Assembly (NCBI GenBank): GCA_046483495.1
Contig: JAWODC010000018.1
Coordinates: 1 to 64,000, forward strand
Length of the DNA stretch: 64,000 nt
Direction of reading: 5' to 3'
From: Desulfobacterales bacterium
GTDB taxonomy: Bacteria; Desulfobacterota; Desulfobacteria; Desulfobacterales; UBA5616
In this document: piece by piece, positions 1 through 64,000 of the stretch
Layout: each line of letters starts with the position of its first letter
Numbering within the stretch: position 1 is the stretch's first letter
Translations under genes and position numbers: made by a program
Notes under the pieces: model-generated
Database searches by the model: none
Told to the model about the DNA's origin: nothing
Seen by the model: the letters and a program-made list of their open reading frames with translations, nothing else

Positions 1-1491
1 ATCATAGGCGATGCGAATGCTGACATAATTTGATGTGTCTGATATGATGTTGTCAGAGACGAGATACCCGTCATAAACCTCTCTTCTCCCGGGTCCGCGT
101 CTGACTGGGTAGACCCATATGTTCCCTTCTATGTCTTCAATCGAAGTAGGCTCAAGGTTCCGCCTTCTAACCAATTGCTGAAACTCGGTAACACTGAGAA
201 CATAATCGGCGTCGAATGTACTTCGCCCCGGACAGGCAACCGCACGAAGGTTGGCTGCGTTCTCCGGTGGAACGCCGGTGCTCCGAAGCTGCTCAGGCGA
301 CATGTACAGGATTGCGGTGTCCCCCAAACGGACCCGTTCGAAAACCTCGCCGCGTTCGGGCAGACTTTGCAGTCCGGAAATCGCCTCGGCAAACAGCGTG
401 CCGGTCTTTCCGACCAGGTTGTCCACCTGATCCTTCATCAGGGCCTGCAACGGCGAGATCACGATTGTCAATACCCCGCGCCGCCGATACCGCACAAGGG
501 CCGGCAGCTGGTAGCAAAGCGATTTGCCGCCGCCGGTCGGCAGAATCCCGAGAACCGGGCGGTTTGCCATGCAGGCACGAACGATCGCCTGCTGCAGACT
601 TTCGCCGTCCTGGGTTTTCGGCTCATTCCGGAACGATGGATATCCGAAGAGGCGCTCCAACTGCCGCTCGGGATTGTGGTTTTCTGCGCAAAAGGAGCAG
701 TCCGCATTTTTGCAGGGTTTCTCTCTCAATGAAGCAATGATCCTGGGAATTTCCGGAAACCGATGGCGCACCCATGGCGGCAGCACCGAGTTGCCGCCGG
801 CAACCTGAAGCCAGGCCATGCAGTACGCCGCCGATGGGCGCCGGACCGGGTCGGCCAGCACTTCGGGCATTACCTGCCCGGCTGCATGTTCGCAGAGACG
901 ACCGGATGTTTCTGCGATAAAGCAGTCCAAAGCGTCTTCCAAAGAGTGAATGGGATCGGGAGTAAGCCTGGAAAACACCGCCGAAAGCCCTTTTCCGGAA
1001 AACCCGTTAAAGCTGCTGTGGTGAAAACAGAAATGATAAAACGCCATCAATCCCGCTTGTTTTTCAGCCAAAGTCTGGAAGCTTTGCCATTGGTCGCTGA
1101 AAACGGAGGCGGCAAGCTGCGCGTCCTGCACCGGACTGTTGACGGACGATCGAACCAGTTTGTAGTCTTTTACCAAACGGTGGTAAGGGTTTTCCGGAAA
1201 CGCCAGCGGCGAGAGGTAGAGCGTATCGATTACCGGCTTTTGAAGCAGTTCGAGCCCCGGGGCGGAGATCTTCAGCAGTGGAAAATCGTGCCCCAGCAGG
1301 TTGTGCCCGAGAATATAACCGGCGGGCCGGGCAAAGCGATCCAGCTCCTCGAGGATCGATCTTGCTCCGGCTCTGTCTTTTTTTTCGAACACCCGGCCGT
1401 TGAAAACGGCCCCGACATGCCTGATTTTGCCGGTTTTCGTGGCTTCGATGTCGAGCAGCAGCGTCTGTGCCGGAATTTTGAAAGGGTTCAT
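1..1491 (-). CDS. Exonuclease-domain RecQ-family helicase, N-terminal part; frame open to the window edge; diverges from RecQ after SPEQLRS
   Basis: Manual minus-strand translation (absent from the ORF track because no stop occurs in the window): LLLDIEA...GHNLLGHDFP...IDTLYLSPL (DEDD exonuclease-like), Walker A LPTGGGKSLCYQLPA, motif Ia VISPLQALMKDQV, then ILYMSPEQLRS. Confidence 0.8.
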   Translation of the reverse strand, partial: MNPFKIPAQTLLLDIEATKTGKIRHVGAVFNGRVFEKKDRAGARSILEELDRFARPAGYILGHNLLGHDFPLLKISAPGLELLQKPVIDTLYLSPLAFPENPYHRLVKDYKLVRSSVNSPVQDAQLAASVFSDQWQSFQTLAEKQAGLMAFYHFCFHHSSFNGFSGKGLSAVFSRLTPDPIHSLEDALDCFIAETSGRLCEHAAGQVMPEVLADPVRRPSAAYCMAWLQVAGGNSVLPPWVRHRFPEIPRIIASLREKPCKNADCSFCAENHNPERQLERLFGYPSFRNEPKTQDGESLQQAIVRACMANRPVLGILPTGGGKSLCYQLPALVRYRRRGVLTIVISPLQALMKDQVDNLVGKTGTLFAEAISGLQSLPERGEVFERVRLGDTAILYMSPEQLRSTGVPPENAANLRAVACPGRSTFDADYVLSVTEFQQLVRRRNLEPTSIEDIEGNIWVYPVRRGPGRREVYDGYLVSDNIISDTSNYVSIRIAYD

Positions 1492-1614
1492 GATAATATT
1501 CGCGCTTAAGGTCGTGTAATTACAGGCATCATACAAATATGCAAATAAAAATCAACATCAAATAAGCCCCGTCCTTGATCTTTGTGACACGGTAATAAAA
1601 TGTATCGGATTGGG

Positions 1615-1655
1615 TTGACATTTTCAAATATGCTGCATAAAATAAATTATATGCA
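1615..1655 (+). promoter_or_regulatory. sigma70-type promoter of the abrB-vapC operon with an overlapping palindromic operator
   Basis: TTGACA (1615-1620), 17 bp, TAAAAT (1638-1643). Inverted repeat TGCATA(1634)...TATGCA(1655) overlaps the -10 box. GGAGG RBS follows. Confidence 0.65.
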
Positions 1656-1673
1656 ATATTGGAGGATTGCAGC

Positions 1674-1919
1674 ATGAAACCAATTAGTGTGACAGTCTCG
1701 AACAGGGGATATATTGTGCTGCCGGCACATATCAGAAAGCAAATGAATATCGTGCCCGGTACCAAGATCCTTATCAATAAGGAAAATGACAAGCTGATTT
1801 TAGAAACCGTACCGTCTTTTACAAAAAAACTATCCGGTCTGACGCGCAAAACGATTGCCGATTCACAGGCAGGTGTGCAGAAATTCATTGACGAGCAGAG
1901 AAAAGATCACATTCCATGA
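1674..1919 (+). CDS. AbrB/MazE/SpoVT-family antitoxin
   Basis: VTVSNRGYIVLPAHIRKQMNIVPG AbrB signature; ATGA overlap with the downstream PIN gene; start set by the GGAGG RBS. Confidence 0.9.
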   Translation: MKPISVTVSNRGYIVLPAHIRKQMNIVPGTKILINKENDKLILETVPSFTKKLSGLTRKTIADSQAGVQKFIDEQRKDHIP

Positions 1920-2368
1920 TAGCTCCTGAGGCCATTGAAAGTGCCATAAGAGGCAAAAAACTTCTGATCGACAGCAACATAATCATTTATCTGACTGAAG
2001 AAATTGAGCCCTATTTCTCATTATCCCAGATCTTGTTTTCGATAGTTGAAAACGGAGGGGCAAAAGCCGTCATATCCATTCTCTCTGTTGCCGAAGTCAT
2101 GCAAGGCCCATTGAAAGCAGGAGAAACGGAAATAGCAGAAGAGGTTCAAAATTACCTGGTGAATTTTCCCAATTGCCAGTGCCTGGATGTCACCTATGCG
2201 GCACTGCAACTTACCGGTAAGGATAAAACTGTAAATTGGAAAAAGCTGAGAACCGTCGACAGCCTGATTATCGCCACCGGTCTTCAATATGGAGTGGACC
2301 TTTTTGTCTCAAATGATCTTCATTTCAAAAAGGCACTGACACCCGAAATGATTTTATCCCTTGATTGA
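1916..2368 (+). CDS. vapC: PIN-domain (VapC-like) toxin
   Basis: LLIDSNIIIY...SVAEVM...DSLIIAT...FVSND PIN acidic motifs. Confidence 0.88.
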   Translation: MIAPEAIESAIRGKKLLIDSNIIIYLTEEIEPYFSLSQILFSIVENGGAKAVISILSVAEVMQGPLKAGETEIAEEVQNYLVNFPNCQCLDVTYAALQLTGKDKTVNWKKLRTVDSLIIATGLQYGVDLFVSNDLHFKKALTPEMILSLD

Positions 2369-2478
2369 AGCGGAGGGGTTTTCGACCCGATCCGGTTGTG
2401 CTTGCCGTGGGTGTATCCCACCCAATCCTTTCTTTGAAATCATTTTGAAAATCGCCTGGGTGCATCTTACACATACTA

Positions 2479-2558
2479 GGGACGTTCGTGCAGAAAGTGA
2501 TGAGAACCGGATTTATAAGGCATGACTTAATTTGTGAATGTTCTGCACGAACGTCCCC
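2479..2558 (+). mobile_element. Non-autonomous RAYT-derived element (REPIN/MITE-like), copy A, ~80 bp
   Basis: GGGACGTTCGTGCAGAA...TTCTGCACGAACGTCCC ends match those flanking the RAYT at 36594-37670; the interior resembles the RAYT 3' end. Confidence 0.85.
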
Positions 2559-2567
2559 AACTAGAAA

Positions 2568-3452
2568 TCATGCGGTCAGCCTGACCCTGGGGCCTGATGA
2601 CTTTTTGCGTTCGGGTTTGCCGTTTCCTGATATCCGCCGGCTCGGCCTGTCCGCGGTTGCCGGCATTTTCAGAATATCCCCCAGCATCAGTTCATCGGGG
2701 TCCTGAAAGGCCGGCACACCGATCGTAATCTCGTCTTGCGGTATATTCAGCTGAAGTGTGCCGTGCACATAATCGGGCCAGGTAAAAATCGTAGACCAGT
2801 TCGAATCAGTCTCCTCCGGTAGGATGGAGTGATGGATCCCGTGCATGCGCGGGGTTGCGATTATTTTGACCAGTTTTCGCTCGAACGCGATCGGAAGTTC
2901 GATGTTCGAGTGGTGAAAAATGATCTCCAGAAGGGTTATGAGCTGCCAGAGGGAAAGCGGGAAAGGAGCAATGCCCAGAAAGAACACCTGGGCGCCTCTC
3001 CAGGAAGCCGAAAGCAGCATTTCTGCGGGATGAAAGCGCAGCGCCGTCGAAGCGTCCAAATCAAGATCCACATGATGCACCTGATGCAGCCGCCACAGGA
3101 GAGGAACCCGATGGGTCAAGTAATGCCAGATAAAAAGGGTATAGTCCAACAGCACCAACGAAAGAAAGACATATAGCCATGCCGGCATTTGTATCCTTCT
3201 GAGCAAACCGAAATTGCGCCGTTGGCCCTCTTTCATGAGATAAGTGGTCAACGGCTTTTCCGAGGCCCGGATGGTGGCCGCAGTGGTGACCGACATGGCA
3301 AGATTTCTGACATTGCGGCGGATCTTGCTTTGCCGTTTTTTGCGGAGCGGCCGCTTGTTTTCAAAATACAGAATCGTCAGGGCTGTGCCGACGATCAAAA
3401 GTCCGCTCAACCATTTCGGGGGTTCATGGTTTAGTGCTTTGGGGTCTCTCAC
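2568..3452 (-). CDS. Sterol desaturase / fatty acid hydroxylase family membrane protein
   Basis: His boxes HYLTH, HQVHH, FHHSN, HGIHH; RFHPAE. Confidence 0.88.
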   Translation of the reverse strand: MRDPKALNHEPPKWLSGLLIVGTALTILYFENKRPLRKKRQSKIRRNVRNLAMSVTTAATIRASEKPLTTYLMKEGQRRNFGLLRRIQMPAWLYVFLSLVLLDYTLFIWHYLTHRVPLLWRLHQVHHVDLDLDASTALRFHPAEMLLSASWRGAQVFFLGIAPFPLSLWQLITLLEIIFHHSNIELPIAFERKLVKIIATPRMHGIHHSILPEETDSNWSTIFTWPDYVHGTLQLNIPQDEITIGVPAFQDPDELMLGDILKMPATADRPSRRISGNGKPERKKSSGPRVRLTA

Positions 3453-3935
3453 ACAACCGCCTTCCTCCGGCAGGTAGGTGAATCATGGCCGGCATTCCGA
3501 TAGATCCTTTTATCTTCAAGTTTATCGGCAGCATCGAAGCCGACAGTTCCACCGCCTCTTTCAGCGCATTCCAAAAGTCAGAACAAAGTAAATCACAAAA
3601 TGCGACGGGCTCAATGGGGGAAGGTGTTTATTTTATCGTATATCACCTGTAAGCTTCTATGCTGACTGCAAAACGAAGAGCCGATGTTTGCGGCTGAACG
3701 ACGAACCGCAAATACAGCCTTTTGCAGATAGGAGTACGCGTTTTTCTCAATGTTTTTCGCCTTATGACATTTTTATGATGAAATCGGCATTGGAATAAGA
3801 AAAAAAATAAACCATTCTTTGCTTAAAGAGCTCCTGGACAGCTTTTAATTTTCGGCCGTAATCAGAACAATTCCTTGATCACATAAAAACAGGCGAACAC
3901 GGCAGAAACGGATGATTCGGATTAAGGAGGAAAAC

Positions 3936-4745
3936 ATGGAGGACAGGAAAATATTAGACGGTCAAGTCGCCCTGGTGACCGGGGCAAGCTCCGGTATCGG
4001 GAAAACGATTGCCGAGGCCATGGGAGGAGCGGGTGCCGGGGTAATCGTCAACTACATTTCCGATGAAAGTGCAGCCAACCGGATCGTGGAAGATATTCGG
4101 AATGCCGGAGCCCATGCGATTGCCTTTCAGGCGGACGTCAGCCGCGAGGATCAGGTTGCGAAGATGTTTAAAGCCGGTTGCGATGAATTTGGAACCATCG
4201 ACATTCTCGTGAACAATGCCGGCATTCAGAAAGATGCCGACTTCCTGGATATGTCTTTGGCCGATTGGGAAGCGGTTTTGAATGTAAATCTCACCGGTTG
4301 CTTTTTGTGCGCCCGAGAGGCGGCCAGAGAATTCTGCCGCAGAGGATGGGTTCCGGAACGGTCGAAAGCCGCCGGAAAAATTATTTTTATCAGTTCGGTG
4401 CACGATACGATTCCATGGGCCGGTCATACGAATTACGCCGCTTCAAAGGGAGGTATAATGATGCTCATGAAAAGCATCGCCCAGGAACTGGCTCCCCACA
4501 AGGTCCGGGCAAACAGCATTTCTCCCGGCGCGGTGAAAACGGCAATCAACCGGGAATCCTGGCAAAGTTCTGAAAAAGAGGCGCAAATGCGCAGGCTCAT
4601 CCCCTATGATCGGGTCGGGGAAACCGGGGATATCTCGCCGGTGGCCGTATGGTTGGCTTCGGACGAGGCGGATTACATTACGGGGGCCACCATTTACGTG
4701 GATGGCGGCATGCTGCTGTATCCGGGCTTTCGAACAGGGGGATGA
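3936..4745 (+). CDS. SDR oxidoreductase, glucose 1-dehydrogenase-like
   Basis: TGASSGIG, NNAG, YAASKGG motifs; AAGGAGG RBS before ATG 3936. Confidence 0.88.
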   Translation: MEDRKILDGQVALVTGASSGIGKTIAEAMGGAGAGVIVNYISDESAANRIVEDIRNAGAHAIAFQADVSREDQVAKMFKAGCDEFGTIDILVNNAGIQKDADFLDMSLADWEAVLNVNLTGCFLCAREAAREFCRRGWVPERSKAAGKIIFISSVHDTIPWAGHTNYAASKGGIMMLMKSIAQELAPHKVRANSISPGAVKTAINRESWQSSEKEAQMRRLIPYDRVGETGDISPVAVWLASDEADYITGATIYVDGGMLLYPGFRTGG

Positions 4746-4878
4746 TTGTACGGGACGAAGATATCCCTTTTTCTCAACTATAAATCCGGCAGCCCGACTC
4801 TTCTTGATTTTCTCTACCAAATCGGTGTATTCGACGGAAAAAAATTCGGAGAAAAAAATACCCACACGATTTCCAGAT

Positions 4879-6015
4879 ATGAATGGCCTGATAACGGCCC
4901 AATTTGTCGAGCGCCCGAATCGATTTCTGGTCCGGTGCCGGAGGGCCAATGGGCAGACGATCGAGGCCCTGCTGCCGAATCCGGGCCGGCTGTGGGAGCT
5001 TTTGCTGCCGGGGGCGGTGCTTTATTTAAAGAAGGTGCCCGATTCCGTGATCATGGGGGGTAGTCGAAAAACGCGCTTTACCGCCGTCGCCGTTGAGCGT
5101 GAAGGGCAACCCGTTTTCCTGGACACCCAGGCGACCAACCGGGTCGCAGCCCATCTGATCGAGCAGGGAAACATTCCATTCCTCGAAGGCGCCGAAATCG
5201 TTAAGCCTGAAATCCGCGTGGGGCGCAGCCGGTTCGACTTTCTGCTGAAACAGGGCGGGAAACATCTCTATCTGGAGATCAAATCCTGTACGCTTTTCGG
5301 CAACGGTGTGGCCATGTTTCCGGACGCAATCACGGCGAGAGGGAAAAAGCATCTTCTCGAGTTGGCCGAAATGGCGCAAAAGCGAAACCGGGCCGCGGTG
5401 ATGTTTTTGGTTCACGCCCCGCATCTCAAGTGGTTCATGCCCGACTATCACACCGATTTCGAATTCAGCAGAACGCTGTTGGCAATCCGCAGGTATGTGC
5501 GGATCATCCCGGTATCCGTCGGCTGGAACACGGATCTAAGCCTCTCCGGCCGGGTTGAACACCTGAACATTCCATGGCGTTTTTTGGAAAAGGAAGTGCA
5601 GGATCGCGGAATATACATCCTGATGCTGCACCTCAAAAAAGAAGCCCGTTTTTCAGCGGGCAAGCTTGCCGAATCGGACTTCCCTGCAGGATACTACATT
5701 TACACGGGCTCGGCCATGAACGGCCTGTCCGCCCGACTGGCGCGTCACTGCAGGAAACGCAAGCGGCTCCATTGGCACATCGACTACTTGATCCAGCGCG
5801 CCGAGCGCACAATACCGGTTCCGATACGTTCCTCCAAACCGCTTGAATGCGTTCTTGCCCGAAGCCTCTCCGCCATCTTTTCGCAGGGCCCGCCCCGCTT
5901 CGGCGCCTCGGACTGCCGGTGTCCGACCCATCTTTTCTACAGTCCGGAAAATCCGCTTCATCAAAGGGGATTTCACGACGTACTGCAACGTTTTCGGATG
6001 CGGGCGCCTGATTAG
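4879..6015 (+). CDS. sfsA: SfsA nuclease fused to a C-terminal GIY-YIG (DUF123-like) domain
   Basis: RPNRF, PNPGRL, SRFDF, EIKSCTL, FPDAITARGKKHL; then GIYIL...GYYIYTGSA...HWHIDYL...FGASDCRCPTHL. Confidence 0.85.
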   Translation: MNGLITAQFVERPNRFLVRCRRANGQTIEALLPNPGRLWELLLPGAVLYLKKVPDSVIMGGSRKTRFTAVAVEREGQPVFLDTQATNRVAAHLIEQGNIPFLEGAEIVKPEIRVGRSRFDFLLKQGGKHLYLEIKSCTLFGNGVAMFPDAITARGKKHLLELAEMAQKRNRAAVMFLVHAPHLKWFMPDYHTDFEFSRTLLAIRRYVRIIPVSVGWNTDLSLSGRVEHLNIPWRFLEKEVQDRGIYILMLHLKKEARFSAGKLAESDFPAGYYIYTGSAMNGLSARLARHCRKRKRLHWHIDYLIQRAERTIPVPIRSSKPLECVLARSLSAIFSQGPPRFGASDCRCPTHLFYSPENPLHQRGFHDVLQRFRMRAPD

Positions 6016-6108
6016 AGCGGCGAACAATTTCGGCTCCGGCGATTCCCTCATGGGTAATCTGTGCCGATCAAACACATTATTTCAACTTACCCCTGAAACC
6101 GTTTCGCC

Positions 6109-6137
6109 TTGACATTCTTATCGAATCCGAATAGCCT
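6109..6137 (+). promoter_or_regulatory. Putative sigma70 promoter upstream of the MFS gene
   Basis: TTGACA, 17 bp, TAGCCT; implies a ~180-nt 5' leader. Confidence 0.45.
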
Positions 6138-6322
6138 GCCCGCGAATCCCCCTTGAACTATCGTAAGGGAAACCGGCCTAAAAGCGGTTAAATCCCAAAC
6201 CTGATGGCCGCTGCTTTTGGTCGATGCCAATTTCCTTATGTTTCCGGGTCCTTTCCGTTGCTCGGATTTTTCAGAACTTTTGCTGTCCCTTCAACAACTT
6301 ACAATCACCCTAAGGAGCCTTC

Positions 6323-7606
6323 ATGAAACAGGGAAAAATCTTCTTCGGCTGGTATGTGGCGGGTATCGGAATGATGAGCCTGTTGTTCGCTTACGGGATC
6401 AGGGCGGCCTTTGCCATTTTTTTCCCGTACATTCTTCAGGATCTGCAGATAAGCCGGACGCTGCTTTCCGGAGCTGTTTCTTTAAGCCTTGCGGTAAATG
6501 TGGTGTTGACACCGGTTGCAGGCATTGCCGTAGACCGATACGGCCCCAAATGGCTTATCAGCGGGGGAGCATTTCTCTGCGGCGTTTCATTGATCAGTAT
6601 GCCTCTGGTTTTCTCGCTCTGGCATCTTTACCTGCTATACGGCGTTTTATTTGCGGTTGGGGTCAATTTCATGGGAATGACCGTCAGCAACAGCATGTGC
6701 ATCAATTGGTTCATTAAGAAAAGAGCCACGGCAATTGCCATATCATCCTCCGGTGTTGCTTTGGGGGCAGCGATTTTCAACCCCGTATCGCAGAAACTGA
6801 TCGTCGCTTTCGGATGGAAAACAGCCTTTGCCGTTATAGGAGCTTTATTTTTTGTGGTCGTGATTCCGTTGGCCATGGTGTTTGCCAAAAAACGGCCCGA
6901 AGATATGGGATTGAGCACAGACGGTGATGACCCCGAAATCGCACGGCAAACCGCCACATTTGTGGAGGCGGTGATACAAAAAGAAATCCTGTTCAAGCTG
7001 GGTGAGGTGGTCCGAACGTCCAACTTCTGGCTAATGACAATGGGATACCTGATCCTTGCAATGTGTTATGGATTTCTTCTTCATATCGTGGCCTACTGCG
7101 TTGATAAAGGCATTCCCGCTTCGGACGCGGCTTGGGCGTTAGGATATATGGCCATTGTGGGTATTGCGGCAAGGTTTCTATGGGCGCCATTGAATGACAA
7201 GCTGAACAACCGGAAAGTATCGGTCGTCTCCGGGTTTTTTCTTTACGCAATTGGCTGGCTCGTCTTATTATGGATAAACGAATCCATGCATCTTTATATT
7301 GCTGCAACGATTCTTGGCTTTGGCGGTTCCGGAATAGCCCTGCTGCCCGCCCTTGTGGGGGACCAGTTCGGCCGATGGTCCATGGGCAAGGTGTACGGAT
7401 TTGTCAGCTTTTTCGGCGCCATTGGAGGTGCCATAGGTCCGATAATAGCCGGATTCATTTACGACACTACCCAGAGCTATATGATTGCGTGGCAAATCGC
7501 TGTTGTCGCCTCCGTTCTTGGAGCGACAGGCTTTTTGTTTGTAGGAAAGTCCCCCTATGACATGAGAAAGGAAGAACAAGAATCAGCTGCAAGCACGGAG
7601 AAGTAA
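6323..7606 (+). CDS. MFS transporter (OFA/MCT-like)
   Basis: About 12 hydrophobic segments; motif A GIAVDRYGPK; AAGGAG RBS. Confidence 0.9.
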   Translation: MKQGKIFFGWYVAGIGMMSLLFAYGIRAAFAIFFPYILQDLQISRTLLSGAVSLSLAVNVVLTPVAGIAVDRYGPKWLISGGAFLCGVSLISMPLVFSLWHLYLLYGVLFAVGVNFMGMTVSNSMCINWFIKKRATAIAISSSGVALGAAIFNPVSQKLIVAFGWKTAFAVIGALFFVVVIPLAMVFAKKRPEDMGLSTDGDDPEIARQTATFVEAVIQKEILFKLGEVVRTSNFWLMTMGYLILAMCYGFLLHIVAYCVDKGIPASDAAWALGYMAIVGIAARFLWAPLNDKLNNRKVSVVSGFFLYAIGWLVLLWINESMHLYIAATILGFGGSGIALLPALVGDQFGRWSMGKVYGFVSFFGAIGGAIGPIIAGFIYDTTQSYMIAWQIAVVASVLGATGFLFVGKSPYDMRKEEQESAASTEK

Positions 7607-7624
7607 ATTAGGGGAACAAGGGAA

Positions 7625-8155
7625 ATGAAAAGAAGAAGGGAAAAAAAGGCTTGGGTCGAATCTATAATCGAAAAATACGGTCTTGAACCCCTATCCGGCG
7701 AAGGGGGCTGGTACGCTCGAACCTACAGATCGAATGAAGTCATCCAAAAATCTGCATTGCCAAAAAGATATGAAAGTGAAAGGGTGTTCGGAACCGCAAT
7801 CTATTATTTATTGACACCGGAAACCTATTCAGCTCTGCACAGGTTGCCGACGGATGAAATATTTCATTTCTACTTGGGAGATCCGGTAACGATGCTGCAG
7901 CTTTACCCCGATGGAACAAACATGACGATTACCCTCGGGCAGGATATCCTGAATAACGATCATCATCTTCAAACCGTCGTTCCATGGAACACGTGGCAAG
8001 GAACATATCTCGAAGCCGGCGGCGAATTTGCACTGCTTGGAGCCACAATGGCGCCGGGATTTGAATCTATCGACCTGGAGTTGGGTGATAGAGACGCTCT
8101 GATACTGAAATACCCTGAAAGAAAAGATTTGATCTTTAGGCTTACGGCTGGTTGA
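7625..8155 (+). CDS. Cupin domain protein (DUF985/Cupin_5-like)
   Basis: GEGGWYARTY...TAIYYLL...HRLPTDEIFHFYLGDP...MAPGFE. Confidence 0.85.
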   Translation: MKRRREKKAWVESIIEKYGLEPLSGEGGWYARTYRSNEVIQKSALPKRYESERVFGTAIYYLLTPETYSALHRLPTDEIFHFYLGDPVTMLQLYPDGTNMTITLGQDILNNDHHLQTVVPWNTWQGTYLEAGGEFALLGATMAPGFESIDLELGDRDALILKYPERKDLIFRLTAG

Positions 8156-8330
8156 AATGATATACTTGTGCAGGTTTTTCATTTAGCAAATGCGCCGAAA
8201 TGGCATACTAAAATGCCCCACCCGTGATGGTGAGGCATTTGGGAAATCATGTCAGAGACGCGACCGTTTAAATAAGCAGAAGGGGATAAGCACCAAAAAG
8301 TGCGGTTTTTTTATTGGTGCAAAAATAATC

Positions 8331-9215
8331 TCAGGGCCTGCATTGGTGCTGAATCGGCCTATACGACAGGCCCGAATGGGCGACGATCCACTTCTGTTCG
8401 AATTTGCTTGCTATCTGTTTTGTTTCATTAAACAAATTTGAACCTTCCTCGCCGAGCATATTCTCTGTTTTTTTCCTGAGAATAGCGTGATCGGCATTTC
8501 TGCCGTTCTGGAGGACGACAAAAACCGAGCCTGCTTCTTGATCCTTTCTTAAATGGGATACATAATCCGAAAGATTTTCTGAAACCAGTAAGGATGTAAA
8601 TGTAGGCGTCTCTCTTCTCCACTGGGCGGTGAAAACTTCATAGCCGTTTTCCGTATGTCTGGATTCGTATATTTTCCTCCATTTTTTTGCTACCGCCTCG
8701 GCTTTCTCCTTATTTTCAGGCTCAATATAATATCCACGCCAGAAATATCCTTTTACTTTCGCAATCGGGTCCGGATGTTCATTTCTGAACAGGGGGTTTG
8801 CCGGCGCATAGGATAAATCTCTCCGAACCGTAAAACACCTGCAACGAGCATCTGCATACCTTTCATTAAAAGGAAAGCAACAGGGTGGGTTTTTATCTTC
8901 CCCAAGTTTTCCTTTAATGTCACTCAATGCAGTCACAATTTGATCGATATCCGAATAAGCGTCGATCTCGAATACCATCAATTTCAAAAGATCATCGCTT
9001 GTGTAATAAGAAAAAGAAAATGGGAAATCGTGTTTGCGATACAATTCGAGCGTATTCTTTTGTGCTTTTTCATATTCTCCTGCATCTGAGGGCAAGCATT
9101 CTACTTCGATATAGAAGTAGGATTGGGATGCGGGCATGAGCTTTTCAGCATAAGCACCTGCCCATCCCATACAAAATAACATAAAAATCGACAGTCCATA
9201 GGTTGTAAATTTCAT
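8331..9215 (-). CDS. Hypothetical exported protein
   Basis: 294-aa ORF with signal peptide (…AGAYA/EK) and AAGGGGGAG RBS; family not recognised. Confidence 0.7.
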   Translation of the reverse strand: MKFTTYGLSIFMLFCMGWAGAYAEKLMPASQSYFYIEVECLPSDAGEYEKAQKNTLELYRKHDFPFSFSYYTSDDLLKLMVFEIDAYSDIDQIVTALSDIKGKLGEDKNPPCCFPFNERYADARCRCFTVRRDLSYAPANPLFRNEHPDPIAKVKGYFWRGYYIEPENKEKAEAVAKKWRKIYESRHTENGYEVFTAQWRRETPTFTSLLVSENLSDYVSHLRKDQEAGSVFVVLQNGRNADHAILRKKTENMLGEEGSNLFNETKQIASKFEQKWIVAHSGLSYRPIQHQCRP

Positions 9216-9274
9216 GACAAAACTCCCCCTTTAAAAAAAAATTACAAGGATCCGTCACTTATGCTTACTTTGAA

Positions 9275-9312
9275 GGCTCCACACGGGAACCAACCTCATC
9301 CCGTGTGGAGCC
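9275..9312. terminator. Strong hairpin (14-bp stem) between the riboswitch and the 8331-9215 gene
   Basis: GGCTCCACACGGGA-N10-TCCCGTGTGGAGCC; no clear U tract. Confidence 0.45.
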
Positions 9313-9629
9313 CGGCAGGCATAGTTTGGGGTTTAGTTGGAATAAGAGGTTCATGCGCGTTGACCTCTCTAAAAAGCGTCATTGCGCTTAAATAGATCAT
9401 TTGTAAGAGCAAGCAGATTTGATGTCGTGAATATCGAAATTGAAATGAGGACCAAATTGAAAACCGTTTGGATCAGACTTCAGCAGGTTCGGCGGGATAG
9501 GATAAACTACAGGAATGGAGAAAACCGGCGAAAAAGAATTTAACCTGATAAAAGGCGGTTTCATTTTGAAGCTCCATCAAGAAGAGTGTGGCTCACCTTC
9601 TATCTTTTCTCTTCAAAATAGAAAATAAC

Positions 9630-9712
9630 GGCTTTCGAAAGGCCGACTGTCATCACTTTCAGCCTCAAACCGGTGGCTTTGCATCCGTCTTAAACGGATT
9701 TGCCATTTTCAG
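9630..9712 (-). ncRNA. c-di-GMP-I (GEMM-I) riboswitch-like element, variant
   Basis: Minus strand reads AAAATGGCAAATCCGTTTAAGACGGATGCAAAGCCACCGGTTTGAGG...ATGACAGTCGG, matching the GGCAAA...GCAAAGCC.CCGG...TGACAG layout of GEMM-I. Confidence 0.65.
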
Positions 9713-9915
9713 ATTAACCTATACCTGATGTGACTGTCAATGGATTTTCGGTAGAGAAGCTATATTTTTTTTTCGATTTTTTGAATTGCCTTAGGTGGAA
9801 ATGTAATGTGATGAACCAAGCTTTTAAGGGATAGATTTAATTTAAATTTTTATGCTTCTTCGTGCCGATTAATTGAAAAACATCCCGAAAAACAAATAAG
9901 TTGTAAATATAAACA

Positions 9916-10140
9916 GACTATTTTAAAAAATCATATTTGAGATCGCAACGTCATGTTTTCTGGAAAATGGAGCTGTTTGAGTTTATCCGTAAGGCGGGAT
10001 GTGTTATATTCATTTGTATTCATCGAACCGCGTAGTCGATTTGCCGCCTGATATAATCTAAACTTATGGAGGAGCTTTTTCCAAAGAAAATCCGGGTACT
10101 GCTGCCGTTAACCCCCTGTGATTTTTTATGACACAATCAC
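9916..10140. repeat. Degenerate palindromic MITE-like remnant
   Basis: Imperfect terminal IR (GACTATTTTAAAAAATCA / TGATTTTTTATGACACAATC) and inner IR (TTTTCTGGAAAA..AGCT / AGCTTTTTCCAAAGAAAA). Confidence 0.35.
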
Positions 10141-10220
10141 TCGCTCCTTCATCGCTCTTCGACTCGCCGCTTTGGATTTGGAATGTTTCCGAAAGAATGC
10201 AGGAAAAAGTGCACTGAACC

Positions 10221-10688
10221 ATGAACCCCGGGGAATTCAATATGAGTGATCATACGATATGGAAACCCACCTTCGAGCAGTTGACAGAGTCTCTCAATAT
10301 TTCACCATATCATCGATGGCTAGGCCTGAAAATAGAAACAATAACCGATTCCGGGCTAATCCTATCCATGCCGTGGAGAGATGAAATCATCAGCCTTCCG
10401 AAACCGCAAAAGGTGATTCACGGCGGCATATTGTCTACCCTGATCGACTTGACCGGGCTGTATTGCATTCTTTCTCAGGGAGCCAAGGTCACCGGAACGG
10501 CCTATATGAATGTGGATTTTCTCCGGACGGCAACCGACGGCCCTTTGGTGGCTAAGGGATCAGTTATCAAACTCGGCCGCGTGATCTCAACGGCAGAGGT
10601 TTCCGTTTACGGACCGGACAACAGGCTCCTGGCAGTCGGCCGGGGAGGTTATTTGCAGACGGTACCTGACGTTGAGCTGAGCCGTTAA
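10221..10688 (+). CDS. PaaI-family thioesterase (hot-dog fold)
   Basis: IHGGILSTLID motif; VDFLR...KLGR. Confidence 0.88.
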   Translation: MNPGEFNMSDHTIWKPTFEQLTESLNISPYHRWLGLKIETITDSGLILSMPWRDEIISLPKPQKVIHGGILSTLIDLTGLYCILSQGAKVTGTAYMNVDFLRTATDGPLVAKGSVIKLGRVISTAEVSVYGPDNRLLAVGRGGYLQTVPDVELSR

Positions 10689-10810
10689 TCGATCCGACAC
10701 AAAATCACCCATCGAATAGCTTGGGACTAAAAGTCATCAGCTCATCGCCTTGAGAATTTGTCGCCGCAAAAATTTGAACCCAAATCCATACAGCGAAAGG
10801 AAATCATGCG

Positions 10811-11626
10811 ATGGAAAAAGGATTGAAAGGCAGGCTTAAGCCTGAACAATTCGGATATACCATGCCGGTAACCATGCCGCCGTTCGACCAGCCGCCGTAT
10901 TACTATCGTGGCATTGAAATATTGGGTTTCGCTTATGAAACCGATGACGAGGCGGCTGCGGCCATCGTACCGGAAGGACTGACGCTCGCGAGTTCACCGG
11001 CCGTTGCACAGGTGGTTTTTCCGAATTTTCATTTCAGTACGCTGGGTTCTTACAAGGAAGTGACGTTTGGTCTTAACTGCCTGTGGGAGGGGCAGCCCGT
11101 GACGTACACCTATGGGCTGTTTGTCAACAACGAAATCGGCTTGATCGGAGGCCGGGAGCCCTATGGATTTCCCAAGCTGTTTGCCACTATCGAGTGGTGC
11201 AAAGAAAGAAACCTCATCAGTGCATGGGTCGAACGCCCGACCGGGAAACGCATTTGTACTGGTGTTCTGCGGCCCAGGGACATTTTGGAACCCATGGAAA
11301 GCCTTCCCCTTGTCACCTTGAAGGTGATTCCAAGCCCCGAAGGGAATGCACCTCCGGAGGTGTGCGAGCTGGTTATGGTAAAATCCACGTTGAATCTGAT
11401 CCTCGGCGCCGACGGAAAGGGTGAAGGGTTTTCCGGCCCCGGGAATGTCACTTTTGACTCTCCGTCGGTTATCGATTCTTATTTCCAGTTGCCCGTCCGG
11501 CGTGTCCTTGGGGGTACGTGGGGACGATACAATTCCGTGCTGCCTTACGGAAAGGTTATCAAACGATATGCGCCGGTGAAACCCGCCATCACCGATTATG
11601 AAGGAAATCTCGAGCGCTCCGGGTAG
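10811..11626 (+). CDS. Acetoacetate decarboxylase family protein
   Basis: LGSYKE, GGREPYGFPKLFA (catalytic Lys region), LKVIPS. Confidence 0.85.
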   Translation: MEKGLKGRLKPEQFGYTMPVTMPPFDQPPYYYRGIEILGFAYETDDEAAAAIVPEGLTLASSPAVAQVVFPNFHFSTLGSYKEVTFGLNCLWEGQPVTYTYGLFVNNEIGLIGGREPYGFPKLFATIEWCKERNLISAWVERPTGKRICTGVLRPRDILEPMESLPLVTLKVIPSPEGNAPPEVCELVMVKSTLNLILGADGKGEGFSGPGNVTFDSPSVIDSYFQLPVRRVLGGTWGRYNSVLPYGKVIKRYAPVKPAITDYEGNLERSG

Positions 11627-11748
11627 TTTTTTTCATTAGGAAACGCGAAAAATCAAGAGTTAATCTGAGAAGTTACCGAATGGCAGAGATAGAAATGTGG
11701 CCGATTGGATTGGGATTTAAGGCATCTTAATGCGGATAAAAACGGCTT

Positions 11749-12282
11749 TTACCCGTGCTTTCCATAGTCGATGATACGATTGTTTTCATAAGATTTGAAT
11801 TTTCCGGACCGATACCGTTCCGCCAGGTCCAAATATACCTCGCATGCAATTCGGCTGCTTGAAAGCTCGTTCTCGGTTAACTCACGAATCACCTTTGCCG
11901 GGGACCCATACACCAGGCTCCTTGGCGGCAAGTGCGTATGGTAGGGCACAAAACTGTGCGCCCCGATAATGCAGTGCTCCGAAACGACGACACCGGACAT
12001 TAAGGTGCAATTCATGCCGATCATCGCATGATTGCCGATTTTCGCTCCCCTTATAGCGGTTCCATGACCGATGGTAACCCAGTCGCCTATCTCGATTCCA
12101 AGTCCCAGATCTGAATGAAGGACGCAGCAGTCCTGGATATTGCAATTTTCGCCGATGTCAATGGGCCCCTCATCTCCGCGTATGACGGCATTGAACCATA
12201 CGCTCGAATGTTTGCTTATGGCAACATCGCCGACAATTCTTGCGGTGCTTTCCACGAATACGGTCGGATGAATGTTCATCAT
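11749..12282 (-). CDS. Gamma carbonic anhydrase family protein
   Basis: Hexapeptide repeats; SVWFNAVIRGD, NIQDCCVLH, VTIGHG. Confidence 0.9.
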   Translation of the reverse strand: MMNIHPTVFVESTARIVGDVAISKHSSVWFNAVIRGDEGPIDIGENCNIQDCCVLHSDLGLGIEIGDWVTIGHGTAIRGAKIGNHAMIGMNCTLMSGVVVSEHCIIGAHSFVPYHTHLPPRSLVYGSPAKVIRELTENELSSSRIACEVYLDLAERYRSGKFKSYENNRIIDYGKHG

Positions 12283-12532
12283 CGAGCAGGTCCTCCAGAC
12301 AATTAGGTATTGCCCATCCAGAAATGGCTAATTCGCTCCATTTCGGTGTTGGCCGGTAATACTCAATGTATTTGGTTAAAATTAACCGGCCGCCTTGAAC
12401 GGAATCGAATTTTCTCATTTCTGGATGGGCGCTAGGTAAAAGTTTTTTATCATAATACGCAAGAAAAAAGTGAATCTTCAAGAAAAATGGATATAATTAA
12501 GCCAGAATCTAAATCTTATCGGGTAATTTTAC

Positions 12533-14079
12533 ATGGCATCGCTTCTTTGGCGTTTAGCAAAAACTTCCGAGCAAATACGAAAAACATCGGGTCGGCTCGA
12601 AAAAATCGAAATGCTGGCGAATTGCCTCCGCCGGTTAAGCATCGATGAATTGGATCTGGGAATTGCCTATTTGTCGGGCGTGCTTCCCCAGGGGCGCATC
12701 GGTTTGGGGCCGTCCGCCGTTCGAAATGCCTATCCGAAAAGCGCGGCCGATCAGCCTACGATCACCCTTGTTGAAGTGGATGAGGCATTTGAAAAGATTG
12801 GAAGAACATCAGGACCGGGTTCCAAAACCGAACGGGTGAATGTGCTGCGGGTTCTTCTTGAACAGGCTACTAAAGAGGAACAGGATTTCTTGTCCAGGCT
12901 TTTGGTGGGGGAGATCCGGCAAGGGGCGCTCGAAGGGCTGATGATGGAGGCCATGGGGAATGCAGTGGGCATTTCCGCAGAAAAAATACGAAAAGCGGCG
13001 ATGCTTTCAGGCGATTTGAGTGCGGTTGCCAGGGCGGCATTCGAGGAGGGAACGGCAGGGTTGGAGCGATTTGCGATTCGGCTTTTCAATCCGCTTCAGC
13101 CGATGTTGGCTCAAACCGCCGAAAGCGTCACAGAGACGTTGGATCGTTTGGGCCATGCCGCTTTCGAGTGGAAGCTTGACGGCGTGCGCATCCAGGTGCA
13201 CAAACAGGGGGACCGGGTGGTGACCTTCACTCGGCGGCAAAAGGACGTTACCGATGTGCTTCCCGAAATCGAAGAAGCCGTCCGCAGCCTGCCCGCCGAA
13301 ACGATTGTTTTGGATGGAGAGGTTCTCGCCCTGAAACCGGACGGTACCCCGCATCCGTTTCAGTACACGATGCGGCGATTCGGACGAAAGACCAAAATCG
13401 AAACGATGCGCAGCTCCCATCCTCTGACGCCGTTTTTCTTCGATTGTCTATATTTTGGAAACAGGAGCCTGATCGATCGATCCAATGAGGAGCGATTCAG
13501 CCTGATGCTTCGAGTCGTCCCCTCCGCAATGGTCACACCTCGTATTGTCACATCCGAAGTAAAAGAAGCAGAGGCTTTTTTAAAGGAAGCTTTGCAGCAC
13601 GGCCATGAGGGGCTTGTGGCAAAATCGCCGGACTCGCCCTATCAAGCCGGAAGACGCGGTTATTACTGGTTGAAGATCAAGCATGCCAAAACGCTCGATC
13701 TGGTTGTGCTAGCCGCCGAATGGGGCATGGCCGCCGACGGGGAAGGCTGAGCAATCTGCATCTCGGGGCCGCGGATCCAACCGAAAAAGGGCGCTTCTAC
13801 ATGATCGGCAAGACCTTCAAAGGCATGACGGATCGGATGCTCGAGCGGCAAACCCGGGAACTGCTTGAGCTTGAAGTCTCCCGCGACGATTACACCGTAT
13901 ACGTCCGGCCAAAAATGGTCGTGGAAGTCGCCTTCAACGAAATTCAAGTCAGCCCAAGGTACCCCTCCGGGTTGGCGCTGAGATTTGCCAGGATCAAACG
14001 ATATCGTCCCGATAAAGGACCCGACCAGGCGGATACCATCGATGCGGTTCAGGCCTATGTCAATGCAAAAAACATTTAA
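12533..14079 (+). pseudogene. lig: ATP-dependent DNA ligase (LigB-like), split by a 1-nt deletion at ~13722-13725
   Basis: Motif I EWKLDGVR, LDGEV, EGLVAK, WLKIK in frame 12533-13750. [15 protein letters not shown]...ALRFAR continues in frame 13720-14079. Adding one G to TGGGGC restores EWGHGRR. Confidence 0.85.
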
Positions 14080-14115
14080 AAGACTCAGCCCATGCTGTCC
14101 AGGGGTTTAAGGAAC

Positions 14116-15225
14116 TCATCCGGAATGGGTTAAACCCCCTTTCCTATATTCTTCATATTTACTAATCAGATGTTTCTTTAATTTGCTTTTCATGATCGGA
14201 AGGTCGAATTGTCGGGCATGTTTTCTTATAAAATCCGGATTCCAATTAATTGTCTGTGTTTTTTTTACAGCATCTACAAGCGACGCTTCATTTTGCTCGG
14301 AGAAAAACAAGCCGGTTTTTCCATTGATTACAGTTTCCAAAGCACCACCTTTACCATAGGCTAAGACAGGTTTCCCGGAGGCCATAGCTTCTAAGGGTGT
14401 AATACCGAAATCTTCCTCTCCGGGGAAAATAAATCCTTTGCACCTGGAATAATAATCCGCAAGTTTTTTGTCTGATTGTTTTCCCAATATGTGTACGTTG
14501 GACCGGGAAATCTTTTGCAATTCTTTTTTTTGAGGACCTTCTCCAATGACAACCAGATTTTCTTGTAGATAATTAAACGCCCTCACAGCTAAATGCGCTT
14601 TTTTATAAGGATTAAGTTGACCCACAAATAAATAAAAGTCGTCTGAAGGCTTATTTGTAAATTGACTGAAATCGACCGGAGGATAAACCACATCTGAATT
14701 TCGATTGTAATATTTTTTTATGCGACACTGAACATTTTTTGAATTGGCTATAAAATAATCCACTCGTTGTGAATTGACATAATCCCACTGCCGAAGATAA
14801 TTTGAAAGAAACACCCAAATCGTTTTGATAGGAAAACTTAAAGATCTTCTATACTCATGATACATATTCCATATGTATCTCATGGGACTGTGACAGTAGC
14901 ATATATGGCAGGTTTCCGGTTTTAATAAAACTCCTTTTGCAATTCCGGATTCCGAGCTTACGACCAAATCATATGTTGATAAGTCGAACTGCTCTATTGC
15001 GAAAGGATGTAATGGAATATAGTTCTGATACTTTTTGATTCCATAGGGCAATTTTTGAATGAAAGATGTCGTTATTTTGTGGCTTAAAATATTTTTAGAT
15101 ACAGCCGATGATTTAAGGACCAATGTATAAATATCGGCATCAGGAAAAATATCACAAAGAACTTCGAGAACTTTTTCTCCTCCTCTTGTGTTAATCAACC
15201 AATAATGTATGATTGCGACTTTCAT
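14116..15225 (-). CDS. GT4 glycosyltransferase (mannosyltransferase-like)
   Basis: GGEKVL, CYCHSPMRYIW, EDFGITPLEAMASGKPV. Confidence 0.9.
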   Translation of the reverse strand: MKVAIIHYWLINTRGGEKVLEVLCDIFPDADIYTLVLKSSAVSKNILSHKITTSFIQKLPYGIKKYQNYIPLHPFAIEQFDLSTYDLVVSSESGIAKGVLLKPETCHICYCHSPMRYIWNMYHEYRRSLSFPIKTIWVFLSNYLRQWDYVNSQRVDYFIANSKNVQCRIKKYYNRNSDVVYPPVDFSQFTNKPSDDFYLFVGQLNPYKKAHLAVRAFNYLQENLVVIGEGPQKKELQKISRSNVHILGKQSDKKLADYYSRCKGFIFPGEEDFGITPLEAMASGKPVLAYGKGGALETVINGKTGLFFSEQNEASLVDAVKKTQTINWNPDFIRKHARQFDLPIMKSKLKKHLISKYEEYRKGGLTHSG

Positions 15226-15268
15226 AAAATATTTTCACAGATTTAATGGTAAGGTAAACGCTGTCTTC

Positions 15269-16522
15269 CTATAACAAACATTCCTTTTTTATTGGTCGAC
15301 TTGTTATCAATAAAACAGCAATGCACCAATAGGGGAACATTTGAGCCGGAGTTGTTATTCGATGTTCGGTTATCGATGCAGCGATCGAGGACACCGTTAA
15401 CGTCCATAATAGATATTTATTGTCGCTGCTCAAATCGGAACACCATTTCAAAACGGAAATAAAAAGCGATGAAAAAAGCAAAATGCCAATAATTCCGAGT
15501 TCTGCTGCGATATGCAGGGGTGAGCTGTGAGCATGCAAATCCGAGTGGTTGATATAGCTGGAATTATTCATCGACAAAAGATTTTTCCTGCCGACAAACT
15601 TCCTGGGAATATCATCGAACCTCGTAAATCCGATTCCGATTACCGGACTTGTAAAGAAATCGTTAATTGCCAGAGGGTAATAGAAGAAAATGCGATGTGC
15701 TATGGTGTAAAACCTTCCAATATGGCTAAATTGCGGATAGTCGAAATCATTGGTTTCGGAAAGCGTCAGACATACCGGCTTGCCCATGTCCTTCCAAACT
15801 GAAAATCCGAAGCCCAATAGCCCTATCCATAATAAAAAGGAACAGAAAAAGGCCAATATAAAAGCCTTTTTTGAAAATTTCCAAAGAAATAGGGCAATAA
15901 TGCCGGTGAAAAATCCCAGTTGCGATCCCCTCGAATGCGATAACATTAGAAGAGCTATCGATCCGGCGAATAAGAAGATAAAAACTTTATCTTTTTTTGC
16001 CAAAACAAAAGCACATATGGATACGATCATATAAAAACCACCCATCGCATTATGGGCGGAAAACAAGCGGCCTTTGTAACCTCCTATTATGTAGGCGATT
16101 ATACCAGCAACTGTTGCTGCGATGACAAAAACTTTCAACAGTTTATCGACATCGATGCTATGCCCGATCAGAATTGGAATAAACAGCAATGGCACCATTG
16201 TATAGTAGATGTTGCCATCATACCTCCAGAATTCAAACGTCAGCAGTGAGGATATCGATAAACCGCCGGCCCAGAAGCTTACTTGAGTATAGAATAAAAT
16301 TAATAAATAATATAAAAATAATTTATTGTATTTCACTTTATTATATAAAATCAGAGCATTGAGCCACAAAAGGAAAAATAAGAGCAAGACAAGTACAACT
16401 ATCGGAGATAGGTATAACTTGTTTTCAAATGAAAGCGTAAGGGCAAGCGAAAGCCCTATAGCCATAACGTTTCTCAGGGATAATTTTTTACTATAATTCT
16501 GTTGATCGAAGTTAGGCTGCAT
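15269..16522 (-). CDS. wzy: Wzy / O-antigen ligase family polymerase
   Basis: Multi-TM; SHSRGS, periplasmic loop, GIGF, HAHS...AELGIIG; cluster context. Confidence 0.7.
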   Translation of the reverse strand: MQPNFDQQNYSKKLSLRNVMAIGLSLALTLSFENKLYLSPIVVLVLLLFFLLWLNALILYNKVKYNKLFLYYLLILFYTQVSFWAGGLSISSLLTFEFWRYDGNIYYTMVPLLFIPILIGHSIDVDKLLKVFVIAATVAGIIAYIIGGYKGRLFSAHNAMGGFYMIVSICAFVLAKKDKVFIFLFAGSIALLMLSHSRGSQLGFFTGIIALFLWKFSKKAFILAFFCSFLLWIGLLGFGFSVWKDMGKPVCLTLSETNDFDYPQFSHIGRFYTIAHRIFFYYPLAINDFFTSPVIGIGFTRFDDIPRKFVGRKNLLSMNNSSYINHSDLHAHSSPLHIAAELGIIGILLFSSLFISVLKWCSDLSSDNKYLLWTLTVSSIAASITEHRITTPAQMFPYWCIAVLLITSRPIKKECLL

Positions 16523-16552
16523 GCTTTCCAGGTAAGGCTTGGACTGATAAAT

Positions 16553-16617
16553 TACAAGATACTAGAAATGACTATTTTGGTTCAAGACCAAGGCGAAGCG
16601 GCATAATAAACCGCAGG
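16553..16617 (-). repeat. Half copy of the 47291-47436 palindromic element family
   Basis: Reverse complement CCTGCGGTTTATTATGCCGCTTCGCCTTGGTCTTGAACCAAAATAGTCATTTCTAGTATCTTGTA aligns with 47368-47436. Confidence 0.7.
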
Positions 16618-17898
16618 TTATTTTGCGAAAGCTTGTAAATTTCTAAGCTCCAAAAAATAATTTTTCCAGAACCACACGAATATAATGAATTGGGTGATTA
16701 TTATTCCGAAAACTGAGGCAAGCGGGCCATGAGTGCTGCCGTAGACCATCATAATAGCACCCACCGGGAGTAGTGCTGTTGCATACGCCCGGAAAACCTT
16801 ATTCGGAAGGCTCATGGCGCGGATAGCAGCACGAAATACAGCAGTTATGGACCACAAAACGGGAAGGAAAAAAGCAGCACATGTCAGGGATGTTGCGTAC
16901 TTACCAAAAAAGTCACCGTAAAAGGCAACTAACAAATGGTTGGATAATACAATGACAGGCAATGAAAACAAAAAGGCCAGGCCGAAGCTTAGAAAAACAA
17001 TGATACGGATTTGCCCATGAAAGTGATACACTTTATTGTTTCGCAAAAACGAAGCAAGCCATGGCAATATCCATAAGACTGCACCATTAATCACATGATT
17101 CAATGGAAAAAGAAAATTCAACACGGCTTTTAAACCGGCAACATCTTCATATGACCGGAAGATAGGCATCAAGATGAAATAACCATTATTAACGATCCAG
17201 ATTGCGATAGCGGCGGGAAATCCCCATTTTCCGTACTGAAAGACCGATTTTACAAAAAACCGACCTTCTATAAAGGAAATGCGTGCTGGAAAAACAATAC
17301 ATAAAAGGGAAATCGCAGCAGTGAATGCTCCTAAGGCAATAAACCAGAATGGTGAAAAAGGATAATCGAAGATCGAGTGGGCCAGAAAAATGCTCGTTAT
17401 CAGAGTGAGGCTATATACGGCAGTGATAAGGAAAGAGGATATTACACGATCATGGCGGTAAAGCAACGGACGGGCAACCCAAAACAGGGAACTTAATGTT
17501 AATGCTGTTAGAAATGACGGGGATACGGCTATACGTAAAACATTTAATCGACAAATATAATATAAAAATAGCAGTAAAGCTAGAATTAGAATTGAACCGA
17601 ATATGGAGATCGATAGCAAGATCGTCGCTTGTCCTTTTCGGGTGCCACAATTTCTGAGATCGATTACTGAATAAGATTCCGCCAAAATAGCCGAATGGGT
17701 CATTTGAGCCATAACTAAAATGGCATATGCGGAAGCAAATTCACCCAATGCAACAGCACCAAGGGAACGAGCAACCATAATGGTTAATAAAAAATGGGTA
17801 AAAGCAGTCAATGCCTGGTCCATTGCGCCTATACCGCCTTTTAAAAAAGGTGTTTGAAGTATGGAAGAAAAGGTTTTACTTTGTGTGTTTCGGTTCAA
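16618..17898 (-). CDS. wzx: Wzx-like polysaccharide flippase
   Basis: About 12 TM segments; VARSLGAVALGEFASAY typical of the Wzx N-terminus; context. Confidence 0.75.
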   Translation of the reverse strand: MNRNTQSKTFSSILQTPFLKGGIGAMDQALTAFTHFLLTIMVARSLGAVALGEFASAYAILVMAQMTHSAILAESYSVIDLRNCGTRKGQATILLSISIFGSILILALLLFLYYICRLNVLRIAVSPSFLTALTLSSLFWVARPLLYRHDRVISSFLITAVYSLTLITSIFLAHSIFDYPFSPFWFIALGAFTAAISLLCIVFPARISFIEGRFFVKSVFQYGKWGFPAAIAIWIVNNGYFILMPIFRSYEDVAGLKAVLNFLFPLNHVINGAVLWILPWLASFLRNNKVYHFHGQIRIIVFLSFGLAFLFSLPVIVLSNHLLVAFYGDFFGKYATSLTCAAFFLPVLWSITAVFRAAIRAMSLPNKVFRAYATALLPVGAIMMVYGSTHGPLASVFGIIITQFIIFVWFWKNYFLELRNLQAFAK

Positions 17899-17962
17899 TA
17901 GTAAGTCATCTTAATTAGAATTGGATGGTGGCCCCATTCCCTTTTGACCGATGAATAGGATG

Positions 17963-19198
17963 TCAATTCTGGATCAGGGCCTCTAAAAGGCGGGTGCAGC
18001 TTTTGCCATCACAAAAAGTGTGATATCGTCTCAGTAAATGATCGCTTACACGAAAAGCCTTGGTTTCCCCGCGTAACAGCAGAGCATTCAGATATTCGAT
18101 AATCTCCTCCCAGGTCGAGCACCATTTTTCCCCGGCGAAAACGTCATAAGGTTCGTACAAACCCCGGTCGATCCGGTATTGCTCAAGATCAAATGGGAAT
18201 AGGATTAAAGGCTTACGTAAGAGGGCCCAGTCCATTGCAATGCTTGAGTAATCTGTTATCAAAACATCGAAAGCTGAAAGCCACTCATTAATATGGGGGA
18301 AATTCCCAGGCGGTAGGAAAGATAGGCGATCGCTTGGATTATCGCCTTGATAAAACAGGCTTCCATCCAAGGGATGTGATCTTATAATAAATCTTGCATT
18401 CATCGAAGCTAAGCTCTTCTTCATAATTACCGTTAAAGTAGGTGGTGGTCCGGGTATCCAGTCTTTTCCATCTCTCCAAGTCGGGGCATAGAGTATTAGC
18501 TTCTCAGATTTGGAAAGGGCTGGTGATAACCTCCAATAATCATATAACTTTTCTCTTTTTGTTTCGATATCCGAATTGGATTCTCCTATAAGCCTGTCAC
18601 AGCGTGGATCGCCAATAGGCAAAATACGATCCATTGGCAATCCAAAAGCCGTGTTGTAACGAAGTGCTGTTCGTTCGCAAGCAGTAACTGCTATATGCCA
18701 CTGTCTGTAAGACCATTTTGATATGAAGTATAAGAAGGCGTTTAAAGCACAGAAGGGTACCGGTAATTTATTATGAATTGGGGAATCCAGGTGAATTTTT
18801 TTAAGTGGTGAACCGTGCCATAATTGGACTATACGGGAACCTATTGCCGCCGGACGGTTAACATCCCCTATTCCTGTGGCGATAACCGTTGTTCCGGCTC
18901 GAAATGCAGTGATCAATCCCTTTAAACTGAATATATATTCTGCATTAAAACCGTCATTTCGAACTTTCTTAACAATTTGTTTGTCTTGTGAAAGCCACAC
19001 GCATTTGATTTCGGAACTATGTGCACTGACATATCTCATAAAGTCGCCGGGACCGTCCCCCATTTCCTGATGTTTTTTTCCAAATACCCATGAATTCCGT
19101 TTTCGAGGGATGAGAATGGAAATCGGTAAAACGATCAGCCAGATAGGCAGCATTAAAAGCTTTTTGAAATTATGTATTTCAAATCGATAAGTTGCCAT
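17963..19198 (-). CDS. CDP-glycerol glycerophosphotransferase (TagF/TagB family)
   Basis: QLWHGSPLKKI, GDPRCD, LYAPTWRD, LITDYSSIAMD. Confidence 0.9.
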   Translation of the reverse strand: MATYRFEIHNFKKLLMLPIWLIVLPISILIPRKRNSWVFGKKHQEMGDGPGDFMRYVSAHSSEIKCVWLSQDKQIVKKVRNDGFNAEYIFSLKGLITAFRAGTTVIATGIGDVNRPAAIGSRIVQLWHGSPLKKIHLDSPIHNKLPVPFCALNAFLYFISKWSYRQWHIAVTACERTALRYNTAFGLPMDRILPIGDPRCDRLIGESNSDIETKREKLYDYWRLSPALSKSEKLILYAPTWRDGKDWIPGPPPTLTVIMKKSLASMNARFIIRSHPLDGSLFYQGDNPSDRLSFLPPGNFPHINEWLSAFDVLITDYSSIAMDWALLRKPLILFPFDLEQYRIDRGLYEPYDVFAGEKWCSTWEEIIEYLNALLLRGETKAFRVSDHLLRRYHTFCDGKSCTRLLEALIQN

Positions 19199-19252
19199 TT
19201 GTTCTTTCAGATCATAAAAAACAGCTTAGTCTGTTAGAAAAGGTGGTGTTGT

Positions 19253-19639
19253 TTAAAAACCATTATCTTTTTTGATTTGTGTCGTGCAGATTTCCGGAGT
19301 CCTGGGAAGATAGATAACATTACAATAATCGTTTAAAAAATCGAATTTTCCCTTCCAGTCGTCGCCCATAACGAAGATGTCAATATTATATTTCTGAATA
19401 TTTTCGATTTTCTGTTCCCAGCACGATTCAGGAATCACCAAGTCGACATATCTTATGGATTCAAGCAAAAACTTTCTTTCTTTATAGGTGAAATAGCCTC
19501 TTTTATGTTTAGAGGCATTAAACGAATCTGTTGATAGACCTACAACAAGATAATCCCCAAGATGCTTTGCACGTTGCAGGAGATTGATATGTCCATAGTG
19601 CAGCAGGTCGAATGTTCCATAAGTAATAATTCTTTTCAT
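19253..19639 (-). CDS. tagD: Glycerol-3-phosphate cytidylyltransferase
   Basis: ITYGTFDLLHYGHINLL, MGDDWKGKFDFL, YLPRTPEICTT. Confidence 0.93.
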   Translation of the reverse strand: MKRIITYGTFDLLHYGHINLLQRAKHLGDYLVVGLSTDSFNASKHKRGYFTYKERKFLLESIRYVDLVIPESCWEQKIENIQKYNIDIFVMGDDWKGKFDFLNDYCNVIYLPRTPEICTTQIKKDNGF

Positions 19640-19719
19640 GAGAAATATGTCATTTTTGGAAAAGTCGATAAAAGGCTGTAAAATAATTTATTGAAATAAA
19701 AGGCGCGCCGAAATATTTT

Positions 19720-21153
19720 TCAATAAGCTCCCCTGGGCCGAACCACCCGCCAGATGGTCAATAAAATAATTTTTAAATCCATCCATAAAGAACAATTAAG
19801 AACATACGAGCGGTCCAGCTCCACACGCTCGGTATAGTCTTGGGTATCATTTCGTTTTCCGGTCTGCCAGGGGCCGGTAATGCCGGGCTTCATGGCGCAG
19901 TAGGTGACTGCGATTTCCTTGTAATATTTGTTCAGTTCTTCTAAAACGATGGGCCGTGCGCCGACAACGCTCATTTCCCCCGCTAGAACATTTAGAAATT
20001 GCGGCAATTCATCCATACTGGTTTTTCGAAGAATTTTTCCGACGATGGTCACCCGGGGATCGTTTTTCAGCTTGAATGTTTCCTCCCATTCTTTTCGAAG
20101 GGAATCATTTTCCATCAGCAGTACATTCAGCCGTTTATCGGCATCTACATGCATCGTTCTGAATTTCAGGCAGCCGAATGTTTTGCCGTTCTCCATAATA
20201 CGGGTGTGTTTGAAAAAAATTGGTCCGCCGTCTTCAAGTTTTATAAAAATGGTGATCGCCAGCCAGAGCGGAAAGGTGGCTGCGATTACCAGAGAAGAAA
20301 AAATAATATCGAAAAAACGTTTCCATGCAGGGAAAAGATTTAAGTCAAGGAGGGGAATATCACAGAATTGATGTATTTTAGCTTTTTGAATGCCTATTGT
20401 GAAGAGATCGGGCGTGAGGTATACCTCGACTCCCCTGATCCCGAGACGCCAAATAAGGCGGTTGATCTTTTTTTCGGCCCGCATGGGAAGGGCGATAAAC
20501 ACCATATCCACGTCGTTTACCAGGGTAAAATCAGCGCACTCGGACACGGAGCCCTTCACTTCCAGCGACACGTCTCCGGGTATGCGTATCCGGTGATGTT
20601 TCGGCAGGCTGTCATCGAAAAAGCCGACCGGATAAATACCCATCCAGCGGTTCTCGAACAAGTGTTTTGCGATAAGAAATCCGGATTTGCCGGTTCCTAC
20701 GATGACGGCTTTTCTCTGATTAAATCCTTTTTTTCTAAAGTACATGAGAAGCGGCCGTGAAATGACTCTGAAGGAGATAAGTCCCAGAACAATCGATAAG
20801 CTCCATATCTGAAAAACGGTTGTCTTAAGGAGAGTGAACGGCCATAAGGCTTCGAATTGATCGGGTGTGCAGAGCACCAGCACCAGGGAATTGAAAAAGA
20901 TGATCACCAAGAACCATGATAATAACAGGTGCTGTATCTGAAATACGATTTTTGTGCCGCGCCATGACCTGTATACTTTGGCAAAATGAAATACCAGGGC
21001 CAATAATATACTGCCGTAAATCCCCAGCATCCGGAACAGTTCGGTCGGTTGATAAATAAAATGCAAAAGCCATGTAATGAAAAGCAGTATGAGCACATCC
21101 AGGCCCCGTTGCAGAGCATTAAACAGCAAGGCATATCTCTTTACGATGTTCAT
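19720..21153 (-). CDS. Undecaprenyl-phosphate sugar phosphotransferase (WbaP/WcaJ family)
   Basis: KRFFDI, KFRTM, DPRVT, RKTSMDELPQFLNVL.GEMSVVG, KPGITG. Confidence 0.92.
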   Translation of the reverse strand: MNIVKRYALLFNALQRGLDVLILLFITWLLHFIYQPTELFRMLGIYGSILLALVFHFAKVYRSWRGTKIVFQIQHLLLSWFLVIIFFNSLVLVLCTPDQFEALWPFTLLKTTVFQIWSLSIVLGLISFRVISRPLLMYFRKKGFNQRKAVIVGTGKSGFLIAKHLFENRWMGIYPVGFFDDSLPKHHRIRIPGDVSLEVKGSVSECADFTLVNDVDMVFIALPMRAEKKINRLIWRLGIRGVEVYLTPDLFTIGIQKAKIHQFCDIPLLDLNLFPAWKRFFDIIFSSLVIAATFPLWLAITIFIKLEDGGPIFFKHTRIMENGKTFGCLKFRTMHVDADKRLNVLLMENDSLRKEWEETFKLKNDPRVTIVGKILRKTSMDELPQFLNVLAGEMSVVGARPIVLEELNKYYKEIAVTYCAMKPGITGPWQTGKRNDTQDYTERVELDRSYVLNCSLWMDLKIILLTIWRVVRPRGAY

Positions 21154-21292
21154 ATTAAATTAAGGTCTATTTCGGCCTTGCAATCGCGCCGACAAAAAGA
21201 TTGATTGGTTTTGAATCACGACAAAAACACAGATGCTGCGAAAGTGGGGGGCGGATCGCAGGGATTACGGCCTGATTTCAACAGCCTGTTCT

Positions 21293-24037
21293 TTAATACG
21301 CTGCAATAATAACACCGGCGGTAACCGCGATCTGATACATGATTTCCGTAATGGACTTCGTCGGCGCCAACCACGGGTATTTTACCATTTTTTTAGGCAC
21401 GATGATTGTGTCGCCCGGATCGAGCTTCTGATGTTCAAATCCCCGTGAGATCGTCCAGCGATGGTTTTTGGTATCCCAGTTCACCAAGCCGAGAAAACCA
21501 TCCTGCTGACGACTGATAACGTCTCCATTGGCTTTGACCAGATAAATCTGCTTTTCCTGCGCATCATCCGTAATACCTCCGACCCGATTGAGGTAATGAC
21601 GGATGGTTTTTTCTTTCTCATAAAGAAGCGCGGTGGGGTTGTATACTTCCCCCATAATGATGATATGGTCCGGCTTCCGATTGACAATCAGCCGGTCACC
21701 CGGCTTCAGTTCAAAATCATTTTGCATGTCTGCATTGGATAAAATTTTACTCAGGTCTATGACCATTCGCCCGGTAGAAGCGGTTCCTTTTAATTTTTCA
21801 AGAAGCTGCTTTTTGGTCTCCAATTCCTGAGACATAATCGCTGCCTGATCTTTGTCCATGGCCATTTCAGCCATTTTTATGCCGACCGTATATATTTCCT
21901 CCTCAAGCGTATCCATGTAAGTCCGAAACTGCTCGGCTTGAATTTGCCTCACGGTTTCTCTTTCGAAAATTGCGCCGTAAGGATATCCTTCTTCACTGAT
22001 ACCGCCGGCTCTTTCGATGACAGAACTGATTCGTTCACCCTCGGAAAACGAATACTCACCCGGGAACACAAATTCGCCTTCCAGATGGATTGTATTACTC
22101 AGGGAAGCTCCCATTCGAGGGATCTGGCGGATATAAACGGTATCGAATGGCTCAAGCTCGATGTTGTGGGATTCTATTTCAGCAAGGGCCTTTTTGGGTG
22201 AAAACGGCAGACTGATGCTTTGGGTGCCGTTTTCACCCATAATGATCCTGGTGAGGGAACCGTCTGAGAGGTATGCCTTGTCGGTTAAATTGCCGGCATG
22301 GAAGATCAGGTCTTTGACATCCATACCATCATAATAGAAATAAGTACCTGGAGCGTTTACCGCTCCTTTGATTCGGATCTCAGGCCTGTTTTTCTTTTCC
22401 CATTTATGATAGACGATAACGCGATCCATTTCTTTCAATTCAAGGTTTTCCTCCGGATCGCCTTCCAGCATTTCGCCGGGATTGAATTTCACGATTTCGA
22501 TATGGTCATCCGGCGGGACCCTTCGCATGATTTCCCCTTGCTGCAAGTAGGGCTCCGGAAGCAGCGCATCATAGGAGGGAATCAGATCTTTTAACCTCAT
22601 TCCACGATGATATTCATATCCCCTGGGATATTTGACATGGCCCTCCAGGAAAACGACATTTCGTATTTCCTCGTGTACGGGATGGATTTTTACCAGGTCG
22701 CCGTCCTTGAGCTGCATATTCAAATCCGCATCATCGAGGAGAAGATCCGGCTTGAGATCGAAGCTCTTGATGATGCGTTTTTTATGGCTTTCAATCCGCT
22801 CGAGAACTATATGATGCAGATTTCCGGTGGGCAGCATGCCTCCTGCAAGTCTGATCAGCCTGTTGATATCCTCGTCAACCTTTAGTTCGTAAATCGCCGG
22901 CCGCCGAACGTTTCCCGCAATGCCGGCTACGGGTCCGATTACCGGAATATAAATCGTATCACCGGGTTTCAGCCGCCGGTCCCGGCTTTTGTCCCCCTCA
23001 AGGAAGAAGCTGTACAGATCCAATGTCTGGATGATTTTCGAATCCCGAATCAGCTGAATATTTCTCATGCTGCCATTTTTGCCGGGACCGCCGGCCTCAA
23101 AAAGTACGGTGACCAGTGTGGACAAGGAGCTTACAGTATAGGTGCCGGGTGATAGGGCTTCTCCCACGACGAAAATCGTCATCGTACGCAGCTCACCCAT
23201 GGTAATGGAAATCTGAAAATCGGTGTAATATTCCCTGAATCGTTGATAAAGCAGGTGCTTCATATCAGCATAGGACAAGCCGTTTACATACATTGTGCCG
23301 ATTCTGGGGAGGGAAATACCGCCTTCCCGACTCACCGCGACATCATAAACATCTTCATGTTTGCCCCAAATTTGGATTCGAAAATGGTCCCCGGGACCGA
23401 TGACATAGTCGTTGCCTACCGGGATATCATTTTCGGGAACGAAGCTGATATTTTCATTTTTAAAATAATCATATCCGAATTGCTTAAGCTGCCTTGAGAT
23501 ATGGCTGGGAAATTCTCCGGAAAGGATATTTTCAATCCGTGATATGGGCTGATTCTCATCCTCTTTCGGCTCTAAAAGATCATCTTTCTCTGATTCTTCA
23601 TCAGGTCCTGATTCGGAATCCATGATAGTTCTATGTTTGAGAAAGGAATCGTCAGACGTTATATAAGAGGCGTCCTGAAGTGGTTGGACCTCAAAATGGG
23701 TGCTGCTTTGGATGCCTTTCATAGCGTTTTTTGGTTCCGTGTTTTCCCTTAGCAGCCTTTCTTTTTCTTCTTCGGGCAAGGAATCGAACAGCTTTATTTT
23801 TTCTGGTGTAGTGAATTTTTCTAAACCCGGAGTTTCGGCGGATGTGAATGAACTTGTTTGCGCAGATGCACTTAAACCCAACACAGCAAGCATAAACGAA
23901 GTCGTTACACCTATTAAAAGAGATCTCGAAAAAAATGCTTTGGAGTTGGTTTGTAGAGGATATTCAAGCGTATGTTTCATGTCGATAAGATTCCAGTTCA
24001 ATAAAGGGAAAATGATGGAGGATAGAAAGGTTTCCAT
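21293..24037 (-). CDS. Polysaccharide export protein with multiple SLBB domains (OPX, KpsD-like)
   Basis: Poly_export motif DYVIGPGD; repeated V.GEV..PG.Y / L.PGD.I SLBB units; start uncertain. Confidence 0.88.
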   Translation of the reverse strand: METFLSSIIFPLLNWNLIDMKHTLEYPLQTNSKAFFSRSLLIGVTTSFMLAVLGLSASAQTSSFTSAETPGLEKFTTPEKIKLFDSLPEEEKERLLRENTEPKNAMKGIQSSTHFEVQPLQDASYITSDDSFLKHRTIMDSESGPDEESEKDDLLEPKEDENQPISRIENILSGEFPSHISRQLKQFGYDYFKNENISFVPENDIPVGNDYVIGPGDHFRIQIWGKHEDVYDVAVSREGGISLPRIGTMYVNGLSYADMKHLLYQRFREYYTDFQISITMGELRTMTIFVVGEALSPGTYTVSSLSTLVTVLFEAGGPGKNGSMRNIQLIRDSKIIQTLDLYSFFLEGDKSRDRRLKPGDTIYIPVIGPVAGIAGNVRRPAIYELKVDEDINRLIRLAGGMLPTGNLHHIVLERIESHKKRIIKSFDLKPDLLLDDADLNMQLKDGDLVKIHPVHEEIRNVVFLEGHVKYPRGYEYHRGMRLKDLIPSYDALLPEPYLQQGEIMRRVPPDDHIEIVKFNPGEMLEGDPEENLELKEMDRVIVYHKWEKKNRPEIRIKGAVNAPGTYFYYDGMDVKDLIFHAGNLTDKAYLSDGSLTRIIMGENGTQSISLPFSPKKALAEIESHNIELEPFDTVYIRQIPRMGASLSNTIHLEGEFVFPGEYSFSEGERISSVIERAGGISEEGYPYGAIFERETVRQIQAEQFRTYMDTLEEEIYTVGIKMAEMAMDKDQAAIMSQELETKKQLLEKLKGTASTGRMVIDLSKILSNADMQNDFELKPGDRLIVNRKPDHIIIMGEVYNPTALLYEKEKTIRHYLNRVGGITDDAQEKQIYLVKANGDVISRQQDGFLGLVNWDTKNHRWTISRGFEHQKLDPGDTIIVPKKMVKYPWLAPTKSITEIMYQIAVTAGVIIAAY

Positions 24038-24123
24038 CCTTGATCTTGGACCTGATTGAGGGCCACCGGTTTCAGGTAGCTTGATAAAAATGAAGTGAAT
24101 GCGGAGGTTGCTCTATCCTTATC

Positions 24124-24627
24124 CTAATCGGAAATATTCGGCGTTTGTTTTATTATCCCACCGATTTGTGCCTGCCATTGTAAGATTATATTCCGGCCCG
24201 CAGCGATTTGCCGGTCGGCAATCAAAATCAGATTTTCGTCTTTTTTTTCTATTCCCAGCATTTTGAGGTTAAAACCATGACATATCTTGTCTGCGCCATG
24301 GACGTAAAGGCTGTGAATGCGGCGTAATCGGTTCGTTCCGGGGCTGACGTCTCTTAACAGTTCCGTAAACCGTTTATAATAGGGGATCACATGCTGCTTT
24401 AAGGTCTTGCCCACCCGTTCATCAGTGGTGTAGTTATCACCGATGACGGAAGCGTAGCTGCTTAGGGCTCTTGTCTCGAGCCGGGATAGATTTTGTAGAT
24501 CCTGATTGACATACTTGACCAATTCATAAGGTATTCTCTGTCCCGTGCACCCCCACAAAAAGCAGCTCATTATTAGTATCGAAACCATACCCAAGCAGGA
24601 TGGATATATCGACATTCGGGGCATCAT
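24124..24627 (-). CDS. Hypothetical lipoprotein
   Basis: Lipobox LWGC after a hydrophobic segment. Confidence 0.6.
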   Translation of the reverse strand: MMPRMSIYPSCLGMVSILIMSCFLWGCTGQRIPYELVKYVNQDLQNLSRLETRALSSYASVIGDNYTTDERVGKTLKQHVIPYYKRFTELLRDVSPGTNRLRRIHSLYVHGADKICHGFNLKMLGIEKKDENLILIADRQIAAGRNIILQWQAQIGGIIKQTPNISD

Positions 24628-24841
24628 ATAATTACAATTATCATTGTTTATCCATAAACGTTAACTCCATATCTGTGTCGGCCGAAAAAACGTTACTCAA
24701 ACTACTTGGTGTCTATCGGGAAATGAAGCGTTTTCCTGTTTCTGGGTGTGAACGATTTAAGTGCGGATTTTTGCCGGCACCTAATTTTGGTGTCTATCCG
24801 CAAAATTATGTGCCGGTTATTCTGACTGTCTTGCAGTTGCC

Positions 24842-25174
24842 CTAATGTCCGGTTGTAGGATGGTGTGAAGATGTATGATGCGATGAAGTATGATGGGATG
24901 ACGTGTGGTGTTGTGGGACAACATCGCTATCATCATCCGTCAAGGCCTCTGCTGCAAAAGCAACGGCACCCAGTGCTCCAATTACGACACCTCCGACCAT
25001 TATCGGTGAAAGGGCCCCAATACCCTCTTCGTCTTCAGTATCCCTTGCAGCTTCTTCAGCAAAAGCAATGCCTGATGCCAGGAAAACCAAAACAAACGCC
25101 GCCGATAAACCGATCATGCACCTTCTTTTCAATCGTATGTACTTGATAAACATCGATTTCTCCTCCTCTTCCAT
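24842..25174 (-). CDS. Small exported/membrane protein with a (HHTSS)n tail, GfcA/YjbE-like architecture
   Basis: Signal peptide (AFA/EE), second hydrophobic helix, tail HHTSSHHTSSHHTSSHHPTTGH; lies downstream of the yjbH-like gene. Confidence 0.6.
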   Translation of the reverse strand: MEEEEKSMFIKYIRLKRRCMIGLSAAFVLVFLASGIAFAEEAARDTEDEEGIGALSPIMVGGVVIGALGAVAFAAEALTDDDSDVVPQHHTSSHHTSSHHTSSHHPTTGH

Positions 25175-25566
25175 AGTCCGGTTTAAATTGGATTATAGCC
25201 GTGCCATATAGAAATGGTTATTCGTTCAATAACCGCGTTGATCAGAAATGTTTTAATGCTCAATTTTTCAGTAATATTTCCCGGTCCCCTCGAAGTAAAT
25301 CAGATGTTCTTGTTTTTGTATCAGCAAACGTTATTCACAATTTCGATTTCAAGGTGATGGGCAAACAAGGGGAAGAAAACTTTTAATCTGCTCAGTTTTT
25401 TTTCGAACATTTACGTAAAAAATGACAAACTGTCAATAAAAAAGTATAAAATTTAATTATAGGTACGTATTAGGTAAATAATAATCAATATCAATACTAT
25501 AATCTAAAACCGCATTTACAATAAACGGGCTCCGATTGCTCATTTCCGGATGGGATGGAACACCCG

Positions 25567-27660
25567 TTATTCAGTAATTCTTTCTATATCCGCTTTAAAA
25601 GTGCGGGGCATCAGGCTTTTTCCCATGCCGAACAAGCTTTGCCAATGAGGAATGGTAACCGCCACATCCCGCGTCCAGGGTGATATGCCATAGGATAATT
25701 TCCGGGTGGTTTCATAGCGCGAGAATATTCTGACAGGTATTGACATGTAAACCCCCTTTTCATGATATCCTTTATTGAAACGGTCCGTAAAAATATCCGT
25801 ATCGGTGAAACTGTACCAAAACCCAATCTCAAGGCCGTTTCCATATGTCCGTCCCACGTCAAAACGCCATCCGACATCTCCGGCAAGGAACTTTCCATAT
25901 TGTGCCTGGATGGTCAGGTCATAATCATCGAGCGTATAGTAGATGTTCCCCAATACCGTATGCCGCTTGAAATCCTTAAGTCCGAACCAGGTTTTCTGCT
26001 CGCGTTTTTTTACCCAATCGCCCTGGAGGCCGACGGCCAGGTTTCCATCTCCAATAAATGCTAACACTTCAGCATTGGCACCGGCATACATTCTTTCTTG
26101 GTATCCCAGGCTGAATCGGCCGAATATTCGATCGCTTATTTTAAAAGCCTGATCGAACAAAAGCTTTTCAAAATAATAGGTTTTTTCGTTCACATAGGTC
26201 CAGTAGTCGCTCCTGACAGCACCGGGAATAGGTTTATTGGAGGAGGTGATACTGGTATAAAGAGGGATGTCGAATCTTGCATAAAATGATCCGCCGGGCC
26301 ACAGGGATGCACTGCCGAATGGTTGTATACCGGTACGTAATTTAAAAAATCCGGACGGATCGTTGAGGAAGGGATCGAAATCCGGTTTGATGCCGTATCC
26401 ATAATTCAGTTTCCATTTCTTCTCAGCAGTCGTTATCCGGTTTTTTTTGTTCTTTGTTTTGGAATACAGTTCTGCTCGAACCATGCTTAAAAACCGGCGT
26501 TTCGTAATTTTTCCGAAAAGAAATCGCCTGATATTTTCCCGGGAGACGGTGATACTTAAGATCGGGATTCTTCGTGATGTCAGGACGGCCTTGAGGGTAT
26601 GAATTTCTTCGGTTGAATTGAAATAAAGAATTCGAAATATCCGTCCAACCGCCTTCTGGTTGTGCAGGTACTTGGCATTTTCAAATTCCGCCGCCAGGGT
26701 ATTACCGTCCCGATATACGAGAACGTTCACCATCCCGGCTTTTTGTATCTTTTCTTTTACCAAATGGAGGTATTCAAGGGGAGAAAAAGAAGCATTCGCC
26801 GGATCCTGTGAGGAGCCCCAGTAACAGGGATCCGGTTTTTTCGGCATCCGTTCCTTTCCGATGTCCAATTGAATATGGCCCATCAAGCCGATTTTTTCGC
26901 CGCGTTGGAAGGAGATTCCCAAATCGAAACCGGGCCTAAGCTCATACCGGACTCCGAAATTGAAGGGCGATTTCGCACCCTTGGGTACGGCTCTTGGGGC
27001 ATCCTTTTCATATTGGATGGGATTGTATTCCGCCATCAAACGAAGTCGATAATGAATTGCCCATTCAAAGCCGCCGAATATTCCGGCGTCCTCATAAACA
27101 GTCAGGCCAACATCACTTTTTAGACGCTTTCGCCCCAGCCCAAAAGTAAAATCGAACGGAAAAATTTGCCGGCTCAGCACCAGATATTCCGATTGGAAGA
27201 GTTGGGTTCCGTGAAAATCAAACACACCTACGGCAAGGGCGGGGAACCATTTGGATTCCGGCAGTATCTGGTATTTGGCAAATAATGCTTTGTCTTTATA
27301 GTTGCCGTAAGCATCGGAAAGTGCCTTAATGTTGGTAAGCTCCGTCAATACGAAGCCGATTTCGAGGCCGGGGAAAACTCCCATGGCTCCGCCAAACCAC
27401 CGGTAAGGTCTTGCTTCAGCATACCCTGCCTGTAGGATACCGTCTTCAAGAACACGGGCATTGGGGATTTCCATTAAACCTGTTCCACCCCAATTGGCGG
27501 AATGAATGAACGGATGGTCACCTGAAGATGCCAATTGGGGTGTAACCAGTAAAAAATAGAAAAAAACGATGAAACCGACAGATCGTTTAAGGGGCGGGAT
27601 CGCTCTGCTCTCAGGGTTCTCTGTGGTGATCTCCGTCTTTATACGCCCGAAGGTTTTCAT
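25567..27660 (-). CDS. yjbH: YjbH/GfcD-family outer-membrane exopolysaccharide protein
   Basis: GGTGLMEIPNAR, YKDKA..KYQILPES...PALAVG..D, GKFLAGDVG, WTRDV. Confidence 0.85.
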   Translation of the reverse strand: MKTFGRIKTEITTENPESRAIPPLKRSVGFIVFFYFLLVTPQLASSGDHPFIHSANWGGTGLMEIPNARVLEDGILQAGYAEARPYRWFGGAMGVFPGLEIGFVLTELTNIKALSDAYGNYKDKALFAKYQILPESKWFPALAVGVFDFHGTQLFQSEYLVLSRQIFPFDFTFGLGRKRLKSDVGLTVYEDAGIFGGFEWAIHYRLRLMAEYNPIQYEKDAPRAVPKGAKSPFNFGVRYELRPGFDLGISFQRGEKIGLMGHIQLDIGKERMPKKPDPCYWGSSQDPANASFSPLEYLHLVKEKIQKAGMVNVLVYRDGNTLAAEFENAKYLHNQKAVGRIFRILYFNSTEEIHTLKAVLTSRRIPILSITVSRENIRRFLFGKITKRRFLSMVRAELYSKTKNKKNRITTAEKKWKLNYGYGIKPDFDPFLNDPSGFFKLRTGIQPFGSASLWPGGSFYARFDIPLYTSITSSNKPIPGAVRSDYWTYVNEKTYYFEKLLFDQAFKISDRIFGRFSLGYQERMYAGANAEVLAFIGDGNLAVGLQGDWVKKREQKTWFGLKDFKRHTVLGNIYYTLDDYDLTIQAQYGKFLAGDVGWRFDVGRTYGNGLEIGFWYSFTDTDIFTDRFNKGYHEKGVYMSIPVRIFSRYETTRKLSYGISPWTRDVAVTIPHWQSLFGMGKSLMPRTFKADIERITE

Positions 27661-28928
27661 CTTCTTCGGAACGTAAAATGCTCTTTGATTTTTCCATAAC
27701 GTTCCGGATCCTCGGTCTTTATTTTTGTGGTGAAAGCTAGGGCGAATGCAATAAACACGGCAACGAAGAAGGATGTGAACGTAGATAACAATACGATAAG
27801 GGTTCGTTTAGGACTGAATTTTTTTTCAGGGGGCAGGGCCTTGTCCAGAACCTGGACCGTATTTACATCCCTTGCCTCTTCGATTTTGGCCAGCTCATAC
27901 TGTGTGGTGAGAAGTTCAAAAAGAGTCTGCTGAATTTTAAGGTCCCGCATCAATTCGGTCATCTTCAGACCCAGTTCGGGCAATTCGTCTATGGGAATAA
28001 AAAGCTCCAAATCGGTTGCAACCGTCTTGCTTACCTCCATTTTCGCGTTTTCTTCTTTTTGCCCGGACTGAATTTTTGCCAGTTGCCGCTGAAGTTCGTT
28101 TATTTTGGATTTCAACATAACCGCTTCGTTTTGCCTTTCCGTACCGAATTGTCTCAATACTTCCAGCTCCGTTTGAGCGGCAATGATTCCTGCCTTGATT
28201 TCCGCCGCCCCTTCGAGAGCGATTTTGGCTTGTTCTTCGATGGAGATCAGCTTGTATTTTTCCTGAAAGCGCTTTAAGTCGGTTTCCGTTTCAGCAAGAT
28301 CCCGGCTGACTTCTTTCAACCGATCCTCAAGGAATATTCTCTTTTGATGCCCCTCGCTGATGTTGACTTTCCGATTGATTCGGTCAAGGAGTTCAACGTA
28401 GGCATTCGCCAAATCAGCCGCTGTTTCGGGGTCTTCATCTTCCACGGCCACACTGACGATTTGGTCCGTGCTCGAGATGGAAATATCCACATATTTATTT
28501 AGAAGCTTGTAGATATCTTCCCTGTATTCTACGCCATACGATTGTTTGAGATTGAATCGTTCAATCAGGTTATCCGCCACTGATCGGCTTTGAAGAATCC
28601 CCACATATAAATCTGCGGGAGTACCGGCTCCCATAAGGCTTCCGGCCAGTCCGACAAGCGGCCCTGCCGACTGGGTGAGGAGACCTGGTATCGAGGTGTT
28701 TGAATCCGAAGGTGGCAGTATGCGTGTGGTGGCTTTGTATTTTATAGGCAGCAGAAAACTGATGATCAGTGATATTAAAAAAACGCCACCTGTCACATAA
28801 GCAATCAATTTTTTATGATCCAAAAGAACCATCAGCAAATCCAGAAGATTGATTTCATCTTCCTGTCCCATGTATGGATCTCGATGCTCAGAAGAGGATT
28901 GAGATGTTTTTTCTTGTATGGATTCCAT
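27657..28928 (-). CDS. Wzz/GNVR-domain polysaccharide co-polymerase
   Basis: EDEINLLDLL, two TM segments, coiled coil, VQVLDKALPPEKKFSPKR. Confidence 0.88.
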   Translation of the reverse strand: MESIQEKTSQSSSEHRDPYMGQEDEINLLDLLMVLLDHKKLIAYVTGGVFLISLIISFLLPIKYKATTRILPPSDSNTSIPGLLTQSAGPLVGLAGSLMGAGTPADLYVGILQSRSVADNLIERFNLKQSYGVEYREDIYKLLNKYVDISISSTDQIVSVAVEDEDPETAADLANAYVELLDRINRKVNISEGHQKRIFLEDRLKEVSRDLAETETDLKRFQEKYKLISIEEQAKIALEGAAEIKAGIIAAQTELEVLRQFGTERQNEAVMLKSKINELQRQLAKIQSGQKEENAKMEVSKTVATDLELFIPIDELPELGLKMTELMRDLKIQQTLFELLTTQYELAKIEEARDVNTVQVLDKALPPEKKFSPKRTLIVLLSTFTSFFVAVFIAFALAFTTKIKTEDPERYGKIKEHFTFRRR

Positions 28929-29313
28929 TAAAATATATAGCTCTGCTCCTTGAATTACATGTAAGTAAAGCCATTAACTGACTTAATTTATTATATTTTG
29001 AACAAGAAAGACGAGGTGTTGTATTTATTCGGTGAACAAAACCAACCTGCATTAGATGTCCACAAAAGTGCGTGCTACAGCCGCTTCTTCCCTGGGAGTC
29101 GGCCAAAATAAAGTCGTCGCCATCGGGAAAATGCCCCGTGCCGACGGCTTGCAAAGCTCGGCTGAGGGAAATATCATTCACAAGCCCATCATGTCAAGCC
29201 AATTATTCATTTTTAAACAGCTAATAAATTAATAATAAAGTTTATAATAGGTAATTTAAAGGTATTTTAATGCATTTTAAATGGTAAAAAATCATTTTAA
29301 ATGAAATACACTA

Positions 29314-29434
29314 GGGACGTTCGTGCAGAATGTGATTTAAAATGAAAGTCGTAAATGAAAGTAAAAAAATATGCCGGGATTATTCAGATTAGATGTTGCC
29401 TTTGGATTTATGAACGTTCTGCACGAACGTCCCC
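29314..29434 (+). mobile_element. RAYT-derived element copy B (~120 bp)
   Basis: Both 17-bp ends present. Colinear with the RAYT leader and first ~9 codons (ATGCCGGGATTATTCAGATTAGATG vs ATGCCAAGGTTATCCAGATTAGATG), joined directly to the RAYT 3' end. Confidence 0.9.
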
Positions 29435-29656
29435 AATAAAATTCTTGATCTGTTGAGCAAAGATCTGTAAATAATGGTAAAAGGCTTATCTTCGGCCATG
29501 ATTAAACCATGGCACTACCAAAGGAACGATTCTCGTAGCGTTTAAAAAGTTGTCCGTACCTTTCATTCTACATCTGTAATTACTTCGAGAATTCTGTCTT
29601 TATTAAACTTTACGTATGTTCTTCAGTAATTTTCATTGATCGAAGAGGATCCAAAC

Positions 29657-30697
29657 ATGAAAACCAAACCTCAATCTCCCAACTTTGCAGCAACCATGAT
29701 GGGTGCCGTTCCATATCGGGATAAGGAAAGGGCCCTGGATGCCATCCTGAAAAATTTTCCTGAAGCCCCTTGCCTGCCGATAATGACCCGCGGGATCAGG
29801 TGGGTGCTGGAAGGAATGCCGTGCATGGTTATCAATCGGGAAAAACGTGAAATTCTGTTAGACGCTTCTCCTGGAAAAGAAAATGAAATACTTGAATTTT
29901 ACGATCGTTTCGAATCCGGTGATCTCGATTATTTTGCTACAACTCCCGAAACCGCCCCCTTTTTCTACGCCATGATCGAGCGCCTTAAAACCCATCGGCC
30001 TTCCGAATTGAAGTGGGTGGTTTTACACACGGTCGGGCCCCTGCTTTTGGGTGACATGTTGAAGCAGCCGGATGGCACGCCGTCGATCCACCACGAAACC
30101 CTTCGGGACATATTGATAAAATGCATGAATATGAAGACACGGTGGCTTGAAAAGAAATTGAAGGAGGAAATTCCTGAAATCGAAGTGGTTGCTGATCTGC
30201 CGGAAACAACCCTGGTCAATTTTACCTCAGCGGGGGGAACAGGAAACCGGCAGGAGATTATCGAGGCTGTCGACGAAGGCTTTTCGAAATTGACATGCCT
30301 TACGTGGATTCATTGCTGCGCCAACATCGACTGGTCGCTTTTGACCGATACGAAGACGGATATAATCAATTTCGACGCCTATCAACATTCCGATAAGGTC
30401 GTCCTTTATGCAAAAGATTTCAAAAATTTCATCGACAGGGGCGGAATGATCGGCTGGGGAATTGTACCGGTGGTGCCGGAATTATTGGAAAAAGAAACCG
30501 TCCAGAGTCTGGTTGAACGCCTTGAACAGGCGATAAACAGCTTCGCTCAAAAAGGTATCGACGAAAAAAAACTGGCTTCCGCTTCATGGATTCTGCCATG
30601 CTGTGATGCTGTGATGTTAACGGCTGATCAAACCGATGTCGTTTTTCAGATGACGAAGCAGATATCTGAAGCTTTGCGCAAAACGTACGGATTTTAA
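29657..30697 (+). CDS. Cobalamin-independent methionine synthase (MetE C-terminal/UROD)-like protein
   Basis: GPLLLG, IHCCANIDW, INFDAY, GWGIVP, ILPCC. Confidence 0.65.
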   Translation: MKTKPQSPNFAATMMGAVPYRDKERALDAILKNFPEAPCLPIMTRGIRWVLEGMPCMVINREKREILLDASPGKENEILEFYDRFESGDLDYFATTPETAPFFYAMIERLKTHRPSELKWVVLHTVGPLLLGDMLKQPDGTPSIHHETLRDILIKCMNMKTRWLEKKLKEEIPEIEVVADLPETTLVNFTSAGGTGNRQEIIEAVDEGFSKLTCLTWIHCCANIDWSLLTDTKTDIINFDAYQHSDKVVLYAKDFKNFIDRGGMIGWGIVPVVPELLEKETVQSLVERLEQAINSFAQKGIDEKKLASASWILPCCDAVMLTADQTDVVFQMTKQISEALRKTYGF

Positions 30698-30750
30698 GAA
30701 TCCCTCGGTACCCTGAGCCAAAAAGATCCGCACCCCACTATACCTCACTA

Positions 30751-30916
30751 GGGACGTTCGTGCAGAATGTGATTTAAAATTAAAGAGGTTTATGCTTGCG
30801 TTTTAATGCCGTATGTTTTCCATTTATTTTCTTTCTGTAGGCAGGGGGCTTAGAAGAAGGAAAAAATGTATCTAAACTATATACGCTTAAATTTATGAAT
30901 GTTCTGCACGAACGCC
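30751..30916 (+). mobile_element. RAYT-derived element copy C (~165 bp); right end degenerate and overlapping the 3' end of CDS 30893-32347
   Basis: Left end intact; 30785-30825 matches RAYT 36798-36838 (HUH-coding segment); right end TTCTGCACGAACGCC. Confidence 0.85.
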
Positions 30917-32347
30917 TGAGATGAATGGATGTTCAGCGAGACTCGTGGCCTTATCTTTCATTCCGTTTTGTTCATAGAATATTACAGCCGATTGGATGGC
31001 TTCGAAATCCTGTTCATCTCTGATAACCGGATAAAGATCCCTTTCAAGTGCGCTGAGGCCTCGATCGAAATGGAACAGCGCCTGCTTTCTCCTGCCCATG
31101 AGAAGGCAGGTTTGGCCCATGAGAAAATCCGTGGGAAAGCAACCGTTTTTCTTGCGGCAGATCTCGTAGTAGAGGAGAGCTTCCCGGTAACGGCCCTTCT
31201 TGCGCATGGCATGGGCCAGCTCTGTCTGCCTGTAGTTCATGGCGGGGTTACGTTCATATGCCTTTTCAAAGAAGCGAAGAGCAGCGTCTATTTTGTCTGC
31301 ATCGAGAAGAAGCTGTCCCAGATCGGCCATGCCGGGGCAGAGTCCCGGGTCCCTGCGGCACAGGTCCAGGGAAAGGCCAAAAGCTTGGTCTGTTTCTCCG
31401 CGTGCCAGATGGGCAAAGGCTTTGTAAAGCAGAAGGGTGGACTCCCGGGGAAATTCGGAAAGACCCGAACGGCAGCGCTGCAGAAGAAGGTCAGCCCCCC
31501 CATTCACGTAAAGAAAGTCGGCATGCTCTCTCAGTTTCCATAATCGAGGCAAAGGTTCGTGCAGCAGGTTAGGAAAGCTGAGAATCTCGCGACTCTGTTC
31601 AGCAACCCAGCGCCTGACCGGCTCCAGAAATCCCCCGTCAATTGAACGTGCAATGATGACATCTCGAACGAGGTAATTACCGGCGAACAGATCCAGAGAG
31701 AAGGAATGCCAGGCGGAGAAAAGGCTTTTGTCTGTGGCGGCCGCAAGGGGTGGAAAGAAGTCCGCATCGATACTGAGCAGGACCGGTCCGGTGATGCCGG
31801 GGAGTTCTTCCGAAGGGCATAGGATAAGCGAAGCCCCGTGAACGTTTCCCGTAAATGTTCTCCCCTTTAGTTCGAATGTTGCAATATCCTCCTCCGGGAA
31901 GGATGCATGACGCAGCAGCGAGCGAAGGGCCGGGACCGGATCGGCGACCGAAAAGCAGGGGAATGGAATGATCCAGTAAACCTTTTTGATTATCCCCAGC
32001 CGGAAGGCGGCATAGAGGAAGTTGCCCGGGTGGTAGAACCCCTTATCCCCCGCTGAATCAGACGCCTTCAGGGCCTTCAGATCCCTTTCTTTGAAAATCG
32101 TCTGCAGACGACTGATCCGGTCCTCTGGAATGCGGCGGAGATCGTCATGGGCGTCGATATGGATTAACGTACAATCTGAATATTCTTTTTCCACCCAGTA
32201 AACCAATGCCTGGCTGTGATTCTCCACCACATAAGGCTTTGAGATCGGATCCCGGCCGAGGATGCAGGATCCATCCCCGCCGGCTGCCACGAATCCCGGG
32301 TATACCAGAAGGATGCAGAGCGCGAGTATGCAACGGCGGAAACACAT
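30893..32347 (-). CDS. Exported UPF0489 (peptide arginase-like) domain protein with C-terminal TPRs
   Basis: Signal peptide; VVENHSQAL..W, LIHIDAHDDL, GNFLYAA, VYWI, LLSIDADFF; TPR-like helices in the C-terminal half. Confidence 0.7.
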   Translation of the reverse strand: MCFRRCILALCILLVYPGFVAAGGDGSCILGRDPISKPYVVENHSQALVYWVEKEYSDCTLIHIDAHDDLRRIPEDRISRLQTIFKERDLKALKASDSAGDKGFYHPGNFLYAAFRLGIIKKVYWIIPFPCFSVADPVPALRSLLRHASFPEEDIATFELKGRTFTGNVHGASLILCPSEELPGITGPVLLSIDADFFPPLAAATDKSLFSAWHSFSLDLFAGNYLVRDVIIARSIDGGFLEPVRRWVAEQSREILSFPNLLHEPLPRLWKLREHADFLYVNGGADLLLQRCRSGLSEFPRESTLLLYKAFAHLARGETDQAFGLSLDLCRRDPGLCPGMADLGQLLLDADKIDAALRFFEKAYERNPAMNYRQTELAHAMRKKGRYREALLYYEICRKKNGCFPTDFLMGQTCLLMGRRKQALFHFDRGLSALERDLYPVIRDEQDFEAIQSAVIFYEQNGMKDKATSLAEHPFISGVRAEHS

Positions 32348-32372
32348 CGTTCACACCCTCAGGCAATCGCGG

Positions 32373-32705
32373 TCACTGGAGTCCGGCCGGGTGCATCTGC
32401 TGCTTCGGACTTGCCGGACGCATCTGCTGGTTTGGAGCCGCCGGCCTGATCTGCTGGTTGGGAATGGCCGGACGCATCTGCTGTTTTGGGTCTGCCGGAC
32501 GCATTTTCTGTAAAGGATCGGCGGGACGCATTTTCTGTAAAGGATCTGCAGGACGTATCTTCTGTAGCGGATCGGCGGGACGCATCTGCTGATTGGGGGA
32601 AGCGGGTTTCATATTCTGCTCCTCATCCTGGGCCATGCCCCGGCCGGACAAAACCAGTCCCATACCGAGCAGCACCAATGCAAGCGTTTTCAATGTTTTT
32701 TTCAT
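32373..32705 (-). CDS. Exported tandem-repeat protein, 9-aa units (M/I)RPAxPxQ(Q/K)
   Basis: GGAGGT RBS; signal peptide MKKTLKTLALVLLGMGLVLSGRGMA; 8 full units plus 1 partial. Confidence 0.8.
   Translation of the reverse strand: MKKTLKTLALVLLGMGLVLSGRGMAQDEEQNMKPASPNQQMRPADPLQKIRPADPLQKMRPADPLQKMRPADPKQQMRPAIPNQQIRPAAPNQQMRPASPKQQMHPAGLQ
32376..32612 (-). repeat. 27-bp coding tandem repeat, ~8.8 units
   Basis: Repeated GGACGCAT(C/T)T(G/T)CTG... with 27-nt period on the + strand. Confidence 0.9.
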
Positions 32706-32819
32706 CGTGTACACCTCCAAGATTACCTTTATCATTACCATGTCTGGAAATTCGAACAGATCAGGTTGGTTTGTCTACAAGGTTAACATCGCGGACCGAC
32801 GGGTTTGACAGTCGGCCGG

Positions 32820-32912
32820 TCACTCTGAAAGACCCCGGAGGTGCCGGAACCCGGAGAAAGAACCCTCGCCAACCGATAATGGTGAGAACTTGCTTTTCGC
32901 GACCGTCCACAT
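32820..32912 (-). CDS. Putative 30-aa small ORF / leader peptide
   Basis: GGGAGGT RBS just upstream of ATG; MWTVAKSKFSPLSVGEGSFSGFRHLRGLSE*; followed by a short hairpin. Confidence 0.3.
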   Translation of the reverse strand: MWTVAKSKFSPLSVGEGSFSGFRHLRGLSE

Positions 32913-33038
32913 AGCCACCTCCCGAATTGTGATTTTGCCGGATTGTGTGTCCAATATGGAGTAACGGCCCGATTCGGCCGAGAAAACGTGGCGGAAAACG
33001 TACCAGCCGTCCGCACCGAATGTCAACCCCAAAAAACA

Positions 33039-33263
33039 GGGACGTTCGTGCACAAAGTGATTTACATGAATTTAAAAAGTGCTTACCGGTATTGGTTTGC
33101 GAAGGGACGATGGGGTTTAGGGTTGAGTTTTAATGCAGAATTATTTCCATCTGCTGTGTAAAAAATCTGCCCTTGGCTTCCACTATGTGCAGGCTTCGAA
33201 GAAGGAAAAACCGGATTTGAATAATATGCTTTTGGATTTATGAACGTTCTGCACGAACGTCCC
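33039..33263 (+). mobile_element. RAYT-derived element copy D (~225 bp)
   Basis: Both ends present; 33081-33192 aligns to RAYT 36766-36883; from 33202 aligns to the RAYT 3' end (AAGGAAAAACCGGA...). Confidence 0.92.
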
Positions 33264-33748
33264 TATAGAGAATAGCTTCGGCCGTTCAGCCGGAATACGG
33301 TTTTCCCATCGTCCTCTCCGATGCAATCCGCCAGTTTTAAAAGCGCCCGATCCGTGAATTTGATCCATTCCGAGTCAATCCGCATAAACAGGTTGTCGTC
33401 TTTTGTAAAGAGGTTTTCAGGGCGCAGCGGCACCCGATTTTTAGTGTTCATGACAAGAATTATATGATCCCCCCGGATAACGTCGAAAACAAACAGGGGT
33501 GTATCCACGTAAGGGAAATATACCTTTTCGCGGATATTGTCGTATTCCCGGGTGACATGGTATCCATCGCGGTCTTTACGAATCGAAGCGTTGAAATGGG
33601 CGACAATTTTGGGCTTTTGAAACGGCCCGTAACGGTTGTGCCAGCGGCCGTTTTCGTCCATCCAGAATACCGCTTTTTCTCTGGGGACAACGATTTCTTT
33701 CATCGATGTGTTGCCGTTTTCAGATAAGCTCCTTTTGGGGTTTTCCAT
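33263..33748 (-). CDS. Conserved hypothetical protein (DUF1285-like)
   Basis: FWMDENGRWHN...EKVYFPYVDTPLFV; family guess from recall only. Confidence 0.6.
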   Translation of the reverse strand: MENPKRSLSENGNTSMKEIVVPREKAVFWMDENGRWHNRYGPFQKPKIVAHFNASIRKDRDGYHVTREYDNIREKVYFPYVDTPLFVFDVIRGDHIILVMNTKNRVPLRPENLFTKDDNLFMRIDSEWIKFTDRALLKLADCIGEDDGKTVFRLNGRSYSL

Positions 33749-33969
33749 TCAATTTTCACCCAAACCCTTTTAATACGTTGATCCTGAATAATGATATGAG
33801 AATCCAATGTGTTCAATATATCTTGCGCTTTCCAAAATTTCAATATGCTTGACTTTCCTATACAGCCGGCTCGTAGAACAGACCTGAATCGGTGCACGCT
33901 TTGAATTTCGTTGGAATTGTTTTGTCGTTAATCATTTGGTATAGTTTAAGCGTTAATGTTGGATCTAAT

Positions 33970-35610
33970 ATGAGTGACGAGCAGAAGAGGACCTCCCAAC
34001 CGATGACAGCCGAACGGAATGACAGCTCGACTTCCACAAACCGATATTTCAATATCCATCCGCCGGTATTCTGGCCTGCAGCCGTTCTGCTGATTATTTT
34101 CATTGCGGTCACGCTGGTGGTCGGTGATCCGATGAAAACCGTATTCGATAGTCTTCAGAATACGATTTCGGATAATTTCGGATGGTTTATCCTGATAGCG
34201 GTTAATTTCTATCTCTTTTTTATGTTGTATCTGGCGTTCAGCAAGTACGGCAATATCCGGCTCGGTGGAATAAATGCCGTTCCCGATTTCAGCCGGCTGT
34301 CCTGGTTTGCCATGCTTTTTTCCGCCGGAATGGGAATCGGCATTCTTTTCTGGAGCGTGGCCGAACCCCTCTACCATTTTGTGGAGCCCGTCAAGGGCAG
34401 TGGGCAGACGGTTGCTGCGGCCACAGAGGCGATGCGGACAACCTTTCTTCACTGGGGCCTGCATCCCTGGGCGATTTATGCGCTGGTTGGAATGGCGCTG
34501 GCCTTTTTTGCTTTCAACCGACAGCTCCCTCTGGCCATCCGTTCCATATTCCATCCTCTGCTGGGAGAACGGGTGTATGGGATATGGGGTGATGTCATCG
34601 ATGTGCTGGCGGTCTTGTCTACCCTGTTCGGCCTTTCCACTTCCCTGGGCTTCGGCGTCCAGCAGATCAGTGCGGGTCTGCACCACATTTCAGGCCTTTC
34701 GGACACCATCGACCTTCAGATCGGCCTGATGGCCGGCATCACCGGTATTGCGGCCTTGTCGGTTTTTTCAGGGCTCGACCAGGGAGTGAAACGGCTTTCG
34801 GAACTGAACCTGAATCTTGCGGCCCTGCTGCTGATATTTGTCCTGCTGCTCGGCCCCACCATTTTCATTTTGGATTCTTTCGTCCAGAACACAGGGGCCT
34901 ACCTGGATGGTTTTTTCGAAATGAGTTTTTGGGCCGAGAGCTATGAACAGACCCGGTGGCAGAATACGTGGACCCTGTTCTACTGGTCATGGTGGGTGGC
35001 CTGGTCGCCGTTCGTGGGAATGTTCATCGCCCGCATTTCCAGGGGGAGGACCATTCGGGAATTCGTGCTGAGCGTCCTGATCATACCGACTTTGCTGACG
35101 TTTCTCTGGATCACCGCTTTCGGGGGATCGGCCCTGTTTTTCGAACTCAACGCCATCGGCGATATCGCGGCGGCGGCACAGGAAAATGTGGCCATTTCGA
35201 TTTACGCTCTGCTGGAAAATCTTCCTCTTCCGATCATCACCCATATAGCCGCCATTATCCTGGTGATCAGCTTTTTTGTGACTTCAGCCGATTCCGGCTC
35301 GCTTGTTGTGGACACCTTTACTTCCGGCGGGGAACTGACCTCCCCGGTGTCTCAGCGGATATTCTGGGCTTTCATGATCGGCGCGGTGGCGGCCGTTTTA
35401 CTTTTGGGCGGTGGCCTGAGTGCCCTGCAGACGGCATCGATCACCTCGGGGCTGCCTTTTGCCATGATAATGGTTCTCATGGCATTCAGCCTGAAAAAAG
35501 GGCTCAAGCAGGAGTATGAAGCTGATCTCATTCGCAAAAAAGCTTTCGAGAGGGAGTCTTATGAAGAGCTGGTCCGTCGGATGCTGGAAACCAAAAATGG
35601 GTCGGACTGA
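33970..35610 (+). CDS. BCCT-family (betaine/choline/carnitine) transporter
   Basis: SWFAMLFSAGMGIG, HWGLHPWAIY, WTLFYWSWWVAWSPFVGMFIARISRGRT. Confidence 0.95.
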   Translation: MSDEQKRTSQPMTAERNDSSTSTNRYFNIHPPVFWPAAVLLIIFIAVTLVVGDPMKTVFDSLQNTISDNFGWFILIAVNFYLFFMLYLAFSKYGNIRLGGINAVPDFSRLSWFAMLFSAGMGIGILFWSVAEPLYHFVEPVKGSGQTVAAATEAMRTTFLHWGLHPWAIYALVGMALAFFAFNRQLPLAIRSIFHPLLGERVYGIWGDVIDVLAVLSTLFGLSTSLGFGVQQISAGLHHISGLSDTIDLQIGLMAGITGIAALSVFSGLDQGVKRLSELNLNLAALLLIFVLLLGPTIFILDSFVQNTGAYLDGFFEMSFWAESYEQTRWQNTWTLFYWSWWVAWSPFVGMFIARISRGRTIREFVLSVLIIPTLLTFLWITAFGGSALFFELNAIGDIAAAAQENVAISIYALLENLPLPIITHIAAIILVISFFVTSADSGSLVVDTFTSGGELTSPVSQRIFWAFMIGAVAAVLLLGGGLSALQTASITSGLPFAMIMVLMAFSLKKGLKQEYEADLIRKKAFERESYEELVRRMLETKNGSD

Positions 35611-35640
35611 TCGCGATAAATGCATTTGCAGGAGAGTCTC

Positions 35641-36561
35641 ATGAAACGTATCCATAATATGCTGGTCTGCCTGGATTTGACCGATATCGATCCATTCCTG
35701 ATCAAATACGCTGCTTTCATGGCCGGTATCTTCGAGGCCGAAAGGGTTCTTTTCATTCATGCCATCCAGGCATATGACCTGCCTGACAAACGTAAAAAAT
35801 CGTTTGAAGAAGTGAAGGCATCGCTTGACCGGAAGATCCGGGAAGAACTAGACCAGCTTGTCGATCTCAGGTTCAGGAGGGACTATGGCATCGAGGTGAT
35901 CACCCGTATAGAGGAGGAAGATGCCGCCGAGGGTGTTATAAGCTTTGTAGAAGAGGACGGGATCGATCTGGTTATGATCGGCCAGAAACCCGGCGCAGAC
36001 CGCAAGGGGCTGTATGGAAAGAAAATCGCCGCACACACCGCCTCCGACATTCTGTTTGTTCCCGAATATACCGAGCCGGAAATCATCACCCGGGCACTGT
36101 GCGCCGTCGACTTTTCCGAAGTCTCGGAGGCGGCGTTCGAAATCGCCGTCCGGCTGTTTAAAAAACACCGGGTACATGTTCTTTGCTATGCCGTTCAGGA
36201 TCCGTCTACCGCGTATTTCCCGGCCACCACTCGAAAGAGCGCCGGTAAAAAGCAGAGTGGTTTGGAGCAGGGCTACCAAAAATTCCTGGAAAAGTGGGAT
36301 CTGAAGGCAGAGGATTTTCCCTGTCGAATCGAAGCTGCAGACAGCCTGCTCAGCGAGCCGGAAAGGCTCTATGGCTTTGCGGAAGAAAAAGAGGTGCAAC
36401 TCGTCATCATCGGTGCCAAGGGCGAAACGGAAACGGAAACTTCCCTGCTGGGCAACATCACCGAGACGCTGCGTCGGATGCAGACCCATATCCCGATCAT
36501 GATCGTCAAGGGCGGCAGAAAAAAGGGCTTTTTAAACTACTTCGGTTCCGGCGACCCGTAG
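35641..36561 (+). CDS. Tandem universal stress protein
   Basis: Two Usp domains: MLVCLDL...DLVMIG; LCAVDFS...IIGAKG...LLGNITE. Confidence 0.85.
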   Translation: MKRIHNMLVCLDLTDIDPFLIKYAAFMAGIFEAERVLFIHAIQAYDLPDKRKKSFEEVKASLDRKIREELDQLVDLRFRRDYGIEVITRIEEEDAAEGVISFVEEDGIDLVMIGQKPGADRKGLYGKKIAAHTASDILFVPEYTEPEIITRALCAVDFSEVSEAAFEIAVRLFKKHRVHVLCYAVQDPSTAYFPATTRKSAGKKQSGLEQGYQKFLEKWDLKAEDFPCRIEAADSLLSEPERLYGFAEEKEVQLVIIGAKGETETETSLLGNITETLRRMQTHIPIMIVKGGRKKGFLNYFGSGDP

Positions 36562-36593
36562 GTACAATCTCCGGATCCCGAGAAACAACAGAG

Positions 36594-37670
36594 GGGACGT
36601 TCGTGCTGAAAGTGCTTGACAATCAAAGTCATAAATGCAGGTAAAAACCTATGCCAAGGTTATCCAGATTAGATGCTCATGGGATATTGCACCACGTTAT
36701 GGGGCGAGGGATCGAGCGAAGAAAAATTTTCTTGAGCGACAGGGACCGCAACGATTTTATCGAACGCTTATCGGCATTGGTTTACGAAGGTGCGATGGAG
36801 GTTTATGCCTGGGTTTTAATGCCGAATCATTTCCATCTGCTGTGTAAAACAAAAAATCTGCCCTTGGCTTCCAGTATGCGCAGCCTCCTTACGGGATATG
36901 TCGTCAATTTCAATAAGCGCCATAATAGAAACGGCCATTTATTTCAAAACCGTTATAAATCCATTGTCTGTCAGGAGGATGTTTATCTTAAAGAGCTGGT
37001 TCGATATATTCACCTCAATCCGGTGCGCGCCGGGCTGGTGGAAGATTTCAAGGCGCTGAACCGCAATCCATGGTCCGGGCACTCGGTGCTTTCCGGCGCA
37101 GTGAAACGAGATTGGCAGAACACCGGATATGTGCTTTCATGTTTCGGCGGTTCGGATGATTCGACGAAAAATTATTTGCGATACGTCGAACAAGGAATGG
37201 ACCAGGGCCGGAGACCGGAATTGGTCGGCGGCGGATTGATACGGAGCATGGGTGGATGGTCGGAGGTTCTTTCCAGCAGGAGGCGCGGCCGGAAGCAGGC
37301 AGCTGACCAGCGGATACTCGGCGACGGCGCGTTTGTCGAGCATATCATTTCGGGTCTTGACGACCTTGTGAAAAAGAACTTGAGAGTTTCCAGACAAAGG
37401 ATGGATATGAACGGACTTGCCGGGAAAGTCGCTGAAAAATACGGCATCTCCATCACCGAACTCCGCTCGGGAGGTCGGCGGCAAACTGTGGTTCGGGCAC
37501 GACAAGCCATGTCATGGCTTTGCGTCAGGGAACTCGGATATTCGGGGGCTGATGTAGCGAGGTATCTCGGAGTTACGAATTCCTGCGTCACGCGAATACT
37601 AGCGAATAAGGAAAAACCGGATATGGACGATATATCCTTGGATTTGTGAACGTTCTGCACGAACGTCCCC
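36594..37670 (+). mobile_element. Full-length RAYT element with 17-bp inverted, hairpin-forming ends
   Basis: GGGACGTTCGTGCTGAA at 36594 and TTCTGCACGAACGTCCC at 37653-37669 enclose only the transposase ORF; no target-site duplication evident. Confidence 0.9.
36651..37649 (+). CDS. REP-associated tyrosine transposase (RAYT, HUH Y1) with a C-terminal HTH (DnaA_C-like)
   Basis: HHVMGRG, YAWVLMPNHFHLL (HUH), GHLFQNRYKS, LVRYIHLNPVRAG (catalytic Tyr), PWSGH; C-terminal ELGYSGADVARYLG. Confidence 0.92.
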   Translation: MPRLSRLDAHGILHHVMGRGIERRKIFLSDRDRNDFIERLSALVYEGAMEVYAWVLMPNHFHLLCKTKNLPLASSMRSLLTGYVVNFNKRHNRNGHLFQNRYKSIVCQEDVYLKELVRYIHLNPVRAGLVEDFKALNRNPWSGHSVLSGAVKRDWQNTGYVLSCFGGSDDSTKNYLRYVEQGMDQGRRPELVGGGLIRSMGGWSEVLSSRRRGRKQAADQRILGDGAFVEHIISGLDDLVKKNLRVSRQRMDMNGLAGKVAEKYGISITELRSGGRRQTVVRARQAMSWLCVRELGYSGADVARYLGVTNSCVTRILANKEKPDMDDISLDL

Positions 37671-37939
37671 CATGCTATGCAATTTTCTTGACAATTTTTC
37701 TCATCCTGAGATACATTTAGTTTGCAAATTTCAGAAAGTTACAATCCGTTATTCGTAAAGATCACTGTCGCATTGTGGCAGGTTTCAATGGACATTAAGA
37801 ATACATATTCAGCGGTAAGCTTTCCGGATCATTTCTCAAGCACATGACCATTCCTCTTCGCCTATCGGTAACTTTTTGAAAAGTCATATTTATTCCACCG
37901 CAGCCTTTCTTTATATTGAAAATGAAGGGAGGAAATAAC

Positions 37940-38476
37940 ATGAACCGTAAACGATGTTTGTTTCTTTTAACTGTTTTCATCGGAATTTCTATTTTCGTAC
38001 TACCGGATTATGGGGAATGTCGGCCTGGTGATCGTGAAAAAGATAAAAGCTATTATAAGCAAGAGGGGTTGAAGCACTTTAAAAAAGGATTTTACGAGCT
38101 GACCCCTCGGGGGAAAAAGGACGAGGCAGTGAAACACTATCAACTCGCTGTCCAAGCCTTTAAACAGGCCCTTGACATCAGAGAAGATAAAGAAATCCGA
38201 CGCAATCTTGCCAAAATCTACTACGTCCAGGAAAAGTATGCAATGGCCGCGTCGGAATACGAAAAAGCCTCCAAACTGGATCCATATGATATTGAAAACT
38301 ATGTTGAACTGGCGCTGAGCTATATGTATCTCGAAAGGTATAACGAAGCCATCCAAACGTTGGAGACTGCAAGGGCCTGGACTGTCGATGAAGATATTAT
38401 CGAACGGTTGGATTCCTACATCGAGACGGCAAGAAATGTAAAAGATGGAAAGGAGGGACCCGGCAATGGCTTCTAG
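37940..38476 (+). CDS. Exported tetratricopeptide repeat protein
   Basis: Signal peptide; NLAKIYYVQEKY..A..EYEKASKLDP TPR pattern. Confidence 0.8.
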   Translation: MNRKRCLFLLTVFIGISIFVLPDYGECRPGDREKDKSYYKQEGLKHFKKGFYELTPRGKKDEAVKHYQLAVQAFKQALDIREDKEIRRNLAKIYYVQEKYAMAASEYEKASKLDPYDIENYVELALSYMYLERYNEAIQTLETARAWTVDEDIIERLDSYIETARNVKDGKEGPGNGF

Positions 38477-40679
38477 AAAAATCATGGCAATTGTATCCTT
38501 TTCTCTTTTCATCTGTTCTTTTTTAAACGTTACCCCCACGCTTTCGATCGCTTCCCCCGCGGAGTACAGTCCGGATAACGACAGGATTTTCTGGTATATA
38601 CATGTATCGGATACGCATATTGGAGCCCGGGGCAGTCAGGACAGCAACAACCTGAAATGGCTCGTTACCACAGCCAAAGATACCGTGAATCCGGAGTTCA
38701 TCGTGATGTCCGGTGATTTGACGGACTCAACCAACGGGAACTGGTTTGAATGGCCCAATGGGCCTTACCAGCAAGAATGGGATGAATATAAAAACCTTTT
38801 GTCAGGCCATGTAAATCAAACCGACTACTACGATATTCCCGGAAATCATGATGCCTATAACGACCGGTATTTTGAATATTATTTAAACAATTCGATTCAG
38901 GGGACGGCAACCGGTAAAACCCAAATATCCTGGAACAGAAACTTCGATTTTGGAACCTATTATTTTATCGGCATCAACACAGCCGGAAACGACGGCCGTT
39001 CATTCAGCTTGTCCTACCCTTGGGGAGACTATGCCGGTCTCGATGCTGATGAGCTTTCTTTCATCGAGCAGGAGCTGGAAAGTGCCGGAACGGCAGAGGC
39101 TGTTATCATCTACGGCCATCACGCCCTGAACGATCATGGGGTATATGGCGAAACCTATGTTTACTACGGCGCCCAGGATTTCATCAACCTTATGGATTGG
39201 TATGGTTCCTCGATGTATGGTTACGGCCATTCCCATGAGCTGCGTGAAGAGTTCTATTCAGAGGGGATGAACCCGGGATTTTTTTATTTCGATGTATCGT
39301 CTTTAGGAAAATCCAGCAACGATCACTTCAATATCACCGCCATTGACTGCAACGGCCTTTCAACCGTAACTCAGGCCGTCAACACCTGGCCGGTCGTGCT
39401 CATTACCGCACCATTGGACAGGTATCTTGGCGGCGTCGATAATCCCTATGTTTACGATGTGCCGAATTCGAGCAGCAATCCTATCAGGGCCCTGGTGTTC
39501 GATACGGCCGGCATAACGAAGGTCGAATACAGGATAGACGGTGCAGAAACCTGGCAGAAAATGACTCCGTCTACAGGCCCCAATCAAGGTTTCCTGTGGG
39601 AAGGCACGTGGGATGCCTCAAACCTGGCGGAAGGCGATCACACCATAGAGGTCATGGCTTCCGGGTCCAGCGAACGAAGCGACTCGATCACGGTCAAAGT
39701 GGCCGGTTCCGCTGATTGTACGGATGCAGACGGCGATGGATACTATGCAGAAGCGACCGGTTGCTGGCCTGTGGACTGTGATGATACAGACGCCGCCATC
39801 AACCCGGGGGCTGTTGAGGTGTGCGACGGCAAAGATAATGACTGTGACGGAGAGGTGGATGAAGGCGTTCAGAACATCTATTACCAGGATGCGGATGGGG
39901 ATGGATACGGAGATCCGATGAATAGTATCCAGGACTGCTCAGCCCCCTCAGGCTATGTCACAGACAACACTGACTGTGATGATACAGACGCCTCCGTCAA
40001 CCCGGGAGCCGCTGAGGTGTGTGATGACGGCATAGACAATGACTGTGACGGAGAAGTGGATGAAGGCTGTTCGGTTAACCAGGCGCCTTCATTTACCGCC
40101 GATACGATTGATGAAATAGATGCTACAGAAAATATCGATTACAACAGTACTCTTGCAGATGATGCCTCGGATCCTGAAGGCGATGCAATGACATTTAGCA
40201 AGGTATTCGGTCCAATGTGGCTGACCGTTGCTTCTGATGGCAAACTAAGTGGTACGCCTTCCAGCGGCGACGTCGGCAGCAATACATTTTCTGTTCGGGT
40301 CGAAGCGACCGGCGGCTATGACACAGCTGATCTGAACATCATGGTCAAGGCTGCTCAGGCAACGACGACGATGCATGTCGCCGATATCCAGGTTAATAAA
40401 GTGGATCTGGGTAAAGGAAAAGCAAAGGCTGAGGCGGTTGTGACGATTGTCGATAGTGCGGGACAGCCGGTCGGTAATGCGACAGTAACGGTGTCGTTTA
40501 CCGGCGCAATTGTCGAAACCCGATCCGGCGTTACCGATGGCGGTGGCCAGGTTACGATTCAGACACAAAATCAAACGAAACAACCGGCCAAAACAAGGGG
40601 TTGTGTGGATGGTGTAACGCATGCATCTTACACTTATCAACCGGAAGATAATGTAATCACATGCGACAACAGCTGGTAA
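38466..40679 (+). CDS. Exported calcineurin-like metallophosphoesterase with Ig-like domains and MopE-type Cys/Asp repeats
   Basis: SDTH, GDLTD, PGNHD, GHH, GHSH; DCDDTDA..NPGA.EVCD..DNDCDGEVDEG twice; He_PIG-like WLTV..DGKLSGTP. Confidence 0.85.
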   Translation: MASRKIMAIVSFSLFICSFLNVTPTLSIASPAEYSPDNDRIFWYIHVSDTHIGARGSQDSNNLKWLVTTAKDTVNPEFIVMSGDLTDSTNGNWFEWPNGPYQQEWDEYKNLLSGHVNQTDYYDIPGNHDAYNDRYFEYYLNNSIQGTATGKTQISWNRNFDFGTYYFIGINTAGNDGRSFSLSYPWGDYAGLDADELSFIEQELESAGTAEAVIIYGHHALNDHGVYGETYVYYGAQDFINLMDWYGSSMYGYGHSHELREEFYSEGMNPGFFYFDVSSLGKSSNDHFNITAIDCNGLSTVTQAVNTWPVVLITAPLDRYLGGVDNPYVYDVPNSSSNPIRALVFDTAGITKVEYRIDGAETWQKMTPSTGPNQGFLWEGTWDASNLAEGDHTIEVMASGSSERSDSITVKVAGSADCTDADGDGYYAEATGCWPVDCDDTDAAINPGAVEVCDGKDNDCDGEVDEGVQNIYYQDADGDGYGDPMNSIQDCSAPSGYVTDNTDCDDTDASVNPGAAEVCDDGIDNDCDGEVDEGCSVNQAPSFTADTIDEIDATENIDYNSTLADDASDPEGDAMTFSKVFGPMWLTVASDGKLSGTPSSGDVGSNTFSVRVEATGGYDTADLNIMVKAAQATTTMHVADIQVNKVDLGKGKAKAEAVVTIVDSAGQPVGNATVTVSFTGAIVETRSGVTDGGGQVTIQTQNQTKQPAKTRGCVDGVTHASYTYQPEDNVITCDNSW
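39774..40067 (+). repeat. Intragenic ~95-bp direct repeat (39774-39866 / 39972-40067)
   Basis: GACTGTGATGATACAGACGCC...GACTGTGACGGAGA.GTGGATGAAGGC occurs twice. Confidence 0.85.
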
Positions 40680-40749
40680 ATGTCCCCGACTCAAAGTAGG
40701 TGGAGGGGTATCGATCATTTTTTGGAATCGAATAATCAATGAACCTTGA

Positions 40750-40796
40750 AAATGGAAAAAGACCGCCGATCGGCTATCGGCGGTCTTTTTCCATTT
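40750..40796 (+). terminator. Intrinsic terminator-like hairpin (21-bp perfect stem), possibly bidirectional
   Basis: AAATGGAAAAAGACCGCCGAT-CGGCT-ATCGGCGGTCTTTTTCCATTT. Confidence 0.8.
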
Positions 40797-40891
40797 GAGC
40801 TTTTAACTTGAAGCCGGTTCGATCCCATGGATCAATAACAAGCAAGCAAAAGGCGAACAAAAACGGAAAGACTGCAGAAAGGAGGGATCCA

Positions 40892-42133
40892 ATGAAAAAA
40901 GCAAAATTGTCCGACATGGGAACCGGTGGAGAAATCCGTGAGCCGGTGAACCCGGCTGACGGGGTGTGGATGCTGCCCGGGTTCGGCAACACGGGGGTGG
41001 TGGAAACGCCGGCAGGCCTCGTGCTGGTGGACGTTCCGGGATACCGCTGGATCGACGGAATGCTTGGCATGCTCAGACGGATTTCACAGGCTCCGGTTCA
41101 TACGGTTTTTCTGACCCATGGGCACCTGGACCATGCATTGACCCTGGAACCGATTTTTCAGGAAGCGCAGGAAAATGGTTATCCCGGCCCCAGGGTAATC
41201 GCGCACCGGAACCTGGTCAAACGCTTCAACCGCTACCGCATGCTTGACGGATATCATGCGCACATCAACCGAATCCAGTTCGCCATACCGGAAGACAGGC
41301 CCGCTTTCCCGCTTCCCGGCCGCTATCCGGACACGACGTTCGATCAGAGCATAAGCCTCTCCGTGGGCGGTCTCGATTTTCATGCTTTCCATGAAATGGG
41401 TGAAACCGACGATGCCCTCTGGATCTGGGTTCCTGAAAGAAAAACCGTTTTAGCCGGCGATTTGGTCATTATGGGCATGCCCAATGTAGGCAACCCGTTC
41501 AAGGTGCAGCGGTTTGCGTTGGAATGGGCACTGGGTCTCGAGGCCATTGCAGCCAGGGAACCCGAAATTCTTATTCCCGGCCACAGTCCCTTAATCGAGG
41601 GCAAAGAAAAGATCCGGGAAAAGCTTTTGACCGTATCCAGGGCTCTCCGGTGCTTGCACGACGAGGTGGTGAAGCGCCTGAACGCCGGCATGTGGTATGA
41701 GGATATCCTTTATGACGTGGATCTTCCGGATGATCTGAAAGCATCGGAGCATCTTGCGCCGATTTATGGTTGTCCCCGATTCGTGGTCCACGGCATCCTG
41801 CGCCAATACACCGGGTGGTACAACGGCAATCCATCCGACCTGTTCCCCCCCAGGAGCATCGACATCAAACGGGAGATCGTTTCGCTTGCGGGAAAAGAAG
41901 AAATCATAAAGAAGGCATACGAACTCAAAAAAGAGGGAAAACCCGCCATGGCGCTGCAATTCGTGGACATGGCTCTCGCCGCGCCACCGAAAGCCGATGA
42001 AGAAAAGGCGCTTCACCGATTGAAGGGGGAGCTGCTCGGCATGATGGGCGACAACGAACCCAGCTATATCGCCCGGAATATCTTTTACAACGGGCATAAT
42101 GAAGAAATGAAACTTGCCGGAGTGAAGGATTGA
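40892..42133 (+). CDS. Alkyl/aryl sulfatase-like MBL-fold hydrolase with dimerisation domain
   Basis: THGHLDH, GETDD..W.WVPE, AGD, PGH, YTGWYNGNPSDL. Confidence 0.85.
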   Translation: MKKAKLSDMGTGGEIREPVNPADGVWMLPGFGNTGVVETPAGLVLVDVPGYRWIDGMLGMLRRISQAPVHTVFLTHGHLDHALTLEPIFQEAQENGYPGPRVIAHRNLVKRFNRYRMLDGYHAHINRIQFAIPEDRPAFPLPGRYPDTTFDQSISLSVGGLDFHAFHEMGETDDALWIWVPERKTVLAGDLVIMGMPNVGNPFKVQRFALEWALGLEAIAAREPEILIPGHSPLIEGKEKIREKLLTVSRALRCLHDEVVKRLNAGMWYEDILYDVDLPDDLKASEHLAPIYGCPRFVVHGILRQYTGWYNGNPSDLFPPRSIDIKREIVSLAGKEEIIKKAYELKKEGKPAMALQFVDMALAAPPKADEEKALHRLKGELLGMMGDNEPSYIARNIFYNGHNEEMKLAGVKD

Positions 42134-42139
42134 AGTTTA

Positions 42140-43612
42140 TCAGGATCTCCGATCGGCCCGGTTTGTCAGGTACTGCTGATAATCGGCCAGGTTTTTGGTG
42201 ACCCTGGCCGCCATTTCCACACTGGGAAAGGTCGCCATATTTTCGTCGTTGTATCGTTCTTGAGCCGTCTTGACGAATGCTTCACCGCCGAATGCATCTT
42301 CCTTTTCGAGAACGAGCATCAACGGCATTTTGAGAATTTCTCTTGCCTCCAATGTCATGTCGATTATCATGTTTACGGCCTTTCTCCCCCCGAATCGATG
42401 AAACAGACCCAATTGCTGTAAAAAAATCAAGGCATCGATATGCGGGTCGTCTCTCACCAATTCGACGATTTTAAGGAAAACATCATGCTCGAAAAACGCC
42501 CTCATGCCCACATCGAGTGGATTTTTTACACTGGTACCCTGGGGTGAAATCATTTTCTCCAATTCGGAAATGGTGCCTTGCGACAACTGGGGAACCAGCA
42601 GCCCTTCCGCCTCGGCAATATCCGTCATGGTGACGCTTCCTCCCCCGGCGCCGCCGATAATCGCTGCATTCCTCCCGGCCGGCTTTTGAAGCCTCTGAAG
42701 GGCCGATAACGTGAGGATGAGTTCGTCCAGCGATTTGACCGAAATAATACCGGTTTGTCTGCAAAAGGACTCCCAGACGTTCATGGATCCGGCAATGGCT
42801 GCCGTATGCGATTTGGCGGCCCGGGAACCGCCGTCGGTGCGCCCTCCTTTATAGATGACCAGGGGTTTTTTGACGGTTACATTTGCGGCAAGATTGAAAA
42901 AATTCCTTCCGTCTTTAAGGCCCTCCAGATAAGCCCCGATAACGCTGGTTTTGTCGTCATGGCAGAGATATTCCAGGAATTCACTTGCCGACAAATCGCT
43001 GGAATTGCCGAAGCTGACGACCTTGCTGAAACCGAGCCCCTTGGCCGAGGCTTTGAGAATGAAATTGCCGGCCATCTGGCCGCTTTGCGAAAAAAAAGCC
43101 GTCGATCCGGGAGCATAAGGGAAAAACGGTTGAAAGGCCAGGCCGCCCTCAGGGCAGTACATGCCCATACAGTTGGGGCCCACGACCCGAATTCCGGAAC
43201 TCCTGGCCAACTGCACCAGTTTTTGTTCGATCGCTGCATATTCTTCACGCTCGGATTCGCTGAAACCGGCCGTAAACAGATGCACAAATTTCACTTTTTT
43301 TTCAACACAGTCTTCCATCACCTGAAGAACGGCCGAAGCAGGAACGGTGAAGATGACCAAATCCACACTTCCCGGAATGTCCTTGACGCTTGCATAGGTT
43401 TTAAACCCTAATGTATCCTGAGCCTTTGGATGGACCGGATAAATTTTCCCCATAAAATTCTGATTGATGCTTCCTTTGATATAGTTGCGTCCCTGGTCCA
43501 TTGGAATCGTATTCACCGAGGGTGAAACCCCTACGACGGCAATGCTTTGGGGATAAAAGAGTCTGTGCAGTTCAGGATACGATCGGGTATTCATTATGCC
43601 GGTAATCTCCAT
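42140..43612 (-). CDS. Acyl-CoA synthetase (NDP-forming) alpha-like CoA-binding protein
   Basis: SIAVVG, TAGFSE, VGPNCMG, SQSG, YLEG, AAKSHTAAIAG (phospho-His). Confidence 0.88.
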   Translation of the reverse strand: MEITGIMNTRSYPELHRLFYPQSIAVVGVSPSVNTIPMDQGRNYIKGSINQNFMGKIYPVHPKAQDTLGFKTYASVKDIPGSVDLVIFTVPASAVLQVMEDCVEKKVKFVHLFTAGFSESEREEYAAIEQKLVQLARSSGIRVVGPNCMGMYCPEGGLAFQPFFPYAPGSTAFFSQSGQMAGNFILKASAKGLGFSKVVSFGNSSDLSASEFLEYLCHDDKTSVIGAYLEGLKDGRNFFNLAANVTVKKPLVIYKGGRTDGGSRAAKSHTAAIAGSMNVWESFCRQTGIISVKSLDELILTLSALQRLQKPAGRNAAIIGGAGGGSVTMTDIAEAEGLLVPQLSQGTISELEKMISPQGTSVKNPLDVGMRAFFEHDVFLKIVELVRDDPHIDALIFLQQLGLFHRFGGRKAVNMIIDMTLEAREILKMPLMLVLEKEDAFGGEAFVKTAQERYNDENMATFPSVEMAARVTKNLADYQQYLTNRADRRS

Positions 43613-43615
43613 ATC

Positions 43616-44011
43616 TTAGAATAAGATCAAATCGTTGAAATATTCCCTGTAAAATCCACGATCCCGGGTCAACAATCGGTCGGCGTGTTTCTTGGCGTGC
43701 GAACCGATAAGGAAGTCGGAAAGAATCCTTGACCGTTTTCCACCGGCATCCCGATATTTTTTCCAATTCATGCCTGCAAGAAAGGCCGTATCGAAGTCGA
43801 TCGGAACCAGGCGTATGCCAAGGGTCTCCAGTGTCGTGTCGAGGAGTTTCTTTTCCAAAAACTGCGGGGCCAGTTCCGCATACACAATCGGATTGATAAT
43901 CAGAGAACCTTCATCATATGCCTGCTCCAACATTTCCCTGGATGGGTTGCCCCATTTCGGGTCAGGCAAAAACACATCGAGCAGTATGTTGGTGTCCACA
44001 AACGTAATCAT
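43616..44011 (-). CDS. vapC: PIN-domain (VapC-like) toxin
   Basis: FVDTNILLD, VYAEL, DFLIGSHA, LLTRDRG. Confidence 0.9.
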   Translation of the reverse strand: MITFVDTNILLDVFLPDPKWGNPSREMLEQAYDEGSLIINPIVYAELAPQFLEKKLLDTTLETLGIRLVPIDFDTAFLAGMNWKKYRDAGGKRSRILSDFLIGSHAKKHADRLLTRDRGFYREYFNDLILF

Positions 44012-44223
44012 CGGCCTCTGATAGCCTCGATAAAGTCATCGGTGTTTTGCTGCCTGTTTAAAATGCCGAATACTTTCCGGACAGGGCTGGTTTTTTGAGA
44101 CCTCTTTTTTATCAAAACACCATCCTTATCAGGAATAAAGTCAAGCTCGATATTCGGAAGAAAGCCGTATCTTTCCCGAATACGTTTAGGAATGGTAATT
44201 TGCCCTCTTTCTCCGACTTTCAT
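44008..44223 (-). CDS. AbrB/MazE-family antitoxin
   Basis: MKVGERGQITIPKRIRERYG; ATGA overlap with vapC. Confidence 0.9.
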   Translation of the reverse strand: MKVGERGQITIPKRIRERYGFLPNIELDFIPDKDGVLIKKRSQKTSPVRKVFGILNRQQNTDDFIEAIRGR

Positions 44224-44312
44224 ACTTCTATCCTCATATTTACATATTTGAAATTACATATATACTGTCACATTTTCCCTGTCAAGCGGATATCAGCTTT
44301 CAAACAACGATG

Positions 44313-45065
44313 TTATTGTGAATGCCTCAATATGCGCGCCAGAAAAGTCCGGGTGCGCTCGTGCCGGGGGGCGTCGAAAATGCGACCGGCAGGGCCCTGT
44401 TCCACGATCCGACCTTCGTCGATGAAGATGACCCGATCCGCCACTTCACGGACAAATTCCATTTCATGGGAAACGATGATCATGGTCATCCCCTCGTCGG
44501 CAAGTTCCCGCATGACATCCAGCACCTCCCCGACCATCTCGGGGTCCAGGGCGGAAGTCGGCTCGTCAAAGAGCATGAGCCGCGGTTCCATAATCAACGC
44601 CCGGGCGATGGCCACCCGCTGCTGCTGCCCCCCGGATAGCCGGCCGGGATATTTATGCGCCTGATCGGCGATGCCCACCCGCTCCAGAAGTTTCAGCGCC
44701 CGCGATTCCGCCTCTCGGCGCGGCAGCCTTTTGACCTTTCGCGGCGCAAGAACGAGATTGTCGATCACACTGCGATGGGGGAACAGGTTGAAATGCTGAA
44801 ATACCATGCCCACTTCCCGCCGGATGGCATTCAAGGCCCGGCGGTTTTTACCGTGCGGTGTTTGCCGATGATCGCCGACGATGATCGTACCCGCCTGAAA
44901 ATCTTCCAATCCGTTAATGCACCGAAGGAGGGTGGATTTTCCGGACCCGCTGGCGCCGATGACCACCACGACTTCACCCCTATTAACGGTCAAATCTATC
45001 CGGTCGAGCGCCGGGCGGCGGCCGAACCGTTTTTCCACGTTGTCGATCCGCACGATTTCACTCAT
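44313..45065 (-). CDS. Polar amino acid ABC transporter ATP-binding protein (GlnQ-like)
   Basis: [34 protein letters not shown]. Confidence 0.95.
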
Positions 45066-45736
45066 GAGCCGTCCGCCAGTCCTCTGCGTTCGATATACCG
45101 CAATATCATCGCCAAACTCAGGGTAATGGCCAGATAAAGCAAAGCGATCATCAAATAGACTTCAAAGGCGGTGAAGGTCGTGGCGATGTAGATTTGTCCC
45201 TGACGCACCAATTCCCCCACGCCGATTACGGAAAAAAGCGAGGTGTCCTTGATGCTCACAATGGCCTGGTTTCCAAGAGCCGGAATCATGCGCTTCAGGG
45301 ATTGAGGCCAAACGATATAATAAAAGGTCTGAACCTGCGACAGCCCCAGCGAAAGTCCCGCCTCGGTCTGCCCACGATCGATGGACGCCACGCCGCCGCG
45401 GACGATTTCTGAAATGTAAGCCCCGGAATTGAGGGCGATGGCCGCCACCCCGGCGGTAACCGGTTCGACAGGGCTGCCGAGCAGATCCGGCAGCCCGTAA
45501 TAAATGAAGAGCACCTGCACCAAAACGGGCGTACCGCGGAACACTTCAATGTAAAAAACCGCCGGCCCGCTCACCAGGCGGAATCGACTCAACCTGAGCA
45601 GCCCGAAAAAAAGACCGATACCAAATCCCAGCACCAATCCGCCGCCGGAAATGGCCAGCGTGTATGGGACCCCCTTCAGCAGAAAATGTAGCGAATCCAG
45701 CGCCGCCTGCCAATTGAATTCGAAGCCGCCGGCCAT
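45062..45736 (-). CDS. Polar amino acid ABC transporter permease (GlnP-like)
   Basis: [31 protein letters not shown]. Confidence 0.95.
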
Positions 45737-45747
45737 TCACCAAAGTC

Positions 45748-46515
45748 CTATTCACCCGATGGGGGCTGTTTGCCGAACCATTTTCTGTAAATGTCCGCAT
45801 AGGTTCCATCGGCTTTCATGGCCGACAGGGCCCGATTGATCGGTTCACGCCAGGGACTGCCTTCCAGCAGGGCGATGCCGTATTGTTGTCCCTGGTAAAG
45901 CGGTCCAACGGTCTTGACACGGCCTTTGCCTTTGGTGTTGGCAAAATACGAGACATTGGGCGCATCATAAAAGACCGCATCCACGGCACCGGACAAAAGC
46001 GCCATATACATATCGGCACTCCCCGGATAGGGGACGATATGTGCCGACCCGTTCGGAAAGTGCTGCTGCAGAAAGTTATAGCTGGTGCTGCCGATTTTGG
46101 TTGCCACTGTTTTTCCGGCGAGATCTTCCAATTTCCCGATTTCAGATCCGATGGGGGTGAGGATGCGAAGACCCGAATCGTAATATGGATCGGAGAAGTC
46201 GACAATCCGGTCACGATCGGAAGTGATCGTGATTCCTGCAATCGCCAAATCCACGTTTCCCGTCTGCAGGGCCGGAATAATGCCATTGAAATCCATGGTG
46301 TGCAGATCGTACCGAAATCCCGCCCGCCCGGCCGTTTCAGCCAGAATGTCCATATCGAACCCCACCATTTTGCCGCTTTGGCGATCCATCATCTCGAAGG
46401 GGACGAATGACGGATCGGTCACCGCCCGAAGCACCGGCTGCTCTTGGGCTCCTTCCCCATTCGGCGCGATGAGGACCGCCGCCGGCAATATAAGAAACAT
46501 GATGATCCTTCGCAT
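45748..46515 (-). CDS. Polar amino acid ABC transporter substrate-binding protein (GlnH-like)
   Basis: DPSFVPFE, GFDMD, FNGIIPALQTGNVD, DFSDPYY; AGGAG RBS before ATG 46515. Confidence 0.92.
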   Translation of the reverse strand: MRRIIMFLILPAAVLIAPNGEGAQEQPVLRAVTDPSFVPFEMMDRQSGKMVGFDMDILAETAGRAGFRYDLHTMDFNGIIPALQTGNVDLAIAGITITSDRDRIVDFSDPYYDSGLRILTPIGSEIGKLEDLAGKTVATKIGSTSYNFLQQHFPNGSAHIVPYPGSADMYMALLSGAVDAVFYDAPNVSYFANTKGKGRVKTVGPLYQGQQYGIALLEGSPWREPINRALSAMKADGTYADIYRKWFGKQPPSGE

Positions 46516-46823
46516 TTTAATCTCCTGTTTCATGAATATGAACGTTGGCCGGCGCATTTCCGGACGGCCACAGGCAGGATAAAGCGGCTTTGTATTGTGT
46601 GTCAAGCCTGGAAAAACGAGAAAAGAATGCGTGCAGGCCGAAAATCCGGCTGCTGCAGGTGAAGGGAGTGCTTGGCATCACTTATAGCGATACGGCCAGG
46701 GACGCCGCCGTGATAAAATCCAGGGGCGACGTCCCGATTCATTTACGGCCTGATACGGCATGAAGAAATCAAGGTTTTTTACAGGCCTTCAGCTGTTTTT
46801 TTGTTTTTCCCGGAGTTCTCGGA

Positions 46824-47207
46824 TCACTGTTCATCCGCCGGACCCGATGCCTCCTGAACCGATTGCATCAATTGGTTGCTTTCTTCTTCGGATGTTTCGA
46901 CGATTGTATCGATGCTTTCTTTGCCCGATTCATTTATTTCTTCAGCTTCGGCCTTTACTCCTTCGGACATTTCAGTCGATTGATCGATGGTGGTCTCAAC
47001 GATACTCTGGTCGGAAGAAGATTGATTTTCAGGCATTTCTGCTTCAGGAACAGGCACCGATTCTTCGGCATCCGGAGCCTCTGTTTCCTCGATCATTTCG
47101 GATGAACTTTGCACCCCCTCATCGACAACAGGCTGTTCTTCCGTTTGACATGCCATGGGGAAAAGCATAAGCGTAATTGCCGCACACAAAATGACGAATC
47201 GTTTCAT
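46824..47207 (-). CDS. Acidic low-complexity lipoprotein
   Basis: AGGAGG RBS; lipobox-like PMAC; Glu/Ser-rich body. Confidence 0.7.
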   Translation of the reverse strand: MKRFVILCAAITLMLFPMACQTEEQPVVDEGVQSSSEMIEETEAPDAEESVPVPEAEMPENQSSSDQSIVETTIDQSTEMSEGVKAEAEEINESGKESIDTIVETSEEESNQLMQSVQEASGPADEQ

Positions 47208-47290
47208 AACAGCCCTCCTTTTTTAGGGTAATAACCTCTTCCAACCATTTGGAAAAGTAATCGAAAAAGTGATGGGTAGACAAAAACATC

Positions 47291-47436
47291 TACAAGCTAT
47301 CTCAAAATAATCTTTTGCCCCGATATCTTCGTTGGAACCGAATGTTACGTCCTCAACATACATGAGTATGCCTGCGGCTTAACATTCGGTTCCGCCTTGA
47401 TCTTGAACCAAAATATTTATTTTGAGATAGCTTGTA
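47291..47436. mobile_element. ~146-bp palindromic MITE-like element
   Basis: Perfect 20-bp IR TACAAGCTATCTCAAAATAA / TTATTTTGAGATAGCTTGTA and perfect 14-bp inner IR GGAACCGAATGTTA / TAACATTCGGTTCC. Confidence 0.8.
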
Positions 47437-47784
47437 CTCAACGGCGTTCAATCTGCCGTAGAGAAGATCGTCTGTTTTATTCTCATTCATTATTACAAGC
47501 AGTAATTAATGTCAACTGGGGGAAAAAATTACATTTTCAAAGGGGATTTTTCATACAATTACTATGCTCCTCAGGAGGTTGATAGGTGTTTCCTTTTTTT
47601 GTCATCAGTGATAGGGTCATGTGCATATTTTTACATGTTGACTTGCCTGAGGATGACGATTATACATTCTGCCCGTTTTGTCGGTTTTTGGTGTTCGAGC
47701 CCTCTTCCCAATGTGCCTCAAGATGAGGTTTTCGAGTGGATATATCAAATGTCGAGTCAGGCATGGAAAGGAGAATCAGCGTAA

Positions 47785-49332
47785 ATGGCCGTCGAACATG
47801 TACCGATTATCGTCGGCGTCGGGGAGGTCTGCGACCGGGTCCCCGAAGACCTTGCGAAGGCTCGGTCCCCGGTCGATTTGGCTGCTGAAGCGGTCGGCCG
47901 GGCGCTGACCGATACGGGAAAAAAGGGGCTGTTCACGAAGTGGATCGATGCCGTTGCGGCGGTTCGAACGTTTTCCGATTCCTCTCCGAATTATGAAAAC
48001 CCGTTCGAGCGCGTCAAAAACAGGCCGCGGGCCGTTGCTCGAAAGGTGGGCATCGACCCGGCTTATGCGCGATATGAAACATCCGGGGGACAGTCGCCCC
48101 AGAAACTGGTGAACGAATTCGGCGGCCGTCTGGCCAACGGAGAATTCAAGGCGGTGCTGCTCTTCGGCGGAGAGGCCATTGCCACGGTTAAGAGGGCGAT
48201 GCGCAACGGTGCGAAACTGCATTGGCATGATAATACGGATGGTCAGCTGGAGGATTCCGGGTGGATGGTTCCCGGGATTTTGACCATGCAGGAGGTGGAA
48301 AACGATTTTTTTCTGCCCGGCACCATCTACGCCCTGCTGGAGAATGCCAGAAGAAAAAGATTGGATAAGTCTCTGGAAGAATACGCCGTTTTGATGGGAG
48401 AATTGCTGGCGCCTTTTTCAAAAACGGCCTGCAGCCATCCGGCGGCTATGTTCTCCAGAACATGGGACGCCGAGTCCATCGCCCGGCAGGGTCGAGAAAA
48501 CCCTTACATTTTCTATCCCTACACCAGGGCAATGGTGGCCAAGGACGGTGTGAATCAGGCGGCGGCCCTGGTGTTGACGACGGTGGGAAATGCGCGCACG
48601 TGGGGAGTCGACGAATCGAAATGGATTTATTTAAACGGGAGCTGCGATTTGCGGGAACGCACCATTCTCGAGCGACCGGACCTTGGGTCCTCCCCCGCCA
48701 TGCACCTGGCATACCGTACGGCGCTGGAACGGGCGGGGGTATCGGCTGAGGATGTGAATGTATTCGATATCTACAGCTGCTTTCCGATTGCCGTATTCAA
48801 CGCCTGCGAGGCTCTTGGACTGGACATTGATGACCCTCGGGGCCTGACCGTCACCGGAGGCCTTCCGTTTTTCGGCGGGCCGGGGAACAACTATTCCATG
48901 CACGGGATCGTTTCGGTTGTGCGGCGCCTGCGCGATACGGCAAGCGGCATCGGATTGGTGGGCGCAAACGGCGGATATCTTTCAAAACATTCCGTGGGTG
49001 TGTATAGCCGCAGGCCCCTTAGAAACGGATGGATCGGGCGTGATGACGGCGCTCTTCAAAGAGGGCTGGACAAGGTCCCCGCACCGAAAATCGATACGGC
49101 GCCGGAGGGAAAGGCGATTATCGAAAGCTTCAGCGTGACCTATGAAGGGGGAAAGCCCGGCCGGGCACATGTAGTAGGCCGTTCATGCGATACCAATGCC
49201 CGTTTTCTGGCGGTGACGGATGCGTCCGATAAGGACATTCCATGGAAAATGGTCGAGGAGGATGTTCTCGACAGGACGATTTTCGTGACTTCAAAAGGCC
49301 GCGGCAATCGGTTTGCATTCCGGAATGGCTGA
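47785..49332 (+). CDS. Thiolase-like (acetyl-CoA acetyltransferase family) protein
   Basis: PIIVGVG, GGQSPQ, VNQAAAL, DIYSCFP, TVTGGLPFFGGPGNNYSMH, ANGGYLSKHS. Confidence 0.85.
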   Translation: MAVEHVPIIVGVGEVCDRVPEDLAKARSPVDLAAEAVGRALTDTGKKGLFTKWIDAVAAVRTFSDSSPNYENPFERVKNRPRAVARKVGIDPAYARYETSGGQSPQKLVNEFGGRLANGEFKAVLLFGGEAIATVKRAMRNGAKLHWHDNTDGQLEDSGWMVPGILTMQEVENDFFLPGTIYALLENARRKRLDKSLEEYAVLMGELLAPFSKTACSHPAAMFSRTWDAESIARQGRENPYIFYPYTRAMVAKDGVNQAAALVLTTVGNARTWGVDESKWIYLNGSCDLRERTILERPDLGSSPAMHLAYRTALERAGVSAEDVNVFDIYSCFPIAVFNACEALGLDIDDPRGLTVTGGLPFFGGPGNNYSMHGIVSVVRRLRDTASGIGLVGANGGYLSKHSVGVYSRRPLRNGWIGRDDGALQRGLDKVPAPKIDTAPEGKAIIESFSVTYEGGKPGRAHVVGRSCDTNARFLAVTDASDKDIPWKMVEEDVLDRTIFVTSKGRGNRFAFRNG

Positions 49333-49482
49333 TTCACTCGAATCCGGACAGCTTAAGCCTCAAAATTTCTATTGTTTGCATTTCCCCTTGGGCGAGAACC
49401 GGACCGAACTGACGCTTTTTAAGATATATCATATTTGAACTCGTAACATTATGTGAAGCCAAAAATAAAAAAGGAGCCGCAC

Positions 49483-50157
49483 ATGAAAATTATCGCCATC
49501 AACGGCAGCCCTCATGGTGAGTGGGGAAGCTGCTCTTATTTAATTAAAAACATGTTTTCGGAATGTGAAAAACGGGGTGCCGAAACGGAAGTCATCCGGC
49601 TGATCAAGCACAAGATCAACTGGTGTTTAGGGTGCGGGAAATGCATGAGTGAAGGGGTTTGCCCCCAGAAAGACGACGTGAGCGAAATACAGGATAAAAT
49701 GAAGACCGCCGACGGCATCGTATTCGCCAGCCCGGTATATGTTCTCCACGTTACCGGTCTTCTGAAAAATTTTATCGACCGCTGCCTTCCCATGGGCCAC
49801 AGGCCTTGCCTTCACGGCAAATATGCGGCGGCCGTTTCGGCCTACGCCGGCATCGGCGACATCGATGCGGTTGCCGATTACATGCTCGATTTTTTATCCG
49901 GCCAGGGAGCCTATCCGGTGGGGAAAGTCTGCGCCTATACGCTGAACATCAAAGTCAGTGAAGCGGACCAGGAAAATGCCCGGCAGCTGGGGCGGGATCT
50001 CGTGGAAGCCATCCAGCAGAAAAAGGAATTCAACTGGGAAAAGCAGCGATTGGAATCCAAAACATTCAAGGATCTGGAAAACTTCATTACCGAGCGAAAA
50101 GATTTCGCCAAGGAGGACTACAAGTATTGGAAAGAAAAGGGGTGGACGAAAAAATAA
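49483..50157 (+). CDS. Iron-sulfur flavoprotein / NADPH-dependent FMN reductase family
   Basis: INGSPH, CLGCGKC...C (CX2CX2CX5C), ASPVY, KNFIDR. Confidence 0.88.
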   Translation: MKIIAINGSPHGEWGSCSYLIKNMFSECEKRGAETEVIRLIKHKINWCLGCGKCMSEGVCPQKDDVSEIQDKMKTADGIVFASPVYVLHVTGLLKNFIDRCLPMGHRPCLHGKYAAAVSAYAGIGDIDAVADYMLDFLSGQGAYPVGKVCAYTLNIKVSEADQENARQLGRDLVEAIQQKKEFNWEKQRLESKTFKDLENFITERKDFAKEDYKYWKEKGWTKK

Positions 50158-50262
50158 ATCATCGTGAACACATGTCAGGCCATCGAGGATACGTGAGCAT
50201 GCCCGTTGTCGTTGGAACAACTGCGGAGTCGGCTTGACATGTGACCACGATGCGACCTTATA

Positions 50263-51231
50263 TCATCCCCCTGCTTCTTTTTCGAGTTCATCGAATTTTT
50301 CAGGGTCGGAAACAGCGATGTCTACAAGGCTTTTGGGAATTGAACTTTGCTCGCACATAACCCGGATCTCCTTCTCGACATCGCTGAATTCCAGGATCTC
50401 GCGAATGGCATATATGTGATCGAGCATTTCATCCGGCGGAATATCTTCCAGGGCGGGCCCTTCCGCCTCCTTCTTTTTTCGGGCGGCTTCCTCTTCAGCC
50501 AGCCGCTGCTTTTCCTTCATTTCCTCTTCCATGGCCTTTTTGGCGCCGTCGATTGTGCCCTTATCGACGTTTGCCATTTCAATGATCAGTTCTTCAGACA
50601 CATCATTTTTAAACAGGTGGACAACCTTTTCTTCGCCGGATTTGTCCTTTACAGCTTCGAGCAGTGTTGCTACCCGTGCCCGCTCTGCCTGCTCATTTTG
50701 AATCCGGGCTTTCACCTGGTCATATGCTTCACTGGTGATACCCAACTTGGAGATGATTATTTCGGGAGCTATTTTTTCCTCGATGAGCAGCCGGACCCCC
50801 TTGTCGTCCGGCAGTTCTTTTGCCTTGGCAACGAGCAGGTCGAGCCTTCTCTCCTCGACCATTCGAATCACTTCCGGTCTTCGTTGGGACTCCTTCAGCT
50901 TCGGCCACGTCTTTCCGATTTCGTTTATAATATTGTCAACGGCAAGGTAAGGATTAGACGCGTCTTCCAACGTCAGCGCCGCTGTTGCATCGTTTAGATC
51001 TTTCATCAGGGGCCTGCCGACTTCGAGCATATCACCCATTGCCCATCTCAGTTGGAGCAGATTACCCCCATGCCGCGAAACATTGTATCCCTCATCGTCA
51101 AGTTCGCGCGCAATCCGTTGAATTTCAGATTCCAGTTTTTCCCCTGAAAGGCTTTTCGCATCGAGATCATAAAGTTTTTCCTCGATTGACAACCACAGCG
51201 GCTTTTTTTTCGTTTCTTCTTTTGTCGTCAT
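50263..51231 (-). CDS. Hypothetical charged helical protein
   Basis: 322-aa ORF with GAGGAG RBS and natural composition; family not recognised. Confidence 0.75.
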   Translation of the reverse strand: MTTKEETKKKPLWLSIEEKLYDLDAKSLSGEKLESEIQRIARELDDEGYNVSRHGGNLLQLRWAMGDMLEVGRPLMKDLNDATAALTLEDASNPYLAVDNIINEIGKTWPKLKESQRRPEVIRMVEERRLDLLVAKAKELPDDKGVRLLIEEKIAPEIIISKLGITSEAYDQVKARIQNEQAERARVATLLEAVKDKSGEEKVVHLFKNDVSEELIIEMANVDKGTIDGAKKAMEEEMKEKQRLAEEEAARKKKEAEGPALEDIPPDEMLDHIYAIREILEFSDVEKEIRVMCEQSSIPKSLVDIAVSDPEKFDELEKEAGG

Positions 51232-51628
51232 TGGCCAATCTCCTCTTCGTAGTTGATGTGGTTAGTGCACCTGCCGAACCTCTCTCATGCAATATACAGA
51301 TTTTCATCTTGAAAAATGAGTGCCCTGTTTGGGGCATTATATTGCGCATGCTCTTTCTTAAAAATCAAGTCGATAAGAAATCATAAACATATAGACAAAT
51401 AAGAACGTTATGTCAAATATTGAGTGGTTAAGATTAAGAACCTCGATATGGCCATGGTGTTTATAAATTCAGCCATTGGATCGGCCGGCACTGAATCATT
51501 CCCAATTCGAAATGGCTGCATCCCTTTTTTTCATTTTCTAAAATACCTTCGGGGCGTTATTCGAAATAAGCGGCAACAGCCGGAAACCATCCGTCTTGCA
51601 CCTCGATCATCACCGGAACACAAATCGA

Positions 51629-52858
51629 TCAGGCAATTACTTCGACACCGAACGGAAATTTAGAAAAAATTTCGCAGGAATTTTCGTCGATCATAATCGG
51701 ATTTTCATACCTGAAACCGATATTCTCCTCCGGGCAGGCGTACTGTAGGGCGCAGATCAGCATTTCACCGGCCTTGTAAACGTGATCCGGCGATGTCCAG
51801 TACGGCAGCGGCCCTTCGTTAAGGCCGATGCGCCACTCGTCCCCCATGACGCCGATGCCGTGTTCGCACCCGGGCAGCATCCATCGATCGAAGCCCCTGT
51901 CCCGTGCAAGGGCTGTCACTTCCGCGAGTATTTTACCGGGGTTTGTGCCTGCTTTGTAATTGGCCAGGCACAGGTTGACGGCATCGATGAAATTTTGGGC
52001 ATGCCACAATTGGCGGTCATCGGCACTGCCGATGAAATAATTGTGGGAATGGTCCCCGAGGCCGAGTCGGTACATGGCATGAAGGTCCACCATCAAAGGT
52101 TCGCCTTCCTCGACTGTCCTGCGGGTGGCCGGCGTGCAGGCACCCATGGCGTATCCGGTGCGGTACCCGGCGGCGATTTCGTTTCCCCCGGTAAACGACC
52201 ACTCCCATTCGCTGCCTTCTTTTCGCATGGCAAGGGCTGCGATACCGGCGACTTCCGTCTCGGTGGCGCCCTTCCAGCCGCCGTTTGAAAGTGCATCGTA
52301 AACCGCCCGGTGCCCCGCATCCACAATGCGCGATGCCTCCCGAAAACGTGCGATGGTGCCGGCGTCCTTGATCAGTGAGAGTTCATCGATAAGGTGGTGG
52401 GCATTGACAAGTTCATGGCCGTCCAAGGCCTTTTGGAACCGTTCGAACTCATAATGGGTGAGATTGCCCTCGGCCAGGTAGTTGGACATGCCGCTTTCAA
52501 TGCCGATGCGCTTTTTCCCGGAATTAAAACTGTTTCGGATGAACCCGGCCACTGCGGATATCTGGTCCATGCCTTCCAAATGGGCGTATCCGAGGACATG
52601 GTCCGCATCCAGCCAAGAATCGTCGGCAACCCGCGCCTGGTCGATCATAAAGGTGAAGACCGTCGGCAGTCCCCGGGCGGGGATTACGACGAAACTTCGC
52701 CACGGGCAGAATGCATCGGTGGTCCAGGAAAGCGTTCTCAACCGGGAGCCAAGGTAAAGATCGATGCGCTCTTCCGCCATGTGCTGCTGAACGGCGGCTA
52801 TACGTCCGGGATAATCGACAAAATACGGGTCGTGCGATGGTTTGGCGATATCGGTCAT
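51629..52858 (-). CDS. M24-family (Xaa-Pro peptidase/creatinase-like) protein
   Basis: Creatinase_N-like start; LIKD...TETEVA; VDLH...GDHS; HGIG; GFRYEN. Confidence 0.75.
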   Translation of the reverse strand: MTDIAKPSHDPYFVDYPGRIAAVQQHMAEERIDLYLGSRLRTLSWTTDAFCPWRSFVVIPARGLPTVFTFMIDQARVADDSWLDADHVLGYAHLEGMDQISAVAGFIRNSFNSGKKRIGIESGMSNYLAEGNLTHYEFERFQKALDGHELVNAHHLIDELSLIKDAGTIARFREASRIVDAGHRAVYDALSNGGWKGATETEVAGIAALAMRKEGSEWEWSFTGGNEIAAGYRTGYAMGACTPATRRTVEEGEPLMVDLHAMYRLGLGDHSHNYFIGSADDRQLWHAQNFIDAVNLCLANYKAGTNPGKILAEVTALARDRGFDRWMLPGCEHGIGVMGDEWRIGLNEGPLPYWTSPDHVYKAGEMLICALQYACPEENIGFRYENPIMIDENSCEIFSKFPFGVEVIA

Positions 52859-52933
52859 ATGTGATTCCTCCCCTTGCATTTTTATTGTCATTTGAATATC
52901 ATATCAAATCGAATTACAAAAGAGGAATACCCC

Positions 52934-53734
52934 ATGTTCCCTAAGCGCCTTTTAGGAAAAACAGGTCTCGATGTGGGCCCCCTTGGCCTGGCCGCCAGTT
53001 ACGGTGCCCCGGCCTCGGCCTTTGAAGAAGCCTTCGAAAGAGGATGCAACTACTTTTATTGGGGGTCGGGCCGCAAAAAAGCCGGCATGACACGTGCCGT
53101 TCAACACCTGTGCAGCAGCGGCCGCAGAGATCGGCTTGTTTTCGCCCTTCAGACCTACGCCAGGACCGGGTTTTTAGCGGAGCCGGTAATCATGCGACGT
53201 CTGAAAAAGCTCACGCTCGACCATGCCGATATACTCGTGCTGGGCTGGCACAACCGGCCGCCTTCCGAGAAGCTGCTGGAGCGGGTGATCCGAATGAAGG
53301 AAAAAGGTCTTTTTCGATTCCTGGCCGTTTCCGGCCACGATCGATCACTTTTTCCGAACTTGGACCGAACAGGCATTTTCGATATTTTCCACATCCGGTA
53401 CAACGCTGCACACCGAGGAGCCGAAGAGGAATGCTTCTCCCATTTTGCCGGCGGGAAACGGCCGGGAGTCGTCACCTACACGGCCACCCGGCACGGGGTT
53501 CTGCTGAACCCGAAAAAGATGCCGCCTGGAGAAGCGCCATTGTCTGCCGCCGACTGCTACCGTTTCATAATGACCAATCCGAACGTGGATGTCTGTCTGT
53601 GCGGACCGAAAGACCGGCGGGAAATGCAGGAAGCTATTTCCGCCCTTGAACGAGGGCCGCTCTCCCCGGAAGATATGGACCGCGCCAAACGCATCGGAGA
53701 CCATGTCCATCAAAAAGTAAGGGGCTTTTTCTAA
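52934..53734 (+). CDS. Aldo/keto reductase family protein
   Basis: RLLGKTGLDVGPLGL, LAVSGH, IRYNAAHRGAE. Confidence 0.8.
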   Translation: MFPKRLLGKTGLDVGPLGLAASYGAPASAFEEAFERGCNYFYWGSGRKKAGMTRAVQHLCSSGRRDRLVFALQTYARTGFLAEPVIMRRLKKLTLDHADILVLGWHNRPPSEKLLERVIRMKEKGLFRFLAVSGHDRSLFPNLDRTGIFDIFHIRYNAAHRGAEEECFSHFAGGKRPGVVTYTATRHGVLLNPKKMPPGEAPLSAADCYRFIMTNPNVDVCLCGPKDRREMQEAISALERGPLSPEDMDRAKRIGDHVHQKVRGFF

Positions 53735-53773
53735 TCCGCGCGAACCCGCTTTCTGCAAGCCCGCCTCCATTTA

Positions 53774-53915
53774 ATTTCCATCCATAAATGGCCCTTTCAC
53801 GCGATTTCTGCGTTGGATGCAAAATCGAAATCCTCAAAATAGCACACGATTCCTGCGGTTTCGATCTTGCGCCCGCCTTGAACTCACGCGAAATTGCCTA
53901 TCTCTGGATGGAAAC
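53774..53915. mobile_element. ~142-bp palindromic MITE-like element, same architecture as 47291-47436, TA-flanked
   Basis: TTTCCATCCATAAATGG / CCTATCTCTGGATGGAAA IR; inner GCAAAATCGAAA / TTTCGATCTTGC; shared cores CGTTGG, TCCTCAA.ATA, CCTGCGG, CGCCTTGA; TA at 53772 and 53916. Confidence 0.75.
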
Positions 53916-54005
53916 TATTCAGGTGCATTCCCTTCGGACACCCCGTCCGAGCGCGCCATCGAAAACAATTTACCAATTGACATCAACAGTGTCGAGCTGT
54001 AAACA

Positions 54006-54114
54006 GCCTCATGCAACGGCGAAATCAAAAGGGGGTTGAGATGAGCGCATTGCTATGTCCGTGCCCGTATAGGCAGGCCTCATGCAACGGCGAAATCAAA
54101 AGGGGGTTGAGATG
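54006..54114 (+). repeat. Perfect 38-bp direct repeat x2 (54006-54043, 54077-54114), 33-bp spacer, duplicating RBS plus ATG
   Basis: GCCTCATGCAACGGCGAAATCAAAAGGGGGTTGAGATG occurs twice. Confidence 0.9.
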
Positions 54115-54573
54115 GCGTTAAACATGATTCCGATACATGAACTGAAGAACCATATCGGCGAAAAGATACACCTGTCGGACTGGTTTGAAATTACCCAGGA
54201 GCGGGTCGATGCCTTTGGAGAGGCCATCGAGGACCGCCAGTGGATCCACTGCGACGTTGAAAGATCCAAGGCGGGCCCCTTTGGCGGCACCATCGTTCAC
54301 GGTCCGCTCATGCTTTCCCTGCTGGGGCATTTAAGCGGCGGTGTGGACACGATCCCGGAGGGGATCGAATTTTTCATGGCTTATGGGTATGACAAGGTCC
54401 GGTTCCTTGCCCCGGTCCCGGTCGGCTCCCGCGTCCGCAATCGAGGCGTATTGTCGGATGTTACGGAAAAAGGCGGGGGGCGGTATGTAATGAAGGTGAC
54501 CAATACTCTCGAGGTGGAAGGGTCGAACAAGCCGGCCATGGTGGCCGAGGTGCTGGGGTTGGTCGTCACATAG
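54112..54573 (+). CDS. MaoC-family dehydratase
   Basis: SDWFEITQERVDAF...DRQWIHCD...TIVHG...YGYDKVRF. Confidence 0.9.
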   Translation: MALNMIPIHELKNHIGEKIHLSDWFEITQERVDAFGEAIEDRQWIHCDVERSKAGPFGGTIVHGPLMLSLLGHLSGGVDTIPEGIEFFMAYGYDKVRFLAPVPVGSRVRNRGVLSDVTEKGGGRYVMKVTNTLEVEGSNKPAMVAEVLGLVVT

Positions 54574-55012
54574 CCATCTATTTCGCACGCCGCTATTCCC
54601 TTTCGGCCGCATTGCATGTCCTCCGCGTTGTGTGAGTATGGCTTCGGCTTAAAGCGTTTCCACGCCGCGATTCTGAATCAACATTTTGTTTTGAAGTATC
54701 ATGTATGTTGGTTTTCTTCATCATACACTCCATTCCAATCACGTAATCGTGTATATCTAACGATATTTGGTGCCCGATCGTTCAGGGACTAACGGTTCGG
54801 TATTCTTTTTGTTTTATCGATAACGATAGAGATGGAAACGCAACCTTCGGCTTTTAGGACAATGGAAGTTGACATATAAACCCATTGACCCATAAAATTC
54901 AGTAATGGCATACAAATTGCTATTTTCTCGAGAAAATCCATTAACCGGTTTTCACAAATCACCTTTAAACGAGGAACGCGATCCCGACACCGATCCCGAC
55001 ACAGGATTAACC

Positions 55013-56536
55013 ATGATGAAACACCACACCATTTACGCAAAAACCAAACCGGAGGCGCCGGCTGTCATCATGGCCGAAAATGAAGAAATCGTTTCGTGGA
55101 AAGAATTCGACCGGCGGATAAACCGGCTGGCCCGTTATTTCAGGGATATCGGCCTCAAAGAAAAAGACCGCATGGCGGTTCTTATGGAAAATAATGCCCG
55201 CTATCTTGAAATCATTACCGCCGCCTTGGATGCCGGATTGATCTTTACGCCGATCAGTACCCATTTGAAGCAAAGTGAAACAGAATACATCATCAACAAT
55301 TCCGGTGCAAAACTGTTGATCACCTCCCAGAGATATGCCGACCTTGCCGGCAGGATATCGGCCGGAACCCCGGATCTCACCCATCGTCTCATGCTGGGTA
55401 AGGCCATTCCCGGATACGATGACTATGAGGGTGTCGTTTCAAAGTATGAGGACATTCCCATTGATTACGCCTTTGCCGGAATGCCCATGTTTTATTCATC
55501 CGGCACCACCGGGACGCCGAAAGGCGTTGTCTGGAATGTGGACGATTTTCCAGTGGGTGATCTCGACCCTTCACTGGAGGGTGCATTTGCGTTTTTTGGT
55601 ATCGATGAGAACGTCACTTATCTTTCCACCCAGCCGCTGTACCACTCGGCACCCTGCGCATATGCCTCCAGCATCAGCCAGGTGGGCGGAACGATTATTT
55701 TAATGGAAAAATTCGAAGCCGAAAAAGCGTTGTCTTTAATCGACACATTCCGGGTCACCCATTCCCAGTGGGTGCCTACCATGTTCATTCGGCTGCTGAA
55801 GCTGCCCGAAAACGTTCGAGACGTATACGACGTTTCAAGCCTTAAAATGGCAATCCATGCCGCTGCCCCCTGCCCGATTGAGGTCAAGGAAAAAATGATC
55901 GACTGGTGGGGACCCATTCTGCTGGAATACTGGGGTGGAACAGAAACGTCGATGGTGACGATCATTACTTCCCAGGAATGGCTCGAGCATAAAGGATCCG
56001 TCGGCAAGGGGCTATTGGCGAAACTTCACATTTTAGACGACGAAGGAAAAGAACTCCCGCCCGGGAAGCCGGGGGTTATCTACATGGAGTCGGGAAGGCC
56101 TTTCTCCTATCACAAGGAGCCCGAAAAAACATCCTCCAGCAGGAACGAGCAGGGGTGGACCAGCATCGGGGACATCGGGTACCTGGATGAAGAAGGATAT
56201 CTGTATCTGACGGACCGAAAATCCTTCATGATCATATCCGGTGGTGTCAACATTTATCCCCAGGAAACAGAAGATGTCCTTATCATGCATGAAAAGGTGG
56301 CGGATGTCGCCGTCATCGGAATGCCCGATGAGGATTTCGGAGAGACGGTAAAGGCGGTTGTCCAGCCGGTGAATGCATCGGATGCCGGACCTGAGCTTGA
56401 AAAAGAGCTTATCGAATTCTGCAGAAGCAGGATTTCGCATATCAAATGCCCTAAAAGTGTCGACTTTATGGAAGACTTTCCAAGAACCCCTACGGGAAAG
56501 GTGTTGAAAAGGGTAATAAAGGAAAAGTATAAATAG
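55013..56536 (+). CDS. Acyl-CoA synthetase (AMP-forming)
   Basis: YSSGTTGTPKGV, PLYHSAP, YWGGTE, GDIGYLD, DRKSFMIISGGVNIYP, PRTPTGKV. Confidence 0.93.
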   Translation: MMKHHTIYAKTKPEAPAVIMAENEEIVSWKEFDRRINRLARYFRDIGLKEKDRMAVLMENNARYLEIITAALDAGLIFTPISTHLKQSETEYIINNSGAKLLITSQRYADLAGRISAGTPDLTHRLMLGKAIPGYDDYEGVVSKYEDIPIDYAFAGMPMFYSSGTTGTPKGVVWNVDDFPVGDLDPSLEGAFAFFGIDENVTYLSTQPLYHSAPCAYASSISQVGGTIILMEKFEAEKALSLIDTFRVTHSQWVPTMFIRLLKLPENVRDVYDVSSLKMAIHAAAPCPIEVKEKMIDWWGPILLEYWGGTETSMVTIITSQEWLEHKGSVGKGLLAKLHILDDEGKELPPGKPGVIYMESGRPFSYHKEPEKTSSSRNEQGWTSIGDIGYLDEEGYLYLTDRKSFMIISGGVNIYPQETEDVLIMHEKVADVAVIGMPDEDFGETVKAVVQPVNASDAGPELEKELIEFCRSRISHIKCPKSVDFMEDFPRTPTGKVLKRVIKEKYK

Positions 56537-57153
56537 TGTCATACACGTGCGAGAATATGTCATAATATTTTCGCCTTCCGGTTCTCATCGGCAGCATCTT
56601 CCTACATGATAACACGGTGAAAATAAAATCCGGGCTCCTTTGACTCAGTCCATGTGCTCCGCTGTTTTCGCAGTCGGTTTTTCCCAGCAGCACCATAGCA
56701 AAGCGTTCATATGTTTTATGCGTCGTTGCATCGACACAATGCCAACGGGCCAAAAATTCGCGTTTCCGCAGCCGGGTTTTTCGAAAAGAAGCCGGATCTT
56801 CGAACAGCAAGACCGCATCGGCATTCCGATCATGATCGTCGGTTATAAAATGGACGCGGTATGCTTTGATGGTTGTGCGCCGGATCCAATTGCAACATCT
56901 TATAATCGACTTTGCTTTTCAAGTGGAATATGGGACTATCATCATTTTTCCGGCAAGGCGGAATCGAAATGCGTCTTTGCCCGTTTTGCCTGCGACCGAG
57001 GGTTCAATCGCAGGTATATGTTGACAAACAGGCATTTGCCATGCAAATAGTATATTTTGCTTAATCGGAAAAAAAGCATTTAGTCGGTATATTTTAACGA
57101 AAATTGAATAAGAAATTCGATTTATGCATAATATATAAACAACCTATCCATAC

Positions 57154-59706
57154 ATGTATCATTTTTCTAAACAAGACCGGAAATTGCCGCACATGTCCCA
57201 AATACACCACCAAGGAACGACATACGTAGAGAACACCGAACTGAAACTGGCCATGGATTTTGCCGAGCAGACCGGCAATCACATTTTTCTTACGGGAAAA
57301 GCCGGCACGGGAAAAACCACATTTTTGTCCGAACTTAAAAAAAGATCGGCAAAAAGAATGGTCATTACCGCCCCGACCGGGGTTGCAGCGATTACCGCAG
57401 GGGGAGTTACCCTTCATTCCTTTTTTCAACTTCCGTTCGGCCCGTTTATTCCGGGTTCCGAAGCCAAAAAGCAAAACAAACAGCAGGGGTTTCGATTCAG
57501 CAAGGCGAAAAAGCGCCTCATACGAAATCTCGACCTGCTCGTGATCGATGAGATCTCCATGGTGCGGGCGGACCTTCTCGATGCCGTGGATGCCGTTTTG
57601 CGACGGCACCGTCGAATCGACCGGCCTTTCGGCGGCGTGCAGCTTCTGTTGATCGGGGACTTGCATCAGCTGTCACCCGTGGCCAAACCGGAGGAGTGGC
57701 GGCTTTTGCAGCCGCTTTACGACTCACCCTATTTTTTCTGCAGCCGGGCGATCAACCGGACGGAATTGACGGTAATTGAATTGAAGCACATCTTCCGCCA
57801 GTCCGATGCCGAATTTATTTCCCTTTTGAACCGCGTCAGGGACAACCGGTTGGATGCAGCCGCCGTGGCGCAACTCAACAGCCTGTATGTCAAAAATGAT
57901 CATTGTGATCCCAACCCGGGCACCATCACTTTGACCACCCACAATCGTAAGGCGGACATTATCAACACCACCCGGTTGAGGGCGTTGCCGGAAAAAGAAT
58001 TTCGGTTTAAGGCCGAGGTAACCGGTGATTTTCCCGAAAGTGCATTTCCGGTTCCGGCAACCCTTACCCTTAAAAAAGGCGCCCAGGTGATGTTTATGCG
58101 CAACGATCCCTCGGCTGAAAAGCGATATTTCAACGGCAAGATCGGAGAGATCACGTCGATATCCCATGAACGGATTTCCGTTGCCTGCCCCGGAGAAGAC
58201 GAAATCAACATCGAGCCTTTGGAATGGGAAAATATCACGTATGCGGTTACAGAAGACGGCAAGGGCATCCGGGAGGAAATCATCGGGAAGCTGAAGCAAT
58301 TCCCTTTGAAGCCGGCTTGGGCGATTACCATACACAAAAGCCAGGGGCTGACGTTCGACAATGTCGTGATCGACGCACAGGCGGCTTTTGCGCACGGCCA
58401 GTTCTATGTGGCTTTGAGCCGATGCAGAACCCTTGACGGATTGAAGCTCAGCTCCCCCATCCCATCCCGAAGCATCGGGGCGGACGATGCCGTCAACAGC
58501 TTTATTCGGGCGGCCGGACAAAACGCCCCCTCGGAAAAGCTTCTGATGGATGCAAAAGTACGATATCAGCAGCGCCTGCTCCTGGATTGCTTCGATCTTG
58601 ATTTTCTGCAAAACCGATTCAATGCATTTTGCCGGCTGTTGTCCCAGCATGCCGATTTCATCCAGGTTTCGGGAGTACCCGATATCCGGCAATTGAGAAA
58701 AACGGCTGCTGAAAATATATTCACCGTGAGCGTGAAATTCAAACAGCAGTTGACATCGCTTTTTTCCGAAAACTCCCTGCCGGAAACCGATTCGTACCTC
58801 CAGGAACGCATTCGAAAAGCATCCGGCTGGTTTCAGGAGAAATTCGCCGAGGCGTTTGACCCGATTCTAAAAAACTTCCAGGCTGAATCCGACAACAAAG
58901 AAATCGCCAAAAGAATCGATAAGGCACATGCCGATCTGAAGCGGGAAGTCGCCAAAAAAATGGGGGGAATACAATCCTGTGAAGACCGGTTTTCGCCCCC
59001 CACCTATTTGCGGGCTGCCGCTGATTCCGATCATGATTTCGCTTCACGAAAACAAAAACAGCGAACTCCGGACTACACGGAATCGGATATTACTCACCCC
59101 GAATTATTTCAGCAGTTGAAGGCATGGCGTTCTGAAAAAGCCGAAGAATTAAATGTAGCCCGTTTCCTGATTCTTCACCAGCGGGTGCTGGTTCAAATCG
59201 CTGTCTGGCTGCCCGACAATGTGACGGATTTAAAAAAAATCAACGGCGTGGGATCGAGAACGGTCCAGAAGTACGGGGATGAAATCACCGCCATGGTGGC
59301 TGAATACCGTAAGAAAGAAGGCATCGAAACCGTGTCGCTGCCAGATGTCGATACGAGCAAAAATAAAGAGAAGCCGGCAAAAAAAACAAAGCCGAAAGGC
59401 AATACCCGCGAAATCAGTTTGGACATGTTCAAAAACGGACATCAGCCCGAACACATCGCCCGGGAAAGGGGGCTTGCCTTATCGACGATAGAGGGGCACC
59501 TTGCTTTTTTCGTTGAAAACGGCGAATTGGACGTCAGCATATTCGTCAATCCCGAGAAACAGGCCGTTATTGACGCCGTCCTCGAGAAAAACCCGAATTC
59601 CGCTTTTAAACCGATAAAGGAGAAGCTGGGAGAGGGGTTTTCCTATGGCGAAATCAGGATGATGGCGGCGCATCGCAGGTACCTGGCATCGAAAACCGGC
59701 AACTAA
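57154..59706 (+). CDS. PIF1/RecD-like SF1 helicase with HRDC and C-terminal HTH domains
   Basis: TGKAGTGKTT, APTGVAA, IDEISM, GDLHQL, WAITIHKSQG, YVALSR; HRDC LFQQLKAWR...INGVG..TVQKYG; IARERGLALSTIEGHL. Confidence 0.9.
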   Translation: MYHFSKQDRKLPHMSQIHHQGTTYVENTELKLAMDFAEQTGNHIFLTGKAGTGKTTFLSELKKRSAKRMVITAPTGVAAITAGGVTLHSFFQLPFGPFIPGSEAKKQNKQQGFRFSKAKKRLIRNLDLLVIDEISMVRADLLDAVDAVLRRHRRIDRPFGGVQLLLIGDLHQLSPVAKPEEWRLLQPLYDSPYFFCSRAINRTELTVIELKHIFRQSDAEFISLLNRVRDNRLDAAAVAQLNSLYVKNDHCDPNPGTITLTTHNRKADIINTTRLRALPEKEFRFKAEVTGDFPESAFPVPATLTLKKGAQVMFMRNDPSAEKRYFNGKIGEITSISHERISVACPGEDEINIEPLEWENITYAVTEDGKGIREEIIGKLKQFPLKPAWAITIHKSQGLTFDNVVIDAQAAFAHGQFYVALSRCRTLDGLKLSSPIPSRSIGADDAVNSFIRAAGQNAPSEKLLMDAKVRYQQRLLLDCFDLDFLQNRFNAFCRLLSQHADFIQVSGVPDIRQLRKTAAENIFTVSVKFKQQLTSLFSENSLPETDSYLQERIRKASGWFQEKFAEAFDPILKNFQAESDNKEIAKRIDKAHADLKREVAKKMGGIQSCEDRFSPPTYLRAAADSDHDFASRKQKQRTPDYTESDITHPELFQQLKAWRSEKAEELNVARFLILHQRVLVQIAVWLPDNVTDLKKINGVGSRTVQKYGDEITAMVAEYRKKEGIETVSLPDVDTSKNKEKPAKKTKPKGNTREISLDMFKNGHQPEHIARERGLALSTIEGHLAFFVENGELDVSIFVNPEKQAVIDAVLEKNPNSAFKPIKEKLGEGFSYGEIRMMAAHRRYLASKTGN

Positions 59707-59725
59707 GAGTCTGGATGGACACCGT

Positions 59726-60685
59726 TTAATGTGCGTTCGTGTAGTGTTTTTTCAGCATGTCCCCACCCCAGTCGTTTTTGAAATCCCGCCAGACGCTGTG
59801 GATATGGTTGGCATTATTCTGGGTGTTGTCGTACTCCATCAAAAATCCCGGGCCATGAACCCTGTAATAATGAGGTCTATTCCGTTCTGTTGACCCGGCC
59901 CATGCAAAATGTATATGCGCCCGTCCTTCCTTTTCGATTTGGTTCAAATAAGCATCTTCCACATCCCTGGGCATCCGGCCTGTATACGTGGCGATCAGGT
60001 CCATTAAATGAATTTCCTGATCGTCCGCCATTTCCGATACGGCTAAGCCGACAGGTTCGTCAATTTTCACGCGTTTTTCTGTTTGCGTTACGATATCTGC
60101 CGGGGCTTGGGACGCGATCACCGCCCGCTGCTGCTGGGTTTCGCTAAGCGAAGCAAGCAGTCGGCGGGCTTTGTCTTCCTCGTCGGCAAGCACACGCAGG
60201 CCGGAAAGGGGGCCCTGAATAACGGTGGCGGGATTGGCGCCGAAAAAGTTCGGAGTGGCTGCAATTCCCTGCGCTTTGGATATCACTAAATTCAAAGACA
60301 AGTGGTGGCCTTCCACCCGAAGCGCCCAAGGCAGTTCACCGGAAGGTTCTCCGAACAAGCAGATGTAATATTCAAGCGGATCGCGAACATGTGGAACGTT
60401 TTTACCCTCTGACTCTGCCAATGTCTTTTCCAAACTCATAATGGCCAGAGCCTTGATGTTGCCGATAAGGCTCAGTCCACTTGCAATCAAGGCGTATGCG
60501 AACTGCTGTTGGGCGCCGTCCATGTCCTTCAGCGCAAGCCCTGCTCGATTTCGCGGCCTGTAATCCCAGTCGAAGCGCTCTTTACTGTCGAAGGAAAAAG
60601 AAAGCGTTTTCCGCTGTTCAGGCGTGAATGACGACAGAAATCGGCCGGCTGCATCGGTTATGTCGTTTTCCGGTTTGATATTCAT
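59726..60685 (-). CDS. DUF3500 domain protein
   Basis: WDYRP...GL, VEGHHLSLN, PNFFGANP, HYYRVHGP..LMEYDNTQNNANHIHSVWRD. Confidence 0.85.
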   Translation of the reverse strand: MNIKPENDITDAAGRFLSSFTPEQRKTLSFSFDSKERFDWDYRPRNRAGLALKDMDGAQQQFAYALIASGLSLIGNIKALAIMSLEKTLAESEGKNVPHVRDPLEYYICLFGEPSGELPWALRVEGHHLSLNLVISKAQGIAATPNFFGANPATVIQGPLSGLRVLADEEDKARRLLASLSETQQQRAVIASQAPADIVTQTEKRVKIDEPVGLAVSEMADDQEIHLMDLIATYTGRMPRDVEDAYLNQIEKEGRAHIHFAWAGSTERNRPHYYRVHGPGFLMEYDNTQNNANHIHSVWRDFKNDWGGDMLKKHYTNAH

Positions 60686-60947
60686 GGCCTCGTCCCTCCA
60701 ATCATAGTGATTCATTTTCAGTGTTATGATATCATTTTCGATGAAGCACCTGTCGGCTATGGGGTCAATCCTTTATTCTTTCAGCGGCCAACCGGTGGTT
60801 TTCGGCTTTTACTCGGTTGCGGGTTCATTTGTTTGAATGCGATCAAGTTTCTTGATTATTATACCCTGTTTAGGATAAATTTGAATTTGGTAAATCCGGT
60901 CGACGCCTTTCAACGTATAAACCATTTTTCCGTGATGGAGGTGATGT

Positions 60948-61841
60948 ATGCCCAGCAAAGCGTTGGAGCAGGTAATCGAATTGTTACGGTCCATTCCGCC
61001 AAGAGAAGAAATGGATATCGTACAGATGCGGACCGATATGGAAAACGCGGCGCTCTTACAGACGATACCCGAAGGTATCGTTTTTTCGCCCGTCGATGCA
61101 GCTGATGTACCCGCCGAATGGATTATACCCGAAGACGCTCTCTCGGATCCGGTGATTTTGTACCTTCACGGCGGCGGTTATGTCATGGGCTCTATCAACA
61201 CGCACAGGGCCATGGTTGCCCGCATTGCTGCAGCATCGAAATGCCGCGCCCTGCTGATCGATTACAGGCTGGCGCCGGAAAATCCCTTTCCGGCGGCTGT
61301 GGAGGATGCGACAAGCGCCTACAGGTGGCTTGTCAACGATCTTACCATCTCGCCCGAAAGCATTGCCTTTGCCGGAGATTCCGCCGGCGGCGGCCTTGCC
61401 CTGAGCACGGTGATGAACTTAAAGGAGAGCAGCATTGCTTTGCCGGCGGCCATCGTATGCATCTCCGCCTGGGCGGACCTTGCAATGACCGGCGAATCCT
61501 TGGATTCAAAGGCCGAGATCGATCCAATGGTTAAACGTGAAGGGGCGGCGGAAATGGCAAAGGTGTATTTGGCGGGTGCAGATCCCCGAACCCCGCTGGC
61601 GTCCCCACTGTATGGAGACTTTTCAGGTTTTCCTCCCATGCTCATCCAGGTCGGTACGGCGGAAGTGTTGTTGGATGACAGCGTTCGCCTTGCCGATAAA
61701 GCGAAAAAAGCCGGCGTAGACGTGGCATTCAATCCCTGGCCGGACATGATCCACGTCTGGCATGCGTTTGCCGATATTTTACCGGAGGCAAAAGAGGCGA
61801 TCAAGGCCATAGGCGACTATATTTCCAACCGTCTAAAATGA
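60948..61841 (+). CDS. HSL-family alpha/beta hydrolase (esterase/lipase)
   Basis: HGGGY, DYRLAPE, GDSAGG, E..LDD, HVW. Confidence 0.93.
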
Positions 61842-61870
61842 TGCACTACAACCAAACAGGAGGAACAGGT

Positions 61871-62245
61871 ATGGCGGAGAAGCGCGAAGTGTACAAATGC
61901 GAAGTGTGCGGCAATATCGTCGAGGTGCTGCATGGTGGAAAAGGTGAGCTGGTTTGTTGCGGTCAGCCCATGAAGCTGATGGTTGAGAACACCGTGGATG
62001 CAGCCAGGGAAAAGCATGTCCCTGTCGTGGAAAAAACCACGGACGGTTTCAAGGTCAAAGTGGGAAGCGTGCCCCATCCAATGGAGGAGAAGCATTTTAT
62101 CGAATGGGTGGAAATCATGGCGGATGGCGCCGCTTACCGGTATTTTTTAAAACCCGGCGATGACCCGGAAGTAGCTTTCAAGATTTCAGCTGACCGGGTA
62201 ACGGCTCGGGAATACTGCAATGTTCATGGGCTATGGAAGGCCTGA
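61871..62245 (+). CDS. dfx: Desulfoferrodoxin (2Fe superoxide reductase)
   Basis: YKCEVCGN...LVCCGQPM (center I); [24 protein letters not shown] (center II). Confidence 0.95.
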
Positions 62246-62325
62246 AAAACCTCAACCCCCGGCTGACCCAATGCCGGGGGTCCCTCCATTTACGATATTC
62301 CGCATCCATTTCGTTTCCTTCGGGC

Positions 62326-64000
62326 TTACTCCTTGTATTTGAAATCATCCGAAGCGTATACGACCTCGTCATTGATGATGGTGGCCATTATATTTATGTC
62401 TTTGATTGCTTTAGGATCTACAGTAAGTGGATTCTTGTCGAGAATGACGAAATCGGCCAGCTTTTTTTCCGTTATCGTGCCCTTGAAATCCTCTTCATAC
62501 CCCTGGTAAGCCGCGTCAATGGTAACCCCTTTAAGGGCATTGTAAACATCGATGCGTTGATCGGCTTTCGGATCTTTGCTGCTGATCAGGTTCCCGCCGG
62601 ACGAAATCCGGTTTACAGCGGACCAGACCGAAAGCAGCGGCGATATGGGAGTTACCGGTGTGTCGTTGTGATGGGTGAAGCGGATGCCTCGGTCAAGCGC
62701 CGATCGGCAGGGGTTCATCCTCAGGGCCCGTTCGGGCCCCAGAAAGATATCCCGGTGACGGTCTCCCCAATAATAGGCATGGGAGACAAAGAAAGAGGGA
62801 ATGATCCCCAGTGCGGCCACTCTGTCCAGTTGATCTTCCCGTACCGTCTGGCAGTGAATGATGATGGGACGAACGTCTTTCCTGCCTGTGTCTTTTTGGG
62901 CCGATTCAATTGCATCGATGATATCCTCTATCGCCTGATCCCCGTTCCCGTGAACGGCGACCTGCCATCCGGCGCGGTAGAGATCGATTACCCGCTCGGC
63001 CAGATCTTCTTTTGTATACCATGGATAGGCCACCCAATCTTTCTTGCCTTCCGGCTGAATAAAATAGGGTTTGCTGAGGTAGCCGGTGTATCCCTGGATC
63101 GACCCGTCTCCGATCAGCTTCCCGGCACCCATTGTTATCATCCTTGCCCCGCCGGTCAGATCCGATCCGGAGGTGTGATCTTCTTTCCACAAAGGCGCAA
63201 ATTCTATACCGCTGTAAACGCCGACATATGGCAGAACGACTACGCGATTCTTCAATACACCCTGATCGACGGCTTTTTGAAATAAGGGGATGTCTCCGGG
63301 TTGCCCGGGGCCGAGCGTTGGGATGGCGGCACCGTCCTGGGCCGTGGTGACCCCGGCTTTTACGTAAATTTCCGATGCTCTGCCGATGCCGTCAATTTTC
63401 TGGGATTCTGAAAGCGGTGGGATTCGCCCCGAGATCAGTCCCATTGCGGATTCTTTTAAAAGGCCCGTAGGTTGACCGTCGGCCGCCAAAATAATTTCTC
63501 CGCCGGGCGGGGGCGTGGTGGTGCCGGTGATGCCGGCGATTGCGAGTGCCTTGGAATTTGCGACAGCCATGTGTCCGGATATATGTTCGATGTAGACGGG
63601 ATGATTCCCGATCACCCTGTCTAAGTCCGCCTTCCCGGGGTGCCGTTTTTCCGCCAGCAGCGTATCGTCATAGCCGAATCCTTTTATCCAGGCCTCCTCT
63701 TCCATGGATTTCGCTTTGCGATTCAGTGCGGCGATCAATGCCTCCATGGTGTGGATTCGACCGATGGGTGGGCTGTTCAGGTCGACATAAAACAGGTCAT
63801 TGTAACCGGCATTGGGGAAATGGCCGTGTGGATCTATAAATCCGGGCAGCATGGTCATGCCGCCCAGATCGATTCTTCGGGTTCGAGAATCCGCCCGGGA
63901 GCTCACTTCGGATGTTTTCCCAACCGATATAATCCTGCCGTCTTTGGTGAGGACCGCCTCTACCATTTGGTCCTCATCGTCCATCGTGATGATCGTACCC
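62326..64000 (-). CDS. YtcJ-like amidohydrolase (Amidohydro_3); 5' end probably outside the window
   Basis: PGFIDPHGH, SGH...NSKAL, DGSIQG, VHGNGD, IHCQ, HNDTPV, KLADFVILD. Confidence 0.9.
   Translation of the reverse strand, partial: GTIITMDDEDQMVEAVLTKDGRIISVGKTSEVSSRADSRTRRIDLGGMTMLPGFIDPHGHFPNAGYNDLFYVDLNSPPIGRIHTMEALIAALNRKAKSMEEEAWIKGFGYDDTLLAEKRHPGKADLDRVIGNHPVYIEHISGHMAVANSKALAIAGITGTTTPPPGGEIILAADGQPTGLLKESAMGLISGRIPPLSESQKIDGIGRASEIYVKAGVTTAQDGAAIPTLGPGQPGDIPLFQKAVDQGVLKNRVVVLPYVGVYSGIEFAPLWKEDHTSGSDLTGGARMITMGAGKLIGDGSIQGYTGYLSKPYFIQPEGKKDWVAYPWYTKEDLAERVIDLYRAGWQVAVHGNGDQAIEDIIDAIESAQKDTGRKDVRPIIIHCQTVREDQLDRVAALGIIPSFFVSHAYYWGDRHRDIFLGPERALRMNPCRSALDRGIRFTHHNDTPVTPISPLLSVWSAVNRISSGGNLISSKDPKADQRIDVYNALKGVTIDAAYQGYEEDFKGTITEKKLADFVILDKNPLTVDPKAIKDINIMATIINDEVVYASDDFKYKE

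Follow-up and report, generated by a model that had tools for sequence, protein, structure and literature searches.

The locus described here is likely a mobile element of the TIRtron type, about 1.08 kb long, with a single gene for a group-1/subclass-2.1.2 HUH tyrosine transposase and with local derivatives that lack the gene. It lies in a 64,000-nt stretch of Desulfobacterales DNA (the window; Table 1), which contains an old, decayed example of a named type and not a new kind of system. The TIR-flanked form was named in 2013 (TIRtron and TIRYT; Di Nocera et al., PMC3733652), and our literature searches, as far as they reach, found no test of it. By comparison of its motifs, domains and ends with published definitions, the enzyme is assigned to TnpA-Y1 subclass 2.1.2 of Quentin et al. 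2018 (10.1101/279083) and to RAYT group 1 of Bertels et al. 2017 (PMC5581495).

Table 1. Features of the TIRtron and its short copies, in window coordinates.
Feature	Position	Strand	Description
Intact TIRtron	36594..37669	+	1076 bp between core inverted ends
TIRYT gene	36651..37649	+	332-aa HUH/Y1 transposase, C-terminal DnaA-domain-IV-like HTH
Left terminal inverted repeat	36594..36610	+	private A-to-T at position 14
Right terminal inverted repeat	37650..37669	-	hairpin 37650-37666, 6-bp stem, 5-nt loop
Deletion derivative, 225 bp	33039..33263	+	element positions about 1-24, 173-289, 1010-1076
Deletion derivative, 168 bp	30751..30918	+	element positions 1-34, 205-243, 1011-1076
Deletion derivative, 120 bp	29314..29433	+	element positions 1-82, 1043-1076
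Two-ended copy, 79 bp	2479..2557	+	interior unalignable

The open reading frame of the intact element is undamaged and its product matches Y1_Tnp (PF01797, E 1.4e-11) and Bac_DnaA_C. The catalytic motifs are H60-F61-H62 and Y119, the latter within Y119-I-H-L-N-P (class-2 Y---NP), and the HTH at residues 259–308 scores 31.6 bits against a cut-off of 31.5 (PF08299). A fold search returned E. coli TnpA_REP (4er8, E 1.3e-5) as the best match, with DnaA domain IV also among the matches; the predicted structure is of low confidence (pLDDT 55) and served only for fold matching. Assignment to the IS200/IS605 TnpA proteins, which are short and core-only with a Y---Q motif and have subterminal hairpins but no inverted ends, was rejected, given the 332-residue length, the Y---NP motif and the inverted ends found here. 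Element length is 1068–1082 in 42 of the 47 related loci that have an end pair; these 47 are drawn from 80 loci by a finder whose rule still misses arrays known at two of them (L220 and L222). The true termini probably lie 4–6 bases beyond the core ends on each side.

As the first-pass annotation had proposed, the gene is bounded by 17-bp inverted ends (36594–36610 and 37653–37669), which match inverted at 16 of 17 positions; the base change in the left end is absent from all 13 related elements compared. The ends begin GGGG[AT][CG]; compared with GGGGWSAS, a consensus that has been reported for some or most TIRs though not for all, they agree at the first six positions and differ at the last two. 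The same annotation placed a hairpin at each end. The right one forms, with a folding energy for DNA between -4.9 and -5.8 kcal/mol and z between -1.4 and -1.7, and the left, at -2.5 kcal/mol and z +0.7, is marginal. The hairpin is a property of the subfamily that is not kept across the wider family. The feet of the two ends are AGAG and ATGG. The end 16-mers occur in 12 and 10 copies in this genome, with all 15 end sites confined to three of 94 contigs, or 3.8% of the genome. Within the order, 50 of 401 genomes, representing 27 of 174 genera, have the exact end 17-mer (reversed control, 0).

Terminal inverted repeats are a typical feature of DDE elements, and a DDE transposon could in principle own these ends, having taken up the Y1 gene or setting the short copies in motion. 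We regard this as extremely improbable. The ends stay with the Y1 gene at a fixed spacing across relatives that are 42–80% identical, no target duplication of constant form accompanies them, and none of the end sites listed for the genome encloses or adjoins a DDE gene, a point on which the first-pass annotation is supported.

Four co-oriented short copies of 79, 120, 168 and 225 bp occur at the positions first annotated. Their interiors had been described as fragments of the leader, ORF and 3' end, which holds for the copies at 29314, 30751 and 33039, whose alignment scores to the element were each reached by 0 of 500 shuffles; these three arose by internal deletion. It does not hold for the copy at 2479, whose 36-nt interior gave a local score equalled by 148 of 500 shuffles and a gapped chain equalled by 13 of 500, and had no match in 14 full-length elements. 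An origin by deletion extends beyond the window, as 16 of the 29 two-ended short units in the loci surveyed are element-derived inside. In the 33039 copy the reading frame and the HUH codons are destroyed. The ends are better kept than the interiors (4 of 96 against 21 of 154 conserved sites mutated, p=0.017, in copies that were found via their ends), although the right end of the 30751 copy, damaged at three of its last four bases, departs from the conservation that had been claimed.

The short copies were initially taken for a graded series of derivatives of the intact copy. This stepwise derivation is not supported by the bases themselves: the short copies have derived bases in common which the intact copy lacks, and such private changes suggest descent from a lost sibling or intermediate. 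Between 14 and 23% of interior sites differ from the intact copy, so the events are old. We infer that a sibling of the present element underwent internal deletion, that transposase acting in trans placed copies of this intermediate close by, all facing the same way, and that the copies then independently lost more of their interiors. This genome has one intact full-length copy only, and its left end is mutated; the single copy, its left-end mutation and the age of the events were counted against the TIRtron reading.

That the whole unit of end, gene and end is mobile, as had been proposed, is borne out in relatives, where near-identical full elements lie in unrelated flanks. Two loci (L021 and L343) are 99.45% identical over 1090 bp with unrelated flanks, and three pairs, each from a single genome, reach 96%, 94% and 91% identity. 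Gene-less copies also multiply: one relative (G139, 8% contamination) carries four of 140 bp, 98–99% identical or identical to the query copy, with different right flanks. These observations bear on another history, in which every short copy decayed where it stands from a full-length insertion of its own, the gene-less copies never moved and the cluster reflects local hops of the full element only. Breakpoints do mostly differ between copies, the 29 two-ended short units have a common interior in three pairs only, relatives show many one-off deletions, and a full-length sibling could supply the common derived bases. We nevertheless consider this history unlikely, as the copies at 30751 and 33039 both retain the block 205–243 and both rejoin at 1010–1011, a twin of the 79-bp copy lies on a different contig, and the four copies of G139 are near-identical. 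The twin (G000:C53:32106-32184) is 92% identical, with 13 nt of left and 7 nt of right flank in common, and makes one such pair in this genome; the three clustered window copies all differ, and the 250-bp flanks of the window's five units are unrelated to one another. A second TIRtron in this genome also has such derivatives.

The first-pass annotation saw in this locus a RAYT and possibly the origin of REPINs caught in the act. The enzyme does not belong with the REPIN-associated groups 2 and 3: it carries an HTH, its hairpin is restricted to a subfamily, and its repeats are few, clustered and without a GTAG foot. A REPIN-type gene is immobile and sits at a conserved locus; here the same-genus genome (96% complete) gave no match, and near-identical family members lie in unrelated flanks. 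The group-1 enzyme and the few clustered ends lacking GTAG argue instead that the short copies came from a TIRtron in the manner of MITEs, a process that parallels the origin proposed for REPINs but does not capture it. The two-ended short copies do fold into long, REPIN-like hairpins (z -6.6 and -8.1), their ends outlast their interiors, the single intact gene is under purifying selection, and REPINs have been proposed to originate by fusion of flanking palindromes, all of which speaks for a domesticating RAYT giving rise to REPINs. Even so, that scenario is very unlikely: the REPIN link is confined to RAYT groups 2 and 3, the 14 most frequent feet at 276 ends in relatives do not include GTAG, the end 16-mers number 10 and 12 on three contigs, NF047646 (NCBIfam REP-associated tyrosine transposase) scores 70.7 bits, below its cut-off of 80, and derivatives form repeatedly, also from the second TIRtron, whereas REPIN systems are argued to arise rarely.

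Compared with the systems of RAYT groups 2 and 3 and their REP, REPIN and BIME repeats (PMC3116915, PMC3333891, PMC8266576), the locus has the catalytic fold and the long-hairpin two-ended copies in common, but it has 10–12 end copies instead of dozens to hundreds (groups 2 and 3 average 57 and 140), clustered instead of dispersed ends, an extra HTH, and a gene that moves with its own ends. Described TIRtrons are closer, having a Y1 HUH enzyme with Y---NP and a Bac_DnaA_C-like HTH, inverted ends of the same beginning, and small end-repeat families, single or dimeric, in which the flanking 16-mer has about 12 copies. The available portions of PMC3733652, 10.1101/279083 and PMC5581495 do not report that the unit moves, that dimer interiors derive from the transposase, that duplications are anchored at the ends or that flanks are captured. 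Bacterial MITEs are likewise non-coding, 50–400 bp long, bounded by terminal inverted repeats and deletion-derived, with some multiplied, and the short units here carry the inverted ends of an autonomous element. They differ from MITEs in that the parent encodes an HUH enzyme, most copies are one-offs, and no consistent target duplication was found in 7 units or in 59. A target duplication at TA or at any other site is not supported: TA stands on both sides in 5 of 59 units, and the lowest p was about 0.01 among 27 tests.

Traces of the mechanism were seen in relatives and on contigs C53 and C88, and none of them is from the window's five units. End-anchored tandem duplications occur at 31 of 276 ends in relatives (null mean 0.02, maximum 1; the ends and loci are not independent samples). 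One related locus (L188) has six head-to-tail truncated left-end copies, another (L191) has a copy together with about 195 nt of flank beside a left end, and five copies in G139 combine a fixed right end with variable captured DNA on the left. All 14 nearby partial copies are co-oriented. The duplications bracket the two probable cuts of the enzyme, one lying 6–10 nt outside the end and the other within it, behind base 6 or 10. In 22 of the 31 cases the duplication stops at a G^T step or one base later; in other end families it ends elsewhere. A guide-pairing rule taken by analogy from PMC8266576, in which a GGAC foot would direct the cut to G^T, may account for this, but a fixed-distance cut explains the 22 of 31 equally well, and the sample included no end family with another guide in number. 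Covariation between tail positions of the ends gave no informative signal.

The duplications, truncated arrays and dragged flanks fit a scheme of nicking, strand displacement and rejoining, which we think has about an even chance of being right and which corresponds to the nick-extend-rejoin model proposed for BIME amplification (PMC3333891, Fig. 7B). The enzyme would bind each end via the HTH, the hairpin or both, nick one strand a few bases outside the end and stay on the 5' end of the element, and the freed 3'-OH would prime displacement synthesis into the element until a second cut and strand transfer close the reaction. If closure came early, the result would be a tandem duplication anchored at the end, short or long; closure at the opposite end would yield a unit copy, and read-through a copy carrying adjacent DNA, in no case with a fixed target duplication. 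Rolling-circle elements of the IS91/ISCR type likewise use HUH chemistry and leave copies in which one end is constant and the neighbouring DNA picked up varies. The copies in G139 and L191 recall them, but the RAYT-like enzyme here has a single tyrosine, the inverted ends are symmetric and duplications start from either end.

Read-through copies in relatives also raise the possibility that the short copies of the window moved together with adjacent host genes and attached to an end already in place, which would make 29314–37669 an array of gene modules put together by the element. Every unit has the same orientation and lies upstream of the intact copy; three genes between or beside the units have homologues in same-family genomes with different neighbours and without ends; and on C53 a left and a right end enclose a HipA/HTH pair. 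We find this improbable. Gene order between these genomes is poorly kept in any case (7 of 11 neighbour pairs broken, by eye), the intervening genes point both ways, no second copy of them is associated with ends, and captured stretches in relatives are gene fragments of 200–580 nt, as against intact genes of 1.3–3.3 kb here. A junction of C53 with C94 is not supported, since their common 264-bp repeat near the ends does not overlap the contig ends.

A flank-pair search found no clean empty allele among 52 units, and the five nearest genomes are too diverged for an empty-site comparison. A search for orthologues across two genera and one family gave an elementless paralogous locus (L331) with unalignable intergenic DNA, and intact paralogues in G139 define only the left junction, 3–4 nt outside the end. 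No excision joint or circle junction was seen in the contigs of four runs, an absence without meaning at the depth of about 3–6 in the organism's run.

Reviews regard the largest RAYT group as domesticated and single-copy, and one of them counts group 1 with the genes that stay single because they cannot duplicate, although PMC5581495 gives 6.3% duplicates and 1.2% plasmid members for this group; our comparisons reveal movement as a unit and gene-less progeny. A wider reading, to which we assign little likelihood, is that group-1 RAYTs are undomesticated, two-ended, rolling-circle-like transposons that build gene arrays. Copying would start at either inverted end and often stop early or read through, and the products would rejoin at resident ends as co-oriented, end-bounded modules with host genes, 29314–37669 being one such array. 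If true, this would offer a living model for the step from a mobile Y1 element to a REP/REPIN system. With the probable cut sites bracketed by duplications, an assay for nicking and strand transfer becomes simple to plan; the bracketing is also relevant to the amplification of REP-type repeats. Group-1 TnpA_REP genes beside prochlorosin genes (10.1101/2020.03.09.984088; the causal claim was withdrawn by its authors) belong to the same subclass and likewise comprise full-length and many truncated copies among host genes, the available part of that source describing no inverted ends or two-ended derivatives.

The TIRYT gene is under purifying selection, and its divergence from four relatives equals that of recA and pyrG, so there is no sign of recent transfer into this genome; both features are also expected of a domesticated gene. 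A plasmid search gave 14 distant records of at most 41% identity, and phages none. The Rfam scan had no match, and a promoter scan of the left end found no promoter-like site inside it at the scan threshold. Contigs of an RNA run overlap parts of the TIRYT gene, an overlap that cannot show transcription. The damaged right end of the 30751 copy codes for the last codons and the stop of a convergent TPR gene (30893–32347), and contigs of public runs span this copy and the right end of the intact element with zero differences.

The transposase encoded between the inverted ends of the element matches Y1_Tnp with an E-value of 1.4e-11 and carries the motifs H60-F61-H62 and Y119 within Y---NP. Its Bac_DnaA_C match spans residues 259–308, and the best fold match of its predicted structure, a low-confidence model (pLDDT 55), is E. 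coli TnpA_REP. RAYT-like genes between long inverted repeats have been named TIRYTs or TIRtrons, and their end families include single and dimeric forms (PMC3733652). The class corresponds to subclass 2.1, whose subgroup 2.1.2 is marked by a Bac_DnaA_C tail (10.1101/279083), and to group 1 of the RAYTs, which is the most IS-like of the groups and contains 6.3% duplicates (PMC5581495). Judged by its sequence, the element appears to be a real, intact TIRtron of this known class, accompanied by old deletion derivatives. It is the only intact copy genome-wide in G000, the genome of the window, and parts of the assembly are supported by contigs of public runs. Both ends had been described as hairpin-forming; the right end folds as claimed, and the left end barely folds. 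The single mismatch between them is private to this copy when compared with related elements.

Coordinates of TIRtron features and overlapping genes (window positions unless a contig of G000 is named)
Feature	Position	Size or ends	Remarks
Transposase ORF, intact	36651-37649	332 aa	Y1_Tnp and Bac_DnaA_C matches
Inverted ends	36594-36610 (left); 37653-37669 (right)		16/17 bases matching
TPR gene ending in short copy	30893-32347		convergent; overlap at 30893-30918
DUF1285-like gene ending in short copy	33263-33748		convergent; overlap at 33263
Second TIRtron	G000:C18:10512-11601	26-bp inverted ends	
Short derivatives of second TIRtron	C18:121115-121314; C25:3027-3223; C89:5881-6400; C91:4645-5184		

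The class itself was already known; what is added here is comparative evidence for unit mobility, together with cut-site traces. The proposal that the whole end-gene-end unit is mobile holds for the family, near-identical full elements of which occur in unrelated flanks. In a set of 117 distinct element loci, the identity between L021 and L343 is 99.45% over 1090 bp although their flanks are unrelated, the homology stopping 6 nt outside each end, and same-genome pairs with different flanks are 96% (L263/L276), 94% (L032/L308) and 91% (L253/L254) identical. Of 401 genomes from the order, 50 contain the exact end 17-mer (reversed control, 0), and named records with relatives are mostly from Desulfobacterota; no match was found in the same-genus genome, which is 96% complete. 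By the script's rule an end pair was present at 47 of 80 related loci, and 42 of these measure 1068–1082 bp. Counting against movement as a unit, the gene is under strong purifying selection and its divergence from four relatives is similar to that of recA and pyrG; only among those four relatives themselves is synonymous divergence lower. No clean empty site, as sought by the first-pass annotation, was found in relatives' genomes. We nevertheless take the comparative data as evidence that the family moves as a unit. Two-ended units of 45–900 bp number 29, with interiors matching full elements in 16 and a common interior in three pairs only; genome G139 holds four near-identical 140-bp copies. 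In one genus (loci L188, L189, L191, L192 and L331) the element repeatedly lies beside a CHASE2/PP2C-like gene, a label from our own reading of the ORF, around which neighbouring small genes vary from copy to copy.

None of the end sites in G000 encloses or adjoins a DDE gene, in agreement with the expectation that no DDE transposase shares these ends. The 15 sites with at most one mismatch all lie on C94 (the contig of the window), C53 and C88, which make up 3.8% of the genome, and the end 16-mers have 12 and 10 copies genome-wide, where an unrelated dispersed repeat reaches 58. The suggested REPIN origin is not borne out, and the element is not a REPIN system, given few clustered ends, a score of 70.7 against the NCBIfam RAYT model (cut-off 80) and the tie of REPINs to groups 2 and 3 only, in a source that also has MITEs arising repeatedly and REPINs rarely (10.1101/2021.07.10.451892). 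The element would rather work like a MITE-spawning transposon, likewise yielding gene-less copies, but with HUH chemistry. A second Y1 gene, on C18, encodes a 45% identical protein and has its own inverted ends and short derivatives, two of which (520–540 bp) enclose repeat-rich non-transposase DNA in 27-bp ends. At C53:24830-27977, two ends of the window's family, one left and one right, bracket a 3.1-kb stretch containing a DUF5996 fragment, a gene pair for a HipA-like kinase and an HTH protein, and a nucleotidyltransferase gene, possibly a composite unit. The 58-copy 16-mer, the commonest repeat, lies within a G/C-rich palindrome on 20 contigs (e.g. C38, C39, C86), often precedes 7-nt tandem runs and is unrelated to either TIRtron.

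The four shorter co-oriented copies are confirmed at 2479 (79 bp), 29314 (120 bp), 30751 (168 bp) and 33039 (225 bp); their wider flanks are unrelated. The claim that their interiors derive from the element stands for the latter three, none of whose alignment scores was reached in 500 shuffles, and fails for the 79-bp copy, where local alignment gave no match (148/500 shuffles as good). Compared with 13 related full elements, the three clustered copies share C22A, and 29314 and 30751 additionally have A18T, G25T and C27A in common, as well as 5 nt of outer flank; the copies at 30751 and 33039 retain the same ORF block and are both rejoined at position 1010-1011. Because of these shared derived bases, ORF block and rejoining point, the clustered copies probably descend from a sibling or a partly deleted intermediate and not stepwise from today's intact copy, against the graded series of derivatives that had been proposed. 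Host genes with truncated fragments of group 1 lying among them have been described before (10.1101/2020.03.09.984088). The reported conservation of the ends is upheld numerically (mutated family-conserved sites, 4/96 end against 21/154 interior bases, p=0.017), in a sample biased by copies having been located via their ends. The ends may instead have been kept by selection in the host for a hairpin, given that the copies at 2479 and 30751 lie between convergent genes. The right ends of 30751 and 33039 give convergent genes their last codons or stop. A 92% twin of the 79-bp copy occurs on C53; the two have 13 nt of flank in common on the left and 7 nt on the right, and each lies just downstream of a helicase-like gene, a 264-bp piece of which is 98.5% identical between window 270-533 and C53:36199-36462, near both contig ends.

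Tandem duplications starting outside an end and stopping inside it occur at 31 of 276 distinct ends (shuffled-flank mean 0.02), three of them in G000 on C53 and C88. They begin 6–10 nt outside in 23 of the 31 and stop most commonly after base 6 (n=11) or base 10 (n=5). At L188, six copies of the left end, 79–302 nt long, follow one another head to tail; they are 83–97% identical to the adjacent element, the nearest one most so. At L191, a left end is abutted by a duplicate of a full copy together with ~195 nt of the DNA to its right. Five G139 copies with a constant right end each bear a methylase-gene fragment ending 405–577 nt leftward, at five different points; alternatively, these are adjacent deletions of a larger unit. 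Duplications, arrays and captured flanks are the patterns expected if nicking at an end were followed by displacement primed from the 3'-OH and then by a second cut with strand transfer, and we infer such a process on this ground. The same model was put forward for BIME amplification (PMC3333891), and would fit the TIRtron end duplications, arrays and captures. That gene-carrying arrays are assembled by read-through is our boldest reading, and an improbable one. Within 6 kb of an element there are 14 partial copies (10 of 47 loci), every one co-oriented, one being an internal repeat and the loci not independent. When the two ends of an element are compared, complementarity at outer positions -2, -3 and -5 exceeds chance; 59 units show no target duplication of constant form. 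Because inner-arm pairing is incomplete (98%, 75% and 48% of ends at three unconstrained positions) and more distant families have kept the GGGAC start but not the hairpin, the hairpin is a subfamily trait. At L371 (G139:C64, near 2943-3011), a short copy is reduced to one REP-singlet-like hairpin end by loss of DNA between the left inner arm and the right end. In a literature search covering few subscription papers, no work came up on how TIRtrons move, on their derivatives or on duplications at their ends; figures and supplements may list such dimers.

Elsewhere in the window, a small protein, putatively exported, contains a Pro/Gln-rich repeat of 9 residues encoded by eight 27-bp tandem repeats (32386-32628). 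A 346-aa protein (29657-30697) has no Pfam or NCBIfam match; in another genome, G004, its direct neighbour is the orthologue of 55016-56533, here 24 kb away. A 52-bp dispersed inverted pair lies at 16566-16617 and 47371-47422, and 54006-54114 holds a perfect direct repeat of 38 bp whose copies are 71 bp apart.
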